From assembly GCA_000004695.1 (NCBI GenBank), contig CM000153.2, forward strand, positions 4,288,001 to 4,352,000: a DNA stretch of 64,000 nucleotides. The letters are read 5' to 3'. Every line of letters begins with the position of its first letter. Position 1 is the first letter of the stretch. The DNA comes from Dictyostelium discoideum. Its lineage: Eukaryota. Positions 1 to 64,000 of the stretch are shown piece by piece. The notes under the pieces were generated by a model. The model saw only the letters and a list, made by a program, of their open reading frames with translations, searched no databases and was not told the origin of the DNA. The translations under genes were made by a program, and so were the position numbers.

Positions 1-427
1 TAATTATTATTATAATTATTACTACTATTATAATTATTACTACTGTTATTATAATTATTGCTATTATTATCATTATTATTATTTGGATTATTATTATAAT
101 TATTACTGCCATTATTATAATTATTACTGTCATTATTATAATTATTACTGCCATTATTATAATTATTGCTATTATTATCATTATTGCTATTATTATCATT
201 ATTGTTATTATTATTGCTATTGTTATTATTATTATTATTATTATTGTTCTTCTTGGTCGTATTAAAAATATCTAAAATAAGTGATAGGGGAGAAACTAAA
301 TCATTTGTGAACTTTTGAATTGAGAAATTCTTTGAGAACTCATATAAAAACTTGGCCATATCAAAATAAAACTCGAATTTGGGATTGGACATTAATAAAA
401 TATCGCTATTATTATTATTATTATTAA

Positions 428-520
<93 letters not shown>

Positions 521-679
521 TATTACTGTTATTATTATTACTACTAATGCTATTTCTATTACTACTATTTCTATTACTGCTATTTCTATTTGTGCTATTT
601 CTATTATTGGTATCATTATTTCCACCATTATTATTTGGATTTGGATTATTATTATTTGGATTATTATTTGGATTTGGAC

Positions 680-743
<64 letters not shown>

Positions 744-780
744 TTGATTATTATCACTTCTACTACTACTATTTCTAAGT
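1..780. repeat. (ATT)n/(AAT)n trinucleotide microsatellite, two blocks (~1-250 and ~400-770) with interspersed ATTACTGCC variants. On the minus strand these encode the poly-Asn tracts of the gene above.
   Basis: Perfect and near-perfect ATT repeats are visible directly. The plus-strand ORFs 83..265, 379..747 and 590..778 and the minus-strand ORF 392..793 are repeat translations in the wrong frame. Confidence 0.9.
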
Positions 781-1147
781 TTACTATCACCATAGTTATT
801 ATTTCTAGACTTTGAATTATTTGATGATATGATTGGGATTGGTTTTTTTGTAATTTCTATGAAAATTGGAGTTTTACCAGTTTTAGCAGCAGCCAAATCA
901 GAACGTGATGATAAATATTTAAAAACTTGATTTCTTAAAATAGTTTGAGAACAATTAAATTTAAAAAAGGTTTCATTTTTATCTTGAAGGAAAGAGTTTA
1001 ATGGATAACATTCTCTATCTGACATTGGTGTTGGATCTAAACAATAATTATATTCAATATAATCTTTACACTCTGATTCATCTTCATTATTATTACTATT
1101 ATTATTATTTTTATTTTTATTTTTATTTTTATTACTATTACTGTATC

Positions 1148-1226
<79 letters not shown>

Positions 1227-4200
1227 TTGATTGTTTTGGTTATTATTGTTATTTTGATTGTTTTGATTATTATTATTTTGATTATTTTGATTATTTTGAT
1301 TATCTTGATTGTTTTGATTATTATTATTTTGATTATTTTGAATATTTTGATTATTTTGATTATTTTGAATATTTTGATTATTTTGATTATTTTGATTATT
1401 TTGATTATTTTGATTATTTTGAATATTATTTTGAATATTTAAATTTTTATAATAATTATTTATGGAATCAGAAAAGAAATGAGTTACTTGAGTAGCAGCA
1501 GATTTCCATAAAAATGTGAAAGCATCTAAATTGAAATTACCATTAATATGATCAACTTTGAAATATTTTAAGAAATTAAAGATAATTTCTTCACTATAGC
1601 TTTGATTAATAAAGATAGAGAATTCTTTTTGTTTTAAAAATGATTGGTCAATATCATCCATCATTACTAAAGAAGTCCAAATTTCATAGAGTTGAAGATG
1701 AGTAACATTTGGTTGATCAACTAAACCAGAATTTAATAAATAAGTGTAATAATCTTGAAAATCTGTTTTCTTCTTTGCAGAGATTGTTGAAAATTCAGAT
1801 TGCTTTGGATAACATGCCATAATTGCCTTATAAAAGTTCATAATTTGATTAAAAGAGTATGGATTCGCTTCTAATAGTTTATCTTTATATAATCTCTCTA
1901 ACAATGGTATTAAAGTACTAATGAACCTATTTGGATTCTCCATATAGTTTAATGTTATTTTTAAAGTTTTTGAAATTTCACAATTATAAGCACTATTAAT
2001 ACCATCCAATTCAAATGGAAGGAAAATCGATTCATTCTCGACTACAAATGATTTTAAAACTTTTTCTGTCACTAAACTTGGATGGGTTTGATGAAATGGT
2101 AATAACTTTTGTGTATATAATTCTACCAATATTTGATTATACATTCTTTTATTTAATGGTGATGACGACGATGATGATGATGACTGATTATTCTTTAAAT
2201 TTAAAACAAGATTTAAATCATCTGGATATAATTTTAAAACTTGATAAATTTCTTCTTCATCAAAATATTCGATTATATCTGAAATTTTATCGAAAAATAT
2301 ATATGGCTGTTGTTTAAATCTTTTTATATTTGATATTTCAATTTCCTTTTTAGATGCATCACTTAATTTACATTCAATAATTAATTGTTGAATATCTTTT
2401 GGTATTTGTATTGAAAATTCACTTGATAATTCTAATAAATCTTTAATTAATCTTAAAATTTCAAATTCTTTATTTGGACTATTATTTGGATTATTTGGAT
2501 TATTATTATTTAGTTCAAATGATGGTAATAATAATTTTAATTTTTCTTTTTCGATGAAATGAATTATACCATTTTTTAAAGATGATCCATCATCGTCATT
2601 ATTACAAAATTTATATAAAATTTCTTCAGTTTCATTTGATTTAAATATAACGAAACAATTTGTTTTATAAAATCTATTTTGTTGATAAGAATCTGTATCA
2701 TCACTTTCAATATCACTTAAACAATTGTTTCTTTCCTCTTCTTGATGTTGTTGTTGTTTTTTTTGTTCAATTTTATAAGCTCTAATTCTATTTAATGAAT
2801 TAATTGGTAATATTTCTTTAAATAATTTAATATTCATTTTTAAACCACCACCACCATCACCACTACCACTACTATTATTTTCATAATGATCATTAGAAAT
2901 TAATTTATCATTTGATATATCAATGAAATTATTTAAATAATGTTTTTCATAATTAATTGAACCTTGAATTTCTTGAAAATGTTTTCTTTTTTTTATACCT
3001 TGAAGTTGTTGTTGTTTTAATAATTTTCTTTGTTGTTGTTTTTCTTGTCTTTTCAATTGTTTTTTCAATTGTTTTTGTTGTAATCTTTCAAGTTTTTGTT
3101 GTTGTTCCAATTGTAATTGTTTTTGATATTGTTGATGTTGTTGCCTTGATTTTAAATTTAAATTTTTCTTTTCTTCATTATATTTCTTTATTACTTTTGT
3201 TCTCTTTTCAATTCTACGTCTTGCTCTATATCTTTTAGTTTCTTCATCTTCACTCGACGCTTCTGGTTTTATTAAATCACTATTATAAAAATTATTTAAT
3301 TCACCACCATCATCATCATCACCATAATCTTCATCATCATCACTTGTACAATAATTTTGTTGTTCTTGTTTAATTTTATTTTTATTCTTATTCTTATTAT
3401 TATTATTATTACCTTGATTTTCTTCACCTATATCACCATTACCAAATTGATTTTCTTCAATGTCATCGTCATCATCATCATCGTCATCAATATCAGAACT
3501 ACTATCACTACTTATACTACTTAAACTACTTTCATCACCTGATGATTCTACTAATATTCCTTCTACTTTTTCTTGATAATTTAATTCTGCTAAATATATA
3601 TAAAATTCCATTGAATCTTCCAATGAAATTGATTTCAATTTCTCATAAATTAATTTATCTCTACCTTTTAAATCTTTTGTTGATTTAATTGATTCCTGAC
3701 TATCTAAAATATAAACTAATTTTAAATTTTTTTCATTTTCTTCTTCTTCTTCTTCCTCGTCTTCAACTTCTTCTTGTTGTTGTTGTTGTTGATTTGATAA
3801 TAAATTATTTAATTCTTTTTTAATTTCAAATATATTTTCATTTTCTTTAAAAACTTTAAAAAATAATAAAACTCCATATTCATTATCATTATTTTCTTGA
3901 TAATCGTCAATAACTATAACTTCATTCTCCATTTTCATCTTTTCTTCAACTTGTTCTTTCTCCTCTTCTTTTTCTTCTTTTTCTTCTTTTATTTTACAAT
4001 TATCATTATTTAAACCATTGAAAACTATTTTAATTTTCTGATTTGAATCTAAAGGTAAAAGTATAAATAAATCACCAATTTCAATCTCTTTTTTAAATTT
4101 ATTATTGTCTACTATATCATCATATTGTTGCTGATGTTGTTCTTGTTCTTGTTCTTGTTCTTGTTCTTGTTGTTGTTCTTGTTGTTTTTGTTGTTTTTGT

Positions 4201-4809
4201 TGCTGCTTTAATTTTGAAAATAAAATCTCTGCTGAAGATTTGTATAAAAATAATTTTTGAGACCTTATATCTATTAAATGTTGATATTTCTCTATCCCAA
4301 ATTCTTTAGTGATGCTATTTATGGTTAAATCTTTGATTAAATTCTCCTTAAAATCAACTTTAAAATCTTTTGATATTTCGTAAATGGGAAAATTGGGTTC
4401 TAAAAATCGGAATTTTTTACGAAAAATTGAAAAAAAATGAAAAAGTTAGATAAAATTCGCCATCGATTTCAAAAAAAAAAAAAAAACCAATTGTTTTTTG
4501 ATTTTTGAATTTTTTTTTTTTTTTTTTTTTTTTTTAATCCTTACCTTTGAAATGAGTAATATTTTGAATATCTGATTCTATAAATTTTAAAAGTTTTTCT
4601 TGAGTTTCGAATTCAAGATTTATTGATTTACAACTTGTTGTTAGTGTTGTAATTGATATTAATGAGGAACCTTTTTCATAATTGAGTTCACTTGTGAATG
4701 TGTGGTTTTTATTTATAAACTTTTGAAAATCTTCATCAATTTCTTTGAAATTTGAAAATTGTAATAGTTTTGTAATCTCTTTATATTCACCATCTTTTGA
4801 GTCAACCAT
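1..4809 (-). CDS. Large low-complexity (poly-Asn, poly-Gln, acidic) protein of unknown function. The 3' end runs off the window start. Model: exon 1 at 4545..4809 (start MVDSKDGEYKEITKLL), intron 4400..4544, exon 2 at 1..4399 (partial).
   Basis: The listed ORF 4534..4809 ends at a GTAAGG donor (AAAG|GTAAGGATT on the minus strand). An acceptor TTTTTAG at 4400/4401 restores an open frame (…PNFPIYEISKDFKVDF…QQQKQQKQQEQQQEQEQ…). Hand translation keeps that frame open through non-repetitive blocks (…FHQTHPSLVTEKVLKSFVVENESIFLPFELDG…, …DPTPMSDRECYPLNSFLQDKNETFF…) and through the (AAT)n tracts down to nt 1. No stop-terminated minus-strand ORF is listed there, which fits a gene running off the window. 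No confident homolog recognised. Confidence 0.55.
1080..1445. repeat. (ATT)n followed by (ATTTTG/ATTATTTTG)n compound microsatellite. It lies in coding sequence and gives Asn/Gln-rich sequence (NNQNNQNIQ…) on the minus strand.
   Basis: Direct repeats gattattttgattattttg… are visible at 1240-1440. Confidence 0.85.
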
Positions 4810-4995
4810 TGTATTTGTATTTATTTTTTATTTTTTTTTATTTTGTTTTTTTTTATTTTTTTCGTTGGAATAAAGAATTTAAAATTAAATGTGTTATATG
4901 TGTTATATATGTATATATATATGTCTAATTTAAATTAAAATCATATCAACTTTTTTTTTAAGTTTAAAGTTAGTAGTTGGTAAGGTGTTGGAATA

Positions 4996-5051
<56 letters not shown>

Positions 5052-5464
5052 AAAAAAAAAATTTGAAATTGTTTGAAAAAAAAAAAAAAAAAAAAAAAAA
5101 TAAAAAAAAAAAAAATATCTTCGTTTTTTACAAAAAAAAATATTTTCGTTCGTAGAGAGGTTATTTTTAGTTTTTTTTTTTTTTTTTTATTTTTTTTTTT
5201 TTTTAAATCAAAATTTTTGTGCGATTAAACAAAATTTTATTTGTTTTTTTATTTTCCAAGATTAATAGTAATAACCAAAGTAGTATTAATATCAACATAT
5301 ATAATTAATTAAAAAAAAAAAAAAAAAAAAAAATCAACATTTACGATCCGATACTTTAATTATAAAATTTTTTTTTTTTTTTTGGGCTTTTTCTTTAAAA
5401 AAAAAAATAAAAAAAAATAAAAAAAAATAAAAAAAAAAGTTGTGCGGATTTAAAATTTTTTTTT

Positions 5465-6775
5465 TTAATTTTTAGTAATATTATATAAAACTTCTTTATT
5501 AGTGATTCCATTTTGGTTAACTTGAATAATTTTAGTTTTAAATGATGAAATTTTTAAATTATCATTTGAAGTTATAATTTCATTAATTTCATTAATATCA
5601 TTTTTAAAATAATTTAATGGATAAGAATTTGTATTTAATAATCTAACACTATAATGAATAATTGTATCATTATTTAAAAGAATAAATTTTAAAAGATTTA
5701 ATGAATTGAAATTTACAATTTTTAAAGTTTTAATTGATTTATTATTTGAAATTAAACAAGCAATAATTGGAATTGATGAATCTGATATTAAATTTTCATT
5801 ATAATTCTCTGTTGAACATTTATTATTAATTCTTAATGAATTTAAATTTTTATGATATCGAAATTGATCTTTTAATAATTCCCAATAAAATAAAAATGAT
5901 TCATCCTCATTATCATTATATATTATACTATTACAATCACATTCTAATGATGGATAGAATTGCTGTTGTGGTTGTTTATTTAAATAAAAATCAAGTTTAT
6001 TTAAACATAAATCAATATTTAAAAATTTTAAATTTGGTGATGATGATAAGATATAATAGAGTTCTTCGATTGTTATATCCTCATTTGTGGATTTAAATGT
6101 TTTAAGTGATTGAGTTTTATTTAAATTAAATTCATTATCATAAAATAATTGTTTATATGGGAATCTATTAAATAGACTAACGATTTCAATATGTTTTGGA
6201 ATAGATTTAAATGGTTTTAAATTTTTTAAAACATTTATTATATTTGAACAATTATCAACTCTTAAAAAGAAAATTGATTTTATATTAGTGATATCAAACA
6301 TTTTCAAATATTCATCATTTAAATCATTTAAATTTAAAAATTGAATTTTAATATTACTGAATTTTAATTTACTAATTATTGATAGAAATAGTGGTGAAGA
6401 TAATGAATTTATAATTTTAATTTTTTTTAAATTTTCCATTGATTTCTCCTCAATTAATTTATTTAATTTTAATAATTCCAATAATTGATTATCAAGTATT
6501 CTAATTGATTCTATATTATTTTTTTTAAAAATTGACCATTCTTTTGAAATATTAAATAAACAATTAACATCACCAATGGTTTTAATATTATTTGAAACAA
6601 TTAAAAACCAATCTTTTGATACAAATGAAATATTAAAAATTAATTTTTTAATAATTTCATTGGTTTTTTCAAATTCTTGAATACTACATAATAATTTTTT
6701 TTTATTTTTTTTATTTATAAAATTACAAATTAATTTAATTATTAATTTTTGTAAATAATTTGATAATATAATCAT
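5465..6775 (-). CDS. Hypothetical Leu/Asn/Lys-rich protein, 436 aa, single exon. It has repeated L-x-x-L-x-L-N motifs (LRR/FNIP-like) and may be an F-box/LRR-type protein.
   Basis: Complete ORF with an ATG start, flanked on both sides by poly(A/T) intergenic sequence. The periodic leucine pattern (…LKFLNIDLCLNKLDFYL…, …IKTLKIVNFNSLNLLKFILLNND…) is visible. No specific homolog recognised. Confidence 0.5.
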   Translation of the reverse strand: MIILSNYLQKLIIKLICNFINKKNKKKLLCSIQEFEKTNEIIKKLIFNISFVSKDWFLIVSNNIKTIGDVNCLFNISKEWSIFKKNNIESIRILDNQLLELLKLNKLIEEKSMENLKKIKIINSLSSPLFLSIISKLKFSNIKIQFLNLNDLNDEYLKMFDITNIKSIFFLRVDNCSNIINVLKNLKPFKSIPKHIEIVSLFNRFPYKQLFYDNEFNLNKTQSLKTFKSTNEDITIEELYYILSSSPNLKFLNIDLCLNKLDFYLNKQPQQQFYPSLECDCNSIIYNDNEDESFLFYWELLKDQFRYHKNLNSLRINNKCSTENYNENLISDSSIPIIACLISNNKSIKTLKIVNFNSLNLLKFILLNNDTIIHYSVRLLNTNSYPLNYFKNDINEINEIITSNDNLKISSFKTKIIQVNQNGITNKEVLYNITKN

Positions 6776-6805
6776 TTATTTTAAAATTTTTTTTTTTAAA
6801 TAAAT

Positions 6806-6844
<39 letters not shown>

Positions 6845-6973
6845 ATTGTCAATTTAAAAAAAAAAAGAAAAAAATTTAAATTAAAATAAAATTTTTGACC
6901 AAGACCCGCAACCAAAAAAAAAAAATAAAAAATAAAAAATTGTTTGTTTGTTAATTTATTTTATTTAAATAGT

Positions 6974-8644
6974 TTAAAAAATTACAATCAATGTTAATGA
7001 TATCAACAATAGAAGTAAACCATTTATATTTAAAAATGATGATCCACCAATAAATTCTTTTTCATCAGAACCTTCGAAATCATTGTTACCTGTTAAAGTA
7101 CCAATTGAAGAGGATGGGTTTGGTTTTTTGGTGGAACCCATTGTGGTTAAGGAAAAAGAGGTTGTAGAGGTAAAAGTTGATGAAGTTGATGATTGAGTCG
7201 CAGAAGTAGTAGTAGTAGAAGTAGTTGCAGTTGTGGTTATTTCTAAATCATAAGAAATAAATGGTATTGATGGATCAGAAATATATGAAGCAACAACACC
7301 GACTAAACCAATATTATAATCTAATGCTACTTCATTTGATTCATAATTTGATCTTGTATCTATCCATGATTCATTTAATGGTGGACCACCAATCAAAGCA
7401 CCTGGTAGTTGATAAACATTATTTATTGGTTGATTAATATCTTTGGTTGTAGAATGATGAGCAGCACGATGATGTGGATTTCTTGGTGCTTTTGGTCCAT
7501 ATCCAGAAATGAATGATTGTTGTTTTGGATTCTCTCCAAGAACATATAACAATTGATTCTTTGCAAATGTTGAATATTTTGTTAATTCACTACCACCTGT
7601 TTTTGTATAAATTGATTGAATTAAAGCCATATTCATTGAATATCTTGCTGATGCCCATTGTCTTAACCAAGCTAAACCACCATTTGTATATTTAATACCA
7701 CCATTTGGTAACCAATAGTTGAGAGAATTTTCAATTTTAGTTTTATAATCTTGTTCTTTGCTTAATTGATATAATAGTATACCAACACCTAATCCTTTAT
7801 TATCCCAACTGAATTCATTTGCATAACAAACTTCATTGTTATTTAAATAGTATGATTTTGAATTTGTTAAATAATTTTGAGAGTTTGTTGCTTTGTAAAG
7901 CCAAATTGAACCCCATGCAATTTCATCATTATAACCACCTGATTGGTAAAATTCAATAGCATTTCTAATTGTATCAGTATACTTTTTCATTGGTGAATTC
8001 ATAGCAAAATCATAAAGTTTCTTTGAATGTTCTAAACATAGTTGAGAGTATGCTGGATTACTAGTTTTAAATACAATTGATGCGGATGATAATGCTGCAG
8101 ATGCCTCCATTGCAAGATCAGTACCTGGGTTATTGGAATCGATAGTATAGATATCACGAACATAGTCTATATTTTCTGGTGGTTGCCATACGTTATGATC
8201 AACATATGCATTACCAACTTGACCAATAAATACATTATCAGATGTATGTGATGCAATTAAGAAATCTGTACCCCATTTTAAAACTTCTTTATAAAGTGGA
8301 GACAAACCACATTTTTCAATATTTCCAGAATATTCAATATAAATCCAACTTAACATTGTCATTGAATAAGCCATTGGAAAGTTAAATTTAACACCATCAC
8401 CAGCATCGAAATAACCTTTTGATAAATCACCATCACCATTTGAATCAACTGATGAACCTGCACTCTTGTCATTTAATACTGAATTACCTCTCCATGGAAT
8501 ATCATTATCTGATAATCTACCTGCTCTTTGAGCTTTATAAAATAATAATGATTGTTTTAATAAATAACAACCATTATCACAATTAATACAATTTAAATTT
8601 ATTATTAATAATACAAATAAACCTATTAAATTAATTAATAATTT

Positions 8645-8647
<3 letters not shown>
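6974..8647 (-). CDS. Secreted glycoside hydrolase family 9 endo-beta-1,4-glucanase (cellulase). It has an N-terminal signal peptide, a Thr/Ser-rich C-terminal linker and a hydrophobic tail.
   Basis: The 557-aa ORF carries GH9 catalytic-domain signatures: …YDYNEVLQKSLLFYEAQRSG-type N-terminus (here DGCYLLKQSLLFYKAQRAGRL), DLSKGYFDAGDGVKFNFPMA, NAYVDHNVWQPPE, GGYNDEIAWGSIWLYKAT, RNPHHRAAH, ALIGGP and EVALDYN. The signal peptide is MKLLINLIGLFVLLIINLNCINC. The C-terminus is TTTATTSTTTTSATQSSTSST… followed by LLLLISLTLIVIF. D. discoideum is known to encode GH9 cellulases (for example the spore-germination cellulase); I cannot say which paralog this is. Confidence 0.85.
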
Positions 8648-8709
<62 letters not shown>

Positions 8710-9453
8710 CAAATATTAATGATACAAATAAATAGTGTTACAGATATATAAATAATATTACAGGTTTTTTTAAATTTAAAAATACAAATGAATGTTTATT
8801 ATTTTACAAAATTGATTTAATGATTAATTAGAAATAAATTTCAATTTATTTATACTTTTTTTTTTTTAAATCAATCAATTATATTTTTTTTTTTTTTTTT
8901 TTTTTGAATTTACAACAAAATTATTTGAAATCATTTTATTTGAGTTTTATAACAATATCGATATATATCTTTGAATTATACAACTAACTACAAAATTACC
9001 GATATAATTAATCTATTTTTAAATTAAGATATTTTTCTTTTTTTTTTAAAAGGTAACCTCTGTGTCAAAAAGAAAGAAAAAAAAAAAAGATATATGTGTT
9101 GCGAGTAAAAATTACTGAACTAAAAAGTTAAAAATAGAATCAACAACTATTAATTAAATAATTGTGGCAAAACAAAAAGAGTATATTATTTGAAAGTTCT
9201 ATTTTTATTTTAATTAAAAAAAAAATTAAATTAATATTATTAAATAGAGGTTAAAATTTCAACACATTTTAAATAGAATTTATTTTTTTAACTGATTTAC
9301 AATTTTTTTTTTTTTATTTTTTTTTAATTTTTTTTTTTTATTTTTTTTTTTTACCCTTCCACACACTTTAACACCAATTGAACTCTAAAATTAAATTATA
9401 ATATTAACATATAAACATATTAATATTTTTAAAAAAAAATTTAAAAATAAAAA

Positions 9454-10377
9454 ATGAATGATATATTGAAACCTAAAATTATAATAAAAAAATTAAAAGA
9501 TTGTGATAAAAATGAATTTACAAAATTATGGAATGAAAGTCATTCTGATCATTTTCATAATTGGCAAAAAACAAGAGAAGAAATTGAAAAAAGGAATAAA
9601 TTATATAAATTATCAGAAGAAAATTCTAAAGTTGCTTTTATTGATGATAAACAAGTTGGATTTATATTAACTGCAACTGGAGAAGTTGATGGTAAATTAG
9701 TTGGATGGAACGGAGCAACTGCAGTATTAAAACAATATAGAAGATTTGGAATTGCAACACTACTTTATAATGAAATTTTAAATGATTATAAACAACAAGG
9801 TATTGAACAAGCACTATTAGATGTAATTACAATTAATGAAGGTGCAAAAAAATTATATACTAAACTTGGTTTTCAAATTAAATCACATCATATAGTTTTA
9901 TATAGTACTTTAAATGAATATCAAAATAAAAATCATAAAAATTTAATTAATGTTAATAATAATAATAATAATGAAATTAATTTCAATATGGTTTTAGATG
10001 GTTTTAAACAATATCATAAATTAAATCAACCATTAAATACACAATACCAAAATTTAATTGAAATTCATGAAAATTTAATAAATATTGAAAAGAATGGAGA
10101 AATAATTGGATTTATGGTTTATTCTTTAACATTTGACAAGTGTGTAATATTATTCCACCAATTATTTTTACAAGATAAATGTAATATTAATAATGAAATT
10201 ATCACGGAAATATTTAATTACTTTTATGAAAAATATTGTATTCCAACAAATACTGAAAAGAAAATTTATTTAACAATGTGGGATTTAAATTTAAATGAAA
10301 CTAAATTCATGTTACAATTTAATGATAATGAATTTAAAAAAGATTTTGAATATTATTCAATGAAATTAGATATTTAA
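9454..10377 (+). CDS. GNAT-family N-acetyltransferase (GCN5-related), 307 aa. The N-terminal half is the acetyltransferase domain.
   Basis: The GNAT motif A/B region is GFILTATGEVDGKLVGWNGATAVLKQYRRFGIATLLYNEILNDYKQQGIEQALLDVITINEGAKKLYTKLGF (Q/RxxGxG/A acetyl-CoA-binding pattern). Single ORF with an ATG start. Confidence 0.7.
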   Translation: MNDILKPKIIIKKLKDCDKNEFTKLWNESHSDHFHNWQKTREEIEKRNKLYKLSEENSKVAFIDDKQVGFILTATGEVDGKLVGWNGATAVLKQYRRFGIATLLYNEILNDYKQQGIEQALLDVITINEGAKKLYTKLGFQIKSHHIVLYSTLNEYQNKNHKNLINVNNNNNNEINFNMVLDGFKQYHKLNQPLNTQYQNLIEIHENLINIEKNGEIIGFMVYSLTFDKCVILFHQLFLQDKCNINNEIITEIFNYFYEKYCIPTNTEKKIYLTMWDLNLNETKFMLQFNDNEFKKDFEYYSMKLDI

Positions 10378-10471
10378 AAAAAAAAAAAATAATAAAATTT
10401 ATAAATTTTTATTTTTATTATTTCATTTTTATTTTATTTGATTTTTTTTTATTTTGATTTTTTTTTTTTTT

Positions 10472-10702
10472 TTAAACAATTGTTTTTTTTGATTTTTCAA
10501 CTTCACTGATAATTCCAGAGATTTTACCATTCATTGTTGACATTGGAATATTTGTACCGAATTTCTTATCTAATTTACCCTTTATCTCTACTAAATCAAA
10601 AGTAGCTCCTTGATCACCAAGAGTTGAATTTGGGTCAATCATTTCAGCTGGTTTATAAATTTGAGAAGAAATTAAATCTAATACTGTTGATTTGACATTC
10701 AT
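10472..10702 (-). CDS. Small 76-aa ORF (MNVKSTVLDLISSQIYKPAEMIDPNSTLGDQGATFDLVEIKGKL…). Possible small protein gene or terminal exon.
   Basis: Composition is not low-complexity and it sits in a 550-bp gap between two genes. No homolog recognised. The start codon cannot be verified from the track, which may use an alternative start. Confidence 0.3.
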   Translation of the reverse strand: MNVKSTVLDLISSQIYKPAEMIDPNSTLGDQGATFDLVEIKGKLDKKFGTNIPMSTMNGKISGIISEVEKSKKTIV

Positions 10703-10897
10703 TTTATTTTTTTCTTAATTTATTTATTTGTTTTGTTTTATAATAAAATATATTTATTTAAATTTGAAAAAAAAAAAAAAATTAAATAGGATAGAAAAAT
10801 AATAAAAAAAAAGTGTTTAAAAAAAAAAAAAGAGAAATTGGTGAAAATTAAAAAGTTTTGATATAGAAATAAAATGTGGTAATTTAATTTTTATTTA

Positions 10898-10929
<32 letters not shown>

Positions 10930-10930
10930 A

Positions 10931-12223
10931 TTAAATAAATTTTCCCCTTTTTAAATCTGGTGGTTTAATTGATATATCATTATTTTCTAAAGTTGATTTT
11001 TTAAAAATTATTAATGAGGGTATTTCATAAATTGAAATTTGACTATTTAAATCTTGATTTGTAATTAATTGATATGGTTTAAAATTTTTAAAATCAATTG
11101 AAGATAAAACTTCAGATAAATCTTTTGATATATGAATATTTGGTATATCAACTAAATTATTATTAATATCTCTAAAACAGTGAATGAAATTCTCTGATAT
11201 AACAGATTCATTTGGTGTGAATTTCTTTTTTTCATCCATTGAAAATAAACCAATTGATTTTTCAATTAAATGAAAATAACCAAAACAAAATGTTAAATCA
11301 TTTGATTCATCCATTGATATTTTATTTACCTTTTCAACAATTTTCAAATCATTTCCTGATAATTCTTCAACAATCGATTCGATATTATAATTACCATTTT
11401 CAAATAAGTATACGATATTCGTTAATTTACCATCACTTAGACAGAAATTAATAGAGTCTGTAATTTCTTTTAATTTCTCATTTGCATCTGACTTGATTTG
11501 AGTTAGAACTTGGGCTGATAATGACCTTTTACTAGACTTGATTAAATCGTATTCCAAGTACACTCTTATCCCAGATTGTAATGGCTCAGTGGTGTATATG
11601 CAATCGGAATAAAACGAAACCATATTAATTAACGATCCAAAGTTATTTGATAACTGGATTTTACAATGATCCTTATCATTCTTTGAATTGGTGATAATTA
11701 TATCCCCTCCATATGATTTTGATGGTAAAGAAATTAACAACTTTCCAAAAATATTATTTTTATTATTTTTAACAATTGTTGTTGTGGTATTAATATCTTG
11801 GTATGGTAAATAACCATTGGGTTTAATGATTATTAATTTTTTAAATTGTAAATTAACCAATTCATCTTGATAAATTCCCATACCAATTTTAATTTTCTCG
11901 ATTATTTTCTCCTCTGTTTCTTTCCATAAATTACCATCACCAATTTCAATTTTTTTACTTTCAATTTCCCAAACATTTCTATTACTATTAGTAGTAATAT
12001 TATCATTTGAAATTAAACTATTAATTTGTGATTCAACACATGGAATTGATAAATAATTTATACCATTTGGTAATATATCATCAATTCTAATACTAATTGG
12101 TGCTTCAATAATACCTTGTGTATAAAAATTACTTTTTGGTAATTCTTTAATCTCTTTAACTTCTTCACTTTGTAATAAACCTTTTAATTGACAAAATTTA
12201 AAATTATTTCCAATTTTTACCAT
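10931..12223 (-). CDS. Hypothetical protein, 430 aa, single exon.
   Basis: Complete ORF with complex (non-repetitive) composition and AT-rich flanks. No confident family assignment. A weak resemblance to 2OG-Fe(II) oxygenase-like sequence (…GKLLISLPSKSYGGDIIITNSKNDKDHCKIQL…) is speculative. Confidence 0.55.
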   Translation of the reverse strand: MVKIGNNFKFCQLKGLLQSEEVKEIKELPKSNFYTQGIIEAPISIRIDDILPNGINYLSIPCVESQINSLISNDNITTNSNRNVWEIESKKIEIGDGNLWKETEEKIIEKIKIGMGIYQDELVNLQFKKLIIIKPNGYLPYQDINTTTTIVKNNKNNIFGKLLISLPSKSYGGDIIITNSKNDKDHCKIQLSNNFGSLINMVSFYSDCIYTTEPLQSGIRVYLEYDLIKSSKRSLSAQVLTQIKSDANEKLKEITDSINFCLSDGKLTNIVYLFENGNYNIESIVEELSGNDLKIVEKVNKISMDESNDLTFCFGYFHLIEKSIGLFSMDEKKKFTPNESVISENFIHCFRDINNNLVDIPNIHISKDLSEVLSSIDFKNFKPYQLITNQDLNSQISIYEIPSLIIFKKSTLENNDISIKPPDLKRGKFI

Positions 12224-12319
12224 TTTTTTTTTTTTTTTTTTTTTTCTTTTAATATTTTTATTATCTTTATTATTATTATTTAAATAATTTTTAATAATAA
12301 TTATTCATTTATTTATTTA

Positions 12320-12356
<37 letters not shown>

Positions 12357-12477
12357 AAAAAAAAAAAAAAACTATTTTTACCACACTGTGGTTATTATGA
12401 GAAATAATTTATTTTTAGAATAATTTTAGAAAAAAAAAAAAATATATATAATTTATTATTTATTATATACAATTATC

Positions 12478-12517
<40 letters not shown>

Positions 12518-12562
12518 AGGTTTTAAAAAAAAGGGAAGATTTAAAAAAAAAGGGAAAAATAT

Positions 12563-12614
<52 letters not shown>

Positions 12615-12973
12615 TCTTTAAATAAAATAAACTAAATTAATAAATAAGTATTATTCATCATGGTTATATGATTTACTTGTATTTTCAAAAATAATATTAT
12701 TTAATATTTTATTTAATAAAAAAAAAAAACATTGTCAATAGAAAAAAAAAATGAGAAAAAAAAAAAATGAGAAAAAAAAATTTTCTCATTTTATGATTTT
12801 AATTTTTTTAACTTTTTTTTTTCTTTAATTTTTTTTTATTTTTTTTTTTATTTTTTTTTTTTGGTTAACACTTTGCAAAAAATTAGCAATCATAAGAAAA
12901 ATAAAAAGAATAAAAAAAAAATAAAAAAAAAAAATAAAATAAAAAAAAATAAAATAAATAGTATTCATATAAA

Positions 12974-13005
12974 ATGGAGTTTTCATCCAAATCATTAAAT
13001 GTGAA

Positions 13006-13036
<31 letters not shown>

Positions 13037-13355
13037 ATTCATCAACTTGAATATGGTGAGCTTCCATTCTCCAGAAATCCTAATACTACCACAACCACTA
13101 CCACTACTTCTTCAATGAATTATAATAATAATAATAATAATTATAATAATAATAATAATAACTATGATAATTATTATAATCACCACAATACTAATAATAA
13201 TGGTATTAACTTTCATAGTAGAAATTTACAACCATCAATTCAACAAATTATTCAGCAACAAGTTCAACAACAAGTTCAACAACAAGTTCAACAAGCATTA
13301 CAACAAACTTCATTACAACACCAATACCAACAACAACAACAACAACATCATCATC

Positions 13356-13423
<68 letters not shown>

Positions 13424-14708
13424 TCTCAAAATTCAATTGAACAAATTAAATATGATTGGTTAAAAACTGTTGCATCTATATTACCCTCAATAGAATTATC
13501 CGTTGCAATCAAAGCAACCAATGATTTTGATAACATTGATGATTTAGTTCAATACTTAATGAATTACACTGCAACAAAAGATGATAATGAAATCTCAATC
13601 AATAATAATAATATCAATAATAATAACTATAATAATATCAATAGTAATAGTAATAGTAATAGTAATAGTTATAGTAATAGTTATAGTAATAGCAATGGCA
13701 ATGGCAATGGCAATACAAACACAAACACAAATATAAATATAGATAATACTAATAAGGTAAATGATGAACCAATTAAAACTACTACCACTACCTCAACAAC
13801 TACTACTACTACTACTACAAAACCACCAACTGCAAATATAAAGGGTCAATTAGATGATGAACAAAGAGAAATCGTAAGATTATTAGATGAAGAAATGAAA
13901 TTAGAAAAAGAAAGATTAATGTTAAAAGAACAACAAGAAAAAGAATCAATGGCTTTTATTTTATCAGAATTTAAAGATGATATTGATGTGTAATATCATA
14001 TATATATATATATAAATAATTATAAATCATATTTCCTAATATTAATTTTTTTTTTTTTTTTTTTATTTTTTATTTAAATAGTGATAAAAATAATGAAAAT
14101 AATAATAAAAATGATTCAGAATATATTAAAAGATTATTAGAGCAAGAACAAAATGAATTAGAAAGAAAAAGAAGAGATGAAGAATTTAAGGAGAAGGTAA
14201 TGTTAAATAGATACTTGGAAGAAGAGAAAATTAAAAAGGATTTAGAATTGGAGAATAAGAGATACGCTTGTGAGATTTGTTTTAGTGATGATCTTAAAAT
14301 TGACCAAATGTATACATTAGATGATTGTCATCATCGTTTCTGTAAAGAATGTCTTTCTCAACATTTCAAGAGTAAAATATTTGATGGTGATTGTAAATCA
14401 ATTCAATGTCCAGATACAAAATGTCGTAGATTGGTTAATTATCAAGAGATTAAACATAATGTCGACAAGATAACAATGGCAAAATATGAAGATTTCTTAT
14501 TAAAAACCACTTTGGAAGAAGATCCAAATTCTAGATTTTGTCCACGTCCAAATTGTAATAACGCTATGATTGGTGACTCTGATACTGTAACTATGATCAT
14601 TTGTACAAATGAATCTTGTAGATATACTTTTTGCTTTAATTGTAAATCAGAATGTAAGTTTTATTTTTTTAAAAAAAAAAAAAAAAAAAGATTTAAAGTA
14701 TTAAATCG

Positions 14709-14747
<39 letters not shown>

Positions 14748-15039
14748 TTAATATTAACTATGATAATAATTTTTTATTTTAAATTTAATAGGGCATAAAG
14801 ATATGACTTGTAAACAATGGAGCGAATTCAAAGTTTTAAAAGAGACATCAAACCAAAGATTCGAAGAATGGGCAAGAGAAAACACTAAACCTTGTCCAAA
14901 ATGTAAATCAAAGATTGAAAAAGATGGTGGTTGTAATCATATGACCTGTAAATTATGCAAACATCAATTTTGTTGGTTATGTTTGGATGTATATACTAAA
15001 ACTCATTTTAGTGGTGGAAAATGTAAACAAAACTCTTAA
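12974..15039 (+). CDS. RBR-type (RING1-IBR-RING2) E3 ubiquitin ligase. It has a long N-terminal poly-Asn/poly-Gln region and a UBA/CUE-like helix motif. Exons: 12974..13989, 14082..14653, 14792..15039 (introns 13990..14081 and 14654..14791).
   Basis: The three listed ORFs (12974..13993, 14200..14712, 14803..15039) join in frame through GTAAT…AAATAG and GTAAGT…TTTAATAG introns. The joined product has RING1 ([33 protein letters not shown]…CPDTKC), IBR ([16 protein letters not shown]…[18 protein letters not shown]) and RING2 ([31 protein letters not shown]). Upstream is [44 protein letters not shown] (UBA/CUE-like), then a coiled-coil [19 protein letters not shown]. Confidence 0.8.
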
Positions 15040-15416
15040 ACAAAAAAAAAAATAAAAAAAAAAAAATAAAAAAAAAAAAATAAAATAAAAAAAAAAAATA
15101 AAAAAATAATAATAAAATAATAATAAAAAAGATAAAATAGTTATGAATAATATTTTAGTGAACTGTAATTTTAATTTGATTAAAAAAAAAAAAATAATAA
15201 TAATAAAAAATAATAATAAAATAAAAATTTAATAAAGATAAAATAGTTATCAAAAATATTTCGAAATTTCAATTTGATTGCGACTATTTTTAAATGACGC
15301 CATTATTAATATCTTTGGTTTGGGAATTTTAATTATTTTTATTTTTTTTTATTTTTATTTTTATTTTTTTTTTTTATTCATTTTTTTTTTTTTTTTTTTT
15401 TCAAAGAGTCAAAAAA

Positions 15417-15451
<35 letters not shown>

Positions 15452-15509
15452 CTTTAATTTTCGTTTTTGTAATTACAAATTAAAAGGAAATCATCAACAA
15501 CAACAAATA

Positions 15510-16165
15510 ATGAGTGGTGAAAAGAAGGAATATCCAAAAGAACATATTGATTTATATCAACAAATTAAATGGAATGGTTGGGGTGATACAAGAAAATTCC
15601 TTCACCAATTGAAACCATCTGGTACTATTGCAATGACAACACCAGAGGTATCAAGTGTACCATTACCATCACTTAGAGGATTTATAAAGAAAGAATTAAC
15701 TTTACCAGGTGAAGAAGATAAACCATTCGTTTTAGATGAAACACCAGCATTACAAATTGAAAATATTCATGTAGACCCACCAAAACAATATCCTGAATTT
15801 GTTAGAGAATTAAAAGCATTCTTTTTACCTGATCAATTAAAAGATGATAAATTAGCACGTATTACTCATACTTTTGGTAAATCATTAAGAGATTTAATTA
15901 GAGTTAGAATGTAATTATTTAGTTTATAATACATATTATCATATATATATATATATATATATATACATACATATATACATACATACATACATACATACAT
16001 AAATACATACATACATACATACATACATACATACATACATACATACATACATACATACATACATACATACATACATACATACATACATACATACATACAT
16101 ACATACATACATACATAAATACATACATACATAAATACAGACACACATCATCACACGTCATCGTA

Positions 16166-16221
<56 letters not shown>

Positions 16222-16340
16222 CCATCACACGTCATCATACATCATCACTACATAATCATAATCATGGTCAATATTTTTATCATGATAAAAAATATATATT
16301 TTATTATAATTAATTATAATAATTATTAATATAATTTAAT

Positions 16341-16383
<43 letters not shown>

Positions 16384-17817
16384 GGACAAGTTAAGAATGC
16401 ACCAGATTTAATTGTTTTACCACATTCACATGAAGAAGTTGAAAGATTAGTACAACTTGCACATAAATATAATGTAGTAATTATTCCAATGGGTGGTGGT
16501 TCAAATATTGTTGGTGCAATTGAACCAGTATCAAATGAAAGATTCACAGTATCAATTGATATGAGAAGAATGAATAAAGTTTTATGGGTTGATCGTAGAG
16601 AGATGACAGCATGTATTCAAGTTGGTATTATGGGACCAGAATTAGAAAAACAATTACATAAACAAGGTGTTAGTTTAGGTCATGATCCAGATTCATTTGA
16701 ATTCTCAACATTGGGTGGTTGGTTAGCAACTTGTTCATCAGGTCATCAATCTGATAAATATGGTGATATCGAAGATATGGCCGTTAGTTTCAGAACTGTA
16801 ACACCAACTGGTACATTGGAACTTAGAAATGGTGCTCGTTCAGGTGCTGGTATCAACTATAAACATATCATTCTCGGTTCCGAAGGTACTCTTGGTATCA
16901 TAACTGAAGCCGTTATGAAAGTACATGCTGTACCACAAGCTGTTGAATACTATGGTTTCCTTTTCCCAACTTTTGCTCATGCTGTATCTGCCCTCCAACA
17001 AATTCGTTCCTCAGAGGTTATTCCAACAATGATTCGTGTTTACGATCCAGAGGAAACTCAATTAAGTTTTGCTTGGAAACCAAGTAAAGGTGCTGTAAGT
17101 GAATTCACAAGTGCAATGGTTAAAAAGTATCTTCATTACATTCGTTCCTTTGATTTCAAGAATGTTTGTCTCTCTATCATTGGTTTCGAAGGTCCAAAGA
17201 AGGTTGTAGATTTCCATAGAACTTCAGTTTTCGATATCCTCTCCAAGAATGCTGCCTTTGGTTTAGGTTCTGCTCCTGGTAAAACTTGGGCCGAAAAAAG
17301 ATATGATCTTCCATATATTCGTGACTTTTTACTCGATCATAATATGTGGGTTGATGTCGCTGAAACTACTGTCTCCTATGCTAACCTTCAAACACTTTGG
17401 AAGGATGCTAAACAAACCTTTGTCAAACACTTTAAAGATCAAGGTATTCCAGCTTGGATTTGTGCTCACATCTCTCATACTTACACTAATGGTGTTTGTC
17501 TTTACTTCATTTTCGCCTCCAAACAAAATGAAAACAAAGATATGGCTCAATACATTGAAGCAAAGAAACTCATGACTGATATCATCTTCAAATATGGTGG
17601 TTCTCTCTCTCATCATCATGGTGTTGGTTATGAACATGTACCATGGATGACTCGTTATGCTACAAGAGGTTGGATCAACGTTTATCGTTCTCTCAAAGAA
17701 ACTATCGATCCAAAAGATATTTGTAATCCAAGAAAATTAATTCCAACAATTAAAGAAGAAAATAATAAAGAACCATTCTTATTTGATGTTGTTAATGTTA
17801 AATATCCAAAACTCTAA
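15510..17817 (+). CDS. agps: Alkyldihydroxyacetonephosphate synthase (alkyl-DHAP synthase, AGPS; FAD-binding PCMH-type). Exons: 15510..15910 and 16383..17817. Product 611 aa.
   Basis: Exon 1 (MSGEKKEYPKEHIDLYQQIKWNGWGDTRKF…RDLIRVR) ends at a GTAATT donor. Exon 2 begins after an …AAAAG acceptor and continues IGQVKNAPDLIVLPHSHEEVERLVQLAHKYNVVIIPMGGGSNIVGA… (FAD-binding domain), then the C-terminal domain (…HHGVGYEHVPWM…ICNPRKLIP). Length and N-terminus match my memory of D. discoideum alkyl-DHAP synthase, for which a crystal structure exists. Confidence 0.9.
15940..16225. repeat. Compound microsatellite inside the alkyl-DHAP synthase intron: (TA)~12, then (TACA)~45 with TAAA variants, then (CAT)~19.
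   Basis: Directly visible at 15941-15964 (atatat…), 15965-16140 (acatacatacat…) and 16160-16225 (catcatcat…). The ORFs 15866..16161(-) and related ones are artefacts of this repeat. Confidence 0.95.
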
Positions 17818-17950
17818 AAAAATAAAATAAAATAAAAATTTTAAAAAAAAAAAAAAAAATTAATAAAATAAAATTATTATCAAAATATTTTGATTTAAAA
17901 CATAATATAAATTTTATTTTTTGTTTTTTTATATATTTATTTATTTATTT

Positions 17951-18598
17951 TTAATATTGACCATTATCGCAAATTGAAAACACTGGTGATTTTTTACTAC
18001 ATTCTGGTAATGTTATAAATTTATAACCAGTTTGGTTCGAAGAATTACATGTATTTGTTGAATTATATATATTTTCATATGCCAAAGTGGAATTACATTG
18101 AAGCATATTTGAACCTGCATTACTAAATAAACATGTATTTAATAAAATATATTCCATTTGCCAAACATCTTCTTTCCAATTATCATTTTCGCAGGTTGAA
18201 TGAGTATACCAAACTTGATAGGTATTACTTGGTATTTCAATTGATTCAGTACAAATATATTTCTCTGAATTTGTACAATTATTTTGTTCAACTCTAATTC
18301 TTTCTTTAATATCACCTGTACAACCTTGTTTTGAATAAATTATATTTTCAATAGAACCATCCTCTAAACAGACCACTCTTGAAATTCCTTCAAATCCACA
18401 AATACCTGTTTTTAAATATGCCGCTGATAATAAATCTCCTTCACATGTATTTGAATTTGTATACATTTCAGTTTTTAACCAATTATATGTTGTTGATGAT
18501 GCATCTGATGAAGTATATGAAGAATCATTTCTTAATTCTATTGATAATATACATACAATTGATACTAATAATATAACAAAACTAATTATTAATCTCAT
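17951..18598 (-). CDS. Secreted cysteine-rich, N-glycosylated protein, 215 aa, with signal peptide MRLIISFVILLVSIVCILSI.
   Basis: Complete ORF with N-terminal hydrophobic leader, about 18 Cys and many NxS/T sites. No specific family recognised. Confidence 0.55.
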   Translation of the reverse strand: MRLIISFVILLVSIVCILSIELRNDSSYTSSDASSTTYNWLKTEMYTNSNTCEGDLLSAAYLKTGICGFEGISRVVCLEDGSIENIIYSKQGCTGDIKERIRVEQNNCTNSEKYICTESIEIPSNTYQVWYTHSTCENDNWKEDVWQMEYILLNTCLFSNAGSNMLQCNSTLAYENIYNSTNTCNSSNQTGYKFITLPECSKKSPVFSICDNGQY

Positions 18599-18623
18599 TT
18601 TATTAAATTATTCGTTTTAGTTT

Positions 18624-18654
<31 letters not shown>

Positions 18655-19438
18655 GATTTTTTTTTATTTTTATTTTATTTTTATTTTGAAATTATTCTGA
18701 AAAACCAAAAGACAGGATTTTTATTTTTTTTTATTTTTATAAAATTAAAAAAAATTTTATTTAGCGTGGGATATGACAGGTAATATGTAAAAATGAAAAA
18801 AAAAAATTGAAATTTAATCAATAAATATTAAAATTTTAAGGTGTCCCCAAGAAAATGGTGCACTACCTGCAGTTAATTTGTTATTTTTTTTTTTGCTGCA
18901 ACTTTTTTGATGGGGGTCATTTTGCCTTCAAAAATATTATTTTACTTTTGTGCCAACAGTTTTTTTTTTTTTTTGGTATAGATGAGCGATTTAAGTTGAA
19001 TCAATTTTATTTTATAAAACCAACAGCATTTAACAAAGATTAAACTTTTTTAATGAAAAATGGAATAGAAAATGAGTTTTAATTAAAAGGTTTTTTTTAA
19101 AAGTTTTAAGGATTATATCTTTATAATCTTTTCTTAATTAAATTATACTCTTGGATTTATTTCAAATTCTTGATCAATTTGGAATTTAATTTATTTTTAC
19201 TGTTTAATAATGTCAATAAATATTGTTGTTATATAAAGTACCCGATACTCACATTATTTTTCTGTATTATACCTAAAAGTAGATATTGCAATTTTCTTGG
19301 GAAAACACAAATGAATATGAAATCTATAAAAATTATAATTTTAAAATTTTTTTATATTTATTTATTTGTTTTTTTTTTATTTATTTATTTATAAATTTCG
19401 TTCGTTTTTTTATTTTATTTTATAATATTTTTTTATTT

Positions 19439-22400
19439 TTAAAGTAATGGAGGTGGTTCATCATTTTTACCAAGGGAGGTAGAATTGAAAGAAGTTGAAG
19501 TTAAGAGACCAACAGAAGTAGCAGAAGTTCCACCAGTTAATAGACCAGCAGTATTTGCAGCAGGGCCAGTAATGAAAAGATCATGACTTTGGGAAGAATA
19601 AGAGGCCCAAATTTCTGATTTATCTAAAATTTCAGTGATAATTTGACCATGTAATGGATCCATTTCTAATTTCTTAAGGTAATTTACAATTAAAGCTTGA
19701 GTGGTTGGAGATACACCTTTACCTCTTTCCAAGAGTTTCAAAGATTGATTAATAAAGTCACTACGAGCGGCTTGTTCTGAAAGACAAGTTTTTTCACAAC
19801 GATTGAGTGCCAAAATTTTACCAATACATTCAGCGGTCAATGGTAAGTTATCATTTGGTAAAGAGACGGCTCTAGCGAGATGACTCCAAACATTACCAAC
19901 TTTAGCTAAATGATCAACACATACTTGACTCTCTGACATTGAATGAAGAATATTGATCATCAATGAACGAATTTGTGATACACTATGACCCAATAATGGA
20001 AGAATCTTTTCAATGTAACCAGTGGAAGGTAATTGATCAGAGAGAACATTATGATGTTGGAATAATGAAATGATAGCCAATGACAATGGTTGAATCTTTG
20101 GATCCAAAGTAGAGTTAACTTCAGAGGTACTTGCGAGTTTTAAGAGTAAATCGAAAACATCTAAAAGGAATTTACGTGGATTACGTAATGACCAACCTGG
20201 TTGTTTAAGGAATAATGAAATGTAAACACCACCAATGACCAATTCATCCTCGCCACCGAGACTATATGAAACTTGGTAGTCTTCTGATGGTAATTTCCAA
20301 TGAAGATTGTAGGTTCTTGCTTGTACCAATTGAGCTTGATATTCTTTTTGCATCTTTGTAAGTGTTTCTTTTAAGTGGGCACGTGTATTATTATTCCAAA
20401 TTAACTCTGGATTTTCATGTTGAGCATCGAATACCATAACGGTTTGTTGCGGATCCTCTGTCATTGTTGAATTGAAAACTGGTGGAATGAATTTACCAAT
20501 TAATAGAATAACCCTTGGACCATGTACTTTATCAATGATCATTCTACCTAAAACACCAACAGCTTTAATACGATTTTCCATTGTAATTTGATTGTTTGAG
20601 AAAACATCCAATAAGTAAACTAAACCACAATGATTAATGGTATCTATAACGTGTTGAGAAATTGCAACCAATGAATGTTCTACCTTTAATGCTAATTCCA
20701 AAGTAGCAGGATTTGGTCTTGCTAAAAGTTGTAACAAGTATGGAAGTAAACTACCCTCTGGTTCAGTGGCCAATTGTGAGATATGATTAATACATTCAAT
20801 ATTGGAAGTTACCAATAACAATGACTCTAAAGCAAGCTTTTGAATCTTTTGATTGTCTTGATGAGCCAAGAAACTGAATAACAATCTCATACGATTTGAA
20901 CCGGCCATATTATAAAGATTTGGATTGACTTTTCCAAATTGTACAACATTTCTTAAAGACTCTAAAGCTTGAGTAATCTTCCAAATGTAAAGATCCCAAA
21001 GTTTCTTATCTGGATTTCTGACTGGACATTCGTTGGTGGTTCTTTCCTTTGCCAAGAATTCTACCAAATGAGCAAACAACTCTTGAATTGGTGTGGTAGC
21101 ATTGGTTGGAGCTGATGGATTGGCATTGTAAACACGTAAATAATAACCACCAACTTTGAGTTCGTTGGATAATGATTTATAAGTGAAAGTATCAGTTGAG
21201 AATGGATGAATTGTGGTTGGATTACAATAGGCATCATCTAATCTCTTATTAAGGTATTCCATAAGATCTTCTCTGGTGGAATTATTCCAAATGAATGCTG
21301 CAGTTTCATGTTTAGTATTCATTTCTGTTAAAAGTTTATGATAATGTTTACTTGGAATGGTACCAATTGGCATCTTTAATCTCAATACAATATGTGGTGT
21401 AAGGAAAACTGTAACCATATCTCTAACCATCTTATTAAATTCAGTTTCTGGTTTTTCCATGTATTCTTTTAATTCTTTTTGATATTTTTGTTGAGCTGCT
21501 GCTTCTTTTTGAGCTTGTGCTGCAGCTTCCTTTTGAGCTTGTGCTGTAGTTGAAGATTGAGAGTTTTGAGTTGGTGATGAATTAATTTGTGATGTATTAA
21601 TCTTTTGTTGTGTTGAAAGTTGATTACCTGGTTGTTGTGGTGGTGATGATGATGATGATGATGATGATGATTGTTGTGGTTGTTGTTGTTGTTGTTGTGA
21701 TGGTTGTGATTGTTGAGTTGGTGATGAATTTGAAGTTGTTGAATTTGTAACACCTCCACTACCACCTAATGGGTCAATAGTTGGAGTTGAAGTTGAAGTA
21801 GTTGGTGCAGATTGTGATTGTTGTGGTTGAGTAGTTGGACTACCACCAGTGATTTGTAATTGACCATTTAATTCAGGAATTGGAACAGCAATTGGACCTT
21901 TTGGAACTTGAACAACAGGGGCAGCTGGTTTTTTAACTGGTTCAGTTGGTTTATCTGATGGTTCAACGTAACCTTCCATATCTTCTTCAGATTTAATACC
22001 AGAGAAACGTCTAATAGATTTCAAAGATAATTTAGCATGAATATTTGCAATCATGATTCTATTGGAATCAGTGTTTACAGTGATACCACTATTGAAGAGG
22101 GTATGATCATAACCATATAATAATCTAAGAAGATGCCATGTAACACCAGCATTAATAATGGATTGTTGTAATTCATCATCTTCACGGGCGAATTGATAAA
22201 CAGCCTCCAATGCATAGGTGACAATATGTGGATGACTATAGGAGAGATAAAGACATTTACAAATATTTTCACAGATTTTCAATGAAAGATTATTGGCTTC
22301 CAATTGTTTACGTGAGCCTGGGAATTTAGCCATAACAGCAAAGGTTCTTAAAGCAGATCCAATAACTTCACCTGGAATATCGGCACCACCATCTTGATGA

Positions 22401-25400
22401 TCATTGATATTGAATTTAGATGATCTAATAGTGATTAAAGCATTACCAGTAGTTGGTGATGGTGTAGCGGTTGCTTTTGGAGCAGATTGTTGTTCAGTGG
22501 TTGAATTAAAATCTGGTGGATTAGTTGAGGAAGTTGAGGTTGAACCATCTTTATTTGGTTCAGGTAAATCACCTTTATGTTGTTTACCAGCGAATGATGG
22601 TGAGATTGGAGTAGTTTGAATGATAAGTGTTGGAATATCAATTGGTTGGAAGGTAATGGTAACAGCTTTATCAAAGCATTTAGCAATGATTGGTACACCA
22701 TTGTTTCTAGTGATTTCTTCGGAATTCAATGGTGAAGCTTCAACGGTTAAATATAATAAAGCCATAGCAGGTGAAATCAATGGAGTCTTATTTGTATTAT
22801 CAAATGCTTTATCATTAACCAAGAGTTCATTAATTAATTTCCAAAGTTGTGGATAAGCTGGATATTTGAATGGTCTGAATAAATCCATGAAACGAGTGTA
22901 TAGAATGACTTGAGTTAATAATAACAAAGAGATCTTCTTATCAGAACCTCTTTCATTATCGATATTGTTAACAGTGGAAAGGAGTTCATAAGCTTCTTGA
23001 ATCTTTTCAAACATTTCTCTACCATCTGGATTTCTATCTGGATGATATTTAACAGCCAATTTATAGTAAGCCTTACGAATATCATCATCTTTATAGTTGT
23101 GAGCTTTACCATTGGCACCTTTATTTGGTTTCAAATTCAAGACTTCCAAAGCCTCATCGACAGACATTGATTGTGGTGCTTTTACAGCTTCCTCAGACCA
23201 AACCAATAAAACTGATTTAAAGAGTTCTAATGGTTGTTTTATTGGCCAATTTGGGAACTTACGAGTGTTACAAAGACGTGATAAATAGAAAGAGTGACAG
23301 AATAATTCACCTTCCAACTCTTCGAATACAATCTTTGGAATTGGAACATATTCATAGATGGTTGTAGTATTTGAATGAAGACGTTGTGGTAATGAAGCCA
23401 AATGAAGTTCTATCTTTTCTCTCATAACTTTTCTCATTGAACTATTCCAAATGGTTTCTGGATCATCATTATCTGAAAGGAATTTAGATGAGAAATTCTC
23501 TGGTGTATAGTTCTCCAAATAACAAATCAAAGCCTCTGGTAATAATGGTAACAAAATTGAACGACGACTCAACGATTCATCACTAGTGATTAAATGTTGT
23601 TTGTTATGAATGATTTGTAATAATTGAACGATTGGAAGTACATTTGAATTTGGATATAACATCATAAAGAAGAAAGCACCAGTTAAATAGAATTTACTTG
23701 TGACAATGCTATTATCTACCAATAATGATGCCAATAGGGTTGCAGTTTTCTCTACTAAAATATCTTGACCCGATAATAATACTTGAACAATTCTTGGAAG
23801 ATTTAATGGTTCACAAATGATTCTCTTTACTCTTGGTAATGGACGAATTACAGCATGAGTAACTGGATGACGTGTTGGTCTAAAGCTACAGAGAGCATTT
23901 AAGATATCCAAAATTACACTACCTAATTCTGCTTTTGGTAAGACTCCACCAACATTACCATGGGTAAGACCATTCATAATGGTCCAACGAAGTTCTGGAA
24001 TTTGATAAAGTGGTTTCCATTTCTCAGTACCTTGAGCCCAACATTTGGTATTTCTATTGATTTTCTTTGAATTCAACAAGTCAAAGAGATCGGTTCTAGA
24101 GACAGGACCAGCTTTTTGTTGTTGAATGACACCACTACCTTCTTGTTGAACATCGACAGCATAATACCATTCTGGTAATAGTTTACCTTCTTCACCATAG
24201 GTGTAATGAGTATGAATCAATGTAATTAAATCCAATAATCTATAGATACCACGATTATCAATGAAAATCTTGGCATTTGATTTAACTTGAAGTAAACTAC
24301 GAATAAACAATAACAAACGATCTCTAAGGATAACATCGAATGTATTCTCTAGTAATTCGATTAAATGTGAAAGATTTGAGAATGGATGAGTCATTGATGG
24401 ATGAGTATGATAATGAGTGAATACCAATGTCATTGCACGTAAACAAAGAGCTTTTTGATCGGCTGATTCATTTAAGAGGAAGTTTTGCCATAACTCGTTA
24501 AAGAATAAACCTGGATTAATGAGTTTAATACCTTTGCTAGTGCCATCAACCAATAAAGAGATATAATAACCACCGACAGAGATCTCCTTCTTTAATGATG
24601 GATAAGGAACCTCGAAATCTTCATCATTCCATGCGATTGGTTCTCTACCAGCGGCTTCCAACTCTTGTTGGAAGAGACGAATTTCATTATCCATTGATTC
24701 TCTCAACTCTTCACGAGTTGTATGATTCCAAATTAGATTTGCATCACGATGATCTTGATTGAATTGATGGAAAAACATTGCCCAATTGTAAGGTCTCATT
24801 GGTTTAGTTTCCTTTCTAACACGAGTGGTTGCCTTTGCCATGAGTTCTCTGGTTTTAATGATCTTTTTCATTCTCCAATTGGCAAACACACCCAATTTAA
24901 TATGTTTTGGACCGGTTGTACCTTGTTTACTTTCTAACAATTGTTCTTTTGGTGCCTCCTCTTGTGAATCCAAGAATTGAACTAAACCTCTTGGGAAAAT
25001 TCTATCCAAAAGTTGACGACAAACTTTATTCTCTGCAGTCCAAAGTGAAATCAATTGTTTACTCATTTCTCTCTTTGATTGATTTCTAAGATTGGTTGGA
25101 TTATTTTGATTGGAATTAATCTTTAAAAAGAGTGAATCATGTAAATGACGTAATAATGCTCCTTCAACCACTGAAATGATTTGCATTTGTTTGGCTAATT
25201 CTTCTTCACCTTCATTAATAACAACTGACATTAACATACCTGCATTCTTTGAAATGGCTGGACATTGATGTACAAACAATTTAAATAAATCTTTACCTAA
25301 TTTACCAACTCTTGTTAATAAATCATTAAAAATGGTTGAATCTGTTGTTTCACTATATGGATCACATAATAATAATGTTAATAATTCAATTGCTGAACTT

Positions 25401-25656
25401 AAAACTAATGATCCTGTACCTGCTGATGAATGTTTTTGAATAATCTAGAAGGAAAAAAAATAAATAAAAAAAATTGGTTAATAATAATTTTTAATTTTTT
25501 TTTTTTAATTATTTTTACATACTTCAAATATAGTTTTATTCAAATCAATACTAAGGAATAATTCTCTCTTATTTGCTTGGCATTGACCTGGTTCGTAATC
25601 ACCTTCAAATGCTATATAAAAATAAAAAAAATAATTATTAATAAAAATAATAAAAT

Positions 25657-25687
<31 letters not shown>

Positions 25688-26283
25688 GAAATTTACCTGG
25701 TTGAATTAAAGCAATTAATAAATCTAAAGCATAATAAGCAATAGTATCATCAATACATTGAATTGATTTTCTTAATAAATTAATTAATGGTACTTTGCAA
25801 TGTGGGAAATGAGTAAATAATTCGAAACCAACTCTAGTTGCAACGACTCTTCTTAACATTTGTAAAACTACTGAAATTAATTCTAAATCATTTTTATCAT
25901 CTTGAGTTGGTAATTGTGGTGAACCTGGTGTTGATAAAGCTGATGATGATGATGATGATGATGAACCTAAACCTGAAATCTTTAATCCACTCAAAATCTT
26001 TTGAATTGCATTCAATACAACTTTACCATTCTTTTCTGAAAATGTATTACTTAAACCTGAATATGGAATGTTTGAAATGAATCCATCTAAACTTAAAGTA
26101 ATTTGTGATACTGATAAATTTTCAAAATCAAATGTTTTATTTTCAAATAATCTAATATATGATTCTTGTACATCCTATAAATAATAATAATAATAAAAAA
26201 ATAAAAAAAATTATCAATATAAATTAACTTTTTTTTTTTTTTTTTTATAAAACTATATTTTTTTTTTTTTTTTTTTATAAAAC

Positions 26284-26351
<68 letters not shown>

Positions 26352-27737
26352 ACTTCATTTGGAATTACGTGATGTGGAGTAATTTTCATACCTCTGACAA
26401 TTTGAGAAGTAAAAACAGTTGCATTTGTATTACCAGCTGATCTACAAAAGTCTAAAGCACTAGCAATTAATGCATCTCTTGATGATGAAGTATAAGTTCT
26501 AAGTAAACCATCTTTATATTGAATTGATAATCTTTGTGAATCTGAATCATATCTAACAAAACATGCAATTGTACTATATGGTCTAGTTGTAACGATTGCA
26601 TAACTTGTTAAATCTCTTTCAACAATTCTATTTAAAAATTTTTGAATAAATAAATTAATTATTATTATTATTATTATTAGTATTAGTAATTTATAAATCA
26701 ATTTAAATTAAAAATATATATATTTACTTTGAAGTTGATAAAGTTAATAATCTTGAAATTGGAGTTGAATGTCTATTACTAATTTTAGTAACAGTGAAAT
26801 CAATGATTGATACTAAAGTTTCATCATCATCTTTACCATGTCTTTTATGACGATGAGCGGTTGGATACTCTTGGAGTGAAGTTGAAGATTTTGAGAATTT
26901 AATTTCATGACCAACAAATTTCTTTGAGTAGGCAACAATGTTTTCAATGAATTTTGGATCATTTACAATAAAGAGGTCAGAGGCAACTCCTTGATTTTGT
27001 TCACCACTGAAATAGAATAAAAAGGCGGATGAATTATCAGCCAATGATTCAATCTTTGTGAAATCCTTAAAGAAGTAAGATGCTCTAATCTTTGTTTGTT
27101 GACCATTAACTTGACTATCGGCATCTGTCTCTTCAATTGAACAACTACAAACGGTTAATTTAACATCTAACCAAGTACCATTACGTTTTAATTTCTTTGC
27201 AGAATAACTCTTATATAATCCAGTCATAAGTTCACGTAAACTCATCTCATAAACATATCCAGTTCTACCCAAATGTCTATAATTAATTTGATCAATTGAT
27301 TTACCTTGTTTCTCTGCTGCTCTTACAACTGATAATGATCTTTGTAAATCAGTTAACAAATCTATTTTAATTAAAAATAAAAAATAAAATAAAATTAATA
27401 AATTATTATTATTGAAAAGTAAAGAAAAAGAAAACTTACCAGATCTATGATCAGATTCAAAATTTAAAGTATCTTTTTTCTTTCCATCTTTTTTTGTAAT
27501 AATAACAACTTGTTCTGGATGTTTTTCTGATGGTTGAACATCGGCGATACCATTTTCCCATGCCCATTGATTTGTATTTTCCCAGGTTGAAACATCATGA
27601 GTTGTTAAATTAATTGGATCAATTGATAAGAATCTCTTCTTCTTTTTCCATGAATGTTTGATTGTATACCATAATGATAATGAACGATGATGGGCATTAA
27701 TAAATTCATCGACTGATGTTGTATTTGGTGCTGCCAT
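19439..27737 (-). CDS. dnajc13: RME-8 / DnaJ homolog subfamily C member 13 (endosomal J-domain protein with IWN repeats), complete, six exons, 2592 aa. Exons (minus strand): 27440..27737, 26728..27361, 26354..26627, 25697..26174, 25523..25611, 19439..25444.
   Basis: The J domain is [60 protein letters not shown]. The IWN repeats are [29 protein letters not shown] and [10 protein letters not shown]. The N-terminus ([41 protein letters not shown]…[12 protein letters not shown]) lines up with human RME-8 (YTTKHSWRGRYKRVFSVG…TNQWPYGDI…ETLKFSTEHRTE). Each join uses a GTAAGT/GTAAAT/GTATGT donor and a …TAG/…CAG acceptor. Summed exons give 7779 nt = 2592 aa, matching my memory of the Dictyostelium protein. 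Confidence 0.9.
26221..26347. repeat. Poly(dT) tracts (T60, T19, T18) separated by a duplicated ATAAAACTATA motif, inside RME-8 intron 3.
   Basis: Visible at 26229-26347. The plus-strand duplicate is tttttataaaactatattttt at 26241-26263 and 26271-26293. Confidence 0.9.
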
Positions 27738-27805
27738 TATTTATTTTGCTTTAAAGTAATTAATTAATTATTGGCTAATTAATTAATACACCCAAACAAA
27801 AGAAA

Positions 27806-27895
27806 TAGTGGGGAGGGGGAGGAAAAATTTAAATACACAATGAATAATATTTAAATATATAAAAATGTGTGTGTATGTGTGTGTGTTATCCCTCT
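27806..27895. promoter_or_regulatory. G-rich plus (TG)n element (GTGGGGAGGGGGAGG … TGTGTGTGTATGTGTGTGTGT) about 70-150 bp upstream of the RME-8 start codon, CA/C-rich on the coding strand. It resembles Dictyostelium G-box/CAE motifs.
   Basis: The sequence stands out against the ~90% AT intergenic background. The functional call rests only on resemblance to G-box (GBF-binding) elements. Confidence 0.3.
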
Positions 27896-28200
27896 ATTTT
27901 TATTTTTTTAAAAGTTGTTTTTACAAATTAAACTTAAAATATATAATTATATTTTAAAGTAATAATATAATAAAATACAAATATCTTGGAAAAAAAAAAA
28001 AAAAACAATAAAAAAAAATAAAAAAAATAAAAAGCGAAAAAAAAAAATAAATTATAAAAAAATGAAAAATAAAAACAAAAAATTAAAAAAAATTAAAAAA
28101 AATTAAAAAAAAAAAAAAAAAAATTTAAAATTTAAATTTTTTATTGATGTTTTGGTTAAAAGGTTAAAATAACAACAGAACCACCTGATCAACTTAATTT

Positions 28201-28245
<45 letters not shown>

Positions 28246-28448
28246 CAATTTTTGTAGTTCAATTTTAATAATAAATAATAAAGAATGAAATATAAAAAAT
28301 AAACAAAATGAATTAAACAAAATCTGAGATTTGGTGACCAAAATTTTTTTTTTTAATATTTTTTTTTTTTTTTTTTTTTTTTTTGAATTTTTTTTTTTTT
28401 TTTTTTGTTGTTTTAAATATAATATCTCCTGTATTAAAGTGTGAAAAA

Positions 28449-28661
28449 ATGGAAATTGGTAATTATTTATATTAATATTTTATTATTATCATTATTTTTA
28501 TTATTATTAATATTAATATTTATTTTTGGTAAAATTAAACAGTAACAGAAAAAGATTTAAAGAATATTGAAGAACAATTAAAGAGTGTTGTTAGAGATCA
28601 AGATCGTTTTAGATTAATTAAAGCAAATGCTAACTCTTTTATTTCTCAAGTGAACAAATAA
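28449..28661 (+). CDS. Possible small two-exon gene (10-nt first exon 28449..28458, exon 2 at 28543..28661) encoding a 42-aa peptide MEIVTEKDLKNIEEQLKSVVRDQDRFRLIKANANSFISQVNK. The relation to a downstream orphan coding segment 28794..28922 (DGDSKIKTAIILYTHCPDKQNYQIVIDEFYEDEKKQIKSELKI*) is unresolved.
   Basis: ATG then GTAATT donor, AAACAG acceptor, and a non-repetitive open frame to TAA. I found no canonical splice that joins the downstream segment in frame. Confidence 0.25.
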
Positions 28662-29295
28662 AAAGATTAGTTAAAATACAACATTGTATGTATTTTTTTT
28701 AATATTAAAAAATACTATATTAATATAATAATATATTTCATTTCCCTAATCAATTTTATTTTTTTTTTGAAAAAAAAAAAAAAAAAAAAAAAGATGGTGA
28801 TTCTAAAATAAAAACAGCTATAATTTTATACACTCATTGCCCTGATAAACAAAATTACCAAATAGTTATTGATGAATTCTATGAAGATGAAAAAAAACAA
28901 ATTAAATCTGAATTAAAAATCTAAATAATTAATAAAATTTATATTTTGTACAATAAAAAAAATAAATAAAAATAAATAAATAACAAATAAATTGTTATTA
29001 ATTTTTACCAGAGTGTAAATTTTTTAATAGTTTAAACTATTATATATATATTATTTAATTTTTTATTAATTGAATTTTTTCACATATTTTATTTTTTTTT
29101 TTTTTTTTTTTTTTTTTTATTTTATTTTTTTTTTTTGCTTAATTAGTTTGAAAATTTGAATTTGTATAACTACAAATATGCAAACTTGAATGATTTTTAC
29201 CATATTTATCTAATTTTTTTTTTTTTATTTTTTGAATTATTTTAAAATATTTTTTTTAGCCGTTTAAAAATTTCAAAAATTTTGTATTTTTTTTT

Positions 29296-29326
<31 letters not shown>

Positions 29327-29521
29327 AAATATTAAAAAATTTAATAATTTGTATATTTTTTTTTTTTTTAAAAAAAAAAATAAAAAAAAAACAAATAGTA
29401 ATAGTTATTACTAGTACATAGTGAACAAAAGTTTTTAATAAACAATATAATAATATTAATTTAAAAAATTCAAGATTATATATTGGTTTATTATTTTCAC
29501 TGGTGTCTATAAAATTAAATA

Positions 29522-30340
29522 ATGGCAGAACATAGAGATATTGAAGGATGGTTGGCATCAAAACTTGAAGATAATTGGTCATCAGAACGTTTATCATCAT
29601 TATTAAATAAAGATATTCTTCAATTCTTTTTATTAAAATTTTCAAAAATTGATACACTAATTAGAATTAAAGTAAGTAATAATTAAATAAATAATAAATA
29701 TTATTATTATTATTATTAAAAATATACTAACAAATCAATTATTAATTACTCTACTAAATTTAATTATATATATATATAAAAGGTATTATTTTCATTCTTA
29801 TTCTTAAAGAAAAAACAATTTCAAGAACTAGAACAAAATATATCAATGTTATTACAGATTGCCGAAGAGGAAGAAGATGAATGGTTAAAAGTAATTGGTC
29901 AATTATTAAATAAAATAAGTGATGAAAAGATTTCTTTAAATGTTGATTTAGAGCCATTTGTTACAAATCTTAAAAGAGTAAATCAATTATGTAGGTTTTA
30001 TTATTTATTATTATTATTATTTATTATTATTTATTATTTGTTATTATTTGTTATTAATACTATTATTATTTCTTTTAATTTAAAAGTGGAAGAAAAAGGA
30101 TCACCAAACTTTTATCCATTAGAAAATATGTACTTAAATAAAAATTTAATACCAGTACCAACTGAATCATTGGTTGTACATAGTCATTTTAAATTAAAGA
30201 AACCATTATCAGAGTTATTGGTATTTACTAAAAAAGAAAACACAAATTTAACACCATCATTATCTGGTTCAAAATCAGTAATTCAAACAACATCACCTTC
30301 GAATATGTCTTCATCATTATCATCTTCAAATTTATATGGA

Positions 30341-30423
<83 letters not shown>

Positions 30424-30819
30424 TGATGACCATGATGATAATCATAATAATAATAGCAATAATAATAGTAGTGGATTAGAAAGTCCAAGTTTAAAAAATG
30501 TTAGATTGAGTTCAAGTGGATTAACACCAACATTAAGAAGATCAAATTTATTTATACCAAGATCACATCATGGTGGTGATGGTTTATCATCATCATCAGG
30601 TTCAATCATAAGTCCACCCTCTTCAATGTCATTAAGTGGTCATGGCAGTGGTGGTAGTGGCGGAAATTTAGAAAAAAGAATGGGTGGAGGTGGAGGTGGT
30701 GGACAAAAGAAATCTAAAATGGCTTTCATCGATATTGAACAGGTTAGAGAAATTAGTCAAACACCTCAAAAGAAAAGAAGACAATCTATAGATCCTCAGC
30801 CACAACAATCTCAACCATC

Positions 30820-30878
<59 letters not shown>

Positions 30879-30887
30879 CCGAAAAAG

Positions 30888-30955
<68 letters not shown>

Positions 30956-31487
30956 TCATATTTGCCAGGAATAAATGAATCAAATGATCAATCACAGACA
31001 TCACCTCAACAATCACCACACTCTCAACATTTACAACAGCAGCAACAATTAAAAGAACAACAACAAGCAGCTCAAGTTTTAGTACAACAACAACAATCAA
31101 AAGAACAACAACAAAAAGAACAGCAAATGAGGGCACAACAACAGCAACAACAGCAACAACAACAGGCAATTCAACAACAGCAATTAAAAGAACAGCAATT
31201 AAGAGAACAGCAGCAACAACAGCAACAACAACAATTAAGAGAACAGCAATTAAGAGAACAACAATTAAGAGAGCAACAATTTAGGGAGCAACAATTTAGG
31301 GAACAACAACAATTTCAACAACAAAATCGTCACAATTATCAAAATGAACAAGATAATTCGCAACAACAACAACAACAACAATATCAACCTTTACAACCAC
31401 CACCAGTCATACCCCAAAACTATCAACAACCATCACTTCAAACTCTACAAGCTGCACAAGCTATTCAATCGATGCAATCAATGCACC

Positions 31488-31548
<61 letters not shown>

Positions 31549-32691
31549 CCCACAACTCTCCATTCAGCAACAAGCATTATTACAGCAACAACAACTACAA
31601 CAACAACAACAACAACAGCAACAACAACAACAACATCAACAACAACAGCAACAACAACATCAACAACAACAAACACAGCAAGCTATTACTTCACCATTAT
31701 TGAATGCAAGTCCACCAATGACTGGAAAGAGAAAAAAAGATGACCAAGAATCTCTAGCATCTCAAAAGAAAAAAGAAAAACAAGAGAAAAAAGATCAAAA
31801 GGAACGTGAAAAGGAAAGAGAGAAACAAGATAAAGAAAGAGAAAAACAAGAAAAAAAAGATCAAAAGGAACGTGAAAAGAGAGAAAAGAAAGAACAAAAA
31901 GAAAAAGAGAAAAAAGAAAAGAAGTCGAGTCAAAGAGCAAATAAAAAAGCAAAAACTGGTGATTCTGATAATGCTGGTAGTGGTGATGTAAGTTTTCTAT
32001 TAAAAAAAAACATTGTAGCATTATTTTTTATCTAATTTCTTTTATTTTTATATAGTCTCCTTTAATGTCATCACCAACAATTCCATCACATGATTTGAGT
32101 GGTTTATCAACCTTAATGAATATTGTAGACAGTCAACAAGGTGGTAACTCCAATAATCAACAATCACAACTCAACCAAAATCGTTCACCAACACAACAAC
32201 CACTAATTCAACAACAAATACAGCAACAATTTCAACAATTACAACAACAACAACAACTACAACAACAACAACAACAACAACAACAGCAACAACAACAACA
32301 ACACAATCCAATGCAACAACCACAAATTCACCAACAAATTCAACAACAATTCCAACAACATCAACATCATCATCAGCACCAACAACACCAACACCAACAG
32401 CAACAACAGCAACAACAACAATATCAACAACATAATCAAAACCAACAACATAATCAAAACCAACAACATAATCAAAGCCAACATAATCAAAACCAACAAA
32501 ATCAGTCATATCCATTCGATCCACAGTATTATTTACAAAGATCAACCCAACAACAAACACAATCACCTCCTGCACATTTAAATTACCAGTCACCACAGTA
32601 TTATAATCAACAAAAACAGGAGGGTTTAGGTATTATTGAACAACAAAGAAGGATAATTGAACAATCAGGCCAACCATATTTTGGTAAGTAA
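29522..32691 (+). CDS. Gln/Asn-rich, probably nuclear protein with a KR/E-rich C-terminal region (KEREKEREKQDKEREKQEKKDQKEREK…). Exon model: 29522..29671, 29783..29990, 30087..31987, 32056..32683, with a possible terminal micro-exon 32796..32818; otherwise the frame ends at the TAA at 32689..32691.
   Basis: Exon 1 (MAEHRDIEGWLASKLEDNWSSERLSSLLNKDILQFFLLKFSKIDTLIRIK) ends at GTAAGT. Exon 2 reads VLFSF…NLKRVNQL. The 29991..30086 segment keeps the frame but has intron-like composition (GTAGGT…TTTAAAAG). The ORF 29846..32035 joins the ORF 32065..32691 through GTAAGT…TATATAG. Long (CAA)n/(AAT)n tracts are present. No specific homolog recognised. Confidence 0.55.
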
Positions 32692-33107
32692 TAAAAAACA
32701 TTGTAACTAAATTAAAAACATTGTTACCAAATCAAAAAACTAACCTTTTTTTTTTTATAATTTTATTTTTACTTTATATAATTTTTTAAAAATAGGAAAC
32801 TATAACAATAATAAATAAAAATAAACCAGATTATTTTGGTTTAAACATATATGTATAAAAAAAAAAAACAATAGAAAAGTTATTTTTGTTTTGTTTTTTT
32901 TTTTTTGTTTGTTTATTTTTTTTTTTTTTGTTTTTTTTTTTTTGTTTTTAGAAATTGAAAAAAGAAGATTTACAATTGTGTAAGTATCATAACTAAAAGA
33001 GATTAAAGTTTCCATTCATTTGGCAAACTATTATTGTTTGGATCTATATACATTTGGTGGTCTTCTTTCTCTCAGAGTGCATGAATACATTCATGGATTA
33101 TAATAGG

Positions 33108-33704
33108 TTATAAATCACTACCAAAAGTATTTTCACCACTAAAAAATAGTAAAATTAAGAATAATATGTTAGAATTATAAGATTTGTAAATAAATAAAAA
33201 AAAGATAAAAAAAGAAATGCATACCTGTAAGTAATGTATAAAAATCCATCTTCATCCTTATAACGTTCATAAATTTGAGAAATTAAAGCAGCAGTTGGTG
33301 GGATAGTATTATTAACAAACAAATAAATGGCTTTTTCAGCACTAACTTTGGTCATATGCTTTCTAATTTCATAAACAAATTTACCAACAGTAATATCAGC
33401 TGGTACTAAGTATTTCTTTTTATCGATGTCTGGTGCATCTGATCTTGGAGCTTTCTCTACAATAACTGGAATTCTATCAAGATACTTTGATCTAATACGT
33501 TCAGCTACTTCTCTTCTTTTGTCTATATTTATTTTATTTTATTTTATTTTATTTTGTTTTATTTTATTTTATTTTATTTTATTTTATTTTTTTCAAAAAA
33601 AAATTAAAATAGTTAGTAATTTATTATACGTAAATATTACTGTATTAATTTATTTAAAACATACCGAGTGGGTGGTCGTTTTTAAAGCTTGATACATGAA
33701 CCAT
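33108..33704 (-). CDS. atg8: Autophagy-related protein 8 (Atg8/LC3/GABARAP ubiquitin-like), three exons: 33665..33704, 33225..33522, 33108..33138; 122 aa.
   Basis: The spliced product is [122 protein letters not shown]. It is collinear with yeast Atg8 (…FEKRKAESERI…RIPVICEK…[23 protein letters not shown]…EKAIFIFVND…[33 protein letters not shown]), including the conserved C-terminal Gly followed by a short propeptide. Donors are GTATGT and GTATGC; acceptors are ATATAG and TTTTTAG. Confidence 0.9.
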
Positions 33705-34588
33705 TTTATATTGTATATATTATAGAGTAATAATTTAAAAAAAAAAAATAAAAATAAAAATAAAAATAAAAGTTATAAGAAAAAAAGTGATATTAAATGT
33801 TTGTTTTAAAAACTATGTATTTAGGAAATTAGCAATATATTAAAGAAAAAAAAAAAAAAAAAGGTTTATATATAAAAAATATTTGTGTGGGTGTGTTAGA
33901 AAGTTAATTTTATTGAAAAAATGAGAAAACAAAATTGAAAAAAAAATAAAATTGAAAAAAAAATAAAATTGAAAAAAAAAATAAAAAAAATTTAATTAAA
34001 AAAAAAAAAAATTTAATTAAAAAAAAAAAAAATTTTAAATAAATAAATATTTTTTATTAGCTGGTTTGGTATTATTAAAATGTAATAATATTAAAAAAAA
34101 AATTTTAAAAAATTTTATTTTTTAATTTTTTTTTAATTTATTTGATTTTAAAAAATTATTATAAGCAAAAAAAAAAAATAAAAAAATAAAAAAATTATCC
34201 CATGTACTACTTTCATTTTTTTTTACCAAATCTAATAACCCGCTGTGTTGGAAATTTTAAAATAATAATTATATTAAAATGAGATTGAAAAAATAAAAAA
34301 TTATCAAATATAGGTTTTGTCCTTAAATATTCTTAATTTTTTTTTTTATTTTTTTTTTTTCTTTTTTCTTCTTTTTTTTCTCTTTTTTTTTTTTTTTTTC
34401 TTTTTTTTTTTCCTTTAACGTAAATTTAAACAATTATTAAAGATTTTGAACTTTAGATATCCAGTTATAAATGCCAATGAATCTTAATTTATATACTATT
34501 TTTTTTTATTTTTTTTTTTATAATTATTTTTTTTTATTATAAATATTATTTTTAATTATGTACAAACGAGGTTTTTTAATTATTATTA

Positions 34589-34627
<39 letters not shown>

Positions 34628-34635
34628 GAAAATTT

Positions 34636-35120
34636 TCATTCCAAACCAAACTTTTGTTTTAATAAATCTAATTCTTTCTTTTTTGCTTGATGATCCATTT
34701 TCTTTTGTTGTTTTTGTTGTTGATAATATAATACTACTAAATATCTATTATTTACATTATAACCTGAAAGATGTTCACATGCATTTCTTGCGTCAAATAT
34801 ATCTTCATAAACAACAAATGCTGTACCCATTGTTTCTGTTGTATTACCTAACCTTATTTGTCTAATAGCTCCATAATTTGAAAATATACCATATAATTCC
34901 TCTGATGATATTTTAAATGGTAAATTTCTAGAATATTAAAAATAATTCAAAGAGAATAATAATTATTGTTGTTATTATTAGAATTAGTATGAGTGAGAAT
35001 AATAAAATGAATATTTAATAATTATATAAAATAGCAATTAATATAACTTTTTACATACTTTACATATAAAATTCTATTGATTTCTGGTGGTAATTTTGAT
35101 ACCTTTTTTAATGTGGTCAT
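34636..35120 (-). CDS. sf3b6: Splicing factor 3B subunit 6 (SF3b14a/p14, RRM protein), two exons: 35059..35120 and 34636..34927.
   Basis: The spliced product is [89 protein letters not shown]… It is collinear with human SF3B6 (…[80 protein letters not shown]). Donor GTATGT, acceptor TTCTAG. Confidence 0.85.
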
Positions 35121-35541
35121 TGTATTTCAAATAGTTTCTAAATCAAGAAAAAGAAACAAAAAAAAAAAAAAAAAAAAATTAAAAATAAAATAAAAATTCA
35201 AAAAAAAATTAAAAAAAATAAAAAAAAAAAGTTAAAAAATTTTTTTTTTTTTTTTTCCCTTAGTAAAATTCCTTAAAGGAAATTTTATTTAATAATCCAA
35301 ATATTTCTAAATTGGTTTAATTGTTTTGTTTTATATCTTTAAAAGTTCAAATATAAAGGGAATTTGGGGAAAAAAAAAAAATGTACAAATATAAAAAATA
35401 AAATAAAATAAAATAAAAATGTACAAATAAAATAAAAATAATAAGGTGTCTCAATTGTTAATTATTAAAGCAAAAACTTTTTTTCGAATTTAATTTTTAT
35501 AATAAATTAAATAAAATAATATTTTTTAATATTGAACAATG

Positions 35542-35593
<52 letters not shown>

Positions 35594-36088
35594 CAATCAC
35601 CGATATTGAATATATTGCTTATATTGATGACAGTTATTTAAAAAAAAAAAAGTTTCATTTAAAAACACTGACAAAACCGTTAAAAACTTTGTGGAGAAAA
35701 AAAAAAAAAAAAAATAAAAAAAAAGTTTAAAAAAAAAAAAAAAATTGGTTTAACGGTATAAATAATTTCAAATTTGAAAAAAAAAAAAAAAATATTTTAT
35801 TTTGTTAACACACCCCAAATAATTTATACATATTCGTTTCAATATAAAAAAAAATAAAAAAAATAAATAATAATAATAATAATAACAACAATAATAATAA
35901 TAATAATAATAAATAAATAAACAAATATATAATATAAATAAAAAAATAAAAATAAATAATAAATAAAAAAATAAATAAATAAATAGATAAATAAATAGAT
36001 AAAAAAATAAATAAAATAAATAAAAAAATAAGCAAACAAAAACAAACAAATAAATAAATAAATAATTAAAAACAAAAATAAAAATAAA

Positions 36089-37444
36089 ATGTCAGAAACA
36101 GAAAATAAAACCACAACTGAAACACCAACAACAACAGATAGTACTGTTACTACTAAAGAAGTTAAAGTACCAAAAGCAACATCAAAAGGAAATGATGATT
36201 ATTTCTTTGTAAAAAATGTTAAAAATCAATTATCAAACACACGTACTCGTGCAACTGTTGATCGTTTAGCACCAACACCACCATTATCACAAGCTGCCAA
36301 AAGAAAATTAATAGACACCAAAGAGAGAAAGGAAAAGAAGGAAAAGAAAGAAAAAGAACCAAAAGAACCAAAAGAACCAAAAGAAAAAGCTAAAAAGAAA
36401 GCAAAGACTGAAAAAAAGAAAGATGATGGTGATGAGGAAGAAGACGAAGAAAAAGAAGAAGACGAAGAACAAAAAGAAGAACAATCTCAAGAAGAAGATT
36501 CAGAGGAATCAGAAGAAGAACAAAACTCTGATGAAGATAAAAAGAAAAAGAAGAAACAAGCCAAAAAAGTAGCAAAGAAAGAAACTGAACCAAAAAAGAA
36601 AGAAGCCAAACCAAAGAAAGAAGCCAAACCAAAGAAAGAAACCACCAAAAAAGAAAAAGAAGCCACAACTACTAGTAGTGATTCTACTGAAAAGAAAGAA
36701 AAAGAAGAAAAACCAAAGAAAGAAAAGAAAATATCCAAAAAAGATCAAGCTGCTGCCGAAAAAAAAAAAGATGGTGATGATTCAACTACTACCACTGCCA
36801 CCGCCACCACCACTACTGATGATTCCACTGAAAATAAAGAAGAAAAGAAAGACAAAAAAACAACTAAAAAACCAGCCGCCGCTGAAAAAAAGAAAGTTAA
36901 AAAAGATGGTGATGATGATGAAACTGCTGCTGCTGCCACTGAGGAGAAAAAGGATGAAGAGAAATCTGAAGAAAAAGAGAAAAAAGAAACTAAAAAACCA
37001 GCTGCACCAAAGAAACCAGCTGCCGCTGAAAAAAAGAAAACCGCTGCAAATCCAACCGATAAAAAAGATGGTGAAAATAAAGATGTAACTCCATCTGATG
37101 ATAAACCAGCTGCTACCACCACCACCACCACCGCCGCCGCTGCAACCACCACTGAAGAACCAAAAGAAAAGATAACAAAACCAGCCGCTGATAAAAAGAA
37201 AGCACCAGCAAACAAAAAAGCTGAAAAAGACCAATCATCATCTGATGAATCTGCCAACAAAGAGACAACCACCGCCACCACTACCACCACTAACAAAGAT
37301 GCCACCGCTCCAACTACCACCACCAACAAAGATGCCACCGCTCCAACTACCACAACCACTAAAGATAATGTAGATGAAGCCTCAGTAAAAAAGACAGCCA
37401 ACTCAGCCCCAAAAAAGGAAGCAGCCAAAAATAAATCAAAATAA
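36089..37444 (+). CDS. Highly charged Lys/Glu/Thr/Ala-rich low-complexity protein, 451 aa (KKEKKEKEPKEPKEPKEKAKKKAK…, acidic EEEDEEKEEDEEQ block, poly-Thr/Ala tracts). It may be a nucleolar or chromatin-associated phosphoprotein.
   Basis: Continuous ORF with an ATG start. Its composition resembles Nopp140-like or linker-histone-like proteins, but no alignable conserved domain is seen. The overlapping ORFs 36308..36490(-), 36745..37449(-) and 36678..37088(+) are frame artefacts. Confidence 0.5.
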   Translation: MSETENKTTTETPTTTDSTVTTKEVKVPKATSKGNDDYFFVKNVKNQLSNTRTRATVDRLAPTPPLSQAAKRKLIDTKERKEKKEKKEKEPKEPKEPKEKAKKKAKTEKKKDDGDEEEDEEKEEDEEQKEEQSQEEDSEESEEEQNSDEDKKKKKKQAKKVAKKETEPKKKEAKPKKEAKPKKETTKKEKEATTTSSDSTEKKEKEEKPKKEKKISKKDQAAAEKKKDGDDSTTTTATATTTTDDSTENKEEKKDKKTTKKPAAAEKKKVKKDGDDDETAAAATEEKKDEEKSEEKEKKETKKPAAPKKPAAAEKKKTAANPTDKKDGENKDVTPSDDKPAATTTTTTAAAATTTEEPKEKITKPAADKKKAPANKKAEKDQSSSDESANKETTTATTTTTNKDATAPTTTTNKDATAPTTTTTKDNVDEASVKKTANSAPKKEAAKNKSK

Positions 37445-38008
37445 ATCAATTAAACCAATTTAAACAGGAAAAAAAAAAAAAAGAAAAAAAAAAAAAAGAA
37501 AATAAAATAAAAAAAAAAAATAAAAAATTAAAAATTAAAAAAAAAAAAGAAATAAAAAAGTTAAATAAATAAATAAATATTTATATAAAAAAAAAAAGTA
37601 ATAATTATTTAATTTCCAAGAACAATTTTAAGTTATTATTTTATTATTATTATTTTTTTTTTTTTTAATATAAAAATAATTAATAAAAAAAAAAAAAAAT
37701 AAAATGAAATAATAAAATTATAAAACAATAAAATAAAAACTCATCGGATTGATTTGAAAAGTCGTATTTGCAATATCCTTAAAACTTTTTTTTATTTTTT
37801 TTATTTTTATTTTTATTTTTTTTTTTTTATTTTTATTTTTTTTTTTTTTTTTTTTTTTTTTTTGGTTTTTTTTGATTATTTTTAAACCACTCTTGTCCAT
37901 AAAAAAAAAAAACTTTAATACGAAAAAAAAAGAGAATAATAAAAAAAAAAAAAAAACAAAACAAAATACAAATAAACACTCAGTAATAATTAAATAAATA
38001 AAATTAAA

Positions 38009-39169
38009 ATGCTTAGTTTAAGTTCTTATGTGCTTAATCTAGTAGGATCAATACTGTGTTTAATTGGGTGTTTATTTATTATAGGTCACTTTTTTTGGAT
38101 ACCGTTACTACGTACATCATTATCAAGAATCATTATATATCCTACATTCATATTATTACTTTATGATATGGTTTCATTTCCATCATTTATATCAAAAACA
38201 GCAGACTTATATATAGAACGTTCAACAATTATTTGCAATTTTCAAGAAGCAATCATTCAATATTTAATATTATCAAACTTTATTTGGTCAGTTTGTATTT
38301 CAGTAAAGTAAGTTTTTTTTTTAATTTATTTTTATTTATAAATTATTTATTTACTATATAAACTAACCATTATATTTATATATGTATATATAAAGTTTAT
38401 TATATTTATGTTTTTCACCGAATAAGAATTTAAAAAAAAATGAACTTTTATATCATTTATGTAGTTGGGGTATTCCTTTAATTGTTGTAGTTATTACTAA
38501 AATACCTAATATGATAAGTGATAATGGTAATCAGTAAGTGTTATTAAATTTACTTTTTAATTTTTTTTTTTTTTTTTTTTCTATATAGAAATATACTAAA
38601 ATAAAATTTATAGGTGTAGATTTAAAAGTCCAAATTATATTAAATTTTATTTAGAAACAATATTGTTTATAGCGTTTATGTTATTTAATTTTATAGTTGC
38701 ATTTATTACAATTAAGCATATTATTAGTGGAAATTTAAGAGAATCAGAGACAACAACAACAAGTGTACTATTTGTAAATGAAAAGAAAATTACAACTAAA
38801 AAAATAGTTTGGAGATTATTATTATATCCAAGTATATTATCAATTTGTTATATTATGACTTTAGTTTTATCAATTTATCAATTTTCAACAGAATCTTATG
38901 GTAGTGGTGGTGCTTATGCTAATAGTATCAACAATAAAAGAAATGATAAAAATACAGAAAGTGGTAATAGTAATAATAATAATAATAGTTATATAGAAAT
39001 TTTATTATATATTTCAAAGGCAATATTCTTATTACAAGGTTTTTTCAATGCATTGGTTTATTTACGTTCTTCGAAATTAAGAGATCGTTATAAGAAAATA
39101 ACTATTTTTAGAAAAATATTTTGGAGGGATGAAGCTGATTATCAATCAATTAATGATGGTTTTAATTGA
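38009..39169 (+). CDS. Seven-transmembrane receptor of the Dictyostelium cAMP-receptor/cAMP-receptor-like (cAR/Crl) GPCR family. Exons: 38009..38307, 38465..38533, 38614..39169 (307 aa).
   Basis: Seven hydrophobic segments. The TM3-TM4 region aligns with cAR1: CNFQEAIIQYLILSNFIWSVCISVK / NWGIPLIVVVIT against [33 protein letters not shown] / LCWGLPLISTIV. The TM7 region aligns: GFFNALVYL against GFWASVTFIY. Donors are GTAAGT (twice); acceptors are TTATGTAG and TTTATAG. An alternative acceptor at 38654 gives an in-frame stop and was rejected. Confidence 0.6.
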
Positions 39170-39472
39170 TAAAATATAAATGATATTTACAATATATATA
39201 TATCATGGTAAAATAAAAAAAAAAAAAAAAAAAAAAAAACAAAACAAATTTTAGAAGTTTTTATCCAAAAAAAAAAAAAAAAAAAAAAAATAAGGTTAAT
39301 TCGTATTGAATTTTTATTTTTATTTTTATTTTTATTTCTATTTTTATTTTTTTTTTTTTATTTCTTTTTTTTTTTTTTTTTCAAAAATAAAAAAAGTTGA
39401 CCATTTTTTGTGATTAAAAATAAAATTTTAATTTTTTTTTTTTTTAAATTTTTTCAAAATCTGTTTTGTGGA

Positions 39473-39503
<31 letters not shown>

Positions 39504-39627
39504 AAAAAAAAAGAAAAAAAAAAAAAAAACAACACTCTCATCACACATTTAATTTTTTTTTTTTTTTTTTTTAACTTGTATATATCCTTTATTTTTATTT
39601 TCTTTTTTTCTTTTTCAATATTAAAAA

Positions 39628-41068
39628 ATGACATCATTGGAAACGTATAATGATAATGTAAAGACCGCTTTAATTATGTGTTTTTTAAGTGGTCTTTCAA
39701 CAGCCATTGGTAAGTATATAATTATAGCTATAATTAAATAAATTCCAATTATTTATTTAAATAATTCAATTCAAATTACTCAACCCAATCTTTTTTTTTT
39801 TATTTTTTATATTCACAACAATATTATAGGTGGATTATATGTAATTTTCATTAAACAACAATCTCATAAATTATTAGGTCATTTATTAAGTTTTTCATCA
39901 GGTGTTATGATTTATATATCATTTATGGATCTATTACCAGAATCAATTGCAGAAATTGGGTTTTATAATGCAAATATATGGGTATGATATCATTATTTTA
40001 TTTTAAACTTTTTTTTTTTTTTTTTTAATAAATCTAATTTTATTTCTTTTTTTTTTTTTTTTTTTTTTTCAAAACTATAGTTTTTTGTAGGTATTATATT
40101 TTTTGCAGTAATTTTAAGATTTGTACCACATGATCATGATGAAAGTGGTGATTCAAATCATGCTCACTCACATAATGGTGCAAGTATAGAGAAACATAGT
40201 AGTGAAAAAAAAGAAGTAGTGGATGATGATGATGATGATAATAATGGTAAAGATAAAAAACAAAAGCAACAAAAACAAAAACAACAAAAACAACAACAAC
40301 AACAAAAACAAAATATTGCAAAATCAAAGAATAAGAAAAAGAGTAAAGATGATTATTTAAATAGTGTTGGTATTGCAACAGCAATTGGAGTTAGTCTTCA
40401 TAATTTCCCAGAAGGTGTTGCAGTTTATTTGGCATGTTTAAAGGGTATTGATGTTGGTTTACCATTGATGCTTGCAATTGCAGCTCATAATATTCCAGAG
40501 GGTATGGCAGTTGCTGCTCCAATCTTTTCTGCAACTGGTAGTAAATGGAAAGCTTTTAAATATTGTTTATATAGTGGTCTTTGTGAACCAGTTGGTGCTA
40601 TTATCTTTGGTTTAATCTTTAAAGAATATATGACACCTTATTTAATTCAATCAATGTTAGCCGCTGGTAAGTTTATTTTAAATATTTATTTAAATATTTT
40701 CATTTAAAGTTTTACTAATTCAATTTTTCAATTTTTATTATGTTATTATTATTATTATTATTATTATAGTTGCTGGTATTATGGTATTTATGGTTATTAA
40801 AGAGTTATTACCAGCTGCATTTAAATATGTTTCAGTTGATGAATCTGCATTTTCAAATATTATTGGTATGATTTTCTTCTTCTTTTCAATTCATTTCTTA
40901 CATTCAATGTTACCGCATGACCATGGTGGTGCTGGTGATGGTGGCCATGGTCATTCACATGGTGGTCATGGCCATTCACATGGTCATGGTCATTCACATG
41001 GTGGACACTCTCATGATTCTCAACATGTTGAAAGTCCACAAAGTTCAAGTTTTAATGCATTTGCATAA
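39628..41068 (+). CDS. ZIP-family (Zrt/Irt-like, SLC39; GufA/ZIP11-like) zinc/metal transporter. Exons: 39628..39709, 39830..39981, 40081..40666, 40770..41068; 372 aa. It has His-rich loop and tail regions.
   Basis: Paired ZIP signature motifs HNFPEGVAV and HNIPEGMAV sit in TM helices. The His-rich cytoplasmic loop is HDHDESGDSNHAHSHNG. The C-terminus is GHGHSHGGHGHSHGHGHSHGGHSH. Donors are GTAAGT, GTATGA and GTAAGT; acceptors are TTATAG, CTATAG and TTATAG. Each exon was checked for frame. Confidence 0.85.
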
Positions 41069-41189
41069 GACCTTTTTTAAAAATTCCAGATTTTTTTTTT
41101 GGAAAATCAAAAAATCTATTCTTAGAAATAATAAAATATTAATAAAACTTTTTTTTTTTTTTTTTATCAATTTTTTGAAATTTTTAGCA

Positions 41190-41229
<40 letters not shown>

Positions 41230-41333
41230 TTCATTTTTAATAAAAGTAGTTGTAACTGATACACAATTAAATAAATATATAAATAAAATAAATAAAATAA
41301 TAAAATAAATAAAAATAAAAATTTAAAAAAAAG

Positions 41334-43840
41334 ATGACAACTACAATACCATTAAAAGAAGCAGTGGTTGTAATTTTAGATATAGGATTAGGTATGACAA
41401 GTAAAGATAGTGATGGAACAACAACAACAACATCATCAATTGAAGATGCATTAAGATCAGTTACATTATTATATCAACAAAAATTAATATATGGTAAAAA
41501 GGATCAATTAGGATTAGTTTTAATTGGAACAAAAGGTACAAAAAACAATTTACAAGATGATGGATATCAACATATTACAGTTGTAAGTGATATTGAAGAA
41601 CCATCAATTGAAACATTGAAATATTTAGAGAATTTAGCACCTGGTGAATCAAAAGGTGATGTCATTGATTCATTAATAGTTGCAATGGATATGTTAATTA
41701 GAAAAACTGAAAATAAAAAATATCAAAAACGTATTTTCCTTGTTACAAATGCAAGAGATCCAATTAATACTGAAGATTTATCAATTGTTAGAGATCAATT
41801 TAAAAAAATAGATGTAAAATTAAATATAATGTAATTATTATTATTATTATACTTTTTTAAATTTATTTTTTAAATGTATAAATTTTTATATTAATAAATT
41901 TTTATTATTATTATTATTATTATTTTTATTTATTTATATATAAAAAATAGAGGTGTTGACTTTTTAGAAGAAATAGAAGAAAATAATATGGATACAAGTA
42001 ATAATAATAAAAATAAAAGTTTAAAAGAAAAGAATGAAATATTTTTAAGAGAATTTGCAGAATCAGTTGATGGAGTATTAGTACCAGTTAAACAGGCATT
42101 AGAAATGATGAGCTTTTTTAGATCACAATCAGTAATGACTCGTACAAGTTTTAGAGGTGCATTAGAAATTACACCAGAATTAAAAATACCTGTATGGGGA
42201 TATTTAAAAATGAAACAACAATTATTACCATCCTTAAAAAAGATTTCATCAATAGCTCAACAACAAATTGAGCAACAACAACAACAACAACAACAACAAA
42301 ATAAAAATAAAAATAATGAAGATAATGAAGATAATGAAGAAGGTAAACCAAATATTACATTAGATGTTAATCAAGAAGTATCATATTATAGTATTACAGA
42401 TCCAGATAATGAAATTTTAAAACCAGATTTATTAAAAGGTTATAAATATGGTAAATCATTAATACCATTTTCAAAGATTGATGAGGATCAATTAAAATAT
42501 TCATCAAGTAAATGTTTGAAAGTTGTTGGATTCACAGATCGTAAATCAATACCAATCTATTATAATATGGGTAATACTGAAGTATTTGTATCACAACCTG
42601 GTGATAAACAATCAGAGGAAGCATTATCATCATTTATACATGCATTGGTTGAGACTGATCAAGTTATGGTGGTAAGATATGTAAAAACAATGAATGGATC
42701 ACCTTATCTTGGTTATATGATCCCACATGTAAAGAGTGATTATGTTTGTCTATATTATAATCATTTACCATTGGCTGATGATATTAGACAATATCAATTC
42801 CCACCAATTTCACCAAAGAATCCGTTAACTAGGAAATCAAATATACCAAATGCAGAACAATTGGAAGCAACTCAACAACTCATTGATTCAATGGATTTAA
42901 TGAAATCGGAATTCGATGAAGATGGTGACCCAATTCAAATGTTAAAACCAAGATTCACATACAATCCTTTACTTCAACATTTCTATCAATGTCTTCATCA
43001 TAGATCTTTACATCCAAATACTCAAATTCCAAAATTGGATCCTATAATAGCAGAGTATATTAACCCAGATCAAATCATTATGAATAAATCAAAACAATCA
43101 ATTAAAAACTTTGCAGATAAATTCCCCCTCACTAAAACCACTGTATTCTCTAAAACACCTGCTATCTCTGGTGGCAATACCAATGGCACAACATCCAATA
43201 CAAACAATACAATGATTGGTGGTGTAAAATATCATTGGAAAGATGGTATGTTAATTGGTGAGGAAATTAATTTAGATTCCTATGTCACCGATGATGGTTC
43301 CGAGGCTAAAAAGAGAAAGGTTAATGATTTCTCAGAGTTTTCATTGGATAAGTTGGTCTCTGGTTATGTTACAGAGGTTGGTACAATTAATCCTGTTCAA
43401 AACTTTAAAGATATGTTAAATAGAAGAGATATGGATCTTGTGGATAAAGCAATCACTTTAATGAAGGAAAGAATACTTCAATTGGTTAATGATTCACTTA
43501 GGGATCAATATTATCAAAAGGCTTTCGAATGTATAAAAGAATTAAGAGTTGGTTGTATTAGAGAATCAGAAGCTGAACAATTCAATGGTTTCCTCAAAGA
43601 TATGAGATCTTTATTTCAATCAAAGAAAAGAGATGACTTTTGGCAATATATCACTGCTGATGTAACTTCAATCCTTGGTGAGAAATCAATTAATTTAATC
43701 ACTCAAGATGAATGCGATTCTTCTGAAGTTACTCAAGAAGAGTTGGATCAATTTTTGGATAAAAAGGTTAAACAATTCAATCCTCCTCCAATTACAAATG
43801 TTAATACAGATTCGGTTGATGACTTATTCGATCAAATTGA

Positions 43841-43844
<4 letters not shown>
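41334..43844 (+). CDS. ku80: Ku80 (XRCC5), the DNA end-binding subunit for non-homologous end joining. Exons: 41334..41830 and 41951..43844; about 796 aa.
   Basis: The N-terminal vWA domain is EAVVVILDIGLGM…QLGLVLIGTKGTKNN…DALIVAMDML. The Ku core (GYKYGKSLIPFSKIDEDQLKYSSSKCLKVVGFTDRKSIPIYYNMGNTEVFVSQPGDKQSEEALSSFIHALVETDQVMVVRYV…GYMIPHVKSDYVCLYYNHLPLADDIRQYQF) is collinear with human Ku80 ([33 protein letters not shown]…[25 protein letters not shown]…[27 protein letters not shown]). The junction is GTAATT…AAAATAG. Confidence 0.85.
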
Positions 43845-43884
<40 letters not shown>

Positions 43885-44005
43885 CTTAAAAAAAAAACAC
43901 TAAACAATTGGGTGATAATTATTTTTTATTTTTAACTTTTTTTTTTTTTTTCTTAAAATAGAATTCTATAAATAAATAAATAATTTATTTATTGTTTTAT
44001 TATTG

Positions 44006-44036
<31 letters not shown>

Positions 44037-44233
44037 ATTTATTTTTTTTTTTTGGAAAATTGAACAGGAAAAACAAAATTTAATTATTTATATATTCTAT
44101 GATTCCTTTAATTGATGAGTTTTGCAATTCATCTTGAGTTATTTCCACATTATTAATATAAAAAAAAAAAAAAAAAAAAAAACTTAATTATAGTACTAAA
44201 TTTTTTAAGAAATTGATTTTATTTTTATTTATT

Positions 44234-45250
44234 TTACAATTTTACCATCATTTTACCAGTATTTGTACCTTTGAATAATGCAAGAAAAGATGGCACCAAT
44301 TGATCGAAACCATTATTAATGGTGTGTCTATCTTTGAGTTGACCAGATTTATACCATTGAGCCAATTCTTTTAATGCTTCAGCATGTTTGCTTGCATAGT
44401 TTGCAACGATGAAACCTTGTAATTTTGAGGAAGTTTTCAAGAGATAACCTTCAATACGTGGGCCAACATCCTTTTCAGTAGAGTTGTATTGTGAGATTAC
44501 ACCGCATAGTGGAATACGGGCAAACTTATTCAAGTGTGGCCAAATTGCATCAGATACAACACCACCAACATTCTCCCAATATATATCAACACCATTTGGA
44601 ATTGCTTTTGCTATATCGTCTTTATAAGTTGGTGAATTGTAATTTACACCGACATCAAAACCTAATTCATCGACGATGTATTTTATCTTCTCTTCGGAAC
44701 CTACGATACCTACAACTCTGCAACCTTTGATTTTACCAATTTGACCGACCAATTGACCTACTGCACCGGCTGCAGCGCTGATTACCATGGTTTCACCTTG
44801 TTTTGGTTCTGCGATCTCTTTGAGACCGTGATAAGCTGTTAATCCGACCATACCCAAAACTGAGAGGAATGATTCCAATGGCGCTAATGTTGTATCGATT
44901 TTATTTGCATATGGACTGTTTGAATTGTAGATGAATTCAGATTGCCATGGTAAATGACCCATAATGTAATCACCTACTGAATACTTTGATGCTGAGCCTG
45001 CTTTTGTAACTTTACCAATAGCATATCCAACAATTGGTTTACCAATTTCAAATGGTGGGATATATGATTTACGTGTTGTCATACGACCTCTCATATATGG
45101 GTCTGGTGAAACTATCTCTAATTTTACTACTACTTCTTCATTTTTTAATTCTTCAATTGAAAATTCAAAAGTTTTCTCTTCAAAATCCTCCAAAGTTGGT
45201 GTACCACTTTCGATGTGATTTTTTAATACAATTTGTTTACTAAGAACCAT
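44234..45250 (-). CDS. NADP-dependent oxidoreductase of the medium-chain dehydrogenase/reductase superfamily (prostaglandin reductase 1 / leukotriene B4 12-hydroxydehydrogenase-like), 338 aa, intronless.
   Basis: Rossmann motif AAAGAVGQLVGQIGKIKGCRVVG. It also has an N-terminal GroES-like domain (KLEIVSPDPYMRGRM) and the PTGR1-like C-terminus VPSFLALFKGTNTGKMMVKL. Confidence 0.8.
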   Translation of the reverse strand: MVLSKQIVLKNHIESGTPTLEDFEEKTFEFSIEELKNEEVVVKLEIVSPDPYMRGRMTTRKSYIPPFEIGKPIVGYAIGKVTKAGSASKYSVGDYIMGHLPWQSEFIYNSNSPYANKIDTTLAPLESFLSVLGMVGLTAYHGLKEIAEPKQGETMVISAAAGAVGQLVGQIGKIKGCRVVGIVGSEEKIKYIVDELGFDVGVNYNSPTYKDDIAKAIPNGVDIYWENVGGVVSDAIWPHLNKFARIPLCGVISQYNSTEKDVGPRIEGYLLKTSSKLQGFIVANYASKHAEALKELAQWYKSGQLKDRHTINNGFDQLVPSFLALFKGTNTGKMMVKL

Positions 45251-45747
45251 ATTTTTTATTTTTATTTTATTTATTTATTTATTTATTATAAATAATTATT
45301 ATATTACTTTTATAATTAGTTTTTTATTTATTTATTTTATTTTATTTTTTAATCTTTTGTTGAGTGAAAATATAAAAAAAAAATAAAAAAGAAATCTTTT
45401 TTTATACTAAAAAAAAAAAAAAATTAAATTAAAAAAAAAAAAAAAAAATTAAATTAAAAAAAAACTTTTTGGATATTTTTATTTTTTTATTTTTTTTTTT
45501 TTCTAAAGGGTAAAAATTGTTGTCATTTTAAAATGACGATTTCCAAAAATATGAAAAAGTAAAAAAGATAAAGAACTAATCTTTCCCTATTCTTTAAAAT
45601 TTCATCACGGGTTAACATATTTATATATTATTCTTTGTGACAATAATTATTTTGTAGGCATTCTTTAAAAAAATGAAAAATATGGGATATTTTGGCATTG
45701 GAATGATAAAAAAATAAAAAATAAAAATGAAAATAAAAAATAAAAAT

Positions 45748-45779
<32 letters not shown>

Positions 45780-45783
45780 GTTT

Positions 45784-46123
45784 GAAAATCATTAATGCTG
45801 GGAAAAAGTAGGTGTGAATACTTTTTAAATTTCAAAAAAAAAAAAAAAAAAAAAAATAAAAATAAAATTTTTTATTTTTATTTTTTAAAAAGTATTAAAA
45901 AGTAGGAAGTATACTTTTTTTGACTTTTTTAAAATATCAATTGACTACTCTTGCAACTTTTTTGGTTCTTTTAATTTAAGAAACAAAAAAAAAAAATTGA
46001 AAAAATAAAAATAAATAAAAAAATAAAAAAATAAAAAAAAATATAAAAAAAAAAAAAATTTTCAAAATACTTTAAAAGTAAAATTTTCAAAATACTTTTT
46101 CCAGCATTGAAAATCATATTATC
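45784..46123. promoter_or_regulatory. Cluster of palindromic AAAAAGTA(N7-8)TACTTTTT elements. An inverted pair shares the core AATGCTGG(G)AAAAAGTA (forward at ~45793-45811, reverse at ~46093-46111). The cluster lies in the shared intergenic region between the oxidoreductase gene (-) and the Cys-rich secreted protein gene (+).
   Basis: Read directly. 45803-45830 is gaaaaagtaggtgtgaatacttttta. 45893-45921 is attaaaaagtaggaagtatacttttttt. 46059-46125 is ttttcaaaatactttaaaagtaaaattttcaaaatactttttccagcattgaaaatcat, whose reverse complement matches the left copy over ~17 nt. Confidence 0.4.
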
Positions 46124-46491
46124 TTAAATTATTAATAATAAATAAAAAAAAAAAAAAAAAAAAAGAAGTAAATTAATAAAATGACAAAAGATTAATTTTT
46201 TTTTTTTTTTTTTTCATTTGTTAAATTATTTTTATTTTTTTGGTATAAGAAAATATAAAAAAAACAATTTTTAATTTAAAAATAAAAATTCAATTGATTA
46301 AAAAAATAATAAAATTATTGAAAAAAGTAAAAGGTAAAGATTTGTTGGTAGTTTTTAAGATATTTTTAAAAAAAAAAAAATAATTTAAAAAATAGAAAAA
46401 AAAAAAAAAAAATCTAAAAAATGACAAAATAAAAGATTTTTTTTTTTTTTTTTTTTTTCCAATAATAACATATACAAACTTTCAAAAAATA

Positions 46492-47187
46492 ATGAAACTA
46501 TTTTTATTAATTATTAATTTAATTTATTTGATTAATTATTCAAATTGTTCAACTATATTATTTGCCAATTTTTTTTCATACGCAACAAGTGATTGTAGTG
46601 GAGAATCAATTGGATTTGGATATTCTTTAAAAATTGATGAATGTTTGGGTGCATTTCAACCATTTCAACAAGTTGATGATAATTTTTGGAAAATTGAATT
46701 TAATAAAGAATCAAATTCAATAATTACAACAAGATATAGTGAATGGAATTTTAATTGTAATGGTTCAAGTGATACTCAACAATTTATTATTGGAAATAAT
46801 GAATGTTCAATAATGCCAAATTTCACAGTGATTGAAACTGGTACAATCTCTGGTATGAGTGATATTTGGTATACTCGTGCTTCTATTAGTATTGGTAAAC
46901 CAGAATATACACCAGGTTCCTTATTATCAGTTAGAGAATATTATAATGATAATTCTAGAGGTAATTGTGATATGAATAATTTTCAAACTGCCGTTACCTA
47001 CTCTCAAAATTTAAAACTTTCCATTCAAGATACAAATGAATCAGAAACTTGGTTTTGTAAAAATAATGAAGCACTCGAAAACTTTTGTGATTTCAATGGT
47101 AAAAATTGTCAAATATTCGATAATACCATATCATGCAATCCTTCAGAACAATCTGGAAACCAAAATTGGTATTGTGTAACACCTTGA
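46492..47187 (+). CDS. Secreted cysteine-rich, N-glycosylated protein, 231 aa, with signal peptide MKLFLLIINLIYLINYSNC.
   Basis: Complete ORF with a hydrophobic leader, about 14 Cys and multiple NxS/T sites. It has the same general character as the 17951..18598(-) protein but no clear sequence identity. Family not recognised. Confidence 0.5.
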   Translation: MKLFLLIINLIYLINYSNCSTILFANFFSYATSDCSGESIGFGYSLKIDECLGAFQPFQQVDDNFWKIEFNKESNSIITTRYSEWNFNCNGSSDTQQFIIGNNECSIMPNFTVIETGTISGMSDIWYTRASISIGKPEYTPGSLLSVREYYNDNSRGNCDMNNFQTAVTYSQNLKLSIQDTNESETWFCKNNEALENFCDFNGKNCQIFDNTISCNPSEQSGNQNWYCVTP

Positions 47188-47493
47188 TTTGCTAACTCAA
47201 ATAGGAAATAAATTAATTAATAATTTTTAAACCACATTATTTTTTTTTTTTTTACTTAAACACACAATTTTTTTTTTTCTAAATAATTTTAATTGATAAT
47301 AAGAATTATAATATATTTGATTTAATTTGATCAATAAATTTTTAAAAAGGGGAATAATTATAATTATTAAAGACTCATAAATATTAAATTAAATTCTCTA
47401 ACTGTATGATTAAAAAAAAATGTAAAATTGTAAATATCAAAGGAAATATGTTAAATAAAAATAAATAAATAAAAAATAAAAATAAAAAATAGA

Positions 47494-47642
47494 TTTTGGT
47501 GAATTTCAAACCCCACACACCCAATCTATTTTTATAATAATTGTAATTATTTTTTTTAATTTCTCAACAAACCACATACAATTGTGTGTAATAAAAAAAA
47601 GTAACGAAAATAGAAAAGTGTGAATTCGAACCCCCACCCATT
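47494..47642. promoter_or_regulatory. Two C-rich/CA-rich direct repeats (GAATTTCAAACCCCACACACCCA at ~47498-47520 and GAATTCGAACCCCCACCCA at ~47620-47640) 150-300 bp upstream of the 47795 gene. They are G-box-like on the opposite strand.
   Basis: Both copies are visible. GC-rich islands are rare in this AT-rich background. The regulatory role is inferred. Confidence 0.3.
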
Positions 47643-47794
47643 TCGTTCAATTTAAATTTTATCTTTTTTATTTATTTAGTTTTACCTGTTTTTATTTTAT
47701 TTTATTTTTTTCATTATTTTTTAATTTTTTTTAAATTTCCTTTTTTTATTTTTATATTTATTATTTTATACAATTAAATAATTACAGAATAATT

Positions 47795-47965
47795 ATGACA
47801 AAAGTTAAATTTATTGCATTAAAAAACTATATCAAAGGTGGATATCCACAAGAAAAGGATTTTGAAACAAAAGAAGTAGATTTAGATGAAACATTGGGTA
47901 ATAATCAAATCCTTGTAAAATTGATTTACATTTCAGTTGATCCATATGTAATTATTAAAAATAAG

Positions 47966-48006
<41 letters not shown>

Positions 48007-48934
48007 ATTTAATTTAATATTAAAATTTATTTTATATTTTAAATTAATTTAATTTAAAAAGGTTCGTGGAAGAATGAGTGAAGGTAAATCATATATTGAT
48101 CCATTTAAGATTGGAGAACCAATTGAATGTGGTGGTGTTGGTAAAATTGAGAAATCAAATTGTAGCAAATGGAAAGTTGGTGATTACATTGCCAATAATC
48201 AATTCCCATGGAAAGAGAAATTTGTTACTGATGGTAATAACCCAGGTTGTTATAAAGCTGATAAGAACGCTGCTCCACTTCCATGTTATCTCTCTCTACT
48301 TGGTATGACTGGTATGACTGCCTATTGTGGTCTAACTGAAATCGGTGAACCAAAGAAAGGTGAAACATTGGTGGTGAGTGCTGGTTCTGGTGCCGTTGGT
48401 CAAATTGTTGGTCAAGTTGGTAAAATCATTGGTTGTAGAGTAATTGGTATTGCTGGATCGAAAGAAAAGTGTGATTTCATGACTAAGGAATTAAGATTCG
48501 ATGTAGGTATCAATTATAAATCTCCAACTTACAAAGATGATATTGCAAAAGCTGTTGAGAAAACTGGTGTCGATATCTATTGGGAGAATGTTGGTGGTGA
48601 AATAACTGATGCAGTTTTGCCACATTTAAACAAATATGCACGTATTCCACTTTGTGGTGTAATCTCTTCCTACAATAAAACCGAATTGGATGTTGGCCCT
48701 CGTATTCAAATTTATCTCTTGAAATCATCTGCAAAAATGCAAGGTTTCATTGTTTTTAACTACATTGATAAATTCCCTGCTGCCTCTAAACAATTGGCTG
48801 AATGGTATAATCAAGGTAAAATCAAAGATCAACATTCAATTAAAAAAGGCCTTGACCAAGTTGTACCATCATTCCTTTCATTATTTAATAGTGATCATCT
48901 TGGTAAAATGATTATTAAAATTGCTGATGAATAA
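47795..48934 (+). CDS. Second PTGR1-like MDR-superfamily NADP-dependent oxidoreductase, paralog of 44234..45250 on the opposite strand. Two exons: 47795..47947 and 48062..48934; about 341 aa.
   Basis: Exon 1 (MTKVKF…LIYISVDPY) ends at a GTAATT donor. The intron is mostly an A31 run plus AT-rich sequence ending AAAAAG. Exon 2 reads VRGRMSEGKSYIDPF…AGSGAVGQIVGQVGKIIGCRVIG… The paralog has uninterrupted DPYMRGRM at the same position. Confidence 0.85.
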
Positions 48935-49463
48935 ATATTAAAATTTATTTTTAAAAAAAAAAAAAAAAAAAAAAAAGTGTGTTAAACCATTAATTTTATA
49001 ATTTTTTTTTTGTAATTAAATAATTTAAAAAGATAATTGTAAATGGGGAAAATTTATAATTCAAATAATTGTAATTATTTTTTTAATTTTTCCTACATCG
49101 TTTGCATTTTTCCCGCTGGGAAATTCCATTAAAAATAAAAAAATTCAAAAAAAAAATATCTAAATAAAGATATTATTTGGTTATTAAAAAATATTGGATA
49201 TTTTTTTTCAAAAAAAAAAATTAAAGTGTTAAAGGTAGTACAAAAAAATAAAGAAATCGATTAAATTGATATTTTTTTTTTTCATTAAAAACGAGTTTGT
49301 TTTTTTTTTTCCCACCCAGAGTGCGAAAGTTGGAAATATTTTTTTTTTTTTTTTTTTTTTTTTATAAGTTTAACTTTTTTTTTTTTTTATTTTCTTTTTA
49401 TTTTTTTCTTTTCATAATTTTTTTATATTTATTTATTTATTTATTTATTTTTTAAAAAAAAAA

Positions 49464-52400
49464 ATGAAAAGGTTTTTCATTGTAATATTATTTATTTTAC
49501 TTGTCTGCATTTTTAATGTAAAATCAGAAGAACAATTGGGGGAGATCGAAATATCTAAAAATAGTTTTTCAATTGACACAAATGCCATCAATGTAAGTAT
49601 TAATAAAATAAATTGAAATTATTTATCAAAAACTGGCAAAAAATTAAGCCCTTTGTTTCATTTTTTATTAATTTTTATTTTTTTTTTTTGACTTTTTTCT
49701 TTTTTTTTTTTTTTTTTTTTAATCCCAAAGGCCGAAATTAATTATGTTATTGATAATAGTATAACCAAACCAAAATTAATAGTTACATTATTATCAGGGG
49801 ATGTAAATAGCATAGAAGATATAACATCAATTTCAAAAGATAAATCAACCTTGACATTTGGTGATTTTTCATCATTATCATTAGGCAATAAACAAAGTAA
49901 TAATAATAATAGAATTGTATTAATGATAGCGACAATCACAGGTTCTTTATTATTCATTAGATTTAATATTGGTTTTAATAAATCAACAACATTAATAATT
50001 TTAATTATTGGTACAATCTTTTTAATTGGGTCAAGTCATTCAATAACATTATCAGAAGTTTCAATTCGTATTGATATTAAAGTACCATCAACATTTAAAT
50101 TTGAAAAATTAGATTTGAAATTAGGTTCTGGTTCTTCAAATATTATTGGTTTATCTTCAAATTCAATCAATATTGATAGTTGTTTAAATTTAAAAGATCA
50201 CAAAATCAATTTATCAGACACAACAATTACATCAGCTTTAAATATTTGTTCAACTAAAAATATTGATATTAAAAATTTAAAACAATCATCAAATTCTTTA
50301 ATAAATTTAAAAACAAATTCAAATATTACTTTAAATTTTGGTGTAGGTAATTAATTATTATATATAAAAAAAAAAAAAATAATAATAATAATACATACTA
50401 AAAAAAAAAAAAAAATAGAATGGATATAGTGGTTTATTAGATATTTATAGTAATAGTTTAAAAATCGATGAAGCTTGTGATATTAAAGTGGATGGTTTAA
50501 ATACTACTGGTAGTTGTAATGAAGGTACTTCTTCTAAATTAGTTATCAATGCTAATGGAGTCACAATCACTGGTACTACTCCAACAACCACTCCAACAAC
50601 CACTCCAACAACCACACCAACAACTACACCAACAACTACTCCAACAACTACTCCAACAACTACTCCAACAACTACTCCAACAACTACTCCAACAACTACT
50701 CCAACAACTACACCAACAACTACACCAACAACAACACCAACAACAACACCAACAATAACTCCAACAACTACACCAACAACTACACCAACAACTACACCAA
50801 CAGATTCATGTCCAACAACATCAACATGGAGACCAACAATGGCATCATCAAGTTCACCAAGTTCACCATCATTTTCAAGTGTAACACCAATATTAGATTT
50901 TAATTTTGATAAAAGCAATTTAGGATTTAGATCAAGATATAAGTTCAATGAAAAAAGTATTTCAGATGGACCAAATGGTATTGCAAATTCATTTTCTATT
51001 AATTTTAATGAAACCTATTCACCAGATAGTAATTGGTTAATTTCAAAGATACCATCACCAGCATTAAGAGCCAACGTAAATTATGTATTCTCTTTTAATT
51101 TTAAATTGGGTCAGGCATTATCAAGTGATAATACAATTTCTTCAGTGACAATTTCATTTTATAGTCCAATTGATTTACCAGACCCAAATGTATTGGAATA
51201 TTTCGATCAACCAACTGCTTCACCATTATTTACAAAAACAATTACCACTGGTAGTTTCTCAAGCTCAACAACTTTTCAAGCAAATAGCATATCAATTAAA
51301 CCAACCACTGATATTGGTTTATCATTAATTGCAATTCAAATCATTCGTACCAAACAAAATAGTATTCCAATTAATTTATATTTTAGTGAAATGAAATTAA
51401 GCATTCCATCGAAATCAATTATTGATCCAACAACATTTTTAACTAAAGATTCAGAATTGATTAATATTCCAAAAGCATCAGCATCATTTGATTCACAAGA
51501 TCCATCAACATGTCCATATTTAGCAACTGATTTAGTTCATTGGCATGATAAATCCATTTGGAGTTCTGGTATTGTACCTTTACCTAACGCATCGAGTAAT
51601 ATTATTTTACCAGCTGGTAAAAGAGTTTTAATTAGTCCATGTTCAATTTCACAAACTGATATCTATAAAAAAATAACCATTCCACCAACAAGTGAATTGA
51701 TTTTTAGTGATGTCAATATGACAATGCATGTTCAAGATATCTATGTTCAAGGTAAATTCACTATGGGTACAAAAGAATGTCGTTACAATGCCTATATAAA
51801 TCTAATTTTTCATGGTACTAAAACCACCAGTGATACTATTGCCACCAATTTCGGTTCAAAAGGTATTGCAGTTGCTTCGGGTGGTTTCATTTCAGTACAA
51901 GGTAAACAATATCATAATACTTGGAGTAAATTATCAACCACTGCATGGTCTGGTGATTCTACAATCTATATTCAAGATTCTGTAAATTGGGAAGTTGGCC
52001 AACAGGTTTTAATAACAACAAGTGTCTACAAGGATGAATTGTACAATCAGAATGAGGTTTTAACAATTGCTGCAATCTCTGGTAAGAAAATTCAATTTAC
52101 AAGTGCACTTAAATATTACCATTATGGTGGTCAAGAATATCAAGCAGAGGTTGGTTTACTCTCAAGAAGAATCGTATTCCAAGGTGATCAAAGTTCATCG
52201 GATCCTCAACAATTTGGTGGTCATGTATTGGTTAGTGGTGAAGGTCAATTCTCGGGTTTATCATTGGTTCGTTTTGGTCAAAAAAATATTAAAGGTCGTT
52301 ATCCACTTCATTATCATTTGGCAAATAATGTTCAAAAATCTTATATCTCTGATTGTTCAGTTATTGATAGTTATTATCGTTGTTATACAATTCACGGTAC

Positions 52401-54099
52401 CAATGGTGTGACATTAACTAGAAATGTTGCATTCAATGCCATTGGTCATTGTTATTATTTAGAGGATGGTGTAGAAGTTGATAATACAATCTCTTACAAT
52501 TTAGGTGCTTTTGTTCATACCATTGGCACACCGGCCGCTGGTTACAATCAATATGGTCAAGATTTCCTACAATCATCCGATCTTACTCAACCTGCCGATT
52601 CAGCTGCTGCATGTTATTATATTACAAATGCAGCAAATTCTTTCATTGGTAATGCAGCATCTGGTGGTTGGTCAGGTTTCGCATTCCCAAATTTACCACG
52701 TCCAATAGGTAATCATCTTTCAGTTTCAATAGTACCATCACAATTTATTGCAAAAGTTTGGGAAGGTAATACAGCTCATAGTTCAGGTTATTATTTCGAA
52801 TTTGGTGCTTCAATTTATGTTGGTGGTTTATTAACTTATAATGATGCCACTGGTTTATTACAATATAGTAGTGGTAGAGAATCAAGAGATACCTATTTGA
52901 CTGGATATAACACTTCAGCAGCAGTTTGGATGAGATTTAACAATACTAAAGTTTATCTTAGCAATAGAGGTTTATCAATGTGGGGTGAAAGAACTGAGGC
53001 AGTCAATTTGGAGAGTCATGACTCTAGAAGACCTGCTTCATTATTTGGTGAAGCATGGTTATCAAATGCAATCGTCAATGGTCAATCGGGTAATATCTTA
53101 TCAGCAAGTGTCGAATACACTAGACAAGGTTTCCAATTTTATGATACTTACGTTCAGACCATCATTAGTAATATCATCTTTAGAAATTTTATAAAGTATC
53201 AAAATGCATCATCCAATGAAGAAGATAATAGAGTCATCATTAGTATGACACATAGTTCAGAATTCCTTCCACAAGGTATATCAGTATCAAAGAATATCAC
53301 AATTCAAAACACTGCTACCTCACAATTCATCGGTCATAATATTCCTGTCAATAGTACTGGTAGTAGTAGATTCTTTAATTTCATCGATTGGGATGGTAGT
53401 TTAACAGGTAAAAATGTTCCAACCCTAATTGGATCTCATGAGAAATTTTGGCAATTCGATAATACTTGTTCATTCAATTCAGATTGGAATTGTTATGTTT
53501 GTACTAAAGGTACAAGAGAGATTGCCAATGTTCAATTCTGGGTACCAGGTTTAATTTCAAGAGATGATGCTCAAAATAATGATGATTCAATTGGTAGCAT
53601 TTCATTATTTGGTGATGGAATAACTGATCGTCGTTCAACTAGAGTCATTCATACCGCTGGTATCACTGGTGTTAGTAATTCAGGTTGGTACCTTTATTTA
53701 ACCGATGGTACTCCAACTTATATGAAAATTTGGTTAGCTCAAGTAATTTACAATAATTATCTATTCATTGCAATTCCTTATCCAGCAACTACAACATTCT
53801 CTGTTAGTTCAGAGTATAAATATAATAGTAATTACAATTTCAATTTCACTCAAACATCTTCAGCTTCCGCAGTTAGAAGTGGTGATGGTAAGAAATATTA
53901 TTTCGATGGTACTCATTTATTCATTAAAGTCATTAACTTTAGATTAAATGGTACTGAAAGTTTTGATCGTGGTGGTGCAAAAGTTTACGATGTTTATTGG
54001 GAATTCCTCATTCATATCACTGCTTCAAATACAATAAAGCCACCAGTAAATGGTTTCTTTAAAGGGTTAACTGATACTTTACCATCTTCAAATTTGTAA
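49464..54099 (+). CDS. Large secreted G8-domain protein resembling CEMIP/TMEM2 (KIAA1199), which have a hyaluronidase-like fold. It has a signal peptide, a middle exon, a (TTTP)n mucin-like linker and a ~1100-aa G8/GG-type domain. Exons: 49464..49592, 49731..50342, 50419..54099; about 1470 aa.
   Basis: Signal peptide MKRFFIVILFILLVCIFNVKS. The donor is GTAAGT. The second donor GTAGGT is weak and less certain. A 29-copy TPTTTP repeat lies at 50573-50800. Downstream is VRFGQKNIKGRYPLHYHLANN…YRCYTIHGTNGVTLTRNVAFNAIGHCYYLEDG, then a cysteine-containing region (…CSFNSDWNCYVCTKG…). These are collinear with the CEMIP G8/GG region (…GRYPVHFHL…SRCVTVHGSNG…GHCFFTEDG…). The call is from memory of that family. 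Confidence 0.6.
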
Positions 54100-54188
54100 A
54101 ATTAAAAATTAAAAATTAAAAATATAAAGTATAAAATAAAATAAAATAATAAATTTTATTTTTAAATTTTAATAATTATAATTGTAAA

Positions 54189-55063
54189 TTAATAAAAAAA
54201 AATTGAAAATAATAATAATAATAATAATAGTATTAAATTTGAAGATAGTTTTATAGATGAATTATTGTTATCATTATTATTGTAATTGTTATCATCATCA
54301 TTATTATTGTTTTCATTATTATTATTATTATTTGTATTTGTATTCGTATTAGTTTTAAATTGACAATCTTCACAAATTCTAAAAGAGTCACCTCTATCTT
54401 TACCAATAATTAACATTGCAACAGAATTTAATTGAAAAGCAGTTGGATTTTCCATTTGACATTCAATTGAATTAAATGTTGATTTCTTTACAAAACAAAT
54501 CTCTGTGTCTCCTGATGTTATTGAAATATCAGAGATATTATATGAGAAATATTTACCTTTAATTATTAGTTGATTTGATTTTAAAATTACATTTTTAATA
54601 TCTGGTTGTTTAGTTTTATCTGTTGAAAAAATGTAATCATTATTTTCAATTTCAATAATTAAAATATCAGGAACCGTTACATTTTCTGCATTCTTTGGCC
54701 AATTACTTTTAAATTGGTTCTTTGCTTTATCATATTTCCATTCTAATATAACTTTAACATTATTTTTTATATCAATACTACTATTAAATGATTCATTACC
54801 AATACCATCACCCCTTAATGTAAATGTTTTATTTGGTAATTTTTCATAATTTAAATTTGGAATTATTAAATCTTATTTAATAAATAAAAAATTAAAATAA
54901 AAATAAAATAAAATATAATAAAATAAAAAAGTGAATTAATATTAAGAATAATTTAATTATTATTATGTTTTTTTTTATTTTTTTTTTTTTAATCCAATTT
55001 ACTTTGTGATAAAACAAAATTAAAAAATAAAAATATTGAAATGAGTAGTATTAATAGTTTCAT
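54189..55063 (-). CDS. Secreted protein with signal peptide and a C-terminal hydrophobic tail (GPI-anchor-like), about 247 aa. Two exons: 55003..55063 and 54189..54871.
   Basis: Exon 1 (MKLLILLISIFLFFNFVLSQ) ends at a GTAAAT donor. The acceptor AATAAG precedes exon 2 (…LIIPNLNYEKLPNKTFTLRGDG…ICEDCQFKTNTNT…[23 protein letters not shown]). No family recognised. Confidence 0.45.
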
Positions 55064-55760
55064 TATTTTAATTAAATAAAAAAATGAAAATTGAATAAAA
55101 GAAAAAAAAAAATGATTAGAAAAAAAAAAAAAAAAAAATATTATATATATAAACCCCAAAAAAAAAAAAATTCACACTTAAAACAATTATCCAAAACCGT
55201 ATCTGACTTTTTTTATTTTTATTTTTATTTTTATATTTTTTTTATTTTTTTTATTTTTATTTTTATTTTATTATTACAATTAGATAAATATAATATATAA
55301 AAAAGAGAAAGATGTGGGTTGTATGGTGTGGTAACATTAGTATTTTTACCAAAAGTAGTTATATTATATGAGAAAAAAATAATTTTGGTATTTTTGACAA
55401 TTATAATTCAATTTGTTAAATTCGATTTTCAGTTTTATTTTAAAATAATAATCCAAATCAAAGGTTCCAAAATTAGCTATCATAAAAAATATTATATTTA
55501 TTTTTTAAATCTTTTTTTTGTCCCACAAATTCAAGTTAAATCTTTTTTTTTGATCAAAAATAAAATAAAATAAAATAAAACAAAAAAAATAAAATAAAAT
55601 AAAATAAACATCATTTAATTTTTCCAAAAACCCTTTTTTTTGTTTTTTTTTTATTTTTTTTTATTTTTTATATTTTTTTTTTTATTATTTTTTTTTTAAA
55701 TTTTTTTTTTTTTTTACTTTTTTTTTAATTAATGAATGTGTGCCCACATAAAAATTAAAG

Positions 55761-56343
55761 ATGAATAAAGTTATATTATTATTCTTTTTATTTATAACAT
55801 ATAGTAGTAATCTTTTAGTTCAATCGCAAACTTTAACAAATATAACAAAATATCCAGATACATCGCAATTACAATACGATCAATCATACTTAAGAATATG
55901 TACAAATCTTTTTGAACAAATTGTCAATTTTAATACAACTTTATCTGTTGAATTTGTTTATGATGCATGTTATACTTGTGAATATCAAAATTTAGTTGTT
56001 TTGGAGTAAGTAAATAATATTGATATTAATAAAAAAATTGGGGGCACCAATTTACTTTTTTTTTTTTTTTTTTGTAAACTTAATCTAATTATAAAATGTA
56101 CAATTTTTTATAGTTCATCAAGTTCAAAATATATTATTATGCCAAGTACGTTTGGATATAAATTTAATATTAGTGTATTATATAATGGAAAAGCACAAGA
56201 TGATATATTATATTTATCATTTCATGAAACATTTGGTGAATATGGTATCTATGACATTAGTGTAAACATTTCTACAGTAAATGTAACAAAGTAAGTATAA
56301 ATATATAATAATTATTATTATTATTATTTTATTATTATTATTA

Positions 56344-56376
<33 letters not shown>

Positions 56377-57981
56377 AAAATTTATCATTCAGTTAAAACA
56401 TTAAAAGAACCAATTAATTCAGAGATACCAATTGCAGTATTATTTTCAATTTTAGTTGGTATGGCAATTTTATGGCCATTTATAGTTTATTTATATAAGA
56501 GAAGTAAAAGAGATTCATTAGAGTATCAATTGATGGCAAGTGTTGAAAGAGAGAATAGAAAAAAAGATAGATTAAGATCATTGGATGTATTTAGAGGATT
56601 TTCAATCACAATTATGATCTTTGTGAATTACGGTGGTGGTGGATATTGGTTCTTTAATCATAGTTTATGGAATGGTTTAACCGTTGCAGATTTAGTTTTC
56701 CCATGGTTTGTTTTCATCATGGGTATTGCAATGCCATTATCATTTCATGCCATGGAGAAAAGAGGTACACCAAAGAGAATCATCTTTCAAAAGTTATTAC
56801 GTAGATCAATCATTTTATTCGCGTTAGGTTTATTCATAAACAATGGTGTCGATTTACAACAATGGAGAATTTTAGGTGTACTTCAAAGATTTTCAATCTC
56901 TTATTTAGTGGTTGGTTCAATTATGTTATTCGTACCAATATGGAAATTTAGATCTTCACCAAATGATACTATAAATATTAATGATGGTAGTAGCGGTGGT
57001 GGTGGTGGTATTGGTATTCAATCACAACAACAGCATCAATCACAACAATATAATCATTCATCACAACAGTATAGTCAACAACAGGTATTTTTAATACCTC
57101 AAGAAGTGGTTGAACAACAATCAATTTTAAATGGACCATCAATGAATAATATTAAAGATACTGATACTTTTGTTAAAGGTAATATATATATGTCAATGAT
57201 ACAACATGAGACTGTGATTAGTAAATATTTTTCAGATATAGCTCCATATTGGATTCAATGGGTATTTGCTTTAATCATTTTTTCAGGTTGGTTCCTATTG
57301 ATGTTTTTAGTGCCTGTACCAGGTTGTCCAACTGGTTATTTGGGTGCTGGTGGTTTGGCAGATCAAGGTAGATATCAACATTGTACAGGTGGTGCTGCAC
57401 GTTTAATAGATTTGAAAATTTTCACTGAAGCTCATATCTTTCAAAATCCAACATGTCTTGAGGTTTATAAAACACCATCCTACGATCCAGAAGGTACCGT
57501 TGGTTATTTAACAAGTATTTTCCTTTGTTTTATTGGTGTTCAAGCGGGTAGAATCATTCTAACATATAAGTCAAATAGATCACGTTTAATACGTTGGATG
57601 GTTTGGTCAGTGGTACTATGTGGTATCGCTGCTGGGTTGTGTGGGTTAACTCAAAATCAAGGTTGGTTACCAGTTAATAAGAATCTTTGGTCACCATCTT
57701 TCATTTTGTTGATGGCTGGTTTTGGTTTCTTTGTTTTAACCGTAATGTTTATTTTGATTGATATCAAAAAGATTTGGAATGGTTCACCATTCATTTATGT
57801 TGGTATGAATCCAATCACCATCTATTGTGGCCATGAAATTTTGGGAACTTATTTCCCTTTCTCTTTCAATGTTACCTATCAAACTCATTCATTATATTTA
57901 CTTTCCAATTGTATTGGTGTTGGTTGTTGGTTATTAATAGCTTATCAAATGTATAGAAATAAATTATTTATTAATATTTAA
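55761..57981 (+). CDS. hgsnat: Heparan-alpha-glucosaminide N-acetyltransferase homolog (HGSNAT/TMEM76 family lysosomal multi-pass acetyltransferase). Exons: 55761..56005, 56114..56290, 56376..57981; about 675 aa.
   Basis: The TM-domain core is collinear with human HGSNAT. Dictyostelium: [51 protein letters not shown]…[38 protein letters not shown]…YDPEGTVGYLTSIFLCFIGVQAG…LPVNKNLWSPSF…IYCGHEIL. Human: [52 protein letters not shown]…[39 protein letters not shown]…[23 protein letters not shown]…IPVNKNLWSLSY. The N-terminal luminal domain carries the signal peptide MNKVILLFFLFITYSS. Both donors are GTAAGT. The only exon-3 acceptor that keeps the frame is the AAAAG inside an A-run at ~56374-75. 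Confidence 0.85.
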
Positions 57982-58352
57982 ATTAAATATTATTCTGAAA
58001 AAAAAATAAAAAATAAATAAAAAAAAAAAAATTATAAATAAAATAAAATTAAAAAATACAGCAACTCAATTTAAATTTTTAAATTATAATAAAAAGATAA
58101 TCGGTTTGGGAGAAAATTAAAAAAAAGTTTGGATTTATTTTTATTTTAAATCTTGGTTATTTTACAAATCTTTACTATTTTTTAAATAATTGTCAAGTTA
58201 AAAAAAAAAAAAAACAGAGTTTGATTGAAAAAATAACAAAGATATTAAGCATATATATGTGTTGTTATTTTTATTACTATTGCTTTTTTTTTAATTTTGA
58301 TAGTTGAATGTTAATTAGTTTATACTCTAAACTTTTTTTTTTTTTTTTTTTT

Positions 58353-58470
58353 AATATAATTAATTTTTTTAAATATATATATATATAATTAATTTTTTTT
58401 AATATATATATATAATTAATTTTTTTTAATATATATATATAATTAATTTTTTTTTTTTTTTAAAAATAAT
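58353..58470. repeat. Tandem repeat of about 27 bp, (AATATATATATATAATTAATTTTTTTT) x ~4, in intergenic DNA.
   Basis: Visible at 58356-58466. Confidence 0.6.
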
Positions 58471-58921
58471 TAATTTTTTTTTTTTTATAAATCTATTTAT
58501 CTATATTCATATTAAAAATAAATAAAATTAAATTAAATTAAATCATTGCTAAAATAAAATAAATGAAAAAAATGAAAAAAAAAAAAAATAAAAAAAAAAA
58601 AATAAAAAAAAATAAAAAAAAACGATTGAAAAATATGGAATAAAAAAAAGAAATAATTTTATAATGTATAAATTTAAAAAAAAAAAAGATTTACTTTATA
58701 ACTATTTATTTTCATGGAAGGTTATTAATTTTCATTTTTTGATTTTTATAACCCCACAAACAAAAAAAAAAAACTTTTTTTTTTTTTTCAAAAAAAAAAA
58801 TTTCAAAAAAGTTGGTTATAAATTTCAAAATTCTTCACTCATCGACAAATAAAAAAAAAAATTAGTTATTTTATTTTTTATTTATTTGTTTTTTTAAATT
58901 TTTTTTTTTTTTTCAACAATA

Positions 58922-59872
58922 ATGATGGTTTCTTTTGATAATAATAATAACAATAACAATAATAATAAAACAACACTCTCATTAATTAATTCAAATGAAT
59001 TTTTAATATTATGGCAAGATAAGAAAATTAGTGATGGTGATTCAATTGAATTTATAGTATCAAATTTATTATCAATATTAATTAATGAAGAAGAAGAGAA
59101 AGAAAGGAATTCATATGAAAATGGAATAAATTATAATAATGGATCAGGATATGAATATTTACATTCATTTTATAATCCAAAAGGATTTAAACCAAGTATT
59201 TCAATCACTGATTTCACTTATAGATTAGTAAAGTATTTAGGATGTAGTAAATCATGTTTTATAATTGCATTAATTTATTTAGATAGAATCATTGAATCTG
59301 ATAAATTTAAAGTACCAATCAATGGTTATAATGTACATAGAATTTATTTTACATGTATTTTAGTTTCAATTAAATTCTTTGATGATTATTTTTACCCATT
59401 AGATATTTATTCAAGAGTTTGTGGTGTATCATTAGAAGAAACAAGTAGAATGGAAAGACAATGTATAAAATTATTAGATTTCAATGTAAATATCAATTTA
59501 AATCAGTTTAATGATTATTTATCAATTTTAGATTATAAAGGTTTCATTCAATTCGAAATTGAAAATCAACCTTCTGATGAAGAAGATAATGAAGAAGAAG
59601 AAGAAGAGGATAATGAAGAGGAGGAAGAAGAAGAAAACTATAAAGAAGAGGAAGAATATCAAGAAAGTATTGATGATTATGAAAATAGAATTAATATTGT
59701 TGAAAAGGTTAGTTATAATCATAATGATGGAGACAATTATCATAGTGGTGGTAGTAATAGTAATAATTCAATGATTAACTCTCCTCAAGAAGTACCATTG
59801 AATTTACCACAAAGATTAATTAATAAAAGTAGAATTACAAAATCAGATACTCTTATTATAAACTTTAATAAA

Positions 59873-59927
<55 letters not shown>

Positions 59928-60214
59928 GCAATAATGGTAGTGAAAACAATAGTAATAATAGTAGTAGCGATAGTATACCGACTATTATGTTTGGTGGTAG
60001 TGGTAATAATATAAACAACTACCCATCAAGAGCAATAACAATTGAAAGTAGATTAAAAGGTAACACTTTAAGTCAAAGTTTAGATAGTAAAGATATATTC
60101 TTAAGAAATTCAACAAAACGTTTCCCATCTAAGTTTTCAATTTCACCAGATTTAAGATCAAAATTCATTATTAGTAAAAGTAGTAGTAGTGGTAGTAAAT
60201 CAATTAAAAAATAA
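58922..60214 (+). CDS. Cyclin-like protein of the Pho80/PCL (cyclin P/U) type, 430 aa. It has Asn-rich and acidic low-complexity regions.
   Basis: The cyclin-box region is YRLVKYLGCSKSCFIIALIYLDRIIESDKFKVPINGYNVHRIYFTCILVSIKFFDDYFYPLDIYSRVCGVSLEETSRMERQCIKLLDFNVNI, typical of the PHO85-cyclin family (LIYLDR…RLFLTCLMLASKFLDD-like). Single ORF with an ATG start. Confidence 0.7.
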
Positions 60215-60547
60215 TTTATTTTTTATAAATAGATTTTATTTTAATTAATTATAAAATTAATGTTGTACAATATAATAATAAAAAAAAAAAAATAAAAATA
60301 AAAACTTATTTTTCAGAGTGTATCTTTTATTTTTTTTTTTTTTTTTTATTTTGCCCGGTTATTTTTTTTTATTATAAAAAAAAATAATAAAAAAAAAAAA
60401 AGATATTTTCCAAACCACCCCAACCTTTTATAATTTTTATTTTTATTTTTTTTTTTTTATTTTTATTTTTTTTTTTATTTTTATTTTTATTTTTTTTTTT
60501 TTTCTTTTTTCTGATCTACAAACGAGCCCAATAAATAATTAAAAAAA

Positions 60548-60953
60548 ATGAAATTATTATTTTTTTTAATCTTTTTTTTATTAATAAATTTTAATATTTT
60601 TGTTGAGTCCCTAAAAATTACTGATCTATCAACAAAATCATCACTCAATCAGTATTCAGATGGACCGAATCAAAATAATTTTCCAACATGTAAATTTGTT
60701 GTAGTATTATTTTTAGAATTGTCTGAAAGTACAAATGATATCCGTTTATTCCAACCAGAATATAGTCAACAAATCTATTCACATTCCACTTCTCCATCAA
60801 ACGGCAATAAAACTTTAATTTATCAAATTGAAAGCTGGGCCTCTGATTCAAAAAATGGTTTAATAGTTGGTAATTACACATTTGGCGAGATATATCCAAA
60901 TGGAACAATAGCAGTATCTAATATAAATAAAAACTTTTATTGTTCTGGTAAAT

Positions 60954-60984
<31 letters not shown>

Positions 60985-63900
60985 ATTATTTATAGTTTGA
61001 ATGTTGTATTAATTAATAAATATTAATATTTGAAAAATTAAAGCGCCACCATTACCAGAAAAAAATAATATTATAGCTACAGATTTTAGTTTATATGATA
61101 ATAAAATTATGATTAGTTATTTTTCAATTTATTCATGGAATAGAGCAAATTTAATATCATTATCATTTATTGATAATTTAAAATCAGATATATGTGATTC
61201 TGATTGTAGAATTGAAAAATCTGGTAATTATTATATGATTTATATGAAAATTAATAATTTTGATACAATGACATTTTCAATAAATTCAACATACCATAAT
61301 AATTTCAATTTTGCTCTAACTATTAATGGAATTTTTAAAAATACAAAAAGTAAGTATTTTCATTTTAAAAAATAACAATATAAAAAACTAAATATAAAAC
61401 AATTTATTAATAAATGAATAAAAAAAAAAAAAAAAAAAAAAATTTTAGAAGCTAATATGGTAATTCCAACAAACGTTAAATTTTATCCATCGGGTCCATT
61501 TATAAATAGATTTAGTGTTAATAGTTATAGCTATAGTTTAATTAATTTAGATTCAGATGAACCAATTAAATATTTATCATCAAACTATGTAAATTCAAGT
61601 GGTTTTGAAAAATTTGAAATTCAAATGAGTCAAATAATTTTTACAAATAAATTATCACAAGCATTTTTAAATCAAAATCATTTAATGAATGAAGCATATT
61701 ATGAATATAGATATTGGAATAATCAAACAATAAATAATAATATTAATCAAGTTAATAAAAATGAAAAGTTATTATCACCACTTTACCAAATTGAATCATA
61801 TATAAATGGAGATGTTGTATCGGGTCCTCCTTTTACTACATATACAGCTTCGATAGGTGCAATGGATTTTTTAGGTATTGGTTCAATAAATACTAAAACT
61901 CTTTCATTCCCAATGGTTTTAATGTATCCACAAATATCATTTACAAAGTATTATTCATTCCCATTTGGATGTAGTGTTGCAAATGAATCAACATATATAA
62001 CATCGATAACTCAACCAATGAGTAATGGTATTCAAGGAACTTTAAAAGTTTTTATTGGTGGATCAAATGTATATAGTGTAGATGCTAGTTCAATTCCAAA
62101 GGAAACTTTAATATTTTCATTGGAATTTATTTATATTGGTTTTAATAAATTCATGGTTAAAACTAAAATTGGGGGTGATTTTTATTTTATAACAAGTCAA
62201 AGTTATGATTTTGATTTTGCTGTTGTTAAAGCTACTGGTTATGATGGTGTTGGATCATATTCTAATATTTTTCAACCTTCATTTGGTCAATTTAAAGATT
62301 TTACAACATTCAGAGCATTTAGTGGTGATTTAAAAGAAACACAATTACCAAAACATTTATTACCAAGAATTCCAAATTTAAATGAAATCATTGAATCACC
62401 AATAATTAATTCATTAAAATTTGAAGTTCAATCAATGAATACAACCGATGTTGGTGGATTAAATACAGTTTATTTAGGTTTTAATAATTTTGACTTTAAA
62501 CATTCAATTTTTCATCATCCATCATTTATTTTATCACCTAAAAGTTTATCTTCAAATATTCATTTTCATAAAGCAATACCTTTCACTTTAATTGATGAAA
62601 ATAAAAAATTATTTAAAGCAGAATTTTATGTACCAGCTAATTTACCAACTGGAGAAGTTGATTATTCAATTGTAAATAATGTTGGTTATGAATATACTTC
62701 AAGTTATATTAAATCATATTTATTAAATAATCCATCAACTGATAGTAATGTGAATGATACATCGTCATTATATACTTATTCAGAATATGGTTATTCATTA
62801 CCACCAATAATTAAATCGTATTCATTTGAAAAAGAAATAGTTGAAATTAATGATTTACAAAATTTAAATAGAATTAATTTAACAATTCAATTACAACCAT
62901 CAAGAAATCAATTTGATAACGGTTTCATTTCAATTGAAAGTTCAAGTATTACTACATTTAGAAAGATGTATTTTAATTTTTCATTTACAAATGAACAATT
63001 AGTTGGCGGTACAAATGATACATTTACATTTGAATTGAAATTTCCATGTTTTACAAGTAAATATGAAATTATAAATGTTACATTGATTGATAAACAAGGC
63101 TATTTATCCTCATTTAATAAATATTCATATAATGGTGATATTACTACAACAATACCATTACCAATTGACCCATTCATGATTTTTAATACTGTGAAGGGAT
63201 TTAGTGTGCAATGCAATCAATTGGCAATTCTAGAATCATCTCCAATAATTACATCATTAACCGCAAATTTAAATTCAATAATAACTAATTCACCAATTAC
63301 AAAAGATTTACAATTTACTCTACAAGTTAAAGATCCAATTGGTTTAATGACAGAATCACAATTACCATTTATTTATTTAGTTGGTGGTTTAATTGATGAT
63401 ACTATTAGAATACCTTTTGAAATTTATCAATATAATGATACATTTGCGACTTTTAAATCGAATCCTATCACTGTCCCATTTGGTTTTGGTTTACCATTTT
63501 TATCAATTCCATTATCAGTATATGGTATTTGTAATAAAGTTGGTATTATTAGTGGATACAATAAAAATCAATTAAAAGGAATGAATAACACACAAATTAT
63601 CCATGAAATTCCAATTGTTTCAATAAATTTAACCAACATACCAATAATTTTAGATTCATCAGCATTCTATAGTATAGGTGGAAATTTAACATTATTTGGA
63701 AAGAATTTACAAGATGCTTTATCTGTTAACGTTTTAATTCAATCAACCCAATTATCATATCCAGTAATTGGAAATCAAAATGAAAGTTATTTAACAATTA
63801 ATTTACAACCAATTAATGAACCATTTTATGTTAATATAACCAATAGTAATTTATTTTTAATAGTTCCAATTCAAGTGCCCAATAAAGTTAATGAATATAA

Positions 63901-64000
63901 AATTGTACCATCAACACCAATACCAACAAATCCTCCTCAAAAATGTATTGGTAATCCACAATGTGGTGGAGCAACACATGGTACATGTACTGAATCAGGT
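60548..64000 (+). CDS. Large secreted, heavily N-glycosylated cell-surface-type protein whose 3' end runs off the window end. Exons: 60548..60947, 61044..61349, 61449..64000+. It has repeated beta-rich modules (IPT/TIG-like, resembling the Dictyostelium Tgr/LagC-type adhesion protein family) and an EGF-like start (CIGNPQCGGATHGTCTESG) at the window edge.
   Basis: Signal peptide MKLLFFLIFFLLINFNIFVES. Donors are GTAAAT and GTAAGT; acceptors are AATTAAAG and ATTTTAG. From 61449 there is more than 2.5 kb of open frame with no stop to nt 64000. Its absence from the ORF track fits a stop lying beyond the window. The family call is tentative. Confidence 0.55.

Follow-up and report, generated by a model that had tools for sequence, protein, structure and literature searches.

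Microsatellites, probably expanded by slippage, fill an old, length-variable intron of the alkyl-DHAP synthase gene in Dictyostelium discoideum

The only intron of the alkyl-DHAP synthase gene in an AT-rich 64-kb stretch of Dictyostelium discoideum DNA (64,000 nucleotides, 23.8% G+C; hereafter the window) is 472 bp long and consists mostly of TA, TACA, CAT and A repeats. Comparison with orthologous introns suggests that these repeats are neutral replication-slippage microsatellites, which would have grown within an old, position-conserved intron of an SSR-rich genome. We give this reading a probability of about 85%, with the comparisons below pointing both to slippage as the mechanism and to neutrality. 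The TACA and CAT expansion itself is lineage-specific and unconserved.

The gene consists of two exons on the plus strand (Table 1), and a 611-aa open reading frame results when 15510-15910 is joined to 16383-17817. The translated product matches AX4 XP_637836 with 100% identity over its full length, and its residues 9-587 are 100% identical to PDB 2UUU/2UUV, the crystallised, cDNA-derived D. discoideum alkyl-DHAP synthase. Because the splice junction (...R-V-R-I(AT|T)-G-Q-V...) falls within the stretch identical to PDB 2UUU, the intron corresponds exactly to 15911-16382. It has the properties of a U2-type GT-AG intron, with GTAATT at 15911 and AG at 16381-16382, and its 472 bp are precisely missing from the mature protein, while unspliced read-through into the intron meets an immediate stop (ATG TAA). 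The original prediction of a 472-bp intron in this gene, made from the sequence of the window, is thus confirmed by the spliced product. The gene model is already in public annotation. The protein ends in ...VKYPKL (window 17797-17814), which we take to resemble a PTS1-like peroxisomal targeting tripeptide; such an end would fit a peroxisomal enzyme and has no bearing on the intron.

Within the intron, the TA, TACA and CAT tracts follow one another between a short 5' segment and an AT-rich backbone, the latter presumably holding the branch site, and the A37 run abuts the acceptor (Table 1). Tandem Repeats Finder (TRF) reported 51.5 copies of ATAC with the TA run counted in (score 335, 94% match) and 40 copies of CAT (score 134). 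Perfect SSRs make up 56% of the 472 bp, and imperfect arrays bring the share to about three quarters. Allowing at most one mismatch, (TACA)4 gave 41 matches, against 0 in 100 dinucleotide-preserving shuffles; the TACA and CAT arrays are thus tandem arrays of 1-6-bp units far above chance, as expected of microsatellites. The TACA array is composed of alternating pyrimidines and purines and is G-free, and no perfect SSR in the window is longer than its 28-copy run (112 bp). The sense strand of the whole intron holds 86 C and 10 G, with zero G between 15923 and 16139, and A37 stands where a pyrimidine tract would precede the acceptor. The predicted composition held for the TA run (12 copies), the TACA array (44 units) and the CAT tract (18 copies), as did the presence of a UACA/CAU tract on the transcribed strand, while the terminal A run proved to be 37 rather than 30 bases long.

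Table 1. Features of the alkyl-DHAP synthase gene in the window and orthologous introns in other genomes.
Feature	Position	Strand	Description
Exon 1	15510-15910	+	codons 1-133 and the first two bases of Ile134
Intron, sole one in the gene	15911-16382	+	472 bp, GT..AG, phase 2; (TA)12, TACA array, (CAT)18, A37 (AX4-like)
Donor GTAATT and unique AT-rich 5' segment	15911-15941	+	31 nt
(TA)12 microsatellite	15942-15965	+	
(TACA)n array	15964-16139	+	44 units in total, in perfect runs of 6, 28 and 3 with TAAA between them
Imperfect CAT/CAC tract	16146-16265	+	120 bp
Perfect (CAT)18	16166-16219	+	within the CAT/CAC tract
AT-rich non-microsatellite backbone	16266-16344	+	about 80 nt; largely alignable across D. 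discoideum-complex genomes
A37 homopolymer, then acceptor AG	16345-16382	+	A run 16345-16381
Exon 2	16383-17817	+	third base of Ile134 to the stop codon; protein end ...YPKL
Intron, D. discoideum GCA_054859355			282 bp; (AT)28, (CAT)4, A18, two adjacent TACA copies
Intron, D. discoideum GCA_054859385			229 bp; (AT)7, A28
Intron, D. cf. discoideum GCA_054859235			483 bp; (ACAT)21, (TAT)56, (ATCATA)12
Intron, D. cf. discoideum GCA_054859205			352 bp; (TTA)38, A27
Introns, D. citrinum, two assemblies			192 bp, with short (TTA)n runs, and 143 bp, lacking them
Intron, D. dimigraforme			263 bp; CAT/CAC-rich
Intron, D. firmibasis			205 bp; TTCG/TTCA repeats
Intron, D. purpureum			190 bp; (TAA)18
Intron, Heterostelium album (group 2)	about 1459-1539 of its locus		81 nt; (ATAG)4+3

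The tract had been expected to vary in length between strains, and this was borne out in the three D. discoideum genomes compared, where the intron measures 472, 282 and 229 bp although the coding sequences are near-identical. The coding sequence of the window diverges from those of the two wild isolates by 0.87% and 1.03%, and the two wild isolates differ by 0.2% in coding sequence and by 53 bp in intron length. Copy-number polymorphism, a hallmark of microsatellites, was seen in every tract: the longest TACA run of the window holds 28 copies against 2-4 units in the wild isolates, and the largest runs in the window, 282-bp and 229-bp alleles, respectively, are 18, 4 and 3 copies for CAT, 12, 27-28 and 7 for TA, and 37, 18 and 28 bases for the terminal A run. 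Once the TA, TACA, CAT and terminal-A tracts are taken out, 201, 190 and 162 bp are left in the three alleles, indicating that nearly all of the extra length of the window allele is repeat expansion. The repeat-free backbone of about 160-200 bp is close to the mean D. discoideum intron of 146 bp given in PMC3188802, and the full intron, at about three times that mean, is as unusually long as had been claimed.

Long microsatellites are difficult to assemble, a problem noted for dictyostelid genomes in the same paper (PMC3188802), so that a collapsed or inflated reference might be suspected behind the 472 bp. We consider such an artefact very unlikely given that the array is ordered, with three TAAA interruptions, and lies between unique flanks that align to other strains, and given that (ACAT)21 occupies the same place in the genome of a cryptic sister species, which was sequenced independently and probably by Nanopore plus Illumina; moreover, a miscount by a few units would leave every conclusion intact. 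Judged from their species set and dates, the GCA_05485xxxx assemblies most probably stem from PMC12745789, a study of ten group-4 genomes assembled from Nanopore and Illumina reads, and if so, the 50-250 bp differences are well above their assembly error.

To place the intron in a wider phylogenetic frame, orthologues were taken from the protein's 90%-identity cluster, which covers recently deposited assemblies, plus D. purpureum and Heterostelium album. The ten assemblies other than the window represent D. discoideum (two wild isolates), D. cf. discoideum (two), D. citrinum (two), D. dimigraforme, D. firmibasis, D. purpureum and H. album, and in all ten an intron interrupts the same codon in the same phase. 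Because this holds down to H. album, a member of group 2, the position predates the split between groups 2 and 4. The content of the intron is a different matter, as most of the 11 genomes carry a repeat there and its motif varies by lineage (Table 1). The unique flanks of the intron align within the D. discoideum complex, every genome of which has the short seeds CATACATAAATACATACA and CATCATCAC... as well as a terminal A run (10-28 bases in the other genomes of the complex versus 37 in the window). The 5' segment includes GTAATTATT, which recurs in all genomes of the D. discoideum complex, in D. firmibasis and D. dimigraforme, and in one D. citrinum assembly out of two. Alignment between species retained GTAA...AAAG alone, with a mean column identity of 51% in AT-rich sequence.

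At the D. dimigraforme locus, the annotation cuts alkyl-DHAP synthase into two genes of 134 aa (2117-2521) and 404 aa (3001-4215), and removal of the 263-bp intron (2518-2780) restores an intact 1836-nt coding sequence. The split call probably reflects a repeat-rich intron that was missed by the gene caller.

The sequence of events that we favor would begin with an old spliceosomal intron, fixed in position (phase 2, Ile134), whose interior is unconstrained AT-rich DNA. Short proto-repeats, namely the TA run, the CATACATA seed, the CATCAC seed and the terminal A run, would then have grown by replication slippage, and the first three of them also occur in other D. discoideum genomes. In the AX4/NC4-like lineage the TACA seed would have reached about 44 units and the CAT seed 18 units, and this growth, together with a longer A run, would explain the bulk of the extra length, roughly 240 bp on top of the 160-200-bp backbone. 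The intron would still be accurately removed, leaving the repeats as passengers without a selected function.

Several observations sit less comfortably with pure neutrality. TACA-class repeats are uncommon and, among the loci of the 10 relatives, appear only in the orthologous intron of one D. cf. discoideum genome. The long TACA tracts of the window and of this genome imply that one motif either grew or was kept at a single site in two lineages; TACA is short in three genomes that are intermediate by coding distance between the window and the D. cf. discoideum carrier, and this distribution requires either two expansions or several contractions. An excess of C over G on the sense strand recurs in the D. 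discoideum complex and D. dimigraforme (31:7, 28:6, 56:5, 29:2 and 52:9 in the relatives). In addition, a CATCACC heptamer is found in 9 of 10 group-4 introns (16217-16223 in the window), where it probably marks the seed from which the CAT/CAC tract first grew; its recurrence in these sequences could hint at a weak constraint beyond common ancestry. All three oddities are most simply explained by common ancestry together with slippage from one shared seed.

The list of motifs expanded in the orthologous introns (TA, TACA, CAT, TTA, CATAAT, TAA, TTCR, TAGA and poly-A) raises the further possibility that the locus is a persistent "microsatellite nursery" with its own propensity for repeat birth and expansion, which could arise from its transcription or replication context; the long TACA tracts of two lineages and the recurring C-over-G bias and CATCACC seed would fit such a view. 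The expansion in the AX4 lineage could, in addition, measurably change how this ether-lipid gene is spliced or expressed in the standard laboratory strain compared with wild ones. We regard this combined proposal as quite unlikely.

A functional reading was part of the original prediction, in which the UACA/CAU repeats could bind RNA-binding proteins or affect splicing. In animals, hnRNP L and Nova-type proteins bind CA-rich and YCAY-type intronic repeats. By analogy with these targets, and with the C-rich, G-poor bias common to the D. discoideum complex, the tract might be a selected platform acting as a splicing enhancer or silencer in the regulation of ether-lipid synthesis. A repeat selected for splicing should be retained in relatives, and the opposite was found: only 2-4 TACA and 3-4 CAT units are present in wild D. 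discoideum, (TTA)n, (TAA)n, TTCR or TAGA repeats are found instead in other species, and the interior is unconserved between species. The regulatory role proposed for the repeats is thus unsupported, and a selected platform appears highly improbable.

An effect in cis that is not under selection has more to be said for it. The G-free UACA/CAU stretch of about 300 nt, together with A37, may slow or weaken splicing or transcription in this lineage, much as human intronic repeat polymorphisms alter splicing or expression. The intron is 2-3 times longer than in conspecific isolates, the entire UACA/CAU tract is left unpaired in the predicted fold and could thus be single-stranded, and A37 takes the place of a pyrimidine tract at the acceptor. 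Moreover, the only internal AGs of the intron are at 15921-15922, too near the donor, and at 16139-16140, where a T-to-G change in the AX4 lineage (TACATACACACA in the wild isolates, TACAGACACACA in the window) creates the sole usable one; splicing to it would add I-H-T-S-S-H-V-I-V-(His)n followed by a stop. However, the cDNA-derived protein shows correct splicing, the tract offers no cryptic GT donor or AG acceptor because it is G-free from 15923 to 16139, and relatives with introns of 352-483 bp retain an intact reading frame. A cis effect of this kind is therefore judged unlikely, and neutral slippage in an old intron stays the preferred explanation.

We also considered whether the intron houses a small RNA gene or a hidden coding exon. 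The Rfam scan of the intron returned sub-threshold low-complexity matches only. The mir-297 family (RF04217) scored 43.1 and 42 bits on minus-strand (TGTA)n at 15937-16076 (-), less than half of its gathering threshold of 90, and was set aside as a low-complexity artefact; weak C/D-box snoRNA matches (E-values 0.3-0.7) were likewise rejected. Folding of the intron RNA gave a minimum free energy of -25.9 kcal/mol with z = -1.42, and 6 of 100 shuffles folded as well, so that the fold is no better than that of shuffled sequence; between species the interior could not be aligned to support any conserved pairs by covariation. Minus-strand open reading frames are repeat artefacts of the MYVC... type. 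The (CAT)n run could in principle encode poly-His, but a hidden exon is excluded by in-frame stops: read-through stops at once, and the frame opened by the alternative acceptor also ends in a stop. Given in addition that the protein and all orthologues lack an insertion at the junction and that the sequence is unconserved, a small RNA gene or hidden exon is hardly credible.

How unusual the locus is was assessed against its surroundings and the genome at large. As a control, we used the final intron (14654-14791 (+), 138 bp) of the RBR/IBR E3-ligase gene that lies next to it on the upstream side. This intron contains A19 and (ATA)13, and its counterparts in three of the genomes compared above are 127, 127 and 262 bp long, the difference being driven by (AAT)n. 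A heuristic, noisy ORF-joining census of the window, which missed the true 472-bp intron, yielded clean short introns of 68, 103 and 138 bp. The TACA array is the sole ACAT-class SSR in the window, the other perfect SSRs being of A or AAT type besides coding-type AAC repeats and two small hexanucleotide arrays. PMC3188802 gives SSRs an 11% share of the D. discoideum genome, counts 1,436 tracts longer than 100 bp and reports a mean intron of 177 bp for D. purpureum; another count puts the SSR share of D. discoideum at 14.3% and characterises Dictyostelium SSRs as AT-rich (PMC6387519). D. discoideum SSRs are also mutational hotspots that appear to evolve mainly via mutation and drift (PMC7466956). 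A literature search for genome-wide (ACAT)n motif statistics in Dictyostelium and for an earlier description of this intron returned nothing specific. The suggestion that many such introns would make this one unremarkable therefore finds a divided answer: length-variable repeat introns are common here, while the TACA motif is locally rare. That rarity is no evidence of function, and a repeat-swollen, length-variable intron is what non-coding DNA normally shows in this species complex.

Elsewhere in the window, three arrays of the (ATT)/(TAT) type, 243-348 bp long, occupy 3-245, 407-754 and 1086-1430. All three are longer than the TACA array, and the open reading frames listed across 3-1430 are short and repeat-derived only. 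At 50575-50802, 19 copies of the 12-bp unit ACTACTCCAACA (94% match) form what looks like an in-frame coding Thr/Pro-rich repeat.

The intron carries little biological weight in itself and is best taken as an example of slippage inflating introns in a very SSR-rich genome. Ranging from 143 to 483 bp in group 4 between nearly identical flanking exons, it would serve as a very informative PCR marker for strains and cryptic species. The AX4 reference gives an unrepresentative intron length for D. discoideum, and the gene split at this intron in D. dimigraforme is a warning to annotators.

Like other non-coding D. discoideum SSRs, the tracts are tandem 1-4-bp units in AT-rich non-coding DNA, apparently expanded by slippage and polymorphic in length among isolates, but their motifs contain C (TACA and CAT) and four of them are concatenated in one intron. 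Intron 1 of human CNBP holds a compound (TG)n(TCTG)n(CCTG)n repeat. Both cases present a compound di- and tetranucleotide intronic array on the transcribed strand with big differences in allele length, whereas the array here has tens rather than thousands of copies and its repeat RNA is predicted to be unstructured. The CA repeats in intron 13 of eNOS, with hnRNP L, and the TG/T tract in intron 8 of CFTR, with TDP-43, are splicing modifiers. By analogy, a length-polymorphic, C/A-rich intronic repeat near a splice site could in principle modulate splicing here as well, according to its copy number; however, conspecifics and sister species lack the present tract or carry other repeats in its place. 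Finally, Plasmodium falciparum, with its intronic and intergenic microsatellite polymorphism (PMC6644851), has a very AT-rich genome with about 11% microsatellites and natural variation dominated by repeat-length change. This is a different organism, and the parallel extends only to how ordinary such repeats are in AT-rich protist genomes.

Follow-up and report, generated by a model that had tools for sequence, protein, structure and literature searches.

The window analysed here, a 64-kb (64,000-nucleotide) stretch of the Dictyostelium discoideum genome, contains two related oxidoreductase genes, A on the minus strand and B on the plus strand, which are transcribed divergently, head to head, with a third gene, C, in between. 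The features of the locus are as follows.

44234..45250, minus strand: gene A, an intronless single open reading frame of 338 aa with ADH_N_2 and ADH_zinc_N domains (translation, Pfam)
45092..45097, minus strand: the counterpart in gene A of the gene B intron site, with Y52 at 45095-45097 and M53 at 45092-45094 (pairwise alignment)
45777..47588: the part of the A-B intergenic stretch, gene C included, that has no counterpart in D. firmibasis, about 1.8 kb
46492..47187, plus strand: gene C, 231 aa with 11 Cys and a hydrophobic N-terminus, CfaA_B_C family (Pfam)
47795..47947, plus strand: gene B exon 1, 51 codons, ending ...SVDPY
47948..48061, plus strand: gene B intron, 114 bp, GT..AG, phase 0, 97% A+T
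47966..48004, plus strand: A39 homopolymer within the gene B intron, counted in the sequence
48062..48934, plus strand: gene B exon 2, 290 codons and the stop, starting VRGRM

These coordinates and strands agree with an earlier note on this DNA, which described two opposite-strand MDR genes around a Cys-rich gene. The product of A is an exact match to XP_637847.1 / Q54LY4 of the D. discoideum AX4 reference, the spliced 341-aa product of B is an exact match to XP_637849.1 / Q54LY2, and the product of C equals XP_637848.1 / DDB_G0286307 residue for residue. Thus, both gene models and the exact intron of B are already part of the AX4 annotation, where Q54LY4 and Q54LY2 are entered as 'zinc-containing alcohol dehydrogenase'; the locus in the window shows no difference from these entries. 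A similarity comparison found no third A/B copy in the 64-kb window, and ARAGORN and Rfam found no tRNA or structured RNA in the region.

The interruption of gene B is almost certainly a genuine spliceosomal intron, predicted to be spliced out of the transcript. The 114-bp intron that the earlier note had placed at 47948-48061 reproduces the reference protein: its ends, GTAATT...AAAAAG, are the sole GT..AG solution to do so, its retention leads to an in-frame stop, and its removal restores the frame. D. discoideum, D. citrinum and D. firmibasis all have this intron at one and the same codon, in one phase and with GT..AG ends, although the sequence has diverged and the length varies (114, 92 and 75 bp, respectively). 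Two details of the earlier description need correction. The intron had been called largely an A31 run, whereas the run is A39 and makes up 34% of it; since the window holds 25 A or T runs of at least 25 nucleotides, this run is ordinary Dictyostelium non-coding DNA. The RGRM motif next to the intron is present in both genes as described, but the junction is DPY|VRGRM, before the V codon, rather than DPYV|RGRM. The claim that the minus-strand copy is continuous here stands, as gene A is uninterrupted at 45094|45095.

Could the intron call be false, with B a disrupted pseudogene or a gene that starts at M56? Logan ORF callers do give only a 286-aa ORF from M56; the contigs that carry it (L012-L015) are of genomic type, as they start in the A-run, pass through the 3' remainder of the intron straight into exon 2 and stop within the following A-run. 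We find this reading hardly credible, however. The ADH_N_2 domain (residues 8-111) has its conserved beginning in exon 1, which is by itself under purifying selection, with dN/dS of 0.04-0.10 at dS of 0.5-1.06 between species, and dN/dS of gene B as a whole is about 0.1. The intron boundaries and phase have also been held in three species despite the changed length and sequence. The Logan contigs of gene A likewise end at homopolymers.

Both proteins belong to the zinc-free branch of the MDR family. Their ADH_N_2 and ADH_zinc_N domains score 84.6 and 57.3 bits in A and 86.8 and 62.1 bits in B, against Pfam cut-offs of 31 and 31.8 bits. The glycine motif for NADP(H) (A/G-x-x-G-x-x-G) reads AAAGAVG in A and AGSGAVG in B, and in an alignment of eight sequences G161, A162, G164, Y255 and N256 (the last two in ISxYN) are invariant. 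The tyrosine of ISxYN we take to be the catalytic residue, from the structures of PTGR1 and plant AER. The best-scoring family is the CurA equivalog NF058644 (344 bits for B and 333 for A), yet these scores stay below its cut-off of 440 bits; scores against the PTGR1/LTB4DH equivalog TIGR02825 (202.5 bits for B and 221.9 for A) fall far below the cut-off of 579.85 bits. The earlier label 'PTGR1-like' is therefore right at the level of the family only, as CurA scores higher and both equivalog cut-offs are missed. We predict that A and B are NADPH-dependent alpha,beta-unsaturated carbonyl (enone) reductases of the CurA/YfmJ type.

That the two genes are paralogues, as the earlier note had proposed, is borne out by 58% amino acid identity over 340 aa (E = 4e-145) and by their common ADH_N_2 / ADH_zinc_N family. 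They are not, however, recent paralogues, as it had also stated. Nucleotide identity is 66%, dS between A and B is saturated at about 1.1 (1.09), and D. citrinum and D. firmibasis each have both genes, A again intronless and B again with one intron. On these comparisons the duplication is older than the D. firmibasis split, and the intron difference older than the split between D. discoideum and D. firmibasis. With dN/dS of 0.09-0.14 over both genes (0.10-0.14 for A), the two are near-certainly functional genes under purifying selection. The head-to-head arrangement of the two genes recurs in all three species, with 0.8-2.5 kb between them, and synteny is conserved, with A between Ku80 and B. 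Conversion of one copy by the other in recent times is ruled out: at conserved residues, codon identity runs flat along the gene, and exact matches reach 22 nt at most, so any such conversion must be ancient.

The spacer between the two genes differs between species. Gene C matches Pfam CfaA_B_C (PF11912) over residues 1-225 with 115.3 bits (E = 5.1e-33; cut-off 28.6 bits), and its product is probably a Cys-rich, secreted member of this counting-factor-associated family. It is present in D. citrinum, but it is missing between the A and B orthologues of D. firmibasis, and tblastn found no trace of it on the D. firmibasis contig (L001). There the spacer is 0.8 kb long, and blastn blocks at 45252-45776 and 47589-47775 are collinear with positions 7202-8000 of that contig. 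The extra 1.8 kb or so would have been inserted in the lineage of D. discoideum and D. citrinum, or else deleted in D. firmibasis.

The comparison of A with B is complicated by the intron maps of eleven homologues, in which the Dictyostelium family shows many differences in intron position, that between A and B being one of them. Two D. purpureum homologues, P0004 and P0007, have four introns each. One intron of P0004 lies after codon 54 in phase 1 (DPYLRG|RM), 7 nt farther downstream than that of B (codon 51, phase 0), and P0004 has no GT at the position of the B intron; in P0007 and the outgroup paralogues P0043, P0139 and P0144, the DPY site and its surroundings are free of introns. Thus, in D. 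purpureum no intron was found at the same codon and phase as that of B. P0004 and P0007 have two sites in common, GS|V/IVGQ in phase 0 and LLN|FK in phase 2, and P0007 has a phase-2 site at CPK|G in common with P0043. (The P0043 model is odd, but no single-intron alternative for it keeps the reading frame.) Because of these common sites, the ancestor of the family must already have had introns that are missing today from A and B. The earlier note had called the pair a clean case of intron gain or loss; with the nearest homologue's intron 7 nt away in another phase, none at the site in the other homologue, and three or four further introns in D. purpureum that are absent from A and B, it is not. 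The alignment with D. purpureum that it had suggested for polarising gain and loss was carried out and, given the species at hand and a mosaic orthology, yields no polarity.

The mosaic is seen in the phylogenetic signal. The Dictyostelium genes form a clade of their own with 98% support by neighbour joining, and within it the full-length tree pairs A with B (84%) and P0004 with P0007 (85%), whereas C-terminal synapomorphies unite B with P0004 and A with P0007. This mosaic signal among four genes suggests old gene conversion, and it blurs the orthology of A and B to the D. purpureum genes. Synteny adds nothing further on orthology with D. purpureum: compared by tblastx with the entire window, L006, L007 and L008 matched only the reductase genes. 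The codons for R-G-R read AGA GGT CGT in A-type genes and P0004 and CGT GGA AGA in B-type genes and P0007. Such common codons could reflect chance or splice-site constraint, and we left them out as evidence because synonymous sites are saturated between A and B, with D. purpureum still more distant.

As to direction, we lean slightly towards cDNA-mediated loss of the intron from A, to which we would give an even chance. Under this explanation, the ancestral A/B gene would have carried several introns, as the D. purpureum homologues do; the D. discoideum lineage would have dropped the 3'-ward introns from both copies by a reverse-transcriptase (cDNA) route, and the last, 5'-proximal intron would then have been dropped from A only, and precisely, with B keeping it. 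The absence in A is precise, with no indel in the pairwise alignment with B, and AGAG|GTCGT in A is the very sequence that splicing of the P0004 intron would leave at its junction. The three 3'-ward sites of P0004 are all empty in B, and the intron that B has is at the most 5' site, 15% into the coding sequence. Intron loss is the dominant process in Dictyostelium, with 441 + 202 precise losses genome-wide, compared with 40 + 58 putative gains; lost introns lie farther from the 5' end, and in D. discoideum adjacent introns go together (Ma et al. 2015, PMC4683709). Nonetheless, several observations weigh against loss. The D. purpureum intron, 7 nt off and in another phase, would be no proof of an ancestral intron at the B site, and the lack of an intron near the DPY site in P0007 and the outgroup paralogues points the same way. 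The C-terminal sites suggest that B is orthologous to P0004, in which case one gain along the B lineage would be more parsimonious. Moreover, the nearest relatives outside the dictyostelids are bacterial, and a bacterial origin, if real, would make every intron a gain.

A gain in the B lineage after the duplication, between Y51 and V52, with A never having had the intron, is accordingly a serious alternative that falls somewhat short of an even chance. The P0004 intron would then be this same intron, slid to a new position, or the product of a parallel gain of its own. The site is empty in all A-type genes, in P0007 and in the three outgroup paralogues, and the pairing of B with P0004 and A with P0007 needs one gain only. 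Introns at 51/0 and 54/1, only 7 nt from each other, cannot have been present together, so at least one gain or slide must have taken place within the clade. The bacterial affinity of the family would imply an intronless root, and Ma et al. (PMC4683709) accept intron gains in horizontally acquired Dictyostelium genes, with 9 such introns in D. discoideum and 19 in D. purpureum. Conversely, gain is several-fold rarer than loss in Dictyostelium (PMC4683709), and on the full-length topology a homologous intron requires a loss in A. The intron, at 97% A+T, shows no detectable source sequence or flanking duplication, and TAT|GTT is no protosplice (MAG|R) site.

Loss could also have been wholesale, if A were a processed retrocopy of an intron-bearing ancestor that landed beside its parent and lacked all introns at once. 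A is intronless in three species, as against four introns in its closest D. purpureum relatives, and reverse transcriptase is abundant in D. discoideum (PMC4683709). But this is very improbable: A and B keep their head-to-head arrangement at 0.8-2.5 kb in all three species, A has its conserved place beside Ku80, and there is no sense-strand poly(A) remnant past the A stop, where the run at 44160-44182 is a T-run on the A strand. A tandem inverted DNA duplication with cDNA-mediated conversion covers the same facts.

The bacterial affinity itself deserves caution. Among the best 120 hits of single-sequence and family-profile database searches, the top non-dictyostelid matches are all bacterial, A/B-type genes are confined to the D. 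discoideum complex, D. firmibasis and D. purpureum, and group 1-3 dictyostelids and other eukaryotes are absent; of the 50%-cluster representatives, the ten best are bacterial or metagenomic. Horizontal transfer of the family from bacteria is a lead only. In its full form, in which A, B and the third paralogue descend from a bacterial YfmJ/CurA-type gene and all of the roughly 10 intron positions are gains after the transfer, this reading seems rather unlikely. Under it, the introns of B (51, phase 0) and P0004 (54, phase 1) would be either one intron slid by 7 nt or two insertions at a hot spot.

The gene models, the paralogy, the conservation of the intron site, the purifying selection and the eleven intron maps are near certain. 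We found no paper on the gene identifiers of A, B or C or on the intron discordance between A and B, although the discordance can be read from the annotation. Intron gain and loss in Dictyostelium have been surveyed genome-wide, and A and B are one more discordant paralogue pair, ordinary for the organism. The locus has mild specialist value for the 7-nt offset between intron positions of close homologues, its mosaic, conversion-like signal and its bacterial affinity. Should that affinity be confirmed, the family would offer a small natural experiment in how horizontally transferred genes acquire introns, and if the transfer reading is true, the locus would be a datable amoebozoan example of intron gain or sliding.

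Among known systems, the bacterial CurA, YfmJ and YncB enzymes (NF058644; PDB 4b7c, 5zxn) have the same two-domain architecture as A and B and 46-52% full-length identity to them, but the Dictyostelium genes stand in a clade of their own and have spliceosomal introns. Animal PTGR1 (TIGR02825; PDB 2y05, 1v3t), PTGR2 and the plant alkenal/double-bond reductases (2j3h, 4hfj) belong to the same zinc-free MDR fold family, have the NADP(H) glycine and ISxYN motifs in common with A and B, and give significant full-length matches, although the relationship is much more distant (185-234 bits to PTGR1/2, against 274 to the bacterial PDB entry). For the intron itself, the closest parallel is the survey of Ma, Che, Porceddu and Niu (2015; BMC Evol Biol 15:286, PMC4683709), in whose supplementary lists we did not find A or B. 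The type of event is the same, a precise presence or absence of a short, A+T-rich intron; here too, the intron that has been retained lies near the 5' end, and D. discoideum has fewer introns than D. purpureum, 0-1 per gene as against 4. That survey used one-to-one orthologues, whereas the present case concerns paralogues, with a 7-nt offset and a mosaic signal.

The region around the two reductase genes is extremely rich in A+T, with coding islands of 30–40% G+C, and holds the following features.

41988-43844, plus strand: Ku80 homologue (Ku, Ku_C and Ku_PK_bind domains), upstream neighbour of gene A
44234-45250, minus strand: gene A, a single unbroken ORF of 338 aa, identical to XP_637847.1 / Q54LY4 (zinc-containing alcohol dehydrogenase, D. 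discoideum AX4)
46492-47187, plus strand: gene C, 231 aa with 11 cysteines and a hydrophobic N-terminus, identical to XP_637848.1 (DDB_G0286307)
47795-47947, plus strand: gene B exon 1, 51 codons, ending ...SVDPY
48062-48934, plus strand: gene B exon 2, VRGRM... through the stop
50488-54099, plus strand: large protein with G8 and CEMIP beta-helix domains, downstream neighbour of gene B

Joined, the two exons of the plus-strand gene B give a 341-aa protein identical to XP_637849.1 / Q54LY2, also a zinc-containing alcohol dehydrogenase of D. discoideum AX4. All three proteins are sequence-identical to public database entries, and the coordinates, motifs and orientation reported in the earlier note hold. 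Along their whole length A and B share 58% protein identity (196/340, E = 4e-145); no third copy lies elsewhere within the 64-kb window. Gene C matches the Pfam family CfaA_B_C of counting-factor-associated proteins (E = 5e-33).

The intron of B (47948-48061) is 114 bp long, 97% A+T and in phase 0; it starts with GTAATT, finishes with AAAAAG, and leads to an in-frame stop if read through. In a recursive search of GT..AG solutions, the structure with this intron was the only one to give the database protein, and since the model reproduces that protein exactly, the intron is already within the reference annotation. Two details needed correction: the homopolymer described as A31 counts as A39 (47966-48004), and the junction written as DPYV|RGRM is DPY|VRGRM. 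The A-run itself is unremarkable, given that the window contains 25 A or T homopolymers of 25 nt or longer. Comparison with relatives strongly supports a real intron. In D. citrinum and in D. firmibasis the B orthologue carries one after the identical codon and in the identical phase, these introns have diverged in length (92 bp and 75 bp, respectively) and sequence, and exon 1 shows protein-level conservation despite synonymous divergence (dS 0.5–1.06). Logan contigs matching B were genomic in type only.

Both genes are constrained. Comparisons of D. discoideum with D. firmibasis or D. citrinum gave dN/dS of 0.10–0.14 for A, 0.09–0.11 for B and 0.04–0.10 for B exon 1 alone. A pseudogene at B, or a start at M56, was also considered; the conserved intron site and constrained exon 1 make both very unlikely. 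Both proteins contain ADH_N_2 and ADH_zinc_N domains, and an alignment of eight sequences shows no variation in the glycine motif or in the tyrosine of ISxYN. The best-scoring solved relative is the Pseudomonas oxidoreductase 4b7c (274 bits), followed by plant double-bond/alkenal reductases (~240 bits), PTGR2 (234 bits) and PTGR1/LTB4DH (185–192 bits). In NCBIfam, CurA, the curcumin reductase of bacteria, comes top (344 and 333 bits against a cut-off of 440), with LTB4DH/PTGR1 second (202 and 222 bits against 580); because all of these scores fall below the cut-offs, A and B are members of the family but of neither named equivalog. Family knowledge predicts NADPH-dependent C=C reduction of alpha,beta-unsaturated aldehydes or ketones.

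The pair is considerably older than the term "recent paralogs" in the earlier note implied. Between A and B, dS is saturated at ~1.1, the two genes are 66% identical in nucleotide sequence, and D. citrinum and D. firmibasis also have both copies, arranged head to head, with intron states as in D. discoideum. We looked for recent gene conversion between A and B and saw no sign of it. Flanking gene order is also common to the three species. Gene C and ~1.8 kb around it (~45777-47588) are found in D. citrinum (locus DNA L009, 5787-8000); the 0.8-kb A–B spacer of D. firmibasis (locus DNA L001, 7202-8000) is without a counterpart. The segment is either an insertion or a deletion specific to one lineage, and from its absence in D. 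firmibasis the A-C-B arrangement is either younger than the A/B pair or was secondarily lost there. Among the database models from closely related assemblies, an A-type protein from D. dimigraforme (P0132, 679 aa) is of double length and a B-type protein from D. cf. discoideum (P0123, 236 aa) is truncated; annotation may have fused or cut short these models, or the tandem duplication or decay may be genuine.

The intergenic DNA also contains short sequence motifs. Upstream of gene C, within the lineage-specific segment, lies an inverted pair, AATGCTGG(G)AAAAAGTA (45795-45812 and 46093-46108), which may be of chance origin, an exact 16-mer match turning up in 14% of shuffles. Several AAAAAGTA...TACTTTTT palindromes also lie upstream of C within that segment (45805-45828, 45887-45921, 46066-46090). 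B-box-like G+C-rich motifs, GGTGAATTTCAAACCCCACACACCC and GTGTGAATTCGAACCCCCACCC, occur 150–300 bp upstream of gene B (47498-47522, 47618-47639), and D. firmibasis has a comparable GGTGTGTGAATTTCAAACACACAACC at the equivalent position (L001, ~7770-7800). ARAGORN and Rfam returned no match for the motifs upstream of B, which may be a promoter element that has been conserved or a decayed tRNA-related sequence.

To place the A/B difference in the family, introns were mapped in all Dictyostelium homologues that database searches returned.

Introns of the Dictyostelium homologues
B-type (D. discoideum, D. citrinum, D. firmibasis): DPY|V, phase 0, codon 51
A-type (D. discoideum, D. citrinum, D. firmibasis): none
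P0004 (D. purpureum A/B homologue): DPYLRG|RM, phase 1 (codon 54); GS|VVGQ, phase 0; LLN|FK, phase 2; GFI|VF, phase 1
P0007 (D. purpureum A/B homologue): LT|AY, phase 2; GS|IVGQ, phase 0; CPK|G, phase 2; LLN|FK, phase 2
P0139 / P0144 (third paralogue, D. discoideum / D. firmibasis): GGE|VS, phase 1
P0043 (third paralogue, D. purpureum): PIN|SG, phase 2; CPK|G, phase 2; RIP|VC, phase 1; an odd 5-nt micro-exon

The CPK|G site is common to both sides of the deepest split in the family, and two sites are common to P0004 and P0007; from this sharing, introns were already present in the family ancestor. Since these shared ancestral introns are now missing from A and B, the two D. discoideum genes have certainly both undergone intron loss. 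In the annotated P0043 model (D. purpureum DNA L008, 3729-3878), the micro-exon AATTG is flanked by two introns, and we found no single-intron alternative that keeps the frame; it could be real, a sequencing error or a mis-model.

The DPY site itself is harder to trace. The earlier note named a non-homologous intron position in orthologues as a refutation of its reading, and D. purpureum shows just that: its sole intron near the B site, intron 1 of P0004 (D. purpureum DNA L006, 8164-8230), lies 7 nt downstream in a different phase (54/1 vs 51/0, codon/phase), there is no GT at the B-intron position in P0004, and nothing in the B exon sequence permits an intron at the D. purpureum position. Introns only 7 nt from each other could not have been present together, which requires at least one gain or slide inside the clade; sliding or parallel insertion could account for the two positions.

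Orthology between A/B and P0004/P0007 is ambiguous, and flanking synteny did not help. Full-length neighbor-joining trees group A with B (84%) and P0004 with P0007 (85%), and four-taxon informative sites divide 11 for that grouping vs 9 for A with P0007 and B with P0004 vs 2 for the third topology. Within B residues 165-262, six of six informative sites group paralogues within species (A with B, P0004 with P0007); the C-terminus (residues 267-336) holds six of the nine sites for the alternative pairing (A–P0007, B–P0004). The mosaic hints at an ancient duplication, with the central part later converted between paralogues in each species, a suggestion only, as the region boundaries were picked after the data had been seen. 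The R-G-R codons also pair oddly, being AGA GGT CGT in A-type genes and P0004 and CGT GGA AGA in B-type genes and P0007.

A gain of the intron in the B lineage is a tentative reading, to which we give somewhat less than an even chance. The site is empty in all A-type genes, P0007 and the outgroup paralogues, and a single gain would be enough if B and P0004 are orthologous. The nearest relatives outside the dictyostelids, among the best matches listed for A and B (P0010-P0120, P0227-P0236), also point to an intronless root: they are YfmJ/CurA-type reductases of Bacteroidota, Bacillota and Pseudomonadota at 46–52% identity. No non-dictyostelid eukaryote homologue appeared in the best 120 of either search or in the top ten 50%-cluster representatives. 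Bacterial closest relatives with no other eukaryote listed may mean that the family entered Dictyostelium by horizontal transfer long ago; a bacterial origin in which all introns came later, and in which the DPY site saw either a slide of 7 nt or parallel gain, is a lead to follow.

Loss of the intron from A is a reading whose chances we judge to be about even. The "clean case" of gain or loss claimed in the earlier note is not a clean one. The absence in A is precise, and its AGAG|GTCGT is identical to the P0004 junction once that intron is spliced out. A retrocopy at A, or an annotation error, shares what probability remains. The gene models of A, B and C are known already, and the A/B discordance can be read straight from the annotation; we found no discussion of it in the searchable literature, and it is not among the supplementary lists of the 2015 survey by Ma et al. 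(PMC4683709). Intron gain and loss are well documented in Dictyostelium, and that survey also speaks for loss in A: losses exceed putative gains several-fold (441 + 202 vs 40 + 58), adjacent introns go together in D. discoideum, and losses spare 5'-proximal introns, the one intron kept by B being the most 5'.

Follow-up and report, generated by a model that had tools for sequence, protein, structure and literature searches.

What does a protein of the CEMIP/TMEM2 family do in Dictyostelium discoideum, an amoeba that is not known to produce hyaluronan? The question is raised by a gene at positions 49464–54099 of a 64,000-nucleotide stretch of its genome (contig CM000153.2 of assembly GCA_000004695.1, positions 4,288,001 to 4,352,000 of the forward strand; hereafter the window), and it reaches beyond the amoeba: the enzymatic nature of CEMIP and TMEM2 is itself still argued, and the active site is unassigned in both. 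On balance we consider the product to be a large extracellular, probably membrane-tethered and putatively carbohydrate-directed protein of the CEMIP/TMEM2 (G8 and beta-helix) family. Hyaluronan is an unlikely substrate, and the first-pass annotation of this DNA reasoned soundly when it left the substrate open.

The gene lies on the + strand, as do all features described below unless stated, and its three exons join into a 1473-aa product with no internal stop. Exon 1 (49464–49592, 43 codons) carries the start codon, a predicted signal peptide and the first strands of an N-terminal beta-solenoid, and is followed, from a GTAAGT donor at 49593, by intron 1 (49593–49730; 138 nt, GT..AG, 15% GC), which contains a poly-T run, shortened by 4 nt in another assembly. 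The separate 204-codon middle exon proposed at first pass is confirmed as exon 2 (49731–50342); it encodes the remainder of part A of the beta-solenoid, a hydrophobic hairpin and most of part B. A weak GTAGGT donor at 50343 opens intron 2 (50343–50418; 76 nt, GTAGGT..TAG, 8% GC), and read-through at this point meets a stop after 3 codons. Exon 3 (50419–54099, 1226 codons and TAA) holds the end of the N-terminal module, a Thr/Pro linker and the complete CEMIP-like module. The GC content is 8–15% in the introns against 21–33% in the exons. In comparison with 13 long paralogues of other dictyostelids, both exon junctions are collinear and gap-free (NFG|NGYSG here, for instance, corresponds to QFSNGFSG in one paralogue). 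In the NCBI annotation of GCA_054883475.1 the DNA of the coding sequence is identical, and the gene call agrees with our model in start, stop, 1473-aa product and total intron length, the equivalence of the products being judged from coordinates, length and intron total. The exon model stands, weak donor included. A hand check of the phase-1 donor GTAATT at 50347 led to its rejection, as no acceptor restores the frame, and a 167-aa open reading frame on the minus strand (50445–50948) with a (GVVV)n run is not a gene, being the repeat of the linker read in reverse.

The gene is not new. Public annotation already calls it and names its paralogues "G8 domain-containing protein", and the family is known; the entry of the gene in GCA_054883475.1 has no Pfam family on record. 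The protein collection that we searched contains no exact match to the 1473-aa product, which we attribute to a gap in the collection and not to biology, and homologue searches of it returned no match above 67% identity. By elimination, and from Swiss-Prot names, the AX4 gene may be DDB_G0286311. Within the window no further paralogue was found by tblastn, and no tRNA is present. ComC-family genes adjoin the gene.

There are at least six paralogues in D. discoideum counting the gene itself, the others listed being DDB_G0288475, DDB_G0286897, DDB_G0278975, comF (DDB_G0273257/G0273669) and rliB (DDB_G0278243). comF is annotated as "Communication mutant protein F", a name that reportedly comes from the 2003 screen of Kibler et al. 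The C-terminal module is common to all of them (57–66% identity in about 1090 aa). In addition, the long types G0286897 and G0278975 share with the gene an N-terminal module containing a pair of hydrophobic segments and the positions of the exon junctions, whereas the short paralogues have a signal peptide only. Our protein shows the features of the dictyostelid long type, namely a signal peptide, the N-terminal module with the hydrophobic pair, and a C-terminal module that opens with C-P-x-x-x-x-W-R. Its N-terminal module is of the long type, and its C-terminal module clusters with the clade of the short-type DDB_G0288475 (96/100, 50 NJ bootstraps). As a whole the family runs to more than 5000 sequence clusters, diatoms and other protists among them, and in distant relatives the same core is combined with true CBM_4_9 modules and PT linkers.

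The core of the protein is a beta-helix opened by a G8 domain (51559–51936, aa 628–753; Pfam PF10162, E 4.9e-31), whose profile is matched over its full length with a score of 107.6 bits (cut-off 22.9). This domain forms the first turns of the helix and aligns with residues 65–165 of the TMEM2 chain. Continuous with it is the CEMIP beta-helix (52210–52785, aa 845–1036; PF24606, E 5.8e-50), which carries the motifs RCYTIHGTN and GHCYYLEDGVE and, as had been noticed at first pass in the form GRYP(L/V)H(Y/F)HL, the motif GRYPLHYHL (aa 873–881, 52294–52320). A C-terminal beta-sandwich region follows that resembles CEMIP domain X weakly (53692–53931, aa 1339–1418; PF24605, E 5e-5, 21–23.3 bits, under the cut-off of 27.6 bits), and in a profile search the region aligns to TMEM2 chain residues 868–1052. 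No other Pfam family is matched in the protein at E <= 1. A set of 174 family proteins shows 87 positions with a conservation of at least 92%; the helix core contains 48 of these, and human TMEM2 has the identical residue at 31, including H815, E824, R830, H849, Q868, Y875, H878, H880, R901, H906, E929, E933, N936 and N941. Judged from the spacing of the rungs, the conserved His, Glu, Arg and Asn residues would form one patch, at which the beta-helix would most likely act catalytically on a polysaccharide.

The beta-helix and the beta-sandwich could instead only bind a glycan or a protein, the molecule being a non-catalytic surface adhesion or signalling factor in developmental cell-cell communication. 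Several observations point that way: the name of the paralogue comF, the adjoining ComC-family genes, the "adhesin"-type fold of the N-terminal module described below, and the finding that the TMEM2 ectodomain is inactive in vitro. However, a strongly conserved set of polar residues (His at 5 positions, Glu at 3, Arg at 2 and Asn at several) has been kept from amoebae and diatoms to human TMEM2, a pattern seen more typically at catalytic or metal sites than at binding surfaces, and the structural neighbours are mostly enzymes. We consider a purely adhesive or signalling role unlikely.

How the probable carbohydrate-directed protein is held outside the cell is suggested by its N-terminal part. 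Read by eye, the N-terminus looks like a signal peptide, as had been proposed (aa 1–21, 49464–49526; MKR, 14 hydrophobic residues and VKS|EE). The module that follows (aa 22–88 and 152–299) has no Pfam match at E <= 1, and its fold resembles 4QRK, 3PET and 3LJY (Foldseek E 2e-7 to 8e-4). Alignment with the 13 long paralogues gives 18 invariant positions in it, including four cysteines that come after the second of two hydrophobic helices. These helices (49914–50051; aa 105–123 and 129–150, with the loop RFNIGFNKS) may represent a transmembrane hairpin. Kyte-Doolittle peaks reach 1.9–2.5 for the segments of this protein and of each of the 13 long paralogues, and the pair (19-mers in exon 2 of this gene, 15–19-mers overall) is present in 14 of 14 long-type proteins, where its hydropathy is kept and its sequence is not; the connecting loops contain 2–3 K/R and 0–1 D/E. 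AlphaFold2 places helices at 100–122 and 128–142 with low pLDDT (about 55–60), outside the beta-solenoid, with confident beta structure on either side (pLDDT about 90, pTM 0.72). Because the hydrophobic pair and its K/R-rich loop are conserved and the segments are modelled as helices, the pair encoded by exon 2 suggests a membrane hairpin anchor, and the first-pass description of the protein as secreted becomes doubtful.

A freely secreted, soluble enzyme with a mucin-like stalk would require the hydrophobic stretch of exon 2 to be buried or processed away. Such an enzyme would fit the signal-peptide-like N-terminus and the short paralogues that possess nothing but a signal peptide, one of which, RliB, has been identified by mass spectrometry in a band of about 170 kDa from the culture supernatant of D. 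discoideum (PMC12139333). The presence of RliB there at this size indicates export of the family and, probably, heavy glycosylation. On the other side stand the hydropathy of the pair and its K/R loop, retained throughout the 14 long-type proteins, and the position of the modelled helices outside the solenoid; moreover, a stalk makes little sense on an unattached protein. We give free secretion a rather small chance and prefer the membrane-tethered protein.

Two further elements separate the N-terminal module from the core. The first is a tandem repeat at 50575–50802, in which a 12-bp unit recurs 19.0 times (TRF score 344, 94% matches) and encodes (TTTP)19 over 76 aa (aa 300–375). A Thr/Pro linker had been proposed and is indeed present; the proposed 29 copies and the unit (TPTTTP)29 are replaced by 19 copies of T-T-T-P. 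The repeat is missing from every homologue sequence compared; among the D. discoideum G8 paralogues this gene alone carries it. By analogy with other surface proteins of Dictyostelium, it may be O-glycosylated. The second element is a beta-sandwich before the G8 domain (50878–51420, aa about 401–581), modelled by AlphaFold2 with 11 strands at pLDDT about 80–90 and lacking a Pfam match at E <= 1. Foldseek gave matches to CBM4, CBM16 and CBM22 (E about 1e-3, TM about 0.55 per target, the matched region of the query being unreported), and hhalign comparison with the CBM_4_9 modules of the distant relatives gave a probability of 4%, which is not significant. From these weak fold matches the domain is possibly CBM-like.

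Taken together, these parts allow the following model of the tethered protein. The signal peptide would be cleaved from the N-terminus, leaving next a small "putative adhesin" (DUF4097/GIN-like) beta-solenoid, the chain of which would enter the membrane and return as a hairpin of two helices, the short loop on the cytoplasmic side being positively charged. The 76 residues of (TTTP)19 would act as a stiff O-glycosylated spacer, and the beta-sandwich beyond it may bind a glycan. In the final part, the long right-handed beta-helix built from the G8 domain and the CEMIP beta-helix, capped by C-terminal beta-sandwich structure, would bind an extracellular polysaccharide and most likely cleave or modify it at the His/Glu/Arg/Asn patch on consecutive rungs. 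Putative substrates are the matrix or sheath glycans of Dictyostelium or the glycans of bacterial prey.

For annotation the gain is modest: the corrected map has 19 repeats, lacks GG domains and gains a beta-sandwich and a probable membrane hairpin. The presence of at least six GG-less paralogues with the beta-helix residues in an amoeba without known hyaluronan implies that the conserved core is older than hyaluronan metabolism, and these paralogues offer a simple, genetically tractable system for the function of that core. We propose only tentatively, as a possibility more doubtful than not, that the long-type G8 proteins of dictyostelids, ours among them, are GG-free, membrane-anchored enzymes that cleave or modify polysaccharides, with the His/Glu/Arg patch common to them and human CEMIP/TMEM2 as active site. 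If this were true, the CEMIP family would have an intrinsically catalytic beta-helix core with an ancestral substrate other than hyaluronan, Dictyostelium with its knock-outs and comF-type phenotypes would provide a tractable test of the dispute over CEMIP and TMEM2 as enzymes, and the beta-solenoid anchor interrupted by a hairpin would be an undescribed mode of tethering such an enzyme.

Comparison with known systems places these proposals in context. The bacterial "putative adhesin" beta-solenoids of the DUF4097/GIN type (4QRK, 3PET, 3LJY) have their fold in common with the N-terminal module, which differs in having no Pfam or sequence match to them and in being broken by two hydrophobic helices. 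The beta-helix polysaccharide enzymes (AlgG/AlgE4 epimerases, PL6 lyases, GH87, GH110, GH28 and phage tailspike depolymerases) are alike at the level of the fold only; identity to them is 5–14%, and none of their family-specific catalytic motifs is matched. Human TMEM2 (CEMIP2; ectodomain structure PDB 8C6I) and its paralogue CEMIP/KIAA1199/HYBID are the closest characterised relatives. Hyaluronidase activity was not seen with the soluble ectodomain of TMEM2, in which an active site was not assignable (PMC10206443), and a 2025 review cites one paper in favour of intrinsic activity and one that argues against it. Common to these proteins and ours are a G8 domain opening one right-handed beta-helix, the CEMIP beta-helix, C-terminal beta-sandwich structure (with domain X there and the weakly matching region here), and the motifs GRYP(L/V)H(Y/F)HL, RC.T.HGTN and GHC..LEDG.E; identity to TMEM2 is 31% over 270 core residues. 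The first-pass annotation had taken the C-terminal ~1100 aa as collinear with the G8 and GG region of these proteins. Collinearity holds for about 850 aa and the G8 domain is clear, but residues 376–620 have no TMEM2 counterpart in the alignment, and the GG part is contradicted by profile alignment and Pfam. The G8 block is separated from the next helix block by about 170 residues in TMEM2 and by 3 profile positions (670 to 674) in the Dictyostelium family; GG/lectin-like domain 1 was not found, and TMEM2 chain residues 165–334, a beta-sandwich and that lectin-like domain with R265, D273 and D286, inserted after the third helix turn, lack a counterpart. GG/lectin-like domain 2 was not found either, with about 57 profile positions left beyond the final aligned block where TMEM2 has about 250 residues, and the AlphaFold2 model contains no alpha/beta lectin domain. 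A hyaluronan-depolymerising enzyme of the kind proposed for CEMIP/TMEM2 would accord with the homology, yet it is very improbable in a protein that lacks both GG domains, in a family whose cluster representatives number more than 5000 and reach diatoms and other protists, and in an organism not known to make hyaluronan. Like TMEM2 and CEMIP, the Dictyostelium protein would be extracellular, probably with a membrane tether as in TMEM2. Unlike TMEM2, whose GG domains carry the sole mutations tied to hyaluronan breakdown, it is without both of these domains, and its host, in contrast to the hosts of TMEM2 and CEMIP, has no known hyaluronan; it has instead an extra beta-sandwich before the G8 domain, a (TTTP)19 linker, and an N-terminal beta-solenoid with a putative two-helix hairpin in place of the single type II anchor of TMEM2.

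The three exons of the G8 gene (49464–54099, forward strand), namely 49464–49592 (43 codons, donor GTAAGT), 49731–50342 (204 codons, donor GTAGGT) and 50419–54099 (1226 codons plus TAA), join into 1473 amino acids with zero internal stops. GC content is 8–15% in the introns versus 21–33% in the exons, and an unspliced intron 2 leads to a stop three codons in. The GTAGGT donor, regarded as weak in the first-pass annotation, is supported by an alignment with 13 relatives of the long type, that is, dictyostelid G8 proteins with an N-terminal module (about 1400 aa each, from D. discoideum, D. firmibasis, D. citrinum, D. purpureum, Polysphondylium violaceum and Heterostelium album). Both exon junctions are gap-free against 13/13 of them, and the exon 2/3 junction (ITLNFG before, NGYSGLL after) pairs with IDLQFSNGFSGSI of a paralogue. 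Record CM142510.1 (5.58 Mb) of a second D. discoideum assembly, NCBI GCA_054883475.1, matches window positions 48912–64000 with 0 mismatches and three homopolymer-length differences, none within coding sequence; these changes (A4, T2 and T4 at 48953, 49339 and 49700) fall in intergenic DNA and intron 1. Its annotation has the same start and stop, a 1473-aa product and an equal total intron length, so the gene has been annotated before; its family is also publicly annotated. No Pfam matches are on record for the gene, although its G8 and CEMIP domains are clear. With the other named D. discoideum G8 proteins eliminated, we take it to be probably DDB_G0286311. The protein collection searched contained no relative above 67% identity, and no orthologue was seen there for D. 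firmibasis, D. citrinum or D. purpureum, which could reflect a database gap or a truly lineage-specific gene; the absence of the protein itself from that collection, while the gene is annotated elsewhere, is regarded as a database gap.

The C-terminal module belongs to the CEMIP/TMEM2 family, as had been proposed. Pfam detects G8 (aa 628–753, E 4.9e-31), the CEMIP beta-helix (aa 845–1036, E 5.8e-50) and, below threshold, CEMIP_X (aa 1339–1418). The sole solved structure matched at sequence level is the human TMEM2 ectodomain 8C6I (E 5e-33 from the single sequence, 1.4e-55 from the family profile), which the AlphaFold2 model of aa 382–1473 (pLDDT 81.7, pTM 0.80) also matches in Foldseek (E 3e-35). 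Exhaustive phmmer with aa 596–1473 returned 5491 cluster representatives at E ≤ 1e-3, of which 1102 reach E ≤ 1e-30; other Amoebozoa, diatoms and a pelagophyte are represented. In a set of 174 family proteins, conservation reaches 92% or more at 87 positions; of the 48 that lie in the helix core (aa 755–1040), human TMEM2 has the identical residue at 31, among them H815, E824, R830, H849, Q868, Y875, H878, H880, R901, H906, E929, E933, N936, N941, N987, N992 and N1031. Their spacing of 24–28 residues fits a stacking on consecutive rungs, an arrangement shared by catalytic motifs in beta-helix enzymes such as GH28. The beta-helix probably acts on a polysaccharide other than hyaluronan.

The N-terminal module (aa 22–299; AlphaFold2 pLDDT 79.9, pTM 0.72) is modeled with confident beta structure at aa 23–86 and 154–299 and helices at aa 100–122 and 128–142. 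The two helices overlap hydrophobic segments present in 14/14 long-type proteins, where hydropathy is kept and sequence is not; the joining loop carries 2–3 K/R and 0–1 D/E in every one (n = 14), and after the second helix come four cysteines that are invariant. We infer that the pair forms a transmembrane hairpin whose loop is cytoplasmic, which would place both solenoid halves and everything downstream outside the cell; the earlier description of the protein as secreted is therefore probably wrong. The reading we favor, with reasonable though not strong confidence, is a hairpin-anchored surface protein in which a Thr/Pro spacer would keep a glycan-directed beta-helix off the membrane. Foldseek matches the N-terminal module to bacterial "putative adhesin" beta-solenoids (4QRK, 3PET, 3LJY; E 2e-7 to 8e-4), and a non-catalytic adhesion or communication molecule, for which the helix core would have no enzymatic role, is an appreciably less probable alternative.

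The spacer itself is a 12-bp unit repeated 19.0 times at 50575–50802 (TRF, 94% matches, score 344), coding for 76 residues of TTTP (aa 300–375) and not the "29 copies" or (TPTTTP)29 first reported. The insert occurs in 0/13 long-type relatives, whose N-terminal module joins the C-P-x-x-x-x-W-R start of the C-terminal module directly. The units cluster in identical-variant runs, for example six successive ACTACTCCAACA followed by pairs of ACTACACCAACA and ACAACACCAACA, which fits recent slippage expansion, and copy number may vary between strains. A 167-aa (GVVV)n reverse-strand ORF (50445–50948) is spurious, being the opposite-strand reading of this repeat.

At least five further paralogues exist in D. 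discoideum: long-type DDB_G0286897 and DDB_G0278975, and comF, rliB and DDB_G0288475 (66% identity) of the short type, which lacks the N-terminal module. In the NJ tree the C-terminal module falls into the clade of the short-type DDB_G0288475 (96% of 50 bootstraps), yet the N-terminal module is of the long type; as the two types are intermixed, gain or loss of the N-terminal module must have happened repeatedly. Mass spectrometry of culture supernatant assigned a ~170-kDa band to RliB (PMC12139333), so a short-type member is secreted; the 1117 residues of RliB predict a far smaller size, which suggests heavy glycosylation. A freely secreted enzyme, like RliB in location, is nevertheless improbable for a protein carrying the conserved hydrophobic pair. 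Among other homologues, H. album PPL_10508 (P0017, 1734 aa) has PARG domains upstream of the G8 module, probably a gene-model fusion, and an ENA protein (P0023, 1592 aa) has ~500 aa of Ser/Thr-rich sequence in place of the N-terminal module.

Both genes flanking the G8 gene are of the ComC family, at ~54185–55062 (−; 247 aa, Pfam Beta-sand_ComC_2nd) and ~60538–64000 (+; 1413 aa, DUF7035, DUF7949 and ComC_SSD), the latter extending beyond the window end. ComC and ComF, the latter a paralogue of our protein, were reportedly named from one communication-mutant screen. Just upstream sit two ADH_N_2/ADH_zinc_N oxidoreductase genes, 44234–45250 (−, 338 aa), also on transcript-like Logan contigs of ~1.1 kb, and 48074–48934 (+, 341 aa).

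Compared with TMEM2, the protein both gains and lacks parts. An 11-strand beta-sandwich ahead of G8 (aa ~401–581, AlphaFold2) corresponds to nothing in TMEM2; CBM4, CBM16 and CBM22 modules (E ~1e-3) appear among the Foldseek matches of the C-terminal model, Pfam and hhalign give no support for a CBM identity, and we call it CBM-like only tentatively. True CBM_4_9 modules and PT linkers accompany the G8, beta-helix and X core in distant diatom and metagenome relatives. The GG domains claimed in the first-pass annotation are both absent: the G8 block stops at TMEM2 chain residue 165 and the next begins at 334 while the family profile moves just from 670 to 674, no further Pfam family appears at E ≤ 1, and past the last aligned block TMEM2 has ~250 residues (lectin-like domain 2) versus ~57 profile positions here. 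In TMEM2 the first gap is filled by a small beta-sandwich plus lectin-like domain 1, both inserted into the helix (Niu et al.; PMC10206443). Despite the homology, a true hyaluronidase is very unlikely because these domains are missing. The absence of both GG domains matters since all reported activity-abolishing TMEM2 substitutions lie in lectin-like domain 1 and the soluble ectodomain shows no activity at all (PMC10206443), and the literature is divided over whether TMEM2 is an enzyme. The chief value of the G8 gene is as a tractable model for working out what the CEMIP-family core, shared with TMEM2, does.
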